Part shown: piece by piece, positions 1-32,000 of the stretch | How positions within the stretch are numbered: the stretch's first letter is position 1 | Layout of the letters: the number at the start of each line of letters is the position of its first letter | Assembly: GCA_016933055.1 (NCBI GenBank) | Contig: JAFGBS010000009.1 | Span: forward strand, 570,001 to 602,000 | DNA from: Promethearchaeota archaeon | GTDB taxonomy: Archaea; Asgardarchaeota; Lokiarchaeia; Sigyniarchaeales; Promethearchaeaceae | Reading direction: 5' to 3' | DNA: 32,000 bases | Translations under genes and position numbers: made by a program | Notes under the pieces: generated by a model | What the model saw: only the letters and a program-made list of their open reading frames with translations | The model's database searches: none | What the model was told of the DNA's origin: nothing

Positions 1-2342
1 GCAATTGCAATTCTTTGTTTTTGACCTCCACTTAGAGTCTGCCCTCGCTCCCCAACCACCGTATCATATCCTTCTGGTAATGACATTATGTATTCATGAA
101 TTTTCGCAACTTTCGCAACAGTTATCATATCTTCCTCTTTAACCCGTTTTTTTCCGTAGCAGATGTTGTTCTTGATGGAACGGGAAAACAAAAAGGACTC
201 TTGAGCAACAATTCCAATTTGTTTTCGATAGTGTTTTAAATCCAGTTCTCTAATATCAATTCCGTCAATATAGATATTTCCAGTCGTTGTATCATAAAAT
301 CTTGGAATCAGATTAATAAGTGTGGTTTTTCCACTTCCTGTTGCTCCTAAAAACGCCACTGTTTCTCCCGTTTTAATGTCAATCGAAATATCCTGCAAAG
401 CTAACTTTGGTGCATGATCTTCCGTGAGATCATCATATGAAAAGCTAACCTCTTTAAATACAACATGACCGTTAAATTCGAATGGAATCACGGGCGTCGA
501 TGAGATTTCTTCAAATTTTGAATTCAGATGAATAGGATCAATTTTGGGGATGATTACTTCTTGAGGGATATCCAGAGGGATTTTTTTCATTCGCTTTTTA
601 TGAATCTTTTCAAACTGCTTGCGCAGTACTTCTTTTTCTAAACGTAAAAATGATAATGCATCTTGAGTAATTACTTTTGAACCGGTGGCGGTATCTTTTC
701 GAGTAGCTGGAACAATTCCTTTTTTAATTAATAATTTTTCATACTTTTTAGCTATTTCTATATGAACAAGAGGTTCGGGAGAATACATGGTTTTTTGGAG
801 CTCAATCACGCGATTTTGTTCATAATCATTTTCTGAGAAATATTCAATGTATAATAGCAGAGAGTCCATAGGATCTTTTCGTAGTTCAACTAGGGTAGTA
901 TCATAAATATTTCTTAAACGTCTATATACGTTTTCCATAAGATCGTTGTTTTCAAGAAGGAACAACAAATATTGGGCAATGAATGAAATTGGATTTGTCA
1001 AATCACTTGGTTTTGGTTCACTTAAAGCAAGTTCCTCCAGTTGTTCTAGGAATTCCGGTCTTTTAGTTAAAATTGCGATTTTCTGAGATAATGGAGTTAT
1101 AAAATTTAACCCATTAAAGATGATCGGTTCATTACCTTTGAAATAAATGGTTTCAACCGCACTAGTTTTGACATTTCGTGGAAGAATTGTTGTCTCTTCA
1201 AATCTTTTCAATATTCGTTTTGCACGTTTTTCCCGACGAGTTTCTTCTGGTTTTGGCATTCCAATAAGGGCATCAATAGTATCTATTATTTTTTCATCCT
1301 TAAGAAGGCGAATATACAGATCCCCCAGTGCTCGACTGGGATCAATAGGTTGATCTGGCACCTGAATCTCATTTCGATTGTCTATTATTTCATTTACTCG
1401 GTCTAATGCTGCTCGATTTGCAGATAATTCATTGAAGAAATTCACAATCATCCGAATGGGTTCATAAATCGTGATAAAATATACAAAAGTTGCTACAACA
1501 GATCCCAGAGAAAATACCCTGTCCCCAGGATGAGTAATTAACCATCCTCCAATAAATACAACAATGGCGCTTCCTGCCATTGTAAAATATTCAGATAAAG
1601 GAGAATATAAAGTCTGTAATCGAATAACTTGTTTACTTTTATTTAAAAAGTCCTCGTTATCTCTGTTATATTTATCCATCTCCATTTTTTGGCGACCAAA
1701 AGCTTTAACAACTCTCACACCCGTGATATTTTCTTCAATAGTGGATAGCATTTCTCCGCGGGCCTCATACATAGCCAGGGAAGAAGGATGGATTCGTTTG
1801 CGGTACCATCCCATGAGGATAAATAGAGGAGGGGTTAATCCTATGAAAACAAACGACATTATGGGATTTATCTGCCAGACATAATAAATTATTATAAACA
1901 AGGAAACCACATTCCGAATTAGATTTTGGAATTGATTTGCTAAGAAATTCTTTATAGCGTTTACATCCGATGTCGCTTTACTCATCAAATTGCCCGTCCG
2001 ATTTTTATCGTAGAAACTGTAACTTTGACGGGACAATGCCACAAAAATGTCATTGCGGATATTAAAAATAATATTTGTTCTCAAATTTTGCTGAACAATC
2101 ATCCTAACTAGCTCACAGATTCCCGCAATAAAGAAAATCAGAGCAAGTTGAATTATAAAAGTTCGAATGAGTCCAAATTGTCTTTTTTTTATAATATCAT
2201 CGATTAACACCGAAAAAAATTGGGGTAATCTCAGTGAAAATATATTTGAAGCAGTTGCGAATATCACTGATACTAGGATCAAATACCAGTATTTTTTGAA
2301 ATATTTTGCTAACACACCTTGCTTCTGGTTGGGATAGCTCAT
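1..2342 (-). CDS. ABC exporter, fused TMD+NBD (MsbA/Sav1866/TmrAB-like type IV), 3' end outside the window; contains an about 300-aa TMD-NBD linker
   Basis: Manual translation of the minus strand, open from ATG at 2342 to the window edge: MSYPNQKQGV..., SFYDKNRTGNLMSKATSDV, EENITGVRVVKAFGRQ, Walker A GATGSGKTT (about 345-320), Q-loop IGIVAQESFLF, signature VGERGQTLSGGQKQRIAIA at the edge. Absent from the ORF track because it has no stop in the window. Confidence 0.95.
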   Translation of the reverse strand, partial: MSYPNQKQGVLAKYFKKYWYLILVSVIFATASNIFSLRLPQFFSVLIDDIIKKRQFGLIRTFIIQLALIFFIAGICELVRMIVQQNLRTNIIFNIRNDIFVALSRQSYSFYDKNRTGNLMSKATSDVNAIKNFLANQFQNLIRNVVSLFIIIYYVWQINPIMSFVFIGLTPPLFILMGWYRKRIHPSSLAMYEARGEMLSTIEENITGVRVVKAFGRQKMEMDKYNRDNEDFLNKSKQVIRLQTLYSPLSEYFTMAGSAIVVFIGGWLITHPGDRVFSLGSVVATFVYFITIYEPIRMIVNFFNELSANRAALDRVNEIIDNRNEIQVPDQPIDPSRALGDLYIRLLKDEKIIDTIDALIGMPKPEETRREKRAKRILKRFEETTILPRNVKTSAVETIYFKGNEPIIFNGLNFITPLSQKIAILTKRPEFLEQLEELALSEPKPSDLTNPISFIAQYLLFLLENNDLMENVYRRLRNIYDTTLVELRKDPMDSLLLYIEYFSENDYEQNRVIELQKTMYSPEPLVHIEIAKKYEKLLIKKGIVPATRKDTATGSKVITQDALSFLRLEKEVLRKQFEKIHKKRMKKIPLDIPQEVIIPKIDPIHLNSKFEEISSTPVIPFEFNGHVVFKEVSFSYDDLTEDHAPKLALQDISIDIKTGETVAFLGATGSGKTTLINLIPRFYDTTTGNIYIDGIDIRELDLKHYRKQIGIVAQESFLFSRSIKNNICYGKKRVKEEDMITVAKVAKIHEYIMSLPEGYDTVVGERGQTLSGGQKQRIAI

Positions 2343-2546
2343 GATACCACAGAATCGGATTCGTCAAACGACAATAAAGTACCATCATTTAAAAAGGAAT
2401 TGAGCTAATAGGGTTGATTCTTACATTATTTTCTTGAAAGTTTAAACAGCTAATTAAGTAAAACTTAACTTTCTCTAAAGGAATGTCTTTCTGTGCATGA
2501 AAAAATTGGCTCTTATTATAATTTTATTCGTTTATAGGTAACGATT

Positions 2547-3941
2547 TCAATCTCTTTTTGTCGACTTCTCAAATATATGAAATTCCCTTCTGATTATCTC
2601 CGTATTATCATCATATAAAGACTTCTTATCTGCAAATAACTGAAGATCTTGATCAGATTTTTCTGCAATGAAACTATTGCCATAGATTGAAACTGGATAG
2701 CATCCGAATTCTGCAGCAATGTCTTCTATGTTAATTCTATAGCGTCCACCATCTAATGTCTCCACAGCGGGAGAAGTTACGACGATCCGGTGTCTCTCTT
2801 TAAGAATTTTGGATCCTTCTGAAAATAGTTTAGAATAGCTTGGAACAACAAGCTGCTCCATAACTGGTGATAACTGTTCATACCGAGGTAATTCTCGATA
2901 AAAAGGTAATAAATAAGGTTCAGAAACAATACCATCAAAAGAAAATTCCTTGAAAATGGAGGACAAATTTGCAATATCCCCCTCTTTATATTGATTTGCA
3001 TTGATTTTTTGAGGATTTTCAAGAATCTTTGAAACCCATTTAAGATTCTTAAGCGTTCCTTTGATGCGTTCAGGTTCAAGATCCATTCCATAAGTTTGGA
3101 TCCCCATGGTGTGTGCAAACAATAAAATGGTTCCTGAACCACAGAAAGGATCCAATATCCGATTACTAGCATTGGGTTTCTTTAAATGTAGTAGTCCTAA
3201 CATGATCTTTGCAAACTTCGGAGGAATACTGGATTTCACGTCCTTGTAAGGACGGTTCTCATCTAATTTTTTCATCTCATTCGAATTCGTAACATTTATT
3301 GTGTAGCCAATATGTATTCCCTCTTCGGTCATAACATACAACAATTCTTTGCGGTGATCTTGAAAGAGTTTATAAGCCCAGAAATGATGGGGAAAGAGAG
3401 GATTTAATGTGCCTTTATTAATTCGATCCTCAGGATAACGATAATATAATGCATTTTTTGCTCCTTTCTCTTTTAAAATTTTCATCCATTCTTTATTTAA
3501 GAAAGGTAGAAAATGCTGAACAAGAGTTTTATAATAGGCTTTTTGGAATGTAATACCGTAGATGGAATTTGCAACAAAATATTTAATCGGTTGAATTTTT
3601 CCAAAAATAGGGTAACAAGCATCCTTAAGGATATTTTCGATGTATTTTCGTTGTTTGGATTGGATTGTCATCTCAGATGTTATTTCTTTGGGAAAAGCTT
3701 CTTGAAAAGTTCGTAAATCAATAAATTCAACCAGTTTACCGATCTTTTGGGTTCCTCCTAATTGAAACATTAACCAGTCAAAATTTTTATCTTTTATAGG
3801 TTCCTGTTCAAATTCTACAACAGCGCCGGATGCAGAATAATCAGTTACACGACCTTTATATGGGGGACACTCCAAAATATTATTAATCTCAGCTAGTGAA
3901 AGTCTCCAGTTTGTACCTAAGATGAAAATGAATCTAGACAT
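2547..3941 (-). CDS. THUMP/UPF0020-type tRNA guanine-N2 methyltransferase (Trm11/TrmG10-like)
   Basis: N-terminal FILGTNWRLSLAE resembles the Trm11 start; IPPKFAKIML; SAM motif LDPFCGSGTILL; motif IV is EPY rather than DPPY. Confidence 0.75.
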   Translation of the reverse strand: MSRFIFILGTNWRLSLAEINNILECPPYKGRVTDYSASGAVVEFEQEPIKDKNFDWLMFQLGGTQKIGKLVEFIDLRTFQEAFPKEITSEMTIQSKQRKYIENILKDACYPIFGKIQPIKYFVANSIYGITFQKAYYKTLVQHFLPFLNKEWMKILKEKGAKNALYYRYPEDRINKGTLNPLFPHHFWAYKLFQDHRKELLYVMTEEGIHIGYTINVTNSNEMKKLDENRPYKDVKSSIPPKFAKIMLGLLHLKKPNASNRILDPFCGSGTILLFAHTMGIQTYGMDLEPERIKGTLKNLKWVSKILENPQKINANQYKEGDIANLSSIFKEFSFDGIVSEPYLLPFYRELPRYEQLSPVMEQLVVPSYSKLFSEGSKILKERHRIVVTSPAVETLDGGRYRINIEDIAAEFGCYPVSIYGNSFIAEKSDQDLQLFADKKSLYDDNTEIIRREFHIFEKSTKRD

Positions 3942-4068
3942 TGTGGTAATTTTCCATAATTATATTTGTGCATTGGTATTATCGGGATTTCATTAGGTTT
4001 TTCATTTCCATGAAAATTAATCTGATAAAGGGGATAATTCAAATAGCAAAGGAAATATTAGACAACCC

Positions 4069-5193
4069 ATGGAACAAAATCTCAAATCTATATGCTTTGA
4101 TTATTCTCATAACAATCGATTAACGATTGAAAATACAGCTTATGCAGATTTTATCCATTTTCTTTTTACAAGTAGTTATAAGGTTGGGAAAATAACTACA
4201 GGAATCACTTCCGAAAAGTTAGAACCTTACGACGTATTAGTTCTTGGGAGTCCCCTTGAATCTACCTTAACACCGTATGAAATTGAAATAATATTGGAGT
4301 TTGTCAAACAAGGGGGTGGTTTATTGGTCATCAATGATGATGGTGGAGATGAAGGAAATAAAACTAATCTAAATGATTTAACATCTATATTCGGTTTCAA
4401 GTTTAATCCAGATGTATTATCAGACAGTATGAATTATATCCGTCAACAAAACCGACCCCTCATCTCCAAATTAGAGAAACATTACGTAACCCAAGAAGTG
4501 GAGGAATTTGTTCACGCTTCTGGATGTACACTCACGGTAGAAGAAATCCTATCGGAGGATCCCAATGTTGATATACACATCTTGGCTCGTAGTGGTTTGA
4601 ATGCATTCACCAAATTACTAAATGGAGATGAAAGCGACAGTCCTAATGTCCCTGTTCTTGTGGGTGTGAATTATTATAAGGGAAAAGTAGTCGGAATTGG
4701 AAATCTGTCCTTTTTGTCCTCCCTAAGTTCTAGTTACGGATTTAATGCCTATGACAATAACGTCTTAGCATCTAATATCTTCAATTGGCTAGGGTATTCC
4801 ATGGAATCTAATGGACTGTCCTATGAAAATAAAATTGTGAGTGTTCCTCTCAACTATGCATTGTATATATGGGTAGAAAAACTGATAGAAAACCAAGAAT
4901 GGGGTTCCTTTAGTGATATTACCAACTTTGCTTTAAAATATGTGAAAGATCATTATGATCGAGTCATTGAGGAAAGTACAGCAATAAAGAAAAAACTACA
5001 GGAACTCAAAGATGAAAAGAAGAAGGATGCAAAAGCAAAGGCTCAAAAGTTGGACAAAGAAAGAAAGAAGAGTTTAGAGGAAATAGAAGACTCGTTATAT
5101 AATCTATTGGATGAGAAAGAAAAACGAGAAAAAGATACAATCAAAGATATAATGAGTGCGTTAAAGAAATATGAAGAGAAAGGCGAAGATTAA
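4069..5193 (+). CDS. Soluble GIFT (GldG/IFT52/DUF4350-like) domain protein with a putative RHH segment and C-terminal coiled coil
   Basis: DVLVLGSP...EFVKQGGGLLVINDDGGDEGNKTNLNDLTSIFGFKFNPD...GKVVGIG...DNNVLASNIFNWL pattern; highly charged helical C-terminus; no signal peptide or TM segment seen. Confidence 0.6.
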   Translation: MEQNLKSICFDYSHNNRLTIENTAYADFIHFLFTSSYKVGKITTGITSEKLEPYDVLVLGSPLESTLTPYEIEIILEFVKQGGGLLVINDDGGDEGNKTNLNDLTSIFGFKFNPDVLSDSMNYIRQQNRPLISKLEKHYVTQEVEEFVHASGCTLTVEEILSEDPNVDIHILARSGLNAFTKLLNGDESDSPNVPVLVGVNYYKGKVVGIGNLSFLSSLSSSYGFNAYDNNVLASNIFNWLGYSMESNGLSYENKIVSVPLNYALYIWVEKLIENQEWGSFSDITNFALKYVKDHYDRVIEESTAIKKKLQELKDEKKKDAKAKAQKLDKERKKSLEEIEDSLYNLLDEKEKREKDTIKDIMSALKKYEEKGED

Positions 5194-5265
5194 GACTTAA
5201 GATTCGATAATGATACATAAAAACCGTCCAGTTCTCCGACACATTCATTTTATGAATTATACTTC

Positions 5266-5281
5266 AAAAGTTTTTTAAATA
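5266..5281 (+). promoter_or_regulatory. Putative archaeal BRE/TATA promoter for the 5358 gene cluster
   Basis: aaaagttttttaaata; followed by a 9-bp hairpin (taagaagaa/ttcttctta, 5296-5326) and SD-like aaggagg before ATG 5358. Confidence 0.4.
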
Positions 5282-5357
5282 CTAAGACCCAAATATAAGA
5301 AGAATGTGGATTAGTCTTTCTTCTTAAGAATACCCATTTGTAAAGGAGGGCTCCCTA

Positions 5358-5624
5358 ATGGTTTATTACAATAAAATTCTTAAAGAGTGCGTCGAAGCAA
5401 TCAATAAATGTGTTGATAAGAATTACACCGACATTACTGTGAAGCGTATTCGAAAATGCAACGACATTCCCTCCTCTGATCGTTCTCGTATTCATTTTAT
5501 TTCCAGAGCTCTTGAAGATCTAAAAACACAAGGACATCTTCAATTAATTGGACGAAATTCACCCAAAGTATATAAAATTTTAAACAAAATTTCTTTTAAG
5601 AGTGTAAAAGATCAGTCTAAATAA
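5358..5624 (+). CDS. Small basic hypothetical protein, putative winged-helix; paralog of 6513..6803
   Basis: 88 aa, SD-like aaggagg upstream, shared motifs with 6513..6803 (VEAIxxxVDK, IxRAL, NxPK-YK). Confidence 0.6.
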   Translation: MVYYNKILKECVEAINKCVDKNYTDITVKRIRKCNDIPSSDRSRIHFISRALEDLKTQGHLQLIGRNSPKVYKILNKISFKSVKDQSK

Positions 5625-5651
5625 GATCTTGATCTACATGGTGATTTTTTT

Positions 5652-6449
5652 TTGAAGATAGGTGTAGCAGGCAAAGGTGGTACGGGAAAAACTTTGATTG
5701 CGGGAACTCTTGCACGGTTTTTCGCAAAATCTTTCAAAGTACTGGCAATAGATAATGATCCCTCTATGAATTTGATCTATTCCTTGGGAATGGATCCGGC
5801 ATTACGCAATGAGATTACACCGATTGCCCATATGACAAAACTAGTCCTAGAACGAACGAGTATAGAAGGAGCAGGATCAGTTATTTATAAAGCTAATCCC
5901 TATGTGTCTGATATTCCTGATACCTTTAAGATCCATGGTCCTGATAATCTAGAACTGCTTGTATTAGGAACGGTGGAGCAACCCAGCTCGGGATGTTTAT
6001 GCGCACCTAATGTACTAGTACGTTCATTGCTTTCTGATTTGATTCTGAACCGCGATGAAGTGGTTATTGTGGATTTCGAAGCCGGAATAGAACACATTAG
6101 TCGGGGTACCGGTAAATCTATTGATGTAATGCTAATTGTTACAGGAGCTTATCAAAAAAGTCTGGATCTAACTGAAAAATTATCTAGATTATCACAGGAA
6201 TTAGGTATTAAGAAGACTTTTCTCATAGGTAACATGATAGAAAATAAACAATCTGAAGAATTTTTACATAATTGGGCGGAAGATAATAGCCTTGAGATAA
6301 TTGGTATAATTCCACGAGATCCAGATATTATTCGATGTGAACAAATTGGCGAGTCTCCATATGATACCATTCGAATGACCTCTCCGGCATTGAACGAGAT
6401 AAAACGCATTTTTCAAAATCTAAAGCGGTATTATATCGACTCAGAATAA
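5652..6449 (+). CDS. cooC: CooC/AcsF-family nickel-binding ATPase (MinD/ParA superfamily)
   Basis: Deviant Walker A GKGGTGKT, IDNDP, metal-binding GCLC, VIVDFEAGIEHISRG; TTG start. Confidence 0.9.
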   Translation: MKIGVAGKGGTGKTLIAGTLARFFAKSFKVLAIDNDPSMNLIYSLGMDPALRNEITPIAHMTKLVLERTSIEGAGSVIYKANPYVSDIPDTFKIHGPDNLELLVLGTVEQPSSGCLCAPNVLVRSLLSDLILNRDEVVIVDFEAGIEHISRGTGKSIDVMLIVTGAYQKSLDLTEKLSRLSQELGIKKTFLIGNMIENKQSEEFLHNWAEDNSLEIIGIIPRDPDIIRCEQIGESPYDTIRMTSPALNEIKRIFQNLKRYYIDSE

Positions 6450-6512
6450 CTTTAAAAAGTACCAAATAGAATTGGTTTTAACGTACCTAATTATCACTTC
6501 CATTGAAATAAT

Positions 6513-6803
6513 ATGTTTGATCGATTTAAAAAAAAGGAAAAACCATTGCGGGAATTTCTTGTTGAAGCCATTGATTTTTTGGTAGATAAACAAGTTTCTG
6601 AGACTCTAATACTGTCTAGTTATAAAATCAATACGGTTTTTAAGACTAATTTCGGAGTTACCTTTCGAGTTGATCGTATAGGAAGAGCCCTTAGTAGGTT
6701 TGCTAAAAAGAACAAATTGGAGCGACTAGATACTAATATTCCTAAATATAAATTAACTGTCTCTCAATACCGTGCTTCTAAAATAGATGATGACGAGGAA
6801 TAA
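6513..6803 (+). CDS. Small hypothetical protein, putative winged-helix; paralog of 5358..5624
   Basis: 96 aa with the same motif spacing as 5358..5624; acidic tail DDDEE. Confidence 0.6.
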   Translation: MFDRFKKKEKPLREFLVEAIDFLVDKQVSETLILSSYKINTVFKTNFGVTFRVDRIGRALSRFAKKNKLERLDTNIPKYKLTVSQYRASKIDDDEE

Positions 6804-6830
6804 ATTCAAACTACGTATTATTCATAAACA

Positions 6831-7613
6831 ATGATTTTTATGAGCGAAAAAGCATACATTCGTTCTATTGAACGGGGTGTTTCCTTCCTTAAAAAAACTA
6901 TGGAGTTGAAAAATCCCAGAAGAACAATCAAAATGGGAAGAAAATCGGTAAAATTTCTTAGAAAAGCTATAACGATCGCAGAAAAGATTGGATTACGAAA
7001 AAAGATTCCTTTTATCTACGAATATTTACAACAAGTACAGGCTACATTAGGTGCTAATTACTTAGAGTTGAAGAAACATCAAGATGCGATTAAAATTTTT
7101 CAACATGCATTGGAATCAAATTCCAAATCTCCACAAAACACAAAACAAATAGAAATTAAATCCCTTCTTCTTGCCGAATTAGCGAAAATTTATGCCAATG
7201 ATTTGGGCAATTTGAAGAAAGCAGAAAAGTATGCGAATCGCTCCCTTAAATTGGGATTAGATAAGAATTATAACCAAGAGGATCTCTTGGATCTATATCT
7301 TGCCCTTAATTCAATTTATTTAAGAATAGGAAATATTGATAAAATTAGTAAAAATTATCGAATGATGGTGAAACTGGCAAAGAGAGACAAACGTAAGCAG
7401 TTAAAGGCGCAAATATATTACACCTATGGAAAATTCTTGCATAGTATCAAAAATGACGCCGGGGAGAGTCGAAAATATTTACGGAAATCTCAAACATTAT
7501 TCGAATCTTTAGGATCCCATCAACTTTGTGAAGAAGTGACAAAATTTATTGAAGAAAATTTGAGTCCTATCGACTCGAATAATCACATAACGGATAATCT
7601 AAACCCTTCTTAA
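6831..7613 (+). CDS. TPR-like helical repeat protein
   Basis: Repeated TPR-like helices (LGANYLELKKHQDAIKIFQHAL; LAKIYANDLGNLKKAEKYANRSL; YGKFLHSIK..ESRKYLRKSQTLF). The start may be ATG 6840. Confidence 0.7.
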   Translation: MIFMSEKAYIRSIERGVSFLKKTMELKNPRRTIKMGRKSVKFLRKAITIAEKIGLRKKIPFIYEYLQQVQATLGANYLELKKHQDAIKIFQHALESNSKSPQNTKQIEIKSLLLAELAKIYANDLGNLKKAEKYANRSLKLGLDKNYNQEDLLDLYLALNSIYLRIGNIDKISKNYRMMVKLAKRDKRKQLKAQIYYTYGKFLHSIKNDAGESRKYLRKSQTLFESLGSHQLCEEVTKFIEENLSPIDSNNHITDNLNPS

Positions 7614-7804
7614 TGCATTGCGAATATATTTTAACTCCCTTTTCTTATGTTCGTAATAGCTCAATTTAAGTTGAAAATTGAAGAACCTCCTCAATTCATA
7701 ATGAAATTTAAAGCCTTAAATAGGGAAATAAAATAGTTTTTGAAAGATTAATCATTTATCTAGTATAAAACTCTATATAAAGTATTAATGTTTTCCACAA
7801 AGAC

Positions 7805-7971
7805 TTATATATTGAAAAATCTTAACGGATATAGAGAAAACCTAATAATACCTATTATGGTCTACAAATTGGTTTAAACTTTGATTAAACCAGCGCATGT
7901 CTTAAAAATAAGATTAAGCTTGAAATTTAAGACACATGCCTTAGCAAAAACAACGAACATTAGGAGGAGGT
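7805..7971 (+). promoter_or_regulatory. Putative TATA box, two-hairpin leader and strong SD upstream of the B12-binding gene
   Basis: ttatatat 7805-7812; ggtttaa/ttaaacc (7871-7891); gcatgtcttaaa/tttaagac(ac)atgc (7895-7939); aggaggaggt 7962-7971. Confidence 0.4.
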
Positions 7972-7981
7972 TAAAAGTCAA

Positions 7982-9682
7982 ATGAGCAAAAATCAACCAA
8001 AAAATAACAAGATATTAGGAGCTTGCATTGGAGATTGTATCCATGTTGCCGGGTTGACGAAATTCTTTCGCATAGCTAACCAATATGGTTATGAAACTAC
8101 GTTTGTCGGTGCAGCGATGCCGATTCAAAAAATTATTACAGAAATACAAAAATCTTCCGCAAAAATTATAGCTTTATCTTACCGTTTAACTCCGCAAGTT
8201 GGAGTATCACTTTTAAAACAGTTAATTCAAGAAGTAAAGAAACACAATTTAACCAATCGGGATTACTATTTGGGTTGTTTACCTGAGTTAGAACAGCATG
8301 CAGTAAAATTTAATTTCTTTAAAAAAATTTTCACAGGTGGGGAGGCACTAGATGAATTATATTCAATATTTCAAGTTGGAATAATAAAAGATGATGTACT
8401 CAGCTATCCTACGGATCTTATATCGAGAATACGCATGAAAGCACCGTATCCGATTTTTCGTGCACATTTCGGTTTACCATCATTAGATGACACCTATAAA
8501 GGCATTCAAGAAATTGCAGAATCTAAGATGTTGGATGTGATCTCAATTGCTCCCGATCAAGCTGCACAAGAATGGTTTCACCATCCTGATATCATTCATC
8601 GAAGACCAAAAGGATCTGGTGGAGTCCCTATCAGGAAAAAAGAACATTTGGAACAAATGTATTCACAAAGTCGTACCGGAAATTACCCTTTGATGCGAAT
8701 CTATTCTGGCACCCAAGATTTAGTGAAGAATGCTGAATTATTTCAATCCTCAATACAAAATGCTTGGGCAGCGATTCCTATCTTTTGGTATTCTAAATTG
8801 GATGGAAGAGGACCATTGCCTATACAAAAAGCTATACAAGAGCATTTTCTCGCTATACAATGGCATGCGAACCATAATATTCCAGTAGAAGTGAATGATC
8901 CCCATCAATGGGGCTTACGACAAGCAACTGATCAGATGGTAGTGGCTGATGCATACCTTTCAGCTAAAATTGCAAAGGAACTGGGCGTGAGATATTATAT
9001 AGAGCAACTTATGTTCAATACTCCCGCAGGGAATACCTTTAGCATGGATTTTGCTCGTGTTCTTGCAATGATTGATATAATAATTCCATTAGTTGATGAG
9101 AATTTTGAAGTGTTTAAAGAAACCAGGACAGGTTTAGCATATTTATCAACTGATCCGACCGTTGCAAAGGGACAGCTTGCAGTATCTAGTATGATGCAAT
9201 TAGCTGTTCAACCGCATATAATGCATGTAGTATCATATTCAGAGGCCAGTCACGCAGCAAAAGCTATTGATGTAATTAAAAGTTGTAAGATGGTAAGTAA
9301 TATTATTCAAGATAGTCTCGGCAATCTTCCCGATTACACCTTGGACCAAAAAATCATCCAACGGAAAAATGAACTCATCCACCAAGCGCACATCTTAATA
9401 AATGCATTTGAGCACTTGGGAAATAAAATGGGTGTTAAAAATCCCTATCTATCTTCCGAATGCTTAAGTGAGGCTGTTCGCATTGGACTGTTCGATGCAC
9501 CTCAAGTAAAAGGATTTTCTGGAGCAAAAGGAAAAATCCATACGGAAATTGTAGACGGAAAGTGTATTACAATTGATTCGAGCGGACAAGAAATAGATGA
9601 GATTCAAAGAATGGCAGAGTTAGGGATTCTCGATGAATCGGTCAAAAAACTAGTATCATTAAAACCAGGTGTAACCAAATGA
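7982..9682 (+). CDS. Cobalamin-binding domain + probable TIM-barrel protein of unknown function
   Basis: N-terminal Rossmann B12 domain: GDCIHVAG (variant DxHxxG), IALSYRLT, FTGG. It is followed by about 430 aa with no radical-SAM CxxxCxxC motif. Confidence 0.8.
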   Translation: MSKNQPKNNKILGACIGDCIHVAGLTKFFRIANQYGYETTFVGAAMPIQKIITEIQKSSAKIIALSYRLTPQVGVSLLKQLIQEVKKHNLTNRDYYLGCLPELEQHAVKFNFFKKIFTGGEALDELYSIFQVGIIKDDVLSYPTDLISRIRMKAPYPIFRAHFGLPSLDDTYKGIQEIAESKMLDVISIAPDQAAQEWFHHPDIIHRRPKGSGGVPIRKKEHLEQMYSQSRTGNYPLMRIYSGTQDLVKNAELFQSSIQNAWAAIPIFWYSKLDGRGPLPIQKAIQEHFLAIQWHANHNIPVEVNDPHQWGLRQATDQMVVADAYLSAKIAKELGVRYYIEQLMFNTPAGNTFSMDFARVLAMIDIIIPLVDENFEVFKETRTGLAYLSTDPTVAKGQLAVSSMMQLAVQPHIMHVVSYSEASHAAKAIDVIKSCKMVSNIIQDSLGNLPDYTLDQKIIQRKNELIHQAHILINAFEHLGNKMGVKNPYLSSECLSEAVRIGLFDAPQVKGFSGAKGKIHTEIVDGKCITIDSSGQEIDEIQRMAELGILDESVKKLVSLKPGVTK

Positions 9683-10836
9683 TAGATTATAATAATGTAG
9701 CAATTATTGGTGCTGGAAATGGAGGAAGAGCAACTGCAATATATCTCAGAAACCGTGGATTTAACATAAATCTTGCATTTCGCACCTTTGAAAAGATAAA
9801 AACTATTTATTTCACTAAACAAATTCGTTCACAAGGGAAATTGAACGGTATTTTTGATTTAGATTTAATCACTCCTGAATACTCTCAATTGATGGCTGAA
9901 GATGTCGGAGTAATTATATACGTACTTCCTGCAAATGTACACGCTGATATAACTCGGAAAATTGCCCCTTTCCTTCAGAATAATCAAATTATTTTATTAA
10001 CTCCTGGTAGAACATGGGGTGCAATTGAAGTTAATAACATCATAAAAAGATTGCGACCCGAATTACGAGTATATGTTGGTGAGACACAAACACTTCCCTT
10101 CACAAGCCGATCAATAGAAGATAAAGGAGTAGATCTTATCGACATTAAAAACCAGGTTAAATATTGTTTTTACCCAGAAAAATACAACCAACGTGTTTCC
10201 AAAACAATATTCAAGCTATTCCCTCGTCTCTTGAGCGTGGATGATATAAGAATAACCAGTTTAAATAATATTGGTGCAATGGTTCATCCGGCAGGATTAA
10301 TATTAAACACAGGTACCATTAGTCGAAAACAAGATCTCTTATTCTACTCTGAAGGAATGAGTAAGGATGTTGTGAAAATCGTAGAGCAAGTCGATACAGA
10401 GCGTTGCACTATTATGAAACTCTTAGGGCTGAAACCCGTAAATTTCCTGCAATGGGCAACTGAAGTGTATAATGTCAGGGAAAAAGATTATTACTCCACA
10501 TTTCAGCACATCCGAAGCTATCAAGCTATTTCAGCACCAAAGCAAATGAATGTTAGATATATAACCGAAGATGTACCTACGGGATTAGTTCCTATCTCTT
10601 CAATTGGAAAATTTCTTGGAATACCAACTCCCGCTACGGATGCTCTTATTAACATTGCAAACATTTTAATGGATACAGATTTTCGGGTAACCGGACGGAC
10701 GACTAAAAATGTGGGAGTCCCAGTTAATCTCTTAATACCAAAGGAAGAACAAAAATATATTGTATCCAAGGTTCAAGAATTAACTCACGAAGATATAAAT
10801 ATCAATGTAACGAATGATAAATCTTCATCATCTTAA
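9679..10836 (+). CDS. NAD/NADP octopine/nopaline (opine) dehydrogenase family protein
   Basis: IIGAGNGG Rossmann motif, GETQTLPF, NNIGAMVHP, RYITEDVPTGLVP; ATGA overlap with the upstream gene. Confidence 0.9.
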   Translation: MIDYNNVAIIGAGNGGRATAIYLRNRGFNINLAFRTFEKIKTIYFTKQIRSQGKLNGIFDLDLITPEYSQLMAEDVGVIIYVLPANVHADITRKIAPFLQNNQIILLTPGRTWGAIEVNNIIKRLRPELRVYVGETQTLPFTSRSIEDKGVDLIDIKNQVKYCFYPEKYNQRVSKTIFKLFPRLLSVDDIRITSLNNIGAMVHPAGLILNTGTISRKQDLLFYSEGMSKDVVKIVEQVDTERCTIMKLLGLKPVNFLQWATEVYNVREKDYYSTFQHIRSYQAISAPKQMNVRYITEDVPTGLVPISSIGKFLGIPTPATDALINIANILMDTDFRVTGRTTKNVGVPVNLLIPKEEQKYIVSKVQELTHEDININVTNDKSSSS

Positions 10837-10921
10837 TTTTTTAGTACATCTAAAGAGTGAGATATATTTTTTTAGGTAGAATAACCAATGACACCTATAT
10901 ATGAAGTTATAGAGGACCATA

Positions 10922-12721
10922 ATGGCACCTAAACAAAGGAAATCAAAAGCCTCCTTAAAAAAGGAGGACAAATCAATTTTCCACACAGTGAAATTGTATC
11001 TCACTGGGAAATCAGATCATCAAAAAAAAACTACAGAAATTTTTTGGGGGAAAAAATTCACATTATTGATCACACTGTTTTTTTTCTACTCTTTTGTGTT
11101 AATATCAAATTGGGAAAATGAATTTTTCAAATACATTACCCTAGAGAACCCTTATGCACTTTCGGTCTCATTAGTATTCACTTTTTTTATGCTCACCTTC
11201 TTTTTCCTCAATTCCAAGTTGAAGCGATTTTTATTTGGCCCGTATAGTTTTTTAAAACAATTACCACTCTTTTTTGGATTACTATATGGTAGCTTCTTCC
11301 TATGGAGATATTTAGTCAATATAGGGTGGAATATATTACCTACCCTCCTCGTACTTGCAATGTTTTGGTTGATTATCCAAGGTGTGCGTGTATACGATAC
11401 TAGCAGAAAATTTGCAAGTAAAGTGGAAGTAAAGACCTTGAAGCGATACTCTCCTACTGTAAATATGCTAATTACCTTAATTCCGTTCTTAATCCTAATT
11501 ATTTTGACTGTAGGTGTATGGTCTTATAGGTATGGACTAGTTTGGTTCACTTTGGATATTATTACTTTTTTAGGAGGTGATCCTAGTACTGCAGTGTTGA
11601 TGTATTCCGTGGAAATGAACGTTATATTACCGTTTCTGTATATTTCTTTGATTGTAATATTCGTTTTGTTTGCAGTAGAATTGATAATGACCAGGTTAAG
11701 GGTAGAAAATAAAAGAATGGGAACCTTTGATAATTTTGCTTATTCTTTAATCGTATTTTTTATGTTTTTGTACTTAATTTACCAAATTTCCCTATATTTA
11801 GTATTGCATTCCAAAACCCAGCTTGCCTTAGGGAGTATTGCAGGAGCAACAAGTGGAACATCGTATTTTTTCTATTTTGAATTTTTGATCTCGGTAATTT
11901 TCCTATTTCGAGGAATTCGTATTTTAGGAAAATCCATTGGAGGTAATTTTCTATTTTTCAATAAAGATTCCTTAATAATGATATTTCTCGCAACAATAAC
12001 AGCACAAACGGCCTCACGTATTCCAATATTTTCTGAAATTTCTACCCAAAATGTCGGAATATTATCTAACTTAATCAATATGGACCATTTATTAATTCCG
12101 GCATTGATTATTCTTTTTTTAGGTCTAACAATTGTGATCTATTATATTCGTCCCCAGCAAACTTCTATGTTTTTACGAACCCATAAATCATTAGTTGCAA
12201 GCGAGGAGGAGAAAGGACAAATAATCTTTGAATTTCTTAAACGGGAATTTGTACGAAGAGGAAAACCTTTTCCACTCACCGATGTAGATAATCAACTTAT
12301 TGCATTAACAGGTGCATCCAAATCTACTGTTCGAAACATCATCCAACGAGATTTAGATCCACAATATATGGAATTACAAATTTTTACTGAAGGTGCAAGA
12401 AAATTTGTCGAGTTTATTTCTATTCATGATTCCTATGAACGAAAATCTGATGCCACGGGTCGAGTAAAACACTTTATGTCCGATAGGTTATCTAAAACTC
12501 TCTCTGAGGATAAGGATGATCTGGGAATTTCAAAAGGTGCAAGTTCTGCTGTGGAAGAGCGAAAAACCTTTCTTGCAGCTTTAGATTCGAGTTATAAGAA
12601 GAAAACCAGTGAACCGCAAAGTAAAGAAGATTTACGGGATATCAAACATATTCAAGACAAAAAAGATTCAGAACTAATGTTTAAACGAGCGAAAAAACAA
12701 AATAGGAAGAAAAAAACATAA
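10922..12721 (+). CDS. Hypothetical multipass membrane protein (about 10 TM) with a soluble C-terminal domain
   Basis: Many hydrophobic 20-aa segments in residues about 45-410, then a soluble, partly wHTH-like domain and a basic tail. Confidence 0.75.
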   Translation: MAPKQRKSKASLKKEDKSIFHTVKLYLTGKSDHQKKTTEIFWGKKFTLLITLFFFYSFVLISNWENEFFKYITLENPYALSVSLVFTFFMLTFFFLNSKLKRFLFGPYSFLKQLPLFFGLLYGSFFLWRYLVNIGWNILPTLLVLAMFWLIIQGVRVYDTSRKFASKVEVKTLKRYSPTVNMLITLIPFLILIILTVGVWSYRYGLVWFTLDIITFLGGDPSTAVLMYSVEMNVILPFLYISLIVIFVLFAVELIMTRLRVENKRMGTFDNFAYSLIVFFMFLYLIYQISLYLVLHSKTQLALGSIAGATSGTSYFFYFEFLISVIFLFRGIRILGKSIGGNFLFFNKDSLIMIFLATITAQTASRIPIFSEISTQNVGILSNLINMDHLLIPALIILFLGLTIVIYYIRPQQTSMFLRTHKSLVASEEEKGQIIFEFLKREFVRRGKPFPLTDVDNQLIALTGASKSTVRNIIQRDLDPQYMELQIFTEGARKFVEFISIHDSYERKSDATGRVKHFMSDRLSKTLSEDKDDLGISKGASSAVEERKTFLAALDSSYKKKTSEPQSKEDLRDIKHIQDKKDSELMFKRAKKQNRKKKT

Positions 12722-12722
12722 T

Positions 12723-14015
12723 TTAAACTTTTTTCGGTAATACCTTTGGTCCATCCGGTAAAACCAAAATGGATATCTCATCCATTTTTTTCTGTAAATC
12801 CTTCGAAGCAAATTTAATTGCCTTTTCTACAGTTTCTGCATGCTTTAATCCTATATTTCCTATTTGTGATTCTTTCATAGATGATACGATATATACTGTA
12901 TGATGCATAAGAATTCTCGCCATAACTTGGATTTGCCAGATGTCTGGAATATTTAATTTCCCACTCAAAGCATTTTTATAAATTTCTTCGGGAGTGTATC
13001 CACTATTATTTAATTTATTAAAGTACTCTTGCCCTACTCCGTCTCGACACTCGTTTACTGCAATAATAACTCCTTGTTTTTTGCAAGCAAGTTCTCCGAT
13101 AGCCATACTTTTTACAGCTTGATATAAATTAAGATCTAAAGGGAATCCACCATTGCCGCAAATAACTATATCATACAATTTTGAAATTTCACGAAAACAT
13201 TCTCTTTCTTGGATTTGCACCAGGTGATTATGGACGGCAAAAATATTTCCTGCAGCTATATGAGTTATTTGATGATTTTGGTTTATAATCGCATTGATGC
13301 AAAAATCAGGTTTGAGTAATCTAGTTGCTTCAACTAATTCTTCATGCAACGGATTGTGTTCTAAAATTCCAAATCTAGCATACCGGGAATCTATGTTTTT
13401 CTCAGAATGATTACGTAATATTGTACTTTTTCCCGCAATGCCCGGAACTATTGCTTTTCTTCCCCCACTATAGCCTGAAAAAAAATGTGGTTCTACATAC
13501 CCAGACGCAATTCGAAATGCGGCTTGCACATAATGGGTATTAAGATAAACACCCGTCCCCCTAGAAGTTTCTCCGATATATTCTAGTTCCATTTCATTGT
13601 TCGCATCATGAAATAAAATATCAAATCGATTAATATGCTCCTCTCCGAGCATTCTTTTTAGTTCTAATAAAGAAGATTTGCGATGCAACCCTGCAGCCAC
13701 TAAAATCTTAATCCTTTCATCTCCAATATTATGGTTTTGAAATATTTTTGATAAGGCATCTAAAAAGAACTTACTAGAGATGGGACGGGTGTGATCATCA
13801 ACAAGAATGATGATATAATCCTCGGGATTTCTCATTTTTTTTCTTAGCAACTGGTCAAATGGTTGAGAGTTCATCGGATTGTTTAATTTAGTATAGATTT
13901 CTCCTACTGGGTCCTTCAAAACAGACATTTTATTCGCTTTCATTACTCTAGAATGGGACTCATCGGGAATTTCAAATCTTACTCCTGTCGAACCATATTG
14001 AAATTCAATTTCCAT
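12723..14015 (-). CDS. larA: LarA-family nickel-pincer-dependent 2-hydroxyacid racemase/epimerase (DUF2088)
   Basis: DDHTRP, AAGLHR, VEPHFFSGYSGGRKAIVPGIAG, PLDLNLYQAVK motifs. Confidence 0.9.
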   Translation of the reverse strand: MEIEFQYGSTGVRFEIPDESHSRVMKANKMSVLKDPVGEIYTKLNNPMNSQPFDQLLRKKMRNPEDYIIILVDDHTRPISSKFFLDALSKIFQNHNIGDERIKILVAAGLHRKSSLLELKRMLGEEHINRFDILFHDANNEMELEYIGETSRGTGVYLNTHYVQAAFRIASGYVEPHFFSGYSGGRKAIVPGIAGKSTILRNHSEKNIDSRYARFGILEHNPLHEELVEATRLLKPDFCINAIINQNHQITHIAAGNIFAVHNHLVQIQERECFREISKLYDIVICGNGGFPLDLNLYQAVKSMAIGELACKKQGVIIAVNECRDGVGQEYFNKLNNSGYTPEEIYKNALSGKLNIPDIWQIQVMARILMHHTVYIVSSMKESQIGNIGLKHAETVEKAIKFASKDLQKKMDEISILVLPDGPKVLPKKV

Positions 14016-14460
14016 CTCTAAGCCTTCTCCTACTTAATGTTTTTTCCAACTTCTCTCGAAAATCTGATTCAAATAGCTGACTTTCTTGCATAGCTTTCTT
14101 TTTAAATTTGGTTTTTATCATATAACCTTTATATTCAATTAAATCCTGTAACTCTTTAAGAAAAGGGTGGTTTTTTTGATATAAAGCGGAGGGAAATCGA
14201 ACGAAATACACCAGATATTGTTGCAATTCTCGATAATATAAAACAGATGGCTTTAATTTCATCTGTTCATCTCGTGATTGTTCATGATATACATCTAAAA
14301 GCTTTCTTAATTGCTTACTAAATGAACCTACTAAATAGCAATATGATTCCTCAAAACGATCAGTTTCTTTCGTTCCTTTTTGGGTGAACAGATCTAGAAA
14401 ATTAATTGACAAATTCTCAAATTCTTTCATTATATCTTCTTTTCTGTCGGATTTCGTCAT
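14005..14460 (-). CDS. Hypothetical helical protein
   Basis: 151-aa ORF overlapping the larA start by 11 bp, so likely co-transcribed; no recognised motif. Confidence 0.6.
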   Translation of the reverse strand: MTKSDRKEDIMKEFENLSINFLDLFTQKGTKETDRFEESYCYLVGSFSKQLRKLLDVYHEQSRDEQMKLKPSVLYYRELQQYLVYFVRFPSALYQKNHPFLKELQDLIEYKGYMIKTKFKKKAMQESQLFESDFREKLEKTLSRRRLRDGN

Positions 14461-14537
14461 TCCTTTATTTAGTAGGCTCTTATAGCGTTAAAAATTTACG
14501 TATAATAAACATAAATTTGTTATAATGGTGAGTTCAT

Positions 14538-14963
14538 TTGGATTATGAAGAGATAAAAAATCAATTACAGGAAATTGAGCGATTAAGAGAACAGACTCAA
14601 AAAAGAATGCATGAGCTAGAAACAAAAAAAAAAAGACAAATTGCAGAAATTGAAAACAGATTTGTGCGTCTAGAAGAAGAATTAATAAATCCAGTGGAAA
14701 CTTTTGAAATTCAAGTTTATAATGGATTAATACAAAGTTTTGAAGATTTAGTACTTAATGAAATTGATAAGAAGAGAATGAATTGTGAATATATTCTATC
14801 CGAAGACGTAAAGACTTATCGAAATCAAATGATTTCTGTGGAAATATTCCCAAAAGAACTGATAGCACGGTTGGATCAAGTAATATCAGGAAAAAAAACA
14901 ATAGAAGATATAGCGTATAAATTAGATGAGATAAAAAATAAATTCACAAAACCATTGAGTTAG
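14538..14963 (+). CDS. Hypothetical coiled-coil protein
   Basis: 141 aa, TTG start, E/K/R-rich heptad pattern in the N-terminal half; convergent 4-bp overlap with nrdJ. Confidence 0.6.
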   Translation: MDYEEIKNQLQEIERLREQTQKRMHELETKKKRQIAEIENRFVRLEEELINPVETFEIQVYNGLIQSFEDLVLNEIDKKRMNCEYILSEDVKTYRNQMISVEIFPKELIARLDQVISGKKTIEDIAYKLDEIKNKFTKPLS

Positions 14964-17371
14964 TTCTTTGGGTTTTTATTTTCATGTTTATTGCCAGCAT
15001 CTTGGTCGGGATCAAAACATAAATCTGAAAATCTTGTATCTTTTTCCACTTTTATAATTCCACCATTTTCATTATTAGAAATCGCTTCTGTGATTTGGGA
15101 GATCTCTTTTTTCAATTCACAAGTATCCGTTGTACATCCCTCTTCTCCAATTGCTTTGACAGAGACATTTTTTAAATTTAAATGTTTTAATTTTGCAGTC
15201 ATTTCCTCATAATATTCTCTTGTAATCTCTTCATAGGGTGCTTGTTCATAGCCATGATCATTTATCGGTAGCATGGAGACACTTTTTAGCTTAGATTCAT
15301 AGCATTCTAAAGCGTATTTAATATCCTTAACTTCTTCCTTTCTGAATGTAATCGTCACAGAAACTTGATTATCACTCCAATATTTTTGATAAGCTGCTGC
15401 ATTCTCAAACTGCTCCCACATCGAGACTTCTACTTTTGATCGGCGGAAATGTTTTTCATGCACGGGAAATTCTGCTACCATCGCATTTTTGGAATACACG
15501 TCTTCCTCAATATTATATCCAGCTTCTTTTAATATCGGAATTAAATCTGAATTACTTGATAGGCGTATACGACGGATATAATATTCTGAGTGAGGATAAT
15601 GGATCCCTGGGCTTACACCAGGCAATAAACTAACAGTTCCACTCGGCTTAACCGAAGTGATTTTTATTGACTTAGGGATACACAACCAGTCGGAATATTT
15701 CTCATCTAATTTTTTAAGGTAGTTATACCCCCTATCACACCAATCTAACATTGTTTTCCTACCATGTTTCACAAACGCATCAATTATACCAGATTGGGAT
15801 GTTCCAATCCGTCGATTCTTTCCCATTACAGCATTTGTGAATCCCCAATGCGTATTTTCAAGAGTAACCGATTTAGCATATAAATATGCGTATTTTAAAG
15901 TATCTTGATACTCATCATACGAATCATGGCGTGACGGGAATGTTTCCACTAAACAACACAACTCAAAACTTTCGAGGGTTTGCTCTCCACATGGATTCAC
16001 TCCCTTGGCCTTTTTATCCTTATAATCGGGTTCTCCGTTTATGCGGGAATATTTTTGTGCATTTTCCAGCCATAAAACTCCTGGTTCTCCGTTCTTTGCG
16101 ATACTATCAACGATAGGGGAGTATTCGATCCCTACGGTTGCAATAACGGAATTGTTACTAGCCCATCGGTGGTGTTTTGACAATTCCATATCCTGTTTCA
16201 TTGTGATGAACTCGTGGTCATCCATACTTCCTAATGCAATTTCTGCTGATCGCCTTACATTTCCCGCTACTACGCACTTACCGATTAAATTAAAGATATC
16301 GACTATATCTGTGGATGATAGGGCTTGTCCTACTTTTGCGGACAACATCTCTTGGATATCTTCTAGCATTTCTTTTAAAGGTCCAGGACCAGATGCAACA
16401 CCCCCAAATCCCTTAATAGGTGCTCCAGCGGGTCGAATCAAAGAGTAATCAAAGTGAGAGATTTCCTTTCCCTCAAAAAATCCATCAAGCACTTTACCAA
16501 GAGCTTTTACCCATCCCTCCCGCGAATCGGGGATTTTGTAAACTTTATCTGATATAGCAGGTTCTTGTATTACAACTTTACCCGCCCCTTTTGTATCGAA
16601 TCCAACTCCAACACCGAGCATAAGAGCATCCATGCACCATTGGAATGCCATAGGACCTTTAATGTCGATGTCCTCTGTAGAGCAAAATCCACAATTATTT
16701 AACGCCATTGAGCCATGCTTGTCAATAAATGGGGTTCCCATAACCCATAAGCCTCGTCCTGGGGCACTAAATTTAAAATTCCACATTTTTTCATACATAA
16801 TTTCAGCAGATTTACGAGCTTTTTCTTCGTTCCAAGGTAATCCCAATTTAATGCAATGCTCCTTTTGAAGGGAATAACAACCCTCAACAACCCTTCGGAT
16901 GGTTTCAAAAAATTCCTCCGTTCGGTTTTCTTCATCTATAGGGCGTGCATAGGTTCGCTTGTATGTTATATACCCTAAAGGCCCCCAATCGGGCTGTTTG
17001 TCACGAAATTGATCAATGAAGCTTTCTTGTAGCACAAACTTTGTTCGTTTCTTCTTCTCAATCCTTTCATAAATCTCCTTATACTTATCCAATCCGCGAG
17101 AAGAAAGTTCTTCACAGATAAAATCCTTTACTGCATAGGTAGATATGGATTTATATTGCAAACTAAGTAATCCTACTATCTTTCGAACAACAGCTTCTAT
17201 GATTTCTGATGATATTTGATCATCCAACCCAACATCTACTATTAGACTTTTTCGTATTCGATCTAATTCAAATGGCTCTTTTTCCCCATCGCTATTAATG
17301 ATATAGTTAGGAAGGATCGAACCTAGTTCAAATTCATTCATGAGAAGCTCATCATTGTGGTCATTGATCAC
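14960..17371 (-). CDS. nrdJ: Class II (adenosylcobalamin-dependent) ribonucleotide reductase, monomeric type, with an N-terminal ATP-cone-like domain
   Basis: TYKRTYAR, PGRGLW, ALNNCGF, IPDSREGWV, VVAGNVRRSA, NPCGEQTLE..CCLVE, TSVKPSGTVSLL, C-terminal EGCTTDTC. The start may be ATG 17341 instead of GTG 17371. Confidence 0.93.
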   Translation of the reverse strand: MINDHNDELLMNEFELGSILPNYIINSDGEKEPFELDRIRKSLIVDVGLDDQISSEIIEAVVRKIVGLLSLQYKSISTYAVKDFICEELSSRGLDKYKEIYERIEKKKRTKFVLQESFIDQFRDKQPDWGPLGYITYKRTYARPIDEENRTEEFFETIRRVVEGCYSLQKEHCIKLGLPWNEEKARKSAEIMYEKMWNFKFSAPGRGLWVMGTPFIDKHGSMALNNCGFCSTEDIDIKGPMAFQWCMDALMLGVGVGFDTKGAGKVVIQEPAISDKVYKIPDSREGWVKALGKVLDGFFEGKEISHFDYSLIRPAGAPIKGFGGVASGPGPLKEMLEDIQEMLSAKVGQALSSTDIVDIFNLIGKCVVAGNVRRSAEIALGSMDDHEFITMKQDMELSKHHRWASNNSVIATVGIEYSPIVDSIAKNGEPGVLWLENAQKYSRINGEPDYKDKKAKGVNPCGEQTLESFELCCLVETFPSRHDSYDEYQDTLKYAYLYAKSVTLENTHWGFTNAVMGKNRRIGTSQSGIIDAFVKHGRKTMLDWCDRGYNYLKKLDEKYSDWLCIPKSIKITSVKPSGTVSLLPGVSPGIHYPHSEYYIRRIRLSSNSDLIPILKEAGYNIEEDVYSKNAMVAEFPVHEKHFRRSKVEVSMWEQFENAAAYQKYWSDNQVSVTITFRKEEVKDIKYALECYESKLKSVSMLPINDHGYEQAPYEEITREYYEEMTAKLKHLNLKNVSVKAIGEEGCTTDTCELKKEISQITEAISNNENGGIIKVEKDTRFSDLCFDPDQDAGNKHENKNPKN

Positions 17372-17960
17372 TATCTTTTACACCTTATGTATTGATTTAC
17401 GGCATTAATTTTTTTCCCTACGAGTGTAACGACAAAATTTCTCTTTTTAGGTAGGGAGATATTTCTTGAACGGGATTTTGAATCATATATGATAATCCGA
17501 AATATTCGGTGTTTAGCTATGGAAACATTCGTATTTGGAATTATCTTTGAGATTCAGTGATAGATTTACAATTAAGGGTTGAATTTTCGATGTAACACCA
17601 GAGATTCTGCCCTTCTGAGAATCTTTTTCGACCCTTTGTATTATCTCGGTGTGATGTTAGATTATGTGTGAAAATTTAAACATTTGCATAAATAAATGAC
17701 CGACATTAACCGATTCAATCAACTCTTACAAAATCTCATTCACATTCCATCCATCTTCTCTATTTTTGATCACATATATTAATCATATAACATAATGCTG
17801 GTTGTTAACAGGTTAAGAGCTGTTTGTCTCGCAGTAAATAAGGATTTTTATTAATAGATTATTTTACCGTTGTTGTAGTCGAACGGGCTTATAAATTTCG
17901 TAAATTACAATCAGATAAAAGCTCTGAAATATATATTGTATAGCTCGATAAGAAAATATT

Positions 17961-18722
17961 TTATTCTATAGCTCTTGGGAGGTAAAATTTGCATAAAGAA
18001 CACTGAAAAACCGATAATCGTCCCTTGCTTCCTAGTTCAATGAAATTTGGTTTCATTTCAGAACCGCATTTTGGACAAGAATCTATAAAAGTCTCGTGAA
18101 TAATGTCTAAACTTTCATTTAAATCACGTTCTTGCTCCCATATTTCATATACATGATCAAATGCTTCCTTATTTGCCCAATATTTTAAATCATAGACATC
18201 ATCGGGAATTAAATACATATTATGTAATATCTCGATAAGTAACATAAATCGTAAACTGTCTTCAAGAGTATCTTTCGCACTGATCTTTTGCACTTTACGG
18301 GTTTCTTGGATAAGGTCATATTTCGGTTTATCTTTTTCAAGTTTAACTACGTGATAACTCTCTTTCCTACCATACATATAGTTGGATTTAATTTCATGTA
18401 TTTGGGGCCCATTCGTTCGTTTTTGATTTTTTATTTCACCCAATTGGACCTTTCGTATGACAGTGTCCGGTACATTTGAGTATTCTGGTAATTTTATAAT
18501 CCCTTCCTGCATCTGATTATAAGTATTTTCATCAAAATAGATCTGAAAAAACTCCCCTCGATCGATTACTCGAGCCCGAATTGGGAGAATTCCTGCATGT
18601 TTCGCTTTAAAAAAGAGTACAACCGCTTTTGCCTTCGTTTTTGAATCATACTCTCGGTAATCCGTTAAATACTTTTTTTTACTAAAGTATCTAACATGGG
18701 AGAATCGTTCTTTTGAAGACAT
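17961..18722 (-). CDS. Hypothetical protein with a C-terminal zinc ribbon
   Basis: CPKCG...x...CSLC at the extreme C-terminus. Confidence 0.7.
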   Translation of the reverse strand: MSSKERFSHVRYFSKKKYLTDYREYDSKTKAKAVVLFFKAKHAGILPIRARVIDRGEFFQIYFDENTYNQMQEGIIKLPEYSNVPDTVIRKVQLGEIKNQKRTNGPQIHEIKSNYMYGRKESYHVVKLEKDKPKYDLIQETRKVQKISAKDTLEDSLRFMLLIEILHNMYLIPDDVYDLKYWANKEAFDHVYEIWEQERDLNESLDIIHETFIDSCPKCGSEMKPNFIELGSKGRLSVFQCSLCKFYLPRAIE

Positions 18723-18889
18723 GGTTCATCAAACTATAGAATTGCGACTAAAAAAACGTGCCGATCTTTATCTTAGTTTAAAAACCAAACCTAAAAAAAT
18801 TTCACATTGAATGAGATTGATATATCATTTATGTTGCGAAGTTTATTGGGATAAAATAAGAGGACAAAATAATAACTCTTCACTCACTT

Positions 18890-19924
18890 TTATTTTTTAT
18901 ATTTTTTTAACAATTCTCTGTGTTGAAAAATCCCATGTTCTGTGATAATCCCACTTATCAAATCAAATGGAGTTATATCGAATGCGTAATTGATCACTTC
19001 GACACCGTCAGGGATAATCTCAACTTTTCCTAAAACATTTGAAACCTCCTTTCCATCTCGTTGTTCGATAGTCACATCTTTTCTAGTTTCATTCATAGAC
19101 AGTGTAGATTCGGGAGCTGCAACATAAAATGGGATATTATGGCGTTTCGCAGCTAAAGCTACCATATAAGTTCCAATTTTATTGAAAACGGCATCACGGA
19201 CGATTCGGTCCGCACCAACAATGACTTTATCCACTTTACCAAGCATCATCATTAAACCTGCGCAATTGTCACTTTGTACTTTTACTGGGATTTTATCATA
19301 TTGTAATTCAAAGGCGGTTAATCTAGCTCCTTGTAATCGAGGTCTGGTTTCATCGGCAATTACTTGGATGTTCTTACCTTGTTCTTCAATCGCCCATCTT
19401 ACAGGAGCTAATGCAGTCCCATATTGCACTGTTGCGAGACTTCCAGCGTTACAATGGGTTAGTACGGTATCTCCATTTTCTAAAATTTGGGCTCCATGTT
19501 TTCCAATGGCGTGATTGGTATCGATATCTTCCTTCCACATTAACTTCGCTTCTTCTATCATTAACTGGGCTATCTTTTTAGGATTCTGCTTAGAATTTGT
19601 ATCAATTATTCCTTGCATCCGATTAATTGCCCAAAATAGATTTACTGCAGTAGGACGGGTGGATCTCATTGTGTCTGAGGCTTGTTTCATATATGATCTG
19701 AAAGTCTTGTAATCCATATATTGAAATTCTAAGGCAGCCAAGCAAAATCCCATAGCTGCTGCTACACCGATAGCGGGTGCACCACGGATATTCATAATTT
19801 TTATAGAGTTGGCAACTTCTCTGTAATCTCGAAATTCGAGGAAATTAAGATTATGTGGAAGGACGGTTTGATCAATCATTTTTACGGTGTTTGTTTCATC
19901 TATCCACTCAATAGATGGTATCAT
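18890..19924 (-). CDS. mtnA: S-methyl-5-thioribose-1-phosphate isomerase (eIF2B-related family)
   Basis: IRGAPAIG, RPTAVNL, LTHCNAGSLAT, ETRPRLQGARLTA, VGADRI, NKIGTY, FDITP. Confidence 0.92.
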   Translation of the reverse strand: MIPSIEWIDETNTVKMIDQTVLPHNLNFLEFRDYREVANSIKIMNIRGAPAIGVAAAMGFCLAALEFQYMDYKTFRSYMKQASDTMRSTRPTAVNLFWAINRMQGIIDTNSKQNPKKIAQLMIEEAKLMWKEDIDTNHAIGKHGAQILENGDTVLTHCNAGSLATVQYGTALAPVRWAIEEQGKNIQVIADETRPRLQGARLTAFELQYDKIPVKVQSDNCAGLMMMLGKVDKVIVGADRIVRDAVFNKIGTYMVALAAKRHNIPFYVAAPESTLSMNETRKDVTIEQRDGKEVSNVLGKVEIIPDGVEVINYAFDITPFDLISGIITEHGIFQHRELLKKYKK

Positions 19925-19965
19925 AAGGTGTAGTTTATGTATCTTGTTGAAATAATTTTTGGTGA

Positions 19966-20547
19966 TTACATAGTTTTTTTGACAAAGTTGTAAATCGAAC
20001 TGTACTCGAAATTATCCCTATGAACAAGTAAGCCTTGTATTTTTTCTTTATAATGAAAGCCAAATTCTTCTACTTCCATAACTACATCTTTAATTGTTAA
20101 ATCTTTGAAATTCCAAAACGGGAAAACATCGTCTTTCGTATGTTTAGGATGAAGTGATAAAACTCCCGTCTCTGATTTTAATATCGGAAATATTGCACGA
20201 TATGTCTGTACACGTTGTTTTTGATTCAGATAATGGAGAACATCATACAATAAGAAAAAATCGATCGACTCTTCATAAACTGAATCTGGAATTCTGTTTG
20301 AATGAATTATTTGAATTATGTCGTCATATTCTGTATTTCGGATTTTTTGCCTCAATTTTCTGATAGGAGCATTATCCTTATCAATTGCATAGACTATTCC
20401 GGAATCTCCAACAACTTGGGCCAAAACAATAGAATATCGTCCTTCATGGCAACCGAAATCGATCACGGTGTCCCCATATTTAACTCCAATTTTCTCTATG
20501 AATTGTTTCCCGTATATTTTTTCCCATTCGATCTCCCAAGTGTCCAT
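19966..20547 (-). CDS. Class I SAM-dependent methyltransferase
   Basis: VIDFGCHEGRY motif I, VYAIDKD, SIDFFLLYDVLHY. Confidence 0.85.
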   Translation of the reverse strand: MDTWEIEWEKIYGKQFIEKIGVKYGDTVIDFGCHEGRYSIVLAQVVGDSGIVYAIDKDNAPIRKLRQKIRNTEYDDIIQIIHSNRIPDSVYEESIDFFLLYDVLHYLNQKQRVQTYRAIFPILKSETGVLSLHPKHTKDDVFPFWNFKDLTIKDVVMEVEEFGFHYKEKIQGLLVHRDNFEYSSIYNFVKKTM

Positions 20548-20617
20548 AAACTCATGTTATTGGAATTAAATTTTTAATTCTTGTGAATTGCTACTTCATT
20601 TTCCGATGACTCTGTAG

Positions 20618-22021
20618 TTAGGACGATATTATTTCTAATGGTGTTTGATACCGTTCCATAAGGCGCCTGAAGATCTTTCTGTAAATCTTTCGAACAAGAT
20701 GAGATTTAAAAAAAAAACGAAATATCCTAAGACCTACATAAGGTTTTTTTCCCCATTTTCCTTTCTCTCTCTTGGAGAATTTGAGTTTCTTAATTTTAAA
20801 ATTCTTCTGGAACATACTTTTTAACATTACGATTGTGATAATAGCGATAAGATCCCAAGCGCGTTCCTCGTGCCGTTTCAGAGACACGTCTATATTCTCT
20901 CCCATAGCCATGCGAACGAGCTCAATGTGGTGGAATATTTTTAAATCATAATCCAATAATTCGCGTGCCGCCCATAATAAATAAACACAGCCTGTGCAAT
21001 AGGTGACTAATATATCAGAACCCGTAGCAATTACTTCTTGAAATTTAGTCTCCGTAGTAATCATCATATCAAATGGGATGCTAAATTCATGTCCAGTCTG
21101 CCAGGAGCATCCTGCCCCAAATCCACAACACAATGCCAAATCACGATTATGTTCCATTTCTACAATTTCACAGCCTGTTTTAGAAATCACTTCTCTAGCC
21201 AGATCCCAATAGGTTTTTCCTTCTACTATACCAGATTTCGAATAACAATTATCATGGACAGTAACTCTCATGTCTAACTTTTTTGGTAGTGCTATCTTTC
21301 TGGATTCTATCATATCTAGAAGCCATCTGTTGAAATTTATCACTTTCTGGTCAAATTGGATTCTCATCTCTTGTGGATGCACATAATTTAACATATGTTC
21401 AACGGCATCTAATGAAGTAATTATTGTTTTCACACCCCATTCGTCGAAATAGTGTTTACATTGTTTTCCGATGTCCTCAACTAAGTCTAAATATCCAAGT
21501 TGGTACGGATATGCACCACATTCCCAGTGATCTAAAAGATCCACAACGGTGAAATGATCTAAAAGTTGACTGCCTGAGATTATGAATGACATCAGGTGGG
21601 TGTAATTTCCAGCCAATAGAATATTCTCTTTCGGAGGAGTCCGCATCCACAATTGGATTTGATCATTCTCTATTTTTGGGGCTAACTGGCGCAACATTTC
21701 CCATACATTATTTTTCTCCGTAGGAACGACAAATCTGTATAATGCAGGTGCACCTCGTTCGTTATATTGAATGTTCCAGTTTTCTAAGATGAGCTGATAC
21801 GGTTTACAGTCGTATGGACAGATCAAATTACAAGAAAAGCAACTTGTACAATGTTTCAATACATATTCCGATTCTTGATGATGAATTAAGCGCATAATTT
21901 CATTTTTCGCGACTTCAAGCGGTAAGTGCATCACAGGACAATCCATAAAGCATTTTCCGCAACGAGTGCACTCATCCATTTTGAATACATTATGAATTCG
22001 TCTACTTTCCATCTCGACCAT
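20618..22021 (-). CDS. HdrD/GlpC-like Fe-S protein (2x[4Fe-4S] + CCG domains), paralog 1
   Basis: CTRCGKCFMDCP, CTSCFSCNLICP, HDNCY, LCCGFG, YCTGC; the first CCG domain is degenerate (WECGAY). Confidence 0.85.
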   Translation of the reverse strand: MVEMESRRIHNVFKMDECTRCGKCFMDCPVMHLPLEVAKNEIMRLIHHQESEYVLKHCTSCFSCNLICPYDCKPYQLILENWNIQYNERGAPALYRFVVPTEKNNVWEMLRQLAPKIENDQIQLWMRTPPKENILLAGNYTHLMSFIISGSQLLDHFTVVDLLDHWECGAYPYQLGYLDLVEDIGKQCKHYFDEWGVKTIITSLDAVEHMLNYVHPQEMRIQFDQKVINFNRWLLDMIESRKIALPKKLDMRVTVHDNCYSKSGIVEGKTYWDLAREVISKTGCEIVEMEHNRDLALCCGFGAGCSWQTGHEFSIPFDMMITTETKFQEVIATGSDILVTYCTGCVYLLWAARELLDYDLKIFHHIELVRMAMGENIDVSLKRHEERAWDLIAIITIVMLKSMFQKNFKIKKLKFSKREKGKWGKKPYVGLRIFRFFFKSHLVRKIYRKIFRRLMERYQTPLEIISS

Positions 22022-23274
22022 TAATATGCATCCTCCTCAGGGTCTTCTGGAATCTCTGGGATCTTAAACCTCTTAGGTGATAATAATCTTGGCATTTGAT
22101 TTTTCATTATCCCCCAGAACATATTTTGTGCAGTATGTTCTACGAGACGTATTGGAGTTTCTCCAATAGCTAGCTGAATCAGTTCAATGATATGATAAAT
22201 CGGAGGTGTTTTTTTCAGATACAATTTTTTGGCAGTAAAATACTGTTGTAAACAACCACTACAATATACACAAATAGCGGAAGCTCCCGTAGCTTTAGCA
22301 TCATCAAGATTTTTTACTGTGGCATCCCGGATCTTCAAACTATTATATGCAGAATCTACGGAAAAGCCTGCCCCGATCCCACAACACCGCATATTTTCTC
22401 GACTCTTTTCCATCTCTACAATATCACATCCAATCCTCCTCAAAATATTCCGAGGTAGATCCATATATTGATCTCCGAACATTTTCGAATAACACGATTC
22501 TTGAATTGTAACCGTCATGTTAAGAGGTTTGGTAACAACAATTTCTCCTTTTTCGAACTTTTCCCATAACCATTCAATATAAGATGTGATTTTCTCGAAC
22601 TGGTAAGTAAGTCCATAATGAGGAAGCACATTTTTGAATACATTTGTTCCAGCGGTGCATAAAACAAGCAATTTTTTCGGTTTCAGTGTATTAAACCATT
22701 TATCTAGTCGTTTTGTAACTTGAAATAACTCTTTTTTATAACCCGTACGGAATAATGTTTCGCCACAACAATATTCCAATCTTCCTCGTATGTCTAAGTC
22801 CGCAAATATTTTAGTTTGCGTAAGAGTAGGTGTTAGGATTACATTGCATCCGGGATAGGTTAGAGTATCTCCTTTAAGCGGATCTAAACTACTCCACTGC
22901 TTTAATAAATGTTTTTCTTCCCTAGTCATTTTATCCGCAGCATAGGAACGGAAATTTGGATAATTTGGGTAAAGTGTCATGAAATACTTTCCTCTTACTT
23001 TTAATCCTTCTTTCTTATATTGCTCATTCCAACGCTTGAGGATAAGGGATGCAGGATTTGCTTGTTTTTGACAATAAAGATTACATGTGAAGCAGCTTTG
23101 GCAATCACGAAGCAGTTTTTTTGTCTTTTCTTTCACTATTAACCTACGCATTTCCTCTTTGGCTTCTTCTATCGTATAATCAATAATGGGACAATGAATT
23201 AAGCACTCCCCGCACACAGTACATGCATCAGGTTTAAATTCGCCAAAAAAATCGAGTGTTACGGGTTCAACCAT
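22021..23274 (-). CDS. HdrD/GlpC-like Fe-S protein (2x[4Fe-4S] + CCG domains), paralog 2
   Basis: CTVCGECLIHCP, CQSCFTCNLYC, YPGC, YCCGE, ESCYS, RCCGIG, YCSGC; TAATG 1-bp overlap with paralog 1. Confidence 0.85.
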   Translation of the reverse strand: MVEPVTLDFFGEFKPDACTVCGECLIHCPIIDYTIEEAKEEMRRLIVKEKTKKLLRDCQSCFTCNLYCQKQANPASLILKRWNEQYKKEGLKVRGKYFMTLYPNYPNFRSYAADKMTREEKHLLKQWSSLDPLKGDTLTYPGCNVILTPTLTQTKIFADLDIRGRLEYCCGETLFRTGYKKELFQVTKRLDKWFNTLKPKKLLVLCTAGTNVFKNVLPHYGLTYQFEKITSYIEWLWEKFEKGEIVVTKPLNMTVTIQESCYSKMFGDQYMDLPRNILRRIGCDIVEMEKSRENMRCCGIGAGFSVDSAYNSLKIRDATVKNLDDAKATGASAICVYCSGCLQQYFTAKKLYLKKTPPIYHIIELIQLAIGETPIRLVEHTAQNMFWGIMKNQMPRLLSPKRFKIPEIPEDPEEDAY

Positions 23275-23487
23275 ATCATTTTTCTATGCGTTACAGGTTT
23301 ATATCTCTTCTCATTGGAAAAATATCAAAATACTGATAATTTTAACTCATAGGGTAGGGAATGGGTAACATGTGGGCAAATGGGACTTATTCGGGACTAG
23401 ATAAATGTCTTCAACGGAAGATATATTATTAATAAGTACAATATTGATATAGTATTAATTCAGACTGATTTTTAAGAGGATTTAAGC

Positions 23488-24105
23488 ATGCATAATTCTC
23501 ACGGATACAATATTTTAACTGTCGGTGTTGGAGGAACTGGGGTCATTAGTGCTACTCAGATACTTGCTTGGGCTGCTTTGGAGGATAATTATCAAGTCAG
23601 AACCGCTGAGACGCATGGTATGGCCCAAAGGGGAGGAAGTGTCGTGGGCTATCTAAGATTTGGATCTAATGTTAAAGGACCTCTAATCTATAAAGCGGAT
23701 GTTATATTATCTTTTGAGTTGAGTGAAATTCTTAGATATAGTGAATATATAAATGAAAAAACGAGTCTTTTTGTCAGCAAGGATATACTCATTCCTCCCT
23801 CTGTATATACTTATAATATTCCCTATCCAAGTCAAGATGTTATTCTTAATCATTTACGCAAAATCACCCATCATGTGCATTTGATAGACGCAGGTAAAAT
23901 GGCAAAAAATGCTGGAAACCCTAAAACCTCTAATGTGGTACTAATTGGAACCATATATGGAGCGGGAAAATTACCTATTCAAGAATCCTCTCTAAAAAAT
24001 GCCATCATTAAATTTGTTCCTGACAGGGCAAAAAAAATTAATGAAATCGCTTTTCAAATAGGTATCCAATATGGTAGAAAAATCAAGGAGGGTTTTTATG
24101 AATAA
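23488..24105 (+). CDS. iorB: Indolepyruvate:ferredoxin oxidoreductase beta subunit
   Basis: GVGGTGVI, AETHGMAQRGGSV, SFELSE, NVVLIG. Confidence 0.92.
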   Translation: MHNSHGYNILTVGVGGTGVISATQILAWAALEDNYQVRTAETHGMAQRGGSVVGYLRFGSNVKGPLIYKADVILSFELSEILRYSEYINEKTSLFVSKDILIPPSVYTYNIPYPSQDVILNHLRKITHHVHLIDAGKMAKNAGNPKTSNVVLIGTIYGAGKLPIQESSLKNAIIKFVPDRAKKINEIAFQIGIQYGRKIKEGFYE

Positions 24106-25999
24106 ACCAGATTATGCAGAAGATTCACCTGGTAAAGAACTTATTTTGATGGGAAATGAAGCAATTGCTCGTGGAATATTGGAAGGTGGAGCGATTATAG
24201 CGGTAGGATATCCCGGTACACCTTCTTCAGAAATATTAGCCACACTCGCCACCATGCAAAAATTTCATTCCCATTTAATGCTCGAATGGTCTATTAATGA
24301 AAAAGTAGCAATGGAAGTTGCTTATGGGGGAGCTCTTTCAAATTTGAGGTCTGTAGCGGTGATGAAACATGTGGGATTAAATGTTGCATCTGATGCCTTC
24401 ATGACCGCATGTTATACCGGCGTTCGAGGCGGGTTAGTTGTGATATCTGCAGACGATCCCAATTGTTATAGCAGTCAAAATGAGCAAGATAATCGCTATT
24501 TTGGACCTCATGCTTTGATTCCGGTAATTGAACCCAGCTCTCCTCAAGAAGCAAAAAATATGATCAAAGATGCGTTCACATTCTCTGAGAAACACAAGAC
24601 TATCGTACTATTTCGAACTACCACTCGGTTGAACCATGGTCGAGCGAACGTGATACTCGGAGATATACAAAAAACTGAAACTAAACCCGATTTCGATCGT
24701 AATCCCAGTAAATATGTATGTGTTCCGTCAAATTCACGAAGAATGCGAAAGGAACTTCTCCAACGCTTGGAAAAAATCAGTGAGGAATCCGATTCGTATC
24801 CTTTTACCTCCCTAACACTATCAGAAAAACGCATAAACGGGAAGAAGTTTGGTTTTATTTCTGCAGGTATTCCTTATGCTCATTTAATGGACGCCTTAGA
24901 ATATTTCAAAATAGCTGAAAACGTTTCAATCTTAAAGATAGGTATGATCTATCCTCCTCCTAAGAAATTAATACAAAAACTACTTGAAAATTGTGATGAA
25001 ATCCTAATTGTTGAAGAATTAGAACCCGTAATTGAAAATTTCGTAAAACAAATTGCCTACGATTCGAAAATTACTACTATCATACATGGAAAAGATGTGT
25101 TTCCTATAGCAGGTGAATTTCCTGTGAAATTGTACTTAGAAAAAACTGCTGCGTTTATTGGTAAGGAATTTGCAACGCAAGAACTTCTCGAATCTGACAT
25201 TGAATTACCTCCCCGCCTCCCCTTACTTTGTCCGGGATGTAGCCATCGTTCTACTTATTGGGCTCTGAAACAAGCGGAAAAGAAATTAAAAATCAACGCA
25301 TTTAAATCCGGAGATATTGGGTGCTACACATTAGGAGTGTACAAACCCTTAGAGAGCTTGAATGCACAAATTTGTATGGGTTCTTCCATTGGGGTCGCAA
25401 ACGCACTATCCAAAGTCCAAACTGATAAAGAGCCAGTTGTAGCGATTATTGGAGATAGTACTTTCTTTCATTCTGGTGTCTCGGGTTTGATCAATGCCGT
25501 CTATAATCAGAACAATTTCCTTGTGATTATTCTTGATAATCAATCGACCAGTATGACAGGTATGCAACCCAATCCAGGTACAGGTGTTAAAATAACCGAA
25601 GAATCTGGAACTAAAGTTATTCTTAGAGATTTAGTAAAGGGATGTGGTATTCCAGAAGAAAATATCTGGATTGAGGATTCTAACAACATTCCGAAAATGG
25701 TAGAAAAACTCGAGGAAGCACTACAAGCAAAAGGGATCCGTGTGTTCATTTCAAGACATGTTTGCTCGCTACTAGAAATTCGAGAATGGAAAGAACAAAA
25801 AGTAGTTATGCCGGAAGTTAAGGTGGACCCCGAAAAATGTATAGGATGTATGACGTGCATTCGTAAATTTGGATGTCCTGCATTAGTCGAGATTGAATAT
25901 AATGGGAAGAAAAAATCCTCAATTGATCCCTCAATCTGCCGTAGATGTCAAGTTTGTATAGATGTTTGCCCATATGGAGCAATTTATTGCGAGGAATGA
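24098..25999 (+). CDS. iorA: Indolepyruvate:ferredoxin oxidoreductase alpha subunit
   Basis: MGNEAIARG, GYPGTPSSE, NEKVAME, MKHVGLNVA, SQNEQD, CPGCSHR, GDIGCY, TPP motif IGDSTFFHSG..N, C-terminal 2x[4Fe-4S]. Start moved from 24071 to ATG 24098 because aaggagg lies just upstream and it overlaps the iorB stop. Confidence 0.95.
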   Translation: MNKPDYAEDSPGKELILMGNEAIARGILEGGAIIAVGYPGTPSSEILATLATMQKFHSHLMLEWSINEKVAMEVAYGGALSNLRSVAVMKHVGLNVASDAFMTACYTGVRGGLVVISADDPNCYSSQNEQDNRYFGPHALIPVIEPSSPQEAKNMIKDAFTFSEKHKTIVLFRTTTRLNHGRANVILGDIQKTETKPDFDRNPSKYVCVPSNSRRMRKELLQRLEKISEESDSYPFTSLTLSEKRINGKKFGFISAGIPYAHLMDALEYFKIAENVSILKIGMIYPPPKKLIQKLLENCDEILIVEELEPVIENFVKQIAYDSKITTIIHGKDVFPIAGEFPVKLYLEKTAAFIGKEFATQELLESDIELPPRLPLLCPGCSHRSTYWALKQAEKKLKINAFKSGDIGCYTLGVYKPLESLNAQICMGSSIGVANALSKVQTDKEPVVAIIGDSTFFHSGVSGLINAVYNQNNFLVIILDNQSTSMTGMQPNPGTGVKITEESGTKVILRDLVKGCGIPEENIWIEDSNNIPKMVEKLEEALQAKGIRVFISRHVCSLLEIREWKEQKVVMPEVKVDPEKCIGCMTCIRKFGCPALVEIEYNGKKKSSIDPSICRRCQVCIDVCPYGAIYCEE

Positions 26000-26002
26000 A
26001 TT

Positions 26003-27388
26003 ATGGAATATTTCTTTAATCCGAAAAAAATAGTAGTTGTCGGCGCAACTGCAAATCCCAGAAAATTTGGGAATGTTGTAACTTCTAATATTCTTAGTAA
26101 CAAAGAACGGGATTATATCGTATATCTTGTTTCATTAAAAAAACAAAAAATTAATGGTTTAGGAACTTATGAATCTATTTTAGATATTCCCGATTCTATT
26201 GATTTAGCTATAATCCTAGTACCTGCTCCTGCAGTGGAAGAAATAATAGACAGTTGTATCAAGAAAGCAGTCAAGGGTATTATAATTGTCTCGGGAGGAT
26301 TTGGAGAAATAAATGAAACAGGCAAAATTTTAGAAAGGCGAATCGCAAATAAATGTAAACAAGCAGGAATTCGAGTTATCGGACCCAATTGTGTTGGCAT
26401 CCAAAACTTGGATATAGGGTTGAATGCATCTTTTATTTTAACACCACCTAAAGGAAAAGTTAGTTTTATTACTCAATCAGGAAGTTTTGGCGCAGCGGTG
26501 CTTTATGCAATGAATAATGAGCACTTAGGTTGCTCGAAGTTCGCTAATCTAGGCAATATGATCGATGTTTCTTACAGCGAGGTTTTAGACTATTTAAACA
26601 AAGATCCCAACACTGATGTAATTTGTATGTACTTGGAATCGGTTGCAGATGGTCGAGATTTTTTTTCCTCTATTAAACAAGTAATCCCAAATAAACCCAT
26701 ACTTGTATTGAAAGGAGGAAGAACCGTAACGGGTATGAGTGCTGCTTCTAGTCATACAGGATCGCTTTCTACGAATTATCAGTTACTAAAAAGTGCAGTG
26801 GATCAAGCAGGAGGTCATATGATCGAATACATTGCCGATTATACCACTGCTTTGAAAGCATTTGCGTATTTTCCTATCCCGCAAGGAAATAGAATTGGTG
26901 TAATGACCAATAGTGGTGGAAGTTCCGTGCTTTTTAGTGACCAAGCGGAACGATTCGGTTTGAACATAACAGAATTCTCTGATGAATTGATTGAAAGAAT
27001 ACGACCTCATGTAATCCCGTTGGTAAAAATGGTAAATCCACTTGACATGATTGCCGGTGCGAGAGAGGAACAGTATTATCACGTTGCAAAAGCCATGCTG
27101 GAAAGTAAAGATATCGACATAGTTGTTGGCTGTTGTGTAATAACACCCTTTTTAGAAATTCAATGGGACGAACATTATCGAGGAATGATTCGGGCGTGGA
27201 ATGAAACAGGTAGAAAAAAACCCATGATCCCGTTATTAGTATTTGCAGATTCTTTCCCTCAGATTCATGCATTATCTGAAAAGGAAAAAATAACAGCATT
27301 TTATACCCCCTATCAAGCAGCTTATGCCTGTAAAGTTCTAATCGATAGGATGAACTACTTAAAAAAAATACACGAGGATAAAAAATGA
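26003..27388 (+). CDS. acdA: ADP-forming acetate/acyl-CoA ligase alpha subunit (CoA-binding + ligase domains)
   Basis: VVGAT, GGFGE, IGPNCVG, TQSGSFG, LGNMIDV, YLES, LKGGRT..AASSHTG (phospho-His), TNSGG, NPLDM. Confidence 0.9.
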   Translation: MEYFFNPKKIVVVGATANPRKFGNVVTSNILSNKERDYIVYLVSLKKQKINGLGTYESILDIPDSIDLAIILVPAPAVEEIIDSCIKKAVKGIIIVSGGFGEINETGKILERRIANKCKQAGIRVIGPNCVGIQNLDIGLNASFILTPPKGKVSFITQSGSFGAAVLYAMNNEHLGCSKFANLGNMIDVSYSEVLDYLNKDPNTDVICMYLESVADGRDFFSSIKQVIPNKPILVLKGGRTVTGMSAASSHTGSLSTNYQLLKSAVDQAGGHMIEYIADYTTALKAFAYFPIPQGNRIGVMTNSGGSSVLFSDQAERFGLNITEFSDELIERIRPHVIPLVKMVNPLDMIAGAREEQYYHVAKAMLESKDIDIVVGCCVITPFLEIQWDEHYRGMIRAWNETGRKKPMIPLLVFADSFPQIHALSEKEKITAFYTPYQAAYACKVLIDRMNYLKKIHEDKK

Positions 27389-28539
27389 AACCAGTCTCAG
27401 ATGCAGTACTTCATTCAAAAAAAAGCAGTATCCGAAAATTATTTGAACTATTTTTGAAAAGCACCGATGCGATTTCATTGGGTATCGGACAACCGGATTT
27501 TCAAACGCCTGAAAATATTATGAATGGGATTCGAAAAGCACTGGATAATCAGAAAACAATGTATCCACCAGCATTAGGTATAGATGAACTACGGGAAGCG
27601 GTTGGAGAAAAGTTCCGAAAAGAAAATAGTATGAGATGGGTTCAAAAAGAGAATGTTATGGTCACTGTTGGAGGATCGCAGGCAATAGCATTGACCTTTG
27701 CTGCTTTAACCAACCCTGGAGATGAAATCCTAATAAATTCCCCTAATTTCTTATCGTATTATTATATACCTGCATATTATCATACTAATTTGGTAGAAGT
27801 CGCAAGAAATCCTGATTATTCCATTAATTTTGAGCAACTAGAGAGAAAGATCACTCCAAAAACAAAATTATTGATTATAAATTCTCCAAACAATCCTACT
27901 GGCTACGTTCTTACTAAGAATGAGGTAGAAAAGGTAGTAGATTTGGTAATAAAACATGATCTCTATTTGTTGAGCGATGAAGTATACGAAAAATATCTTT
28001 ATAATGGTAGAACTCATATAAGTCCTGCTAGCTTGGATGGTGTGGAAGATCGAACAATAACCATCAACTCTATTTCAAAAACCTTCTCTGCAACTGGGTT
28101 ACGTGTTGGATATCTTGCTGCACCAGCAGATATTATCCCATTAATGGAAAAATATGCCCAATACACCGCGGCAGGAACTGCCCACCCAATCCAGTATGGA
28201 GCAGTTGCTGGGATAAAAAACGGAAATCCAAAAATGGCAGAAATCATTCGAAAGTATGATGAACGCCGAAAATATTCATTTAAACGATTAGAAGAACTGA
28301 ATTTTGATTGCCCTATTCCACATGGAGCATTTTACATTATGCCCTCGGTGAAGAATTATGCTAAAACGGGAGATCAATTTTCTGAGGATTTATTTAATAA
28401 ACAGAAAGTAGCCGTGGTAGGTGGTTCCTCATTTGGATCATTTTCCAGTGATAAAGTTCGTATTTCCTATGCAACTACTAAGGAAAATTTAGAAAAAGCA
28501 TTTGAACGTATAGAAAAATATCTTGAAGACTTAAAATAA
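27385..28539 (+). CDS. PLP-dependent class I/II aminotransferase (aspartate/aromatic type)
   Basis: GIGQPDF, NSPNNPTG, SDEVYE, SKTFSATGLRVGY (PLP lysine), GAFY; ATGA overlap with acdA. Confidence 0.93.
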   Translation: MKPVSDAVLHSKKSSIRKLFELFLKSTDAISLGIGQPDFQTPENIMNGIRKALDNQKTMYPPALGIDELREAVGEKFRKENSMRWVQKENVMVTVGGSQAIALTFAALTNPGDEILINSPNFLSYYYIPAYYHTNLVEVARNPDYSINFEQLERKITPKTKLLIINSPNNPTGYVLTKNEVEKVVDLVIKHDLYLLSDEVYEKYLYNGRTHISPASLDGVEDRTITINSISKTFSATGLRVGYLAAPADIIPLMEKYAQYTAAGTAHPIQYGAVAGIKNGNPKMAEIIRKYDERRKYSFKRLEELNFDCPIPHGAFYIMPSVKNYAKTGDQFSEDLFNKQKVAVVGGSSFGSFSSDKVRISYATTKENLEKAFERIEKYLEDLK

Positions 28540-28778
28540 AGAGATAATACCCGAATAAATTATTATTCCAATTATTCCCATGGGAAATTTTCAAATAATA
28601 ATTAATTTATTTTTTAATTCCCAATATTTCTCCAAAATTATAATTCCCTTTATATTTGGTAATTTCATTTTCAGAAGTTAATATAGAGATTCGAATGACC
28701 CCTCCATCGATGAATCTATTCCTTTTAGGAATTACTCTTATTCTATTTTTAGACCAGCCCCCTTACTTATAGGATATA

Positions 28779-28786
28779 TTTATAAA
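28779..28786 (+). promoter_or_regulatory. Putative TATA box for the Lys-rich micro-ORF
   Basis: tttataaa about 70 nt upstream of ATG 28857; purine-rich gaaggaaagga directly before the ATG. Confidence 0.4.
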
Positions 28787-28856
28787 CTCAAAATACATCC
28801 TTTCTACAACTTCAATAAATTTGGAAGTTATTTTAAAAAAACCGAAGGAAAGGATC

Positions 28857-28934
28857 ATGGCCAAAAAAACAACAAAAGCAAAAACACCAAAGAAAACAAC
28901 TAAAAAAACCAAAAAGAAATCTACTAAGAAATAA
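28857..28934 (+). CDS. 25-aa Lys/Thr-rich micro-protein MAKKTTKAKTPKKTTKKTKKKSTKK (not in the ORF track)
   Basis: ATG 28857 to TAA 28932-28934, translated by hand; SD-like aagga upstream; synonymous codon variation (aaa/aag; aca/act/acc); hairpin downstream. Confidence 0.6.
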   Translation: MAKKTTKAKTPKKTTKKTKKKSTKK

Positions 28935-29027
28935 TTCTTGATAGAATTGTGTATTATTGGGTATTTTGGTTCGCTTAAAGATTCACATGGAAGCTTAGCA
29001 AGAAAAAGAATCAAAAAATAAAGAAAA

Positions 29028-29050
29028 ATAGGAATTATTACAATTCCTAT
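29028..29050. terminator. Hairpin between convergent genes, possible bidirectional terminator
   Basis: ataggaatt-attac-aattcctat is a perfect 9-bp stem, followed by a T-tract on + and a long T-rich tract on -. Confidence 0.55.
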
Positions 29051-29900
29051 GATATATTTTTTATCTGCATTGTGGTCGATAAATCCTACCCATTATCATA
29101 CCCCCAAATTAAAATACTCTTCTTCAATGCCATTTCTGTGTTAAATACTTCTTGCACGGTTGATTTGAAAAAAAGTGTATACTCTACAGCAGAGTTCAAG
29201 AAATTTGATAACATTGCCTTGGATCCAGATTCTTTTTGAACATTGGGATTTTGGAAAGTTAATTTAATTATATCCTCGATAACCATATTGGGATCCAACT
29301 TGTAATTCAATCCGAAAGTAATAGATCTGGTGACGATATGTGTTTTTTGACCGTAATTGATAACATCTGATTAGAAATTCTTGATTGGGTACAGAAATTT
29401 CGGTGTTGTCCAGATGACGCAATTTAGTATAAACGAATCGAATCTGGAACACCTCCGCGATTTTTTCTTGATATTTTATTCGATCTCCAACACGGAATGG
29501 TTTGGTTGTCATTAATATTAATCCAAAAATGACATTCCCGATGGTATTTACCGAAGCAAAACCGAAAATGGTTGCACCAGAGAATGCAAAAATTCCAGTT
29601 ACTAATCCTGATGCTTCAGAAAAGAATACAATGAAAAGTAAACTGACATAAAATACAATAAATCTTTGAATGCTTTGACGTGCAATTTTATCGATCTTAC
29701 CCCCACTTTTCCACTTTTTTCAATTGGGGAATGATAACCAAACGTGTCATAATCCAATAAAAGAATAAAAGAAATACTACTATGCTAATTTTGATTAGAT
29801 TTCCATAGGTAGGGTCCCTTTTATCAAAAGGTTTTTGTTTCCATTCCCAAATCGCTAACAAAAAACTTAGTATCAATAATAAGATAGATAATTGATAATT
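29047..29900 (-). pseudogene. mscS: MscS-family small-conductance mechanosensitive channel, frameshifted
   Basis: TM3/beta-domain motif GATIFGFASVNTIGNVIFGLILMTTKPFRVGDRI and ISVPNQ..VINY. Frameshifts at the T6 run 29715-29720 and near 29371, an in-frame TAG at 29088-29086, and no intact start. Confidence 0.8.
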
Positions 29901-30342
29901 TCGGTTTCTATTATATCCTTTTTTCAGAAAAAAAAGTCTTAGATTGACGATTAGAACTAAAATATTACAAGATTCTTGGAACTAGGCTGCAAATTTCTAT
30001 ATTTTGTTTACATATACTGTGCCAAAACTCTCAGATACGTTAAACATCTTGTCTGCAGTTCCCAAAATATTAATGCATAAATCTAAACTAAGACAACGCA
30101 TTTAAAAGTAATTTTTTTCCCCTAAAATTCACTATGAAGATAATAAAAAAAAAAATAAATTCAGAACATTTATAACGGATTATAAAAGCGTATGGAGGAC
30201 TGTTTTTCTCTTAACGATCACGACGTTTCTCTAGTACCGATTTTACAGAAATATTCCGATAATGCTAAACTTCATTCTATTTTTCCCATAAGTTTTTTAA
30301 TGTGAATCTAACAAAGAAACAAAAACAACGTTAAAAATTGAT

Positions 30343-31272
30343 ATGTCTGAAAAAAACGATATGACGGGATGGATCCTTTTCAAAAGAAAGTCTGAAACTA
30401 CTCCAGGTTGGGGATCTTATGCCGTAAATAGATTAATGGATGTAGCACCTTCCCGAAACATTTCCCTTAAAGTAATTTCCCCCGATAATTTTGATCTTAT
30501 TATTACCCGAGAGAAAAAGACCACATGGATAAATCAACAAGTTGAAAAAATTCCTGATTTTGTCATAACCAGAGTAGGTTCTGGTGCAAGTTATTTTTCT
30601 CTTGCAATAATTCGACATTTAGAACGGTTAGGAGTACATACCTTTAATTGCTCAAAGGGAATAGATATCGTTCGGGATAAATTATATGCCCAACAAGTTT
30701 TGGTTCAAAGCAACCTTCCTGTTCCAAAAACAATTCTAGTAAAATTCCCGGTGAACATCGATTTAGTAGAAAGATATCTAGGTTTTCCCGTAATAGTAAA
30801 AACTGTATTCGGTTCTAAAGGAGCTGGAGTATTTCTATCGGAAGACAGAAGATCATTCGTCGATCTGATGCAGCTTTTAGAAGCAACTAAACCTAATGTG
30901 AATATCATCCTTCAAGAAACAATTACCACTAGTCTTGGAAAAGATTTGCGAGTTTTTGTAGTTGGTGGAAAAATAATAGGATGTATGCAAAGAACCAGTA
31001 AAACTGACAGCTTTAAAGCAAATTTCTCCGCAGGGGCAGATGTAGAGGCATATCCTATCAATTCTGAAATCGAATGGCTAGCAAGACAAAGCGCACGAAC
31101 TTTATCATTGGATATTGCGGGAATTGATCTCTTATTTGATGGGGAGCATTTTAAAATATGTGAGGTCAATGCATCCCCTGGATTTAATGGTCTTGAGCAA
31201 GCAAATCCAGGATTAAATGTTCCCAATGAAATATTTGATTACATATCCTTGCGATTGGGAGAGTTTGATTAA
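30343..31272 (+). CDS. rimK: RimK-family ATP-grasp alpha-L-glutamate/amino-acid ligase
   Basis: PDFVITRVGSG, DKLYAQQVL, FPVIVKTVFGSKGAGV, ILQETI, DLRVFVVGG, FKANFSAG, IAGIDLL, CEVNASPGFNG. Confidence 0.9.
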   Translation: MSEKNDMTGWILFKRKSETTPGWGSYAVNRLMDVAPSRNISLKVISPDNFDLIITREKKTTWINQQVEKIPDFVITRVGSGASYFSLAIIRHLERLGVHTFNCSKGIDIVRDKLYAQQVLVQSNLPVPKTILVKFPVNIDLVERYLGFPVIVKTVFGSKGAGVFLSEDRRSFVDLMQLLEATKPNVNIILQETITTSLGKDLRVFVVGGKIIGCMQRTSKTDSFKANFSAGADVEAYPINSEIEWLARQSARTLSLDIAGIDLLFDGEHFKICEVNASPGFNGLEQANPGLNVPNEIFDYISLRLGEFD

Positions 31273-31274
31273 AA

Positions 31275-32000
31275 TTGAAATTTCAATCCTCACCTAAAAT
31301 ATATCAAAATTTTAAGAGTGCGACACCAGAGAATACCCTAAAAAGCCTAACAAATTGTATGCAGCCCTATTTTTTACCACACATGCAATTTCGAGTAAAA
31401 CCTAATTTATATGGCACCGCATGGGGTGCTCAAATGACTTTATTTGGGAATTATGATTATAATGTGAGATCTAATGGAAAGGGAGACACTCCACACTTGG
31501 CAATCTTGAGTGCCCTGGCAGAATTCACTGAGCGAGTTCAGAGTTTTTTACCTTTTCCAATTGCGAATTATCTGCCGCGACTAATGTTAAAACCAGATTT
31601 GGATAAAAATCATCCAGAATATCAAAAATGGGTGGACTTCAATAAAATTTTGAAAAATGAAACGAATAATAAAACTCCCGCTTTTGAACCTTTTGATACC
31701 ACATTTTACAAATTTTACGATGTTATTGAGAACAAGGAGATATACTTGGATCAATCATTCCTTATTTCTCCTAGTAATGGTCGAGCTGCAGGAAATACAT
31801 ATGAAGAAGCAGTAGTAATGGCGATCACTGAAGTCTTCGAACGATATACGACCAGAATGGTTTTATTGAATAATGAAGCTGTCCCCACAATTTCTCTTGA
31901 ATTTTTATCGAATGATCTTCAGGAATATATCAATTCCATAACAAAGGATGATTTCGAGGTATATATCAAAGATTTTTCATTGGGTAAAGGTTTTCCCGTG
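31275..32000 (+). CDS. ycaO: YcaO-family ATP-dependent peptide backbone modification enzyme, 3' end outside the window
   Basis: Manual translation from TTG 31275: ...FKSATPENTLKSL...SNGKGDTPHLAILSALAEFTERVQ...SNGRAAGNTYEEAVVMAITEVFERY...IKDFSLGKGFPV. It shows both the GKG..SA..E..ER and SNGxAAGNTxEEA..E..ER YcaO motifs. Not in the ORF track. Confidence 0.9.
   Translation, partial: MKFQSSPKIYQNFKSATPENTLKSLTNCMQPYFLPHMQFRVKPNLYGTAWGAQMTLFGNYDYNVRSNGKGDTPHLAILSALAEFTERVQSFLPFPIANYLPRLMLKPDLDKNHPEYQKWVDFNKILKNETNNKTPAFEPFDTTFYKFYDVIENKEIYLDQSFLISPSNGRAAGNTYEEAVVMAITEVFERYTTRMVLLNNEAVPTISLEFLSNDLQEYINSITKDDFEVYIKDFSLGKGFPV

What the first reader, a model, noticed from the sequence alone, without database searches (positions are those of the whole stretch)
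7982..10836. Uncharacterised cobalamin-binding/TIM-barrel enzyme translationally coupled to an opine dehydrogenase
Seen: a 566-aa protein with an N-terminal base-off/His-on B12 domain (DCIHVAG, SYRL, GG) and a large C-terminal domain without radical-SAM cysteines, overlapping (ATGA) an octopine/nopaline-dehydrogenase-family gene. Known: AdoCbl mutases (glutamate, methylmalonyl-CoA, lysine/ornithine aminomutases) pair such a domain with a TIM barrel, usually barrel-first or as separate subunits. Opine dehydrogenases reductively condense amino acids with 2-oxoacids. From memory, a similar gene pair occurs unassigned in anaerobic Firmicutes (unverified). Inference: this may be an undescribed B12-dependent amino-acid pathway, for example rearrangement of an amino acid or its N-carboxyethyl/imine adduct. 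That would fit an amino-acid-fermenting anaerobe, and the window also encodes IOR/ACD and a B12-dependent RNR.
Basis: partly seen in the sequence, partly recalled or inferred. Interest (0 to 1): 0.75.

Follow-up and report, generated by a model that had tools for sequence, protein, structure and literature searches.

The report
Orphan B12 mutase, opine dehydrogenase pair
Two overlapping genes in an Asgard archaeon encode a vitamin-B12 radical enzyme built like glutamate mutase and an opine dehydrogenase tuned to acidic amino acids; the pair has been in print since 2009 as a widespread duo of unknown function, so it is real and unsolved but not new.

Summary
Window 7982-9682 (566 aa) and 9679-10836 (385 aa) overlap by ATGA. 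The genome is an Asgard (Promethearchaeota) archaeon, not a Firmicute.

The partner is a true opine dehydrogenase. It carries the Arg111/Gly199 pair that Telek et al. 2024 showed directs such enzymes to L-Asp or L-Glu plus pyruvate. All 72 mutase-linked dehydrogenases have it; six unlinked Asgard paralogues do not.

The pair is adjacent in 72 of 80 loci, in both gene orders, and co-occurs almost perfectly in 121 Asgard genomes. Ten of 29 bacterial loci carry a c-di-AMP riboswitch.

The pair is already in print as an unexplained duo (Zhang et al. 2009; Mavromatis et al. 2009). This scan has also found it many times on other DNA. Substrate and direction remain unknown. My committed guess is that opine formation is followed by an adenosylcobalamin-dependent rearrangement.

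The parts
7892..7941 (+). Imperfect palindrome or hairpin (CATGTCTTAAA ... TTTAAGACACATG) in the 5' leader. It may be an operator or a leader hairpin; whether it belongs to the module is uncertain.
   Evidence: Both arms are conserved with the closest relative L007, in an intergenic region that has otherwise diverged. The RNA fold gives -12.1 kcal/mol. It is not found upstream in the other clade-A loci.
7962..7970 (+). Shine-Dalgarno-like AGGAGGAGG, 11 nt before the ATG at 7982
   Evidence: Read from the sequence
7982..9682 (+). Gene for the 566-aa single-chain B12-domain plus GlmE-like barrel protein (P0001)
   Evidence: ORF. 2804 homologues. AlphaFold model with pLDDT 87.5. Fold matches.
8006..8380 (+). 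N-terminal Rossmann-type cobalamin-binding domain (residues about 9-133), with no helical cap domain
8036..8053 (+). C19-I-H21-V-A-G24: the family's C-x-H-x-x-G variant of the lower-ligand His motif
   Evidence: C19 aligns to the Asp of DxHxxG. C19 is present in 200 of 201 sequences, H21 in 201 of 201 and G24 in 203. The motif is kept in the MutL-fused subfamily at 31% identity.
8402..9619 (+). TIM barrel plus C-terminal helices of the AdoCbl-mutase type (residues 141-546). Invariant R160, H162, D192, Q196, R239, Y241, R276, E303, N305, H308, R313, R382, H415 and E421 lie in or just after the predicted barrel strands or in the adjoining loops.
9679..9682 (+). ATGA overlap of the mutase stop and the dehydrogenase start (translational coupling)
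   Evidence: A 4-nt overlap is the commonest arrangement among the Asgard loci.
9679..10836 (+). Gene for the 385-aa opine dehydrogenase (P0002), CENDH/ArODH-like
   Evidence: PF02317, 133.7 bits. 1bg6, E 1e-56, aligned 1-347. GxGxxG at residues 11-16. H203, R293 and D298 are conserved.
10009..10011 (+). Codon of Arg111, equivalent to ArODH Ala111: the first determinant of acidic-amino-acid specificity
   Evidence: Alignment. Mutagenesis in Telek et al. 2024. Arg in 72 of 72 mutase-adjacent dehydrogenases and missing in 6 unlinked paralogues.
10273..10275 (+). Codon of Gly199, equivalent to ArODH Asn198: the second, spatially coupled determinant
   Evidence: Gly in 71 of 71 linked enzymes; Asn in the 6 unlinked paralogues.
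10922..12721 (+). 599-aa multi-pass membrane protein with a charged C-terminal tail and no family hit. It is co-oriented, 85 nt downstream. Whether it belongs to the module is doubtful.
   Evidence: It is conserved only in the closest relative L007 and is not recurrent in the 80 loci.

Best explanation
The two genes form a self-contained bicistronic enzyme module.

Well supported, about 0.75:
- P0001 is a cobamide-binding, adenosylcobalamin-type radical isomerase. The cobalamin domain and a glutamate-mutase-E-like barrel are fused in one chain.
- The cofactor is probably bound base-off/His-on through H21, in a family-specific C-x-H-x-x-G motif.
- P0002 is an NADPH-type opine dehydrogenase for an acidic L-amino acid.

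Committed guess, inferred:
- The dehydrogenase first condenses L-aspartate (or L-glutamate) with pyruvate to give N-(1-D-carboxyethyl)-L-Asp/Glu.
- The mutase then abstracts a hydrogen with the 5'-deoxyadenosyl radical and carries out a 1,2-rearrangement of this tricarboxylate. Five invariant arginines in the barrel would bind the carboxylates.
- The rearranged acidic opine is an end product or a building block. Some relatives would pass it to a Ddl-like ATP-grasp or AsnB-like amide ligase. In bacteria it would be made when c-di-AMP is low, under osmotic or potassium stress.

The order of the two steps, the substrate and the direction are not shown.
For: Fold:

Cofactor handling:
- H21 and G24 are invariant.
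- The Glu that hhalign places on GlmE E330 (an adenosyl-ribose contact, from memory of the Marsh and Kratky work) is E421, present in 206 of 206 sequences.
- Five 1213-1226-aa relatives fuse this family to a MutL/GlmL domain (PF13941). The dehydrogenase still overlaps upstream in two of three loci.
- True glutamate mutase operons fetched here show MutL-GlmE-methylaspartase.
- The window's genome can make and use AdoCbl: a CobA-type adenosyltransferase at 113 bits and a class II RNR in the window.

Active enzyme: 14 polar residues lying in or just after the predicted barrel strands or in the adjoining loops are invariant in 206 sequences.

Dehydrogenase:
- H203, R293 and D298 are kept.
- R111 and G199 match the two positions whose exchange switched ArODH and mODH-582 between L-Phe and L-Asp. 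The mODHs use pyruvate and mostly NADPH.
- The signature is present in 72 of 72 and 71 of 71 linked enzymes and absent from 6 unlinked paralogues.
- F34-R35-T36 replaces ArODH D34/D36.

Coupling:
- Adjacent in 72 of 80 loci, in both orders.
- 41 of 121 Asgard genomes have both genes and about 76 have neither.

Anabolic hints:
- A Ddl-like ligase in 12 loci, in archaea and bacteria, at different positions.
- An AsnB-like gene in 10 loci, and an asparaginase next to the operon in Tissierellia.
- A c-di-AMP riboswitch directly upstream in 10 of 29 bacterial loci.
Against: - No biochemical data exist for any member.
- The Asp of DxHxxG is replaced by Cys in the whole family, so cobalamin binding is unproven. 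Pfam's B12 hit is below threshold.
- GlmE's substrate residues are not kept, so nothing fixes the substrate.
- The mODHs turn over L-Asp slowly (kcat about 1 per s, KM 0.5-25 mM). L-Asp plus pyruvate may therefore not be the native pair.
- The order of the steps is free: mutase first is equally compatible.
- A breakdown route fits the data about as well. An earlier in-scan check priced the 'branched acidic opine product' reading at only 6/100.
- Migration of a saturated N-substituent or a free carboxylate has no precedent in this barrel family.
- This window has no ligase, no riboswitch and no MutL in the genome.
Confidence: 0.35

Rival explanations
1. Same two chemistries in the opposite order. 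The AdoCbl mutase first isomerises a free acidic amino acid, which is not glutamate in the GlmE sense. The dehydrogenase then condenses the rearranged, aspartate-like product with pyruvate.
For: The mODHs prefer Asp-like substrates but are slow on L-Asp itself, as expected if the native amine is an Asp analogue. The barrel is closest to GlmE. In Asgard the gene order is mutase then dehydrogenase.
Against: GlmE residues R66, R100, R149, E171 and Y181 align to H162, Q196, Y241, A263 and L273. Bacteria use the opposite gene order. Five invariant arginines suit more than two carboxylates.
Confidence: 0.2
2. A catabolic module. The pair degrades an opine-like or N-alkylated acidic amino acid, or ferments an acidic amino acid. 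This would parallel aminomutase followed by dehydrogenase in ornithine and lysine fermentation.
Against: No thiolase, CoA-transferase or lyase recurs next to the pair. The unit is usually flanked by genes on the other strand. The recurrent extras are ATP-dependent amide ligases. c-di-AMP riboswitches usually gate ion and osmolyte functions (general knowledge). No lysine is invariant, so there is no PLP internal aldimine.
Confidence: 0.2
3. A corrinoid methyltransferase, or 'methionine synthase' as many database records name it.
For: NCBI-derived names. The best sequence hits of the N-terminal domain are methyltransferase corrinoid proteins and MetH.
Confidence: 0.04
4. The N-terminal domain no longer binds cobalamin because Asp is replaced by Cys. 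The protein would be a B12-independent enzyme or scaffold that uses the Cys-His pair for something else, such as a metal or a thiol.
For: A canonical Asp is seen in only 1 of 201 sequences. The Pfam hit is sub-threshold. C19, C435 and C528 are conserved.
Against: His, Gly and the Ser-x-x-Leu region stay invariant in the right register. The E330-equivalent Glu is invariant. There are MutL fusions. An earlier scan note reports a cobalamin riboswitch and a B12 importer next to a homologous pair (not checked here).
Confidence: 0.06

Closest known systems
'Novel B12-dependent protein family' next to octopine/nopaline dehydrogenase (Zhang, Rodionov, Gelfand, Gladyshev 2009, PMC2667541); Halothermothrix orenii Hore_09740/Hore_09750 operon (Mavromatis et al. 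2009, PMC2626281)
   Same: It is the same family and the same pairing. The N-terminal domain is a distant B12-binding domain, the PF02317 dehydrogenase is adjacent, and D-Ala-D-Ala ligase and asparagine synthase genes lie nearby in some genomes.
   Different: Those papers saw 11 bacteria or a few thermophile genera and gave no function. They did not report the kinship to glutamate mutase, the Cys-for-Asp change, the dehydrogenase's acidic-substrate signature, or the archaeal (Asgard) spread. Here the pair is in an Asgard archaeon, in the clade that also holds the cultured P. syntrophicum MK-D1 and L. ossiferum.
Glutamate (methylaspartate) mutase GlmS/GlmE with GlmL/MutL, EC 5.4.99.1 (PDB 1cb7, 6h9e)
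   Different: It is a single chain with the B12 domain first. Sequence identity is 12%. The motif is CxHxxG. The five glutamate-binding residues are replaced. There is no methylaspartase neighbour; the partner is an opine dehydrogenase. No true GlmE was found in 61 Asgard genomes sampled.
Lysine 5,6-aminomutase (1xrs, 8t0v) and ornithine 4,5-aminomutase (3kow)
   Different: No invariant lysine exists to hold PLP. The subunit layout differs. The partner dehydrogenase belongs to another family.
Metagenomic opine dehydrogenases mODH-45/47/48/49/55/582 (Telek et al. 2024, PMC10787698) and Arthrobacter CENDH/ArODH (1bg6)
   Same: P0002 aligns over its full length with 1bg6, E 1e-56. It has the catalytic His, Asp and Arg. 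It has Arg at position 111 and Gly at 198/199, as in all the mODHs. It shares motif strings such as LNPGRTxGALEF and DNIGxxFHP.
   Different: The mODHs were recovered as lone genes from short reads, so their genomic partners are unknown. P0002's own substrates are untested.
c-di-AMP (ydaO/kimA-type) riboswitch regulon, Rfam RF00379
   Same: Ten of 29 bacterial loci carry a full-length RF00379 aptamer (84-107 bits) on the operon strand, from 3 nt to about 130 nt before its first gene in the seven loci where the dehydrogenase comes first.
   Different: There is no riboswitch in this archaeal window. Only a short palindrome, shared with one relative, lies upstream.

Membership tests
Orphan B12-domain protein / opine dehydrogenase pair (Zhang et al. 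2009) | [quoted passage not shown] | tested here: met
   PF02310 at residues 10-88; profile hits to corrinoid proteins; 45-72% identity to family members.
Orphan B12-domain protein / opine dehydrogenase pair (Zhang et al. 2009) | Always adjacent to a PF02317 dehydrogenase | tested here: met
   ATGA overlap in the window; adjacent in 72 of 80 loci; co-occurrence in Asgard genomes.
AdoCbl-dependent mutases (GlmE/LAM/OAM/MCM type) | Substrate TIM barrel of the mutase type | tested here: met
AdoCbl-dependent mutases (GlmE/LAM/OAM/MCM type) | Rossmann B12 domain with a DxHxxG lower-ligand motif | tested here: not met
   His and Gly are present and invariant, but Asp is replaced by Cys in 200 of 201 sequences. 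The motif is CxHxxG.
AdoCbl-dependent mutases (GlmE/LAM/OAM/MCM type) | Residues that hold the 5'-deoxyadenosyl ribose (GlmE K326 and E330; roles recalled from memory) | tested here: inconclusive
   hhalign aligns E330 to E421 (206 of 206) but K326 to V417. Alignment probability is 82%.
AdoCbl-dependent mutases (GlmE/LAM/OAM/MCM type) | Cobamide binding and Co-C homolysis on substrate binding | not testable with these tools
   Needs reconstitution with UV-vis and EPR.
AdoCbl-dependent mutases (GlmE/LAM/OAM/MCM type) | Association with a reactivase or chaperone (MutL/GlmL, MeaB) | tested here: inconclusive
   Five relatives are fused to PF13941. No PF13941 match was found in the window's own genome, which is 91% complete.
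Glutamate mutase sensu stricto (EC 5.4.99.1) | Glutamate-binding residues R66, R100, R149, E171 and Y181 of GlmE. R66, R100, R149 and Y181 are invariant in the four GlmE-type sequences fetched; E171 is kept in three and is Ile in the most divergent (40% identity). | tested here: not met
   They align to H162, Q196, Y241, A263 and L273.
Glutamate mutase sensu stricto (EC 5.4.99.1) | Separate S and E subunits, in an operon with methylaspartate ammonia-lyase | tested here: not met
   Single chain. No methylaspartase appears among the recurrent neighbours. Three of the four GlmE-type operons fetched here show MutL-GlmE-lyase.
PLP-dependent aminomutases (LAM/OAM) | Lysine in the Rossmann domain that forms the PLP aldimine | tested here: not met
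   No invariant lysine in residues 1-135. The best-conserved lysines are K332 (193 of 206) and K462 (196 of 206), both in the barrel.
Corrinoid methyltransferases / MetH | Helical cap (B12-binding_2) before the Rossmann domain, and a methyltransferase barrel | tested here: not met
Opine dehydrogenases (PF02317) | GxGxxG NAD(P)-binding fold plus the catalytic His, Asp and Arg | tested here: met
   G11-x-G13-x-x-G16. H203 aligns to CENDH H202, and R293/D298 lie in RYxxED. 133.7 bits against a cut-off of 30.
Acidic-amino-acid opine dehydrogenases (mODH class, Telek et al. 2024) | Arg at ArODH position 111 together with Gly at ArODH position 198 | tested here: met
   R111 and G199 in P0002. Present in 72 of 72 and 71 of 71 mutase-linked enzymes and absent in 6 unlinked paralogues.
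Acidic-amino-acid opine dehydrogenases (mODH class, Telek et al. 2024) | Activity with L-Asp or L-Glu plus pyruvate and NADPH | not testable with these tools
   Needs an enzyme assay.
c-di-AMP riboswitch-controlled operons | RF00379 aptamer upstream of the operon | tested here: not met
   None in the window. Present in 10 of 29 bacterial relatives.

The most novel reading that the evidence does not exclude
The module is a PLP-independent aminomutase, an 'aza' version of glutamate mutase. The opine dehydrogenase ties pyruvate to the nitrogen of L-Asp or L-Glu. The AdoCbl enzyme then abstracts a hydrogen from the methyl group of the carboxyethyl arm and moves the nitrogen (or the carboxylate) by one carbon. 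This turns an N-(1-carboxyethyl) amino acid into an N-(2-carboxyethyl), beta-alanine-type amino acid. Opine formation would take the place of the PLP aldimine as the handle for radical amino migration. The product would be a new class of acidic solute or building block.
Probability: 0.1. Interest if true: 0.85.

Novelty: new member of a known kind. Interest (0 to 1): 0.5.

Why it matters
Few families of adenosylcobalamin-dependent isomerase are known, and each has taught new radical chemistry. This family numbers thousands of sequences, spans many anaerobic phyla and is found in about a third of the Asgard genomes sampled. It has been an acknowledged blank since 2009.

It carries an unprecedented Cys in the His-ligand motif. 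It is also locked to an opine dehydrogenase that now has an experimentally grounded substrate prediction: an acidic L-amino acid plus pyruvate. That makes the question directly testable with two purified proteins and a handful of substrates.

If solved, it would:
- name a new B12 reaction;
- probably identify an unknown metabolite tied to c-di-AMP signalling (salt and potassium balance) in bacteria;
- correct the 'methionine synthase' labels on many of the family's named database records, including that of the cultured Asgard archaeon Prometheoarchaeum syntrophicum MK-D1.

Tried and rejected
- Complex prediction of the mutase with the dehydrogenase: no verdict (score 0.00). It is not evidence either way.
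- Sequencing runs: no RNA holder is listed. The only holders are DNA, a sediment metagenome that is the likely source and a hot-spring metagenome with a third of the words.
- Single-sequence and profile searches of PDB sequences found only the B12 domain, never the barrel. The barrel link needed structure and profile-profile comparison.
- PF06368 (GlmE) in the own genome and in 61 Asgard genomes: no true glutamate mutase. The only hits were weak ones to this family itself.
- PF13941 (MutL) and PF01923 (PduO-type adenosyltransferase) in the own genome: no match.
- Rfam on the window: nothing.
- A search for a third universal gene: none. The best extra family is in 18 of 80 loci (2-hydroxyacyl-CoA dehydratase, Asgard only, mostly on the opposite strand). 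It was judged to be lineage synteny.
- Paper searches found no functional study. The terms tried were opine dehydrogenase with cobalamin, glutamate mutase or adenosylcobalamin; c-di-AMP riboswitch with octopine; ydaO with mutase or opine; and octopine with Asgard terms.
- The mODH sequences of Telek et al. were compared only by motif and by the two determinant positions, because long sequences may not be typed into tools.
- 'Methionine synthase' was considered and rejected; see the rival explanations.
Full report
OBSERVATION

The two ORFs are exactly as given: 7982-9682 (566 aa, P0001) and 9679-10836 (385 aa, P0002), both on the + strand. The stop of the first and the start of the second share ATGA at 9679-9682. 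An AGGAGGAGG run lies 11 nt before the first ATG.

Best hits and composition (about 35% G+C) place the window in an Asgard archaeon (Promethearchaeota), not a Firmicute. The genome held is 3.76 Mb and 91% complete.

THE 566-aa PROTEIN: FOLD AND MOTIFS

Pfam sees only a sub-threshold B12-binding domain at residues 10-88 (24.6 bits against a cut-off of 32.1). NCBIfam sees nothing useful.

A 20-sequence alignment (A1) gave a confident AlphaFold model with pLDDT 87.5. It shows a Rossmann domain (residues about 9-133), a disordered linker, then an eight-stranded barrel with C-terminal helices.

Profile alignments put C19 on the Asp of DxHxxG. In 206 family sequences C19 is present in 200 of 201, H21 in 201 of 201 and G24 in 203, while D18 varies. 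The family motif is therefore C-x-H-x-x-G. It is kept even in a subfamily at 31% identity.

THE 566-aa PROTEIN: KINSHIP TO AdoCbl MUTASES AND CHANGED POCKET

I fetched four GlmE-type genes from Clostridia. Three lie in MutL-GlmE-methylaspartase operons. The fourth (40% identity, no methylaspartase beside it) may be another mutase. I compared their profile with A1 (probability 82%, E 1e-5, 353 columns).
- GlmE's substrate residues R66, R100, R149, E171 and Y181 fall on H162, Q196, Y241, A263 and L273. This is not a glutamate mutase in the strict sense.
- GlmE E330 falls on E421. From memory of published work, E330 holds the ribose of the adenosyl group. E421 is invariant in 206 of 206 sequences.
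- GlmE K326 is not kept.

Fourteen polar residues lying in or just after the predicted barrel strands or in the adjoining loops are invariant in all 206 sequences. They are R160, H162, D192, Q196, R239, Y241, R276, E303, N305, H308, R313, R382, H415 and E421. This is what an active, narrowly specific enzyme looks like. Five of the fourteen are arginines.

No lysine is invariant, which argues against a PLP aldimine of the LAM/OAM type.

A search for longer relatives found five proteins of 1213-1226 aa. In each, this family is followed by a MutL/GlmL domain (PF13941), the accessory protein of glutamate mutase operons. In two of the three loci read, the opine dehydrogenase overlaps directly upstream.

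The window's genome has a CobA-type adenosyltransferase and the window itself has a class II ribonucleotide reductase. Adenosylcobalamin is therefore available. The genome has no MutL and no PduO-type transferase.

THE PARTNER

P0002 is a bona fide opine dehydrogenase:
- PF02317 at 133.7 bits;
- a full-length alignment to Arthrobacter CENDH/ArODH (1bg6, E 1e-56);
- the GxGxxG motif, H203 (equivalent to CENDH H202) and the RYxxED motif.

A paper search led to Telek et al. 2024 (PMC10787698). Six metagenomic ArODH-like enzymes prefer L-Asp, then L-Glu and cysteate, with pyruvate and mostly NADPH. Swapping two positions, ArODH A111R and N198G or the reverse in mODH-582, switches the preference between L-Phe and L-Asp.

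In the 1bg6 alignment P0002 has R111 and G199 at exactly these positions. It has F34-R35-T36 where ArODH has D34 and D36.

Across my loci every mutase-adjacent dehydrogenase has the Arg (72 of 72) and the Gly (71 of 71). Six opine-dehydrogenase paralogues in Asgard genomes that are not next to a mutase lack the Arg and have Asn. The mODH sequences printed in the paper's supplement share the long motifs of this clade.

The partner is thus predicted to work on an acidic L-amino acid and pyruvate. The mODHs' low kcat (about 1 per s) leaves room for a different native amine.

HOW TIGHT THE PAIR IS

Of 80 loci fetched from species-representative genomes, 72 have the dehydrogenase directly adjacent. 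Most of the rest are cut by contig ends.

Asgard loci run mutase then dehydrogenase, usually with a 4-nt overlap. Bacillota and others run dehydrogenase then mutase.

In 121 sampled Asgard genomes:
- 41 have both genes;
- 2 have only a mutase, at a contig end or as a partial gene;
- 2 have only a dehydrogenase hit, one a fragment and one belonging to the unlinked subfamily;
- about 76 have neither.

No third gene is universal. The recurrent extras are listed below:
- a Ddl-like ATP-grasp ligase: 12 loci, in archaea and bacteria, at different positions;
- an asparagine-synthase-B-like gene: 10 loci, never together with the ATP-grasp;
- an ornithine-racemase-like gene: 6 loci;
- MFS and MscS-like membrane proteins;
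- an asparaginase, in Tissierellia.

In the clade of this window the pair is typically flanked by genes on the other strand, so it is a self-contained bicistron.

REGULATION

A full-length RF00379 aptamer (84-107 bits) lies on the operon strand just ahead of the operon in 10 of 29 bacterial loci. In the seven loci where the dehydrogenase is the first gene, the aptamer ends from 3 nt to about 130 nt before it. In two loci a Ddl-like gene comes first.

The window has no Rfam hit. A short palindrome at 7892-7941 is shared only with the nearest relative.

PHYLOGENY

A quick maximum-likelihood tree was rooted on the MutL-fused forms. Asgard sequences fall into two well-supported clades.
- The window lies in the smaller one (11 rows, support 100). 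This clade includes P. syntrophicum MK-D1, L. ossiferum and a Sigynarchaeum.
- That clade is the weakly supported sister (80) of a bacterial clade in which a few other archaea are nested.
- The larger Asgard clade has 38 rows.

No direction of transfer is claimed.

WHAT IS KNOWN

Two earlier scan notes named papers, and I read both.
- Zhang et al. [quoted passage not shown] - Mavromatis et al. 2009 (PMC2626281) describe the Halothermothrix orenii operon Hore_09740/09750 as of unknown role.

No later functional study was found in the library.

This scan has met the same pair many times on other DNA. Those reports include the glutamate-mutase kinship, the Cys motif, the riboswitch and the Telek link. 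A later in-scan check priced the specific 'makes a branched acidic opine' reading at 6/100 and judged a breakdown route equally fit.

MECHANISM

Shown or strongly indicated:
- a mutase-type barrel fused to a cobalamin-type domain that keeps the His;
- an intact, highly constrained active site;
- a genuine opine dehydrogenase carrying the acidic-substrate determinants;
- obligatory pairing of the two genes.

Inferred:
- adenosylcobalamin radical chemistry, from the fold, the E330-equivalent Glu and the MutL fusions;
- consecutive action of the two enzymes on one polycarboxylate.

My committed guess, at about one in three, is that opine formation from L-Asp or L-Glu and pyruvate comes first and a 1,2-rearrangement by the mutase follows. 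The product would serve as a solute or a building block. The opposite order and a catabolic role each keep about one in five.

The most novel reading not excluded is a PLP-independent amino migration within the carboxyethyl arm.

VERDICT

The feature is real, well conserved and functionally unsolved. It is already in print as an orphan pair and has been reported repeatedly by this scan. The window adds an Asgard member from the clade that includes cultured strains. It does not add a new kind of system.

Noticed in passing
window 7892-7941: Imperfect palindrome (CATGTCTTAAA...TTTAAGACACATG) in the leader of the operon. Both arms are conserved with relative L007, although the rest of the spacer has diverged. 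It is not seen upstream in other Asgard loci.
   Followed up: partly
window 10922-12721 (+): A 599-aa protein with about ten predicted membrane helices and a long Lys/Glu-rich tail, with no Pfam or NCBIfam hit. It lies 85 nt downstream and is co-oriented. It is conserved at the same place only in L007.
   Followed up: partly
window 12723-14015 (-): LarA-like nickel-pincer racemase. It scores below the curated cut-offs for lactate racemase (390 against 460 bits) and malate racemase, and converges on the operon. An earlier scan note saw a LarA-like gene beside the same pair in another genome, but it does not recur in the 80 loci.
   Followed up: partly
L088:7001-10642, L089, L090:3731-7411: Proteins of 1213-1226 aa that fuse this mutase family (31% identity, CxHxxG kept) to a C-terminal MutL/GlmL domain. 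In L088 and L089 the opine dehydrogenase overlaps upstream.
   Followed up: yes
L057:10489-10795 (-): Three c-di-GMP-I riboswitch aptamers in tandem (63-78 bits) in a Bacillota MAG, a few kb from the pair and on the other strand.
   Followed up: no
G109:C23:3154-5957 and 13895-16680: One Asgard genome carries two complete copies of the mutase-dehydrogenase pair about 8 kb apart on one contig.
   Followed up: no
L028:13160-14677, L004:3443-4942: In Sigynarchaeum and one Promethearchaeota MAG the linked-type dehydrogenase is about 500 aa, roughly 120 aa longer than usual. It is separated from the mutase by one to a few genes; in L028 an AsnB-like gene follows the mutase directly.
   Followed up: no
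family alignment: One of 201 family sequences has Asp instead of Cys at position 19, that is, a canonical DxHxxG. It would be a natural control for the role of the Cys.
   Followed up: no
window 14960-17371 (-), 23488-28539 (+): A class II (B12) ribonucleotide reductase. There is also a block of indolepyruvate-type oxidoreductase subunits, an ACD-type CoA ligase and an aminotransferase.
   Followed up: partly
Asgard loci L017, L020, L030, L034, L070: A Ddl-like ligase and an ornithine-racemase-like gene (NF040742, E 2e-108) lie directly upstream of the pair, on the same strand, in archaea that are not known to make peptidoglycan.
   Followed up: partly

Follow-up and report, generated by a model that had tools for sequence, protein, structure and literature searches.

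The locus and its genes

The window, i.e. the whole stretch of 32,000 nucleotides that was analysed, comes from a Promethearchaeota genome of 3.76 Mb (91% complete, 35% G+C). The gap between an amino-acid fermentation operon and a RimK-YcaO gene pair holds a very short lysine-rich open reading frame (ORF), here called the micro-gene, and the remnant of a channel gene. The features are listed below in window positions.

Plus strand, upstream of the micro-gene: POR-type oxidoreductase subunits of an amino-acid fermentation operon
26003–27388, plus strand: ADP-forming acyl-CoA ligase of the same operon
27385–28539, plus strand: class I/II aminotransferase of the same operon, upstream of the micro-gene
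28779–28786, plus strand: TATA box TTTATAAA, 71–78 nt 5' of the ATG, a putative promoter element
28796–28829, plus strand: conserved upstream block CATCCTTTC...AACTTC-N10-GAAGTT, aligned in all six of six units
28844–28856, plus strand: Shine-Dalgarno-like (SD) motif GAAGGAAAGGATC (GAAGGA/AAGGATC), directly before the ATG
28857–28859 (ATG) to 28932–28934 (TAA), plus strand: the micro-gene ORF (P0003), 25 codons plus TAA, rich in Lys and Thr
28880–28931, plus strand: degenerate, in-frame internal duplication of 24 nt (8 codons), KTPKKTTK / KTKKKSTK
28964–28967, plus strand: T4, the first short T-run past the stop, only weakly suggestive of an oligo-T termination signal of the archaeal type
29028–29062, no strand assigned: perfect 9-bp inverted repeat (29028–29036/29042–29050, 5-nt loop) and T6 (29057–29062)
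29086–29876, minus strand: MscS remnant in four ORF pieces and three frames (29697–29876, 29602–29757, 29264–29512, 29086–29310)
30343–31272, plus strand: RimK-like ATP-grasp ligase, downstream of the MscS remnant
From 31275, plus strand: YcaO gene, directly after the RimK-like ligase

An 82-aa piece of the MscS remnant matches PF00924 (MscS beta-domain). The break looks like that of a true pseudogene, since an assembly made independently by Logan from the likely source run has the same sequence as the window across this region; what lies between the micro-gene and RimK thus looks like a frameshifted pseudogene of an MscS-type mechanosensitive channel.

The first-pass annotation had described the frame from ATG 28857 to TAA 28934 as one of 13 Lys and 7 Thr lacking acidic, aromatic and large hydrophobic residues, and sequence and translation agree with it. 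The full composition is K13, T7, A2, P1, S1 and M1, with Met1 the only large hydrophobic residue; the peptide has no Asp, Glu or Cys, ends in ...STKK, and has a net charge of +13 and a pI of 11.1. Tandem Repeats Finder returned a period of 24 with 2.2 copies and 78% matches. The ORF is of low complexity, yet it is no simple repeat; in view of the degenerate 24-nt duplication, the original statement to that effect holds only in part.

The whole 3.76-Mb genome contains three ATG-ORFs of 15–70 aa with at least 50% Lys. The other two, as well as the inspected lower-ranked ORFs, lie at a poly-A contig end or are out-of-frame overlaps within long genes, and apart from the window ORF no ATG-ORF of the genome is at once intergenic, preceded by an SD and at least 50% Lys. 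A genome-wide DNA search found no second copy of the unit. The micro-gene stretch is T-poor, so that its composition partly accounts for an open frame; another forward frame stays open there as well and has no start codon.

Most signals around the ORF have counterparts in the homologous units of relatives (described in the next section). Canonical TTTAWATA-type boxes are located 75–77 nt before the ATG in both units of genome G001 (G001a and G001b), and TTTATAT-type boxes are located about 75–88 nt before it in the aligned units of L104, L117 and L031. The upstream block contains an inverted repeat (28808–28813/28824–28829) and takes the general form CATCCTTTAAC..ATA.AG.TTGAAG.TGA across readable units; it would serve as an operator or else form the beginning of the 5' UTR. 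The block folds into a hairpin as a single sequence, but RNAalifold gave only -1.7 kcal/mol with one compensatory pair, which makes a DNA-level site likelier than an RNA structure. An RNA structure in the conserved leader was rejected for want of support from consensus folding, and Rfam was likewise empty.

The SD of relatives is AGGTGA or AGGTAA at -12 to -7. Counted over positions -18 to -4 of 1815 long ORFs of the window's genome, GGAGG, GAGGT and AGGAG are enriched 11–12-fold, AGGTG 5.4-fold, GGTGA 3.6-fold and AAGGA 3.2-fold, and the SD in the window is weaker than that of the relatives. Downstream, T5–T9 runs occur in relatives 30–60 nt past their stops. The hairpin of the window starts 94 nt past the micro-gene stop, several T-runs follow it on the minus strand too, and it may terminate either the micro-gene or a convergent minus-strand transcript of the MscS remnant. 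The idea of a small, self-contained unit is supported: TATA box, SD-like motif and 9-bp hairpin are all present. As a terminator, the hairpin suits the convergent MscS remnant at least equally well. The promoter and terminator scan was of bacterial type and uninformative for an archaeon. Two metatranscriptome contig sets of the source study leave 27385–30400 uncovered, an observation that carries no weight either way.

Homologous units and coding constraint

Short K/T-rich ORFs had been proposed as something to look for at the syntenic locus of related genomes, and homologous units were indeed found there. Four further lineages of this genus-level group of Promethearchaeota have them directly 3' of the aminotransferase orthologue, 175–320 nt past this gene, whose amino-acid identity is 77–81% (74–81% among the metagenome contigs). 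In G001, a member of the same genus, CoA ligase and aminotransferase are syntenic at 75% nucleotide identity and a 32-codon Lys-rich ORF (P0002) begins about 200 nt past the aminotransferase. The metagenome lineage represented by L031, L092, L093 and L095 has a 33-aa ORF (P0001), which gene calling had picked up on four contigs from four samples. L117 carries a 33-codon variant (P0126) at the same place, L104 another one that is directly followed by a CitMHS permease, and a JGI contig (metagenome 3300042731; 7,325 nt) has the gene order aminotransferase (755–1906), 42-aa called gene (2180–2308), RimK (2491–3402), YcaO (3407–5260). All readable units share one layout, namely TATA-type box, conserved block, SD and an ATG followed by G.

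By BLASTN, the window unit matches the units of L104, L031 and L117 at 66–67% identity over a stretch that begins at the TATA box and reaches into the ORF. The alignment keeps a KKT...TKK.KK segment in frame and needs compensating indels of 2, 5 and 3 nt. The N-terminal MGxKGKQxKKKKT is kept in the other variants and absent from the window copy, which is the most diverged member of the family (25 aa vs. 32–33 aa, eight codons shorter than the 33-codon variants) and has the highest Lys share (52%). Net charge stays between +10 and +13 across the family despite the turnover in sequence; the sister peptides have no Cys and at most one Ser.

At the end of G001 contig C84 (L025:4250-4340), a second tandem unit with TATA box, conserved block, AGGTGA and ATG GGT AAC AAA GG... 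starts about 530 nt past the first, begins with MGNK and is cut by the contig end; the unit is therefore able to duplicate.

The three 33-codon variants have equal length and the same stop position with stops TAA, TAA and TAG. Their codons 1–14 differ by two changes, both synonymous and both at third positions (chance of 0.027 for two random substitutions), while codons 15–33 show many replacements. The first 42 nt are depleted of substitutions (P about 0.009), and the probability that the ORF would survive 18 random substitutions is 0.08. Between L031 and L104, identity is 92% in the ORF, compared with 83% on its upstream side, 82% on its downstream side and 79% in the coding sequence of the aminotransferase; in G001a, MGxKGKQxKKKKT is retained across four synonymous differences. 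Judged from these alignments, frame, start and stop are conserved with synonymous-biased changes in the three 33-codon sisters, the pattern that the first-pass annotation had proposed to look for, whereas in the window copy only start, frame and composition are conserved. We regard a real coding gene family as probable. That the window copy is still functional is a closer call, on which we lean slightly towards yes.

The unit is absent from three lineages with an equally similar aminotransferase, so the micro-gene must be dispensable. Its narrow and patchy distribution, together with the fast-evolving C-terminus, suggests a young, dispensable gene. This limits the general importance of the micro-gene, which may on the other hand exemplify recent turnover of micro-genes. 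The units are best read as a family confined to a single genus-level group of Lokiarchaeia-type Promethearchaeota, and the searches described next turned up no member outside it.

For such short Lys-rich frames, homology searches at the peptide level see next to nothing. A profile (HMM) search of 1.84 billion representatives had one match (P0126 of L117); in 41 relatives, a six-frame search for the window peptide returned nothing but the peptide itself, and one with P0001 in 121 genomes found nothing new and even missed the visible G001 homologue. Searches with 44-aa and 52-aa extended frames returned no homologues, and all scores of an Atlas search remained below 0.8. When the DNA of the gap was searched for in relatives, all matches were of low complexity and fell on K/T-rich tails of unrelated long proteins. 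The pattern ATGGGTRRMAAAGG, searched across the order, yielded no further members among the 72 matches listed (30 loci read), a number that barely exceeds that of the backwards-pattern control.

Some long proteins of other genera in the family, unrelated to one another, carry long K/T-rich tails or linkers of the 'KKTTKK' kind (L008, L011, L017, L015; G010, G013, G011, G008). In one of these the K/T stretch precedes a translation-type GTPase P-loop, and none are RadA orthologues.

Proposed mode of action and known polycations

The reading that we favour, at a probability of roughly 0.5, is that of a genuine micro-gene, independently transcribed and under regulation, with a product that binds RNA or DNA electrostatically. 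From the observed sequence features, their conservation and the codon constraint in the sisters, we infer the following course of transcription, translation and target binding. Transcription would start about 25 nt past the TATA box at 28779–28786 and give a leader of about 45 nt that contains the conserved inverted-repeat block, probably a regulator site, and the SD-like GAAGGA. Translation from ATG 28857 would produce the 25-aa peptide, from which Met1 is probably removed because the second residue is Ala (calculated mass 2849.5 Da, or 2718.3 Da after removal of Met1). The product would be an intrinsically disordered polycation of net charge +13 with no acidic or hydrophobic side chains, most likely acting by electrostatic binding to polyanions. 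Candidate targets are rRNA and the ribosome or other RNA, as for tiny basic ribosomal proteins, and DNA, as for free histone-tail or H1-tail segments. Going by charge alone, an acid-poor, disordered polycation of 25–33 aa should bind polyanions; whether nucleic-acid binding is its mode of action, given that the protein is made, is on the same argument from charge about an even bet.

Among known polycations, the first-pass annotation had pointed to linker histone H1 and to Chlamydia Hc1. Like the S/TPKK tail of H1 and like Hc1/Hc2, the micro-protein is rich in K, T, A and P, acid-free and disordered, and the window copy has one TPKK. Unlike these proteins it lacks a globular domain, and its length is 25 aa instead of more than 100 aa. 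The single TPKK is restricted to the window copy, with APTKK, KPETKK or ALTNK at the aligned place in relatives. Neither the window peptide nor three homologues matched any Pfam-A family (hmmscan, E≤10), including the linker histone H1 winged-helix (PF00538) and Hc1/Hc2 models; NCBIfam had no match for the micro-protein, and phmmer with the homologue P0001 found nothing among all PDB chains (E≤10). The proposed kinship with H1 or Hc1 thus loses its footing, and the resemblance to H1 tails is, as far as these comparisons go, compositional only.

A closer comparison in size is offered by bS22 (33 aa), bL37 and eL41, basic peptides of 24–33 aa that are proven rRNA binders (PMC10085706; for archaeal eL41, PMC7005279). 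Like them, the micro-gene is stand-alone, extremely basic and of a kind often missed or left 'hypothetical' in annotation, and like bS22 and bL37 it is lineage-restricted. These ribosomal peptides act by electrostatic lining of rRNA cavities. In contrast to the Lys/Thr peptide of the window, they are Arg-rich with hydrophobic residues and helices, and there is no sequence similarity. The occurrence of the micro-gene in only a few near-species lineages and its lack in equally close ones would also be unexpected for a ribosomal component. The Ribosomal_L41 Pfam model found nothing in the micro-proteins at E≤10; PF05162 had no match in the whole genome either, with control genomes showing this model to be insensitive.

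Lysine-rich N-terminal tails have been described for the Asgard histones HLoB and HMpB (bioRxiv 10.64898/2026.07.02.735847). The micro-protein falls within the range of these tails and of the RadA tail discussed below (16–32 aa, more than 30% Lys, high pI), and differs from the histone tails in being free-standing. Descent from a histone tail was rejected, as the five histone-fold genes of this genome have short tails only (up to about 10 residues).

K/T-rich windows occur in just six long ORFs of the genome, one of them RadA (L002:1496-2659; contig C22, about 205950), in which a K/T-rich N-terminal tail of 22 residues and an acidic linker precede the core with HhH and ATPase. This tail can be aligned almost colinearly to the window peptide, at 15 identities (shuffle P=0.02). 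An origin by copying of the radA 5' end was set aside, the similarity being barely beyond composition.

An N-myristoylation signal of the MG-polybasic type was dismissed by the general rule for N-myristoyltransferase (NMT) substrates: Lys follows Gly2, position 6 holds no Ser or Thr, and the window copy starts with MA.

The micro-protein belongs to a new and very narrow family, whereas its general kind, the tiny polybasic micro-proteins, is already known. In archaea such proteins are almost unknown apart from eL41, because genes below about 30 codons escape annotation. With the micro-gene, the lineage closest to eukaryotes gains a candidate polycation for binding to nucleic acid or the ribosome; lysine-rich tails of histones, and enzymes that modify them, are now being described from the same lineage. 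As a synthetic peptide of 2.7 kDa, its product is a concrete and cheap object for testing.

Alternative readings and variation at the locus

The alternative that survives best, unlikely as we judge it, is a decaying relic, in which the family is real and the window copy is degenerating, its frame open only through A-rich, T-poor sequence. The missing N-terminal motif, the reduced length and the compensating indels of the window copy would all follow the pattern of such decay, as would the broken MscS gene next to it (four pieces, three frames) and the complete absence of the unit from some related lineages. Nevertheless, the window copy retains ATG, SD-like motif, TATA box and upstream block at the right spacing, its Lys content is the family maximum, and nearly all of its codons (AAA, AAG, ACA etc.) are one or two steps from a stop, none of which arose.

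Distinctly less probable is a non-coding A-rich RNA, e.g. a protein sponge or regulator, on which the ORF would be incidental. Conservation of the unit is best ahead of the ATG and in the first 42 nt of the ORF, which are nearly invariant in nucleotides, and no protein homology of the micro-protein was found, as such an RNA would have it. Against it stand the fixed distance between SD and ATG, the stop position kept with differing stop codons and the placement of both changes in codons 1–14 at third positions. Further, the best Rfam hit was no match (E 0.4, wrong strand), the fold z-score was -1.7 with the ORF part unpaired, and the consensus fold of the units gave no covariation signal beyond the one compensatory pair.

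The nearby RimK-like ligase and YcaO raised the question of whether the micro-protein is their substrate, as first entertained, or their precursor, RiPP-like or C-terminally glutamylated. A small gene near these two enzymes is in keeping with RiPP precursors and RimK acceptors: the JGI contig has its small gene on the strand of RimK-YcaO, 183 nt before the pair, the window shows micro-gene, RimK and YcaO in the same order and strand, and the conserved N-terminus and variable C-terminus of the family resemble a leader-plus-core layout. The linkage is inconsistent, however. In the window, 1.4 kb and the opposite-strand MscS remnant separate the micro-gene from RimK-YcaO; in L104, the CitMHS permease directly follows the micro-gene and RimK-YcaO is not adjacent; and in G001 no YcaO or RimK orthologue was found alongside the two units, in an assembly that is 76% complete and whose contig ends at the units. 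None of the seven loci around RimK homologues (33–48% identity; Planctomycetes, Bacteroidota, Sulfurovaceae and another Promethearchaeote) contains a basic small ORF. The JGI contig is the one case of adjacency, and the idea is weak. The RimK-family acceptor S6 ends in ...EE, and LysW has EDWGE and a Zn-ribbon CxxC pair; the window peptide, ending in KK, has neither an acidic C-terminus nor a Zn ribbon. We consider the substrate role improbable, even slightly more so than a non-coding RNA.

A wider conjecture, in which the Lys-rich micro-protein is a ribosomally made scaffold of a module of RimK-like ligase, YcaO and a second ATP-grasp enzyme, or else a free histone-tail-like chromatin regulator or a lineage-specific ribosomal protein, is on a par with the non-coding RNA and likewise doubtful. 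A scaffold, if true, would represent a new Asgard peptide-modification pathway with a polylysine peptide that is glutamylated or backbone-modified.

The RimK-like ligase itself was found in one other genome among the 120 searched in the order (45% identity), and its next-best homologues come from Planctomycetes and Bacteroidota MAGs (45–48%; L106–L111). This rarity and the affiliation of the homologues suggest that the RimK-YcaO cassette may have been acquired horizontally. The data would fit a micro-gene that is older than the RimK-YcaO insertion or independent of it.

A regulatory leader peptide or uORF, whose Lys/Thr-codon-rich translation would tune the downstream permease or RimK operon, is very unlikely. 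Lys codons are dense, and what follows the micro-gene is the permease in L104 and RimK in the JGI contig. Yet the downstream neighbour varies by lineage and the next gene in the window is on the opposite strand, T-runs follow the ORF and no alternative hairpins were seen in the fold, and the upstream region of the permease is retained in lineages without the unit. To our knowledge, attenuation by leader peptides is not established in archaea. The antisense 83-aa ORF (28763–29014, minus strand), named initially as the competing expressed gene, is the longest frame in the gap, but it is a Phe-rich mirror of the Lys frame with no Pfam match, the corresponding frames are interrupted by stops in all four of four relatives, and we give it next to no chance.

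A contig of 187 nt with no differences to window positions 28802–28988 was found in a 2017 run from another study labelled as hot springs metagenome, a run that contains 13% of the sampled words of 26003–31272; this shows only that the same sequence occurs elsewhere, and nothing beyond that. The spot 3' of the aminotransferase (28540–30343 in the window; L096–L105; L104) is a rearrangement hot spot. In L095, the 33-aa gene is identical to that of L031 and the two sequences part ways about 40 nt past the stop. Depending on the lineage, the spot holds a CitMHS permease with nothing before it, an opposite-strand AFOR gene, the micro-gene followed by the permease, or the micro-gene followed by RimK-YcaO.

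What the first reader, a model, noticed from the sequence alone, without database searches (positions are those of the whole stretch)
30343..32000. RimK-like ATP-grasp ligase coupled to a YcaO enzyme: candidate peptide-modification (RiPP-like) system
Seen: a YcaO ORF missed by the track begins (TTG 31275) 2 nt after the rimK-like stop, with intact GKG..SALAEFTER and SNGRAAGNTYEEA..EVFER motifs. Known: YcaO enzymes phosphorylate peptide backbone amides to form azolines, thioamides or amidines. RimK-family ATP-grasps add amino acids to protein C-termini, and related enzymes crosslink graspetides. Both act on ribosomal peptides or proteins. Inference: this may be a two-enzyme post-translational modification cassette in a probable Asgard archaeon. 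Its substrate is unknown; candidates are the co-oriented Lys/Thr-rich 25-mer 1.4 kb upstream, a ribosomal protein, or a precursor right of the window.
Basis: partly seen in the sequence, partly recalled or inferred. Interest (0 to 1): 0.68.

Follow-up and report, generated by a model that had tools for sequence, protein, structure and literature searches.

The report
RimK-type ligase and YcaO operon
An Asgard archaeon carries a tightly coupled gene pair, a glutamate-adding RimK-type ligase and a complete YcaO enzyme that chemically alters peptide bonds; the pair is real and rare and sits in a small block with another ligase and a transporter, but nothing marks it as a classical modified-peptide (RiPP) cluster and its substrate is unknown.

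Summary
A 309-aa RimK-family ATP-grasp gene (30343-31272) is followed 2 nt later by a YcaO gene starting at TTG 31275. The YcaO runs past the window to a complete 617-aa protein.

YcaO has intact ATP/Mg motifs and folds like E. coli YcaO: a core plus a YcaO_C helical domain. It also has a C-terminal four-Cys motif that E. coli YcaO lacks.

RimK passes only the general rimK_fam model. It fails the S6-ligase, MptN, CofF and LysX models.

The pair is the only YcaO and the only RimK in this genome. It recurs on just three metagenomic contigs of close relatives and was not found in 400 other Asgard genomes.

No precursor gene, E1/RRE partner, dehydrogenase or TfuA was found, so the RiPP reading is not supported.

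The operon converges, 11 nt apart, on a glutathione-synthetase-fold (circularly permuted ATP-grasp) ligase and a CitMHS-type permease. In another Loki-order genome the RimK and that ligase are convergent neighbours with no YcaO. YcaO therefore looks like a lineage-specific addition to a two-ligase module.

Best guess (about 0.35): a build-and-tailor module for an acidic, Glu-containing peptide chain.

This same stretch was also noted by the scan from an overlapping window. No RimK-YcaO pair turned up in its notes on other genomes.

The parts
30343..31272 (+). rimK-family ATP-grasp ligase, 309 aa (some gene calls start at Met7, giving 303 aa)
   Evidence: Pfam RimK 2.3e-41 plus Rimk_N 2e-11. 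TIGR00768 rimK_fam scores 205 bits against a cut-off of 143. All equivalog models fall below cut-off: MptN 151/350, S6 ligase 135/331, LysX 124/276, CofF 89/300. Best solved relatives are E. coli RimK 5zct/4iwx at 1e-36. It is the only RimK-family gene in the genome.
31275..32000 (+). YcaO gene, in-window part. The full gene runs to 33128 in window numbering (L002:3275-5128) and encodes 617 aa.
   Evidence: The AF2 model has pLDDT 91.3 and pTM 0.91. The best fold match is E. coli YcaO 4q84-4q86 over both domains, TM 0.61-0.65, E 3e-19. The C-terminal part resembles PF18381 YcaO_C. The four-Cys motif is C571, C578, C581, C587. It is the only YcaO in the genome.
31257..31277 (+). rimK-ycaO junction: GGGAGAG (31257-31263), rimK stop TAA (31270-31272), 2-nt gap, ycaO start TTG (31275-31277)
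   Evidence: Read directly. An in-frame TGA at 31266-31268 fixes TTG 31275 as the first possible start.
28857..28934 (+). Probably an independent gene.
   Evidence: A lysine-rich homologue lies just after the aminotransferase gene in same-genus genome G001. It is separated from rimK by an MscS remnant on the opposite strand.
29086..29876 (-). Frameshifted remnant of an MscS-type mechanosensitive channel gene. It is a spacer between the micro-ORF and rimK, not part of the system.
   Evidence: PF00924 beta-domain 9e-9 on 29264-29509, with neighbouring fragments in other frames.

Best explanation
The rimK-family ligase and a complete EcYcaO-type YcaO with intact catalytic motifs form a two-gene operon. 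The 2-nt gap suggests translational coupling.

The operon is one arm of a compact convergent four-gene block: rimK then ycaO on one strand, facing a glutathione-synthetase-fold ligase ('P485') and a CitMHS-type anion permease on the other.

My best reading is an ATP-driven build-and-tailor module for an acidic, glutamate-containing peptide chain:
- The two ATP-grasp ligases make or extend the chain, either as a free oligopeptide or as a tail on a carrier or protein C-terminus.
- YcaO phosphorylates one backbone amide of that chain and converts it to a thioamide, amidine or azoline-type product.
- The permease moves the precursor or the product.

Shown: gene structures, the 2-nt gap, intact motifs, folds, conservation of the block in the close clade, and recurrence of the RimK/P485 pairing without YcaO.

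Inferred: that the enzymes share a substrate, and what that substrate is.
For: 1. Coupling. The 2-nt gap and the single possible start are seen. The N-terminus is conserved.

2. Conservation in the close clade. All three close YcaO homologues (68-72% identity) come from contigs whose source and length match those of close RimK homologues (79-86%) and close P485 homologues (80-83%). The matches are ncbi 8647, jgi 7325 and Logan 13503. The 7325 copy of P485 lacks its N-terminus, which would fit a contig end inside a convergent gene, though the frame begins with Met and truncation was not shown.

3. Pairing without YcaO. In Loki-order genome G014 the RimK homologue (45%) and the P485 homologue (46%) are convergent and 4 nt apart, with no YcaO. 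The own-clade and G014 copies are not sisters in either FastTree tree.

4. P485 fold. It is the circularly permuted ATP-grasp fold of eukaryotic glutathione synthetase and glutathionylspermidine synthetase (Foldseek prob 1.0, but TM only 0.3-0.4). It has an N-terminal ENNSCPSG ExN motif. The solved relatives with a known function (glutathione, homoglutathione and glutathionylspermidine synthetases) ligate small peptides or amines.

5. From established knowledge, RimK-family members include small-molecule Glu ligases (MptN, CofF; NAAG and beta-citrylglutamate synthases).

6. The permease gene lies 10 nt upstream of P485.

7. No RiPP accessory genes or precursor were found nearby, and no TfuA in the genome.

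8. Both genes are single-copy. RimK orthologues were found in only 2 of 400 Asgard genomes, which argues against a core cofactor role.
Against: Every characterised YcaO acts on a ribosomally made peptide or protein. The closest structural relative, E. coli YcaO, recognises the tertiary structure of uL16 (PMC13063428).

The contigs that keep the block come from close relatives, so shared synteny is weak evidence of shared function. The co-location was inferred from matching contig lengths and sources, not from reading the DNA, and gene order there was not seen.

Each component also occurs without the others:
- P485 pairs with an AstE/AspA deacylase in G115 and Chondrinema.
- A 55.6%-identical RimK stands alone in Pseudoalteromonas.
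- Distant Loki-order YcaOs have unrelated neighbours.

No product, substrate or expression data exist.
Confidence: 0.35

Rival explanations
1. Independent functions. YcaO is a stand-alone protein-modifying enzyme, for example a TfuA-independent thioamidase of some housekeeping protein, as E. coli YcaO is for uL16. It landed between RimK and P485 and merely shares a transcript with RimK.
For: The full two-domain fold matches E. coli YcaO. E. coli YcaO works alone on a folded protein, with no partner gene nearby (PMC13063428). G014 has RimK and P485 without YcaO. The nearest relatives of this YcaO are archaeal (Loki-order 28-31%, Theionarchaea 35%). RimK and P485 are closest to large groups that include many bacterial proteins (55-60%), which suggests different origins. 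Distant Loki YcaOs have no RimK nearby.
Against: The 2-nt gap suggests translational coupling. The arrangement is retained in every close YcaO homologue known. The gene is very rare for a housekeeping modifier: it has no orthologue in the same-genus genome or in 13 same-family genomes. Its pI of 5.97 is far from the 4.4 of uL16-type enzymes.
Confidence: 0.3
2. A two-enzyme post-translational modification pair acting on one gene-encoded protein, probably basic and encoded elsewhere. RimK adds C-terminal glutamates and YcaO alters a backbone amide of the same protein. This mirrors E. coli, where RimK (bS6) and YcaO (uL16) are both ribosomal-protein modifiers.
For: The best solved relatives of both proteins are the E. 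coli ribosomal-protein modifiers. The YcaO catalytic core is acidic (pI 4.78 for residues 67-391), which would fit a basic substrate, as electrostatic complementarity does for EcYcaO-uL16 (PMC13063428). The two genes are co-transcribed.
Against: bS6 does not exist in archaea (established knowledge). Both NCBIfam equivalog models fail by a wide margin: S6 ligase 135/331 and YcaO_for_S12 67/700. A modifier of a conserved protein should be widespread, but this pair is confined to one small clade. No candidate target was identified.
Confidence: 0.18
3. One reading: a canonical RiPP-like cassette whose precursor is a nearby small ORF, such as the Lys/Thr-rich 25-mer.
For: The 25-mer is co-oriented and rich in Thr, a possible azoline or ester donor. 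The acidic YcaO core could bind a polycation. YcaO with graspetide-type ATP-grasp clusters exists in bacteria (PMC8939145).
Against: The micro-ORF is 1.4 kb away, behind a decayed MscS gene on the other strand. It ends in Lys-Lys, unlike the acidic C-terminus of RimK's known acceptor, S6 (established knowledge). Its same-genus homologue differs in length and sequence. No RRE/E1 partner, dehydrogenase, protease or exporter of RiPP type is nearby. TIGR03604 scores 55 against a cut-off of 219. There is no other small ORF next to the operon: the gap to the next gene downstream is only 11 nt.
Confidence: 0.07

Closest known systems
E. coli YcaO (PDB 4q84-4q86), the uL16 Met82 backbone thioamidase (Rice et al. 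2026, PMC13063428)
   Same: Stand-alone YcaO of about 600 aa with a YcaO core plus the YcaO_C helical/TPR-like domain (TM 0.61-0.65 over the full length). The ATP/Mg-binding residues are conserved. There is no E1/RRE partner and no TfuA.
   Different: Only 18% identical. The NF040716 equivalog scores 67 against a cut-off of 700. pI is 5.97 against 4.4. It has an extra C-terminal four-Cys motif and an internal insertion that E. coli YcaO lacks. It is archaeal, rare and operonic with a RimK ligase.
E. coli / Pseudomonas RimK (PDB 4iwx, 5zct, 7qyr), the ribosomal protein S6 poly-alpha-L-glutamate ligase
   Same: Same family and domain layout, Rimk_N plus the RimK ATP-grasp domain.
   Different: Below the S6-ligase equivalog cut-off (135/331). 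A long branch separates E. coli RimK from a large subfamily of 55-58% homologues, many bacterial, in which this protein nests. Its acceptor cannot be bS6, which archaea lack. No RimB-type protease gene was seen among the annotated neighbours.
Graspetide-type ATP-grasp + YcaO + TfuA loci ('branch 6', Makarova et al. 2022, PMC8939145)
   Same: An ATP-grasp ligase gene associated with a YcaO gene. That paper states the association had not been reported before.
   Different: There the ATP-grasp is a graspetide macrocyclase relative sitting with TfuA, radical SAM and other RiPP genes in bacteria. Here it is a RimK-family alpha-L-glutamate-type ligase, TfuA was not found in the genome, and no RiPP accessory genes are present.
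Circularly permuted ATP-grasp ligases of the glutathione synthetase / glutathionylspermidine synthetase fold (1m0w, 5oes, 2io7, 3n6x, 3k1t, YgiC/YjfC)
   Same: The convergent neighbour P485 has this fold and the permuted motif order.
   Different: No Pfam model matches it and no PDB sequence matches it. Its usual partner elsewhere is an AstE/AspA deacylase. Here and in G014 the partner is RimK.

Membership tests
YcaO superfamily (PF02624) | YcaO domain match above the Pfam cut-off | tested here: met
   108.7 bits against a cut-off of 25.7, covering profile positions 1-324 of 325
YcaO superfamily (PF02624) | Conserved ATP/Mg2+-binding residues (S-x3-E-x2-E-R; NG-x-A-x-G-N..EEA; E-x2-E-R) | tested here: met
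   S79, E83, E86, R87, G169, G173, N174, E178, E186 and E189 are invariant in an alignment that includes E. coli YcaO
EcYcaO-type uL16 thioamidase group | Two-domain architecture: YcaO core plus YcaO_C/TPR dimerisation domain | tested here: met
   Foldseek TM 0.61-0.65 over about 650 columns to 4q84-4q86. The C-terminal part is closest to PF18381 clusters.
EcYcaO-type uL16 thioamidase group | NCBIfam equivalog NF040716 above cut-off | tested here: not met
   67 bits against a cut-off of 700
EcYcaO-type uL16 thioamidase group | Strongly acidic protein (pI about 4.4) complementary to uL16 | tested here: not met
   pI 5.97 for the whole protein; close homologues 5.8-6.5. Only the catalytic core is acidic, at 4.78.
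Azoline-forming TOMM/LAP cyclodehydratase (SagD type) | TIGR03604 above cut-off | tested here: not met
   54.9 bits against a cut-off of 219
Azoline-forming TOMM/LAP cyclodehydratase (SagD type) | E1-like/RRE partner, fused or adjacent, with a Cys/Ser/Thr-rich precursor gene next to it | tested here: not met
   Only 66 residues precede the YcaO domain. The neighbours are RimK, P485, a CitMHS permease, a Roadblock-domain protein and HGD-D proteins. No adjacent small ORF is present.
TfuA-dependent thioamide-forming YcaO (McrA / thioamitide type) | TfuA gene adjacent or elsewhere in the genome; TIGR03266 match | tested here: not met
   PF07812 was not found in the 91%-complete genome. TIGR03266 scores 37 against a cut-off of 365.
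RimK family alpha-L-glutamate ligases (TIGR00768) | Subfamily model above cut-off; Rimk_N plus RimK ATP-grasp domains | tested here: met
   205.5 bits against a cut-off of 143.4. Pfam RimK 2e-41 and Rimk_N 2e-11.
Specific RimK-family functions (S6 ligase, MptN, CofF, LysX) | Equivalog model above its cut-off | tested here: not met
   135/331, 151/350, 89/300 and 124/276 respectively. An orthologue-level match (E <= 1e-50) was found in only 2 of 400 Asgard genomes.
RiPP biosynthetic gene cluster | A precursor peptide gene conserved next to the modifying enzymes | tested here: inconclusive
   None is adjacent. The only candidate is a 25-codon ORF 1.4 kb upstream, which also occurs in G001. The DNA of the homologous contigs could not be fetched.
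Fe-S or zinc-binding module on YcaO | Four cysteines that bind a metal | not testable with these tools
   The motif C-x6-C-x2-C-x5-C is invariant in the four close homologues. A C-x2-6-C-x2-C-x5 to 8-C version recurs in most of 64 relatives.

The most novel reading that the evidence does not exclude
YcaO here tailors a peptide chain that is not made by the ribosome. The chain would be an oligo-glutamyl or glutathione-like product built by the two neighbouring ATP-grasp ligases. This would be the first ribosome-independent YcaO substrate and a new route to thioamide, amidine or azoline-containing small metabolites in an Asgard archaeon. The conserved four-Cys tail might serve in sulfur or metal handling.
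Probability: 0.13. Interest if true: 0.8.

Novelty: new variant of a known kind. Interest (0 to 1): 0.45.

Why it matters
YcaO enzymes are known only as tailors of ribosomal peptides and of two proteins (McrA and uL16). RimK-family ligases are known as C-terminal or small-molecule glutamate ligases. I found no description of an operon joining the two.

If the enzymes share a substrate, this would be a new type of amide build-and-tailor pathway. It might also be the first YcaO acting on a ligase-made chain.

The wider clade of stand-alone YcaOs with a four-Cys tail, which I also could not find described, may bear on how sulfur reaches TfuA-independent thioamide-forming YcaOs. Rice et al. 2026 leave that question open.

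Against this, the pair is extremely rare: one genome plus three metagenomic contigs. No substrate is in sight, so the practical weight is modest.

Tried and rejected
Co-location was inferred from identical source and contig length for three proteins. The listing of cluster members gave no accession numbers for them.
- The search for related loci on genome contigs and metagenome contigs, with the single protein and with an alignment, found nothing.
- Synteny could not define an island. The same-genus genome G001 breaks into separate contigs at this spot. In closed family genomes the flanking aminotransferase and HGD genes lie far apart. G+C is uniform at 29-40%.
- Distant Loki-order YcaOs (28-31%) were inspected for a conserved partner. 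Their neighbours differ (MFS transporter, glycosyltransferase, SNF2 helicases) and their RimK-like genes lie on other contigs.
- A RimK homologue and a YcaO homologue both listed a 2044-nt contig. I rejected this as coincidence because both genes cannot fit on a contig that short.
- The sigma-70 promoter and terminator scan gave counts equal to shuffled sequence and does not apply to an archaeon.
- The micro-ORF was not found within 2 kb downstream of the aminotransferase gene in three closed family genomes, using a crude Lys/Arg filter. Its independence from the cassette is therefore shown only weakly, by G001.
- Cofactor-ligase and LysX readings of RimK were rejected on model scores and on its rarity.
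Full report
**Observation**

The window is G000:C17:570001-602000 of a 3.76-Mb, 91%-complete genome. A 309-aa ORF runs from ATG 30343 to TAA 31270-31272. A second ORF opens at TTG 31275, 2 nt later. In the second frame a TGA at 31266-31268 leaves TTG 31275 as the first possible start.

Residues 1-36 are conserved in homologues and are confidently modelled. The long form is therefore real, although some gene calls begin at Met37. A GGGAGAG lies 11-13 nt upstream of the start.

Fetching the contig beyond the window (L002) shows that the YcaO ORF is complete at 617 aa.

**The two proteins**

RimK-like protein:
- Pfam RimK 2e-41 plus Rimk_N.
- TIGR00768 rimK_fam passes (205 against 143).
- Every function-specific model fails: MptN 151/350, S6 ligase 135/331, LysX 124/276, CofF 89/300.
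- The best solved relatives are E. coli and Pseudomonas RimK.

YcaO:
- The full-length PF02624 match is 4.9e-31. All specific NCBIfam models are far below cut-off.
- An AF2 model from a 64-sequence alignment is confident (pLDDT 91.3, pTM 0.91).
- The model matches E. coli YcaO over both domains (TM 0.61-0.65). RiPP heterocyclases and the McrA enzymes match only the core.
- The C-terminal 225 residues resemble PF18381 YcaO_C.
- The ATP/Mg residues are invariant against E. coli YcaO.
- The protein ends in a four-Cys motif, C571-x6-C578-x2-C581-x5-C587. The motif is invariant in the close homologues and recurs as C-x2-6-C-x2-C-x5 to 8-C in most of 64 relatives. E. coli YcaO lacks it.
- pI is 5.97 overall and 4.78 for the core. 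The uL16-thioamidating E. coli enzyme has pI 4.4 (PMC13063428).

**Distribution**

The genome has one YcaO and one RimK-family gene. TfuA was not found.

Among 5.8 billion clustered proteins, YcaO has only three close homologues, at 68-72% identity. A search of 1.84 billion representatives found just 15 proteins at E <= 1e-30. The nearest full-length one is a Theionarchaea protein at 35%.

In 400 genomes of the phylum:
- No other genome has an orthologue-level YcaO. Seventeen of the 400 match at E <= 1e-10, and the best match outside this genome is 2.5e-55 at about 28-31% identity.
- Only G014 has a RimK at E <= 1e-50.

The phylum is Asgardarchaeota by inference. G109's P485 is near-identical to a protein named Kariarchaeaceae, and the family holds closed genomes of 4.3-6.0 Mb.

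**Is the adjacency conserved?**

I therefore matched source and contig length instead. The three close YcaO homologues come from an NCBI contig of 8647 nt, a JGI contig of 7325 nt and a Logan contig of 13503 nt. Close RimK homologues (79-86%) and close homologues of the downstream 485-aa protein (80-83%) come from contigs of exactly those sources and lengths.

The 7325-nt copy of the 485-aa protein lacks its N-terminal 103 residues. That would fit a contig end inside a convergent gene, but the frame begins with Met, so truncation is not shown.

The block is therefore kept in every close relative known. These relatives are closely related, so this is weak evidence for function. The more distant Loki-order YcaOs (28-31%) have RimK-like genes only on other contigs, and their neighbours vary.

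**The neighbourhood**

Downstream of ycaO, 11 nt from its stop, a convergent 485-aa gene ends. A CitMHS-family permease gene lies 10 nt upstream of that gene on the same strand. Beyond these lie unrelated genes for a Roadblock-domain protein, two HGD-D proteins and a formyltransferase. Upstream of rimK are an ADP-forming acyl-CoA synthetase-like gene, an aminotransferase, the Lys/Thr micro-ORF and a frameshifted MscS remnant.

The 485-aa protein has no Pfam match and no PDB sequence match. It belongs to a very conserved family with thousands of members at 57-60% identity. The motif ENNSCPSG sits near its N-terminus. Its model (pLDDT 72, pTM 0.79) matches eukaryotic glutathione synthetase, glutathionylspermidine synthetase, YgiC/YjfC, 3n6x and 3k1t with Foldseek probability 1.0, although the TM-scores are low at 0.3-0.4. 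This is the circularly permuted ATP-grasp fold, and the relatives of known function are small-molecule amide ligases. The ESM Atlas agrees.

**The key comparison**

In G014, a Loki-order genome of a different family, the RimK homologue (45%) and the 485-aa homologue (46%) are convergent and 4 nt apart. There is no YcaO between them and no CitMHS gene nearby.

In FastTree trees the own-clade and G014 copies are not sisters, either for RimK (rooted on E. coli RimK) or for the 485-aa family (midpoint-rooted). Support values were not inspected. The RimK/485-aa pairing therefore recurs at two separate places in both families.

Elsewhere the 485-aa family pairs with an AstE/AspA deacylase, in G115 and on a Chondrinema plasmid. 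A 55.6%-identical RimK stands alone in Pseudoalteromonas. YcaO thus looks like a lineage-specific insertion into a two-ligase module. Its nearest relatives are archaeal, while both ligases are closest to large groups that include many bacterial proteins.

**Interpretation**

None of the usual RiPP components turned up:
- no adjacent precursor gene;
- no RRE/E1 partner, dehydrogenase or TfuA gene;
- no RiPP-type protease or exporter gene.

The YcaO is of the protein-targeting E. coli architecture.

I rank four readings:
1. A shared-substrate build-and-tailor module acting on a ligase-made acidic chain: 0.35.
2. Independent functions sharing a transcript: 0.30.
3. A PTM pair acting on one gene-encoded basic protein: 0.18.
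4. A canonical RiPP using the 25-mer or another small ORF: 0.07.

The first rests on the coupling, the compact convergent block, the recurrent RimK/485-aa pairing and the small-molecule character of the relatives of both ligases. It goes against all YcaO precedent.

**Literature**

No held paper links RimK and YcaO functionally. Makarova et al. 2022 report YcaO and TfuA next to graspetide-type ATP-grasps and state that this association was new. Rice et al. 2026 assign E. coli YcaO to uL16 thioamidation and note that further protein substrates, and the sulfur route, remain unknown. I found nothing on a Cys-rich tail of YcaO or on RimK in Asgard archaea.

**Verdict**

The feature is real. The RiPP framing is unsupported, and the fuller picture is a four-gene block built around two ATP-grasp ligases. 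It is a new variant of known kinds. Interest is moderate, because the pair is very rare and no substrate can be named.

Noticed in passing
L002:5140-6600 (-), i.e. 1140-2600 nt beyond the window end: A 485-aa protein with no Pfam match belongs to a very conserved family (thousands of members at 57-60% identity in Bacteroidota, Myxococcota, Asgard archaea and some fungi). It has the circularly permuted ATP-grasp fold of glutathione synthetase. Its partner is an AstE/AspA deacylase in some genomes and RimK in others.
   Followed up: yes
YcaO residues 569-589 (L002:4979-5041); relatives in alignment A3: A C-terminal four-Cys motif (P-x-C-x2-6-C-x2-C-x5 to 8-C-x-Y) is shared by most of a broad clade of about 600-aa stand-alone YcaOs but is absent from E. 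coli YcaO. It could be an Fe-S or zinc site. I found no paper on it.
   Followed up: partly
window 29086-29876 (-): A frameshifted remnant of an MscS-type mechanosensitive channel gene. The PF00924 beta-domain sits on one fragment, with flanking fragments in other frames.
   Followed up: partly
window 28857-28934 (+); L039:3799-3897 in G001: A Lys/Thr-rich 25-codon micro-ORF with a lysine-rich 32-codon counterpart just after the aminotransferase gene in the same-genus genome. A crude filter did not find it within 2 kb of that gene in three closed family genomes.
   Followed up: partly
L043 (G002:C313) 1847-11968 (-): Two 845-aa YcaO fusions, each with about 330 extra N-terminal residues, alternate with SNF2-family helicase genes in a co-directional array. 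This is an unusual context for a YcaO and might be defence-related.
   Followed up: no
L033 (G115:C4) 4876-10774: A fused IcmF-type B12 mutase (B12-binding, MeaB and mutase domains; 1123 aa) is followed by the 485-aa-family ligase, which is convergent with an AstE/AspA deacylase.
   Followed up: partly
L002:8349-11171 (+): A Roadblock/LC7-domain protein gene lies directly upstream of a pair of 2-hydroxyglutaryl-CoA dehydratase D-component-like genes.
   Followed up: no
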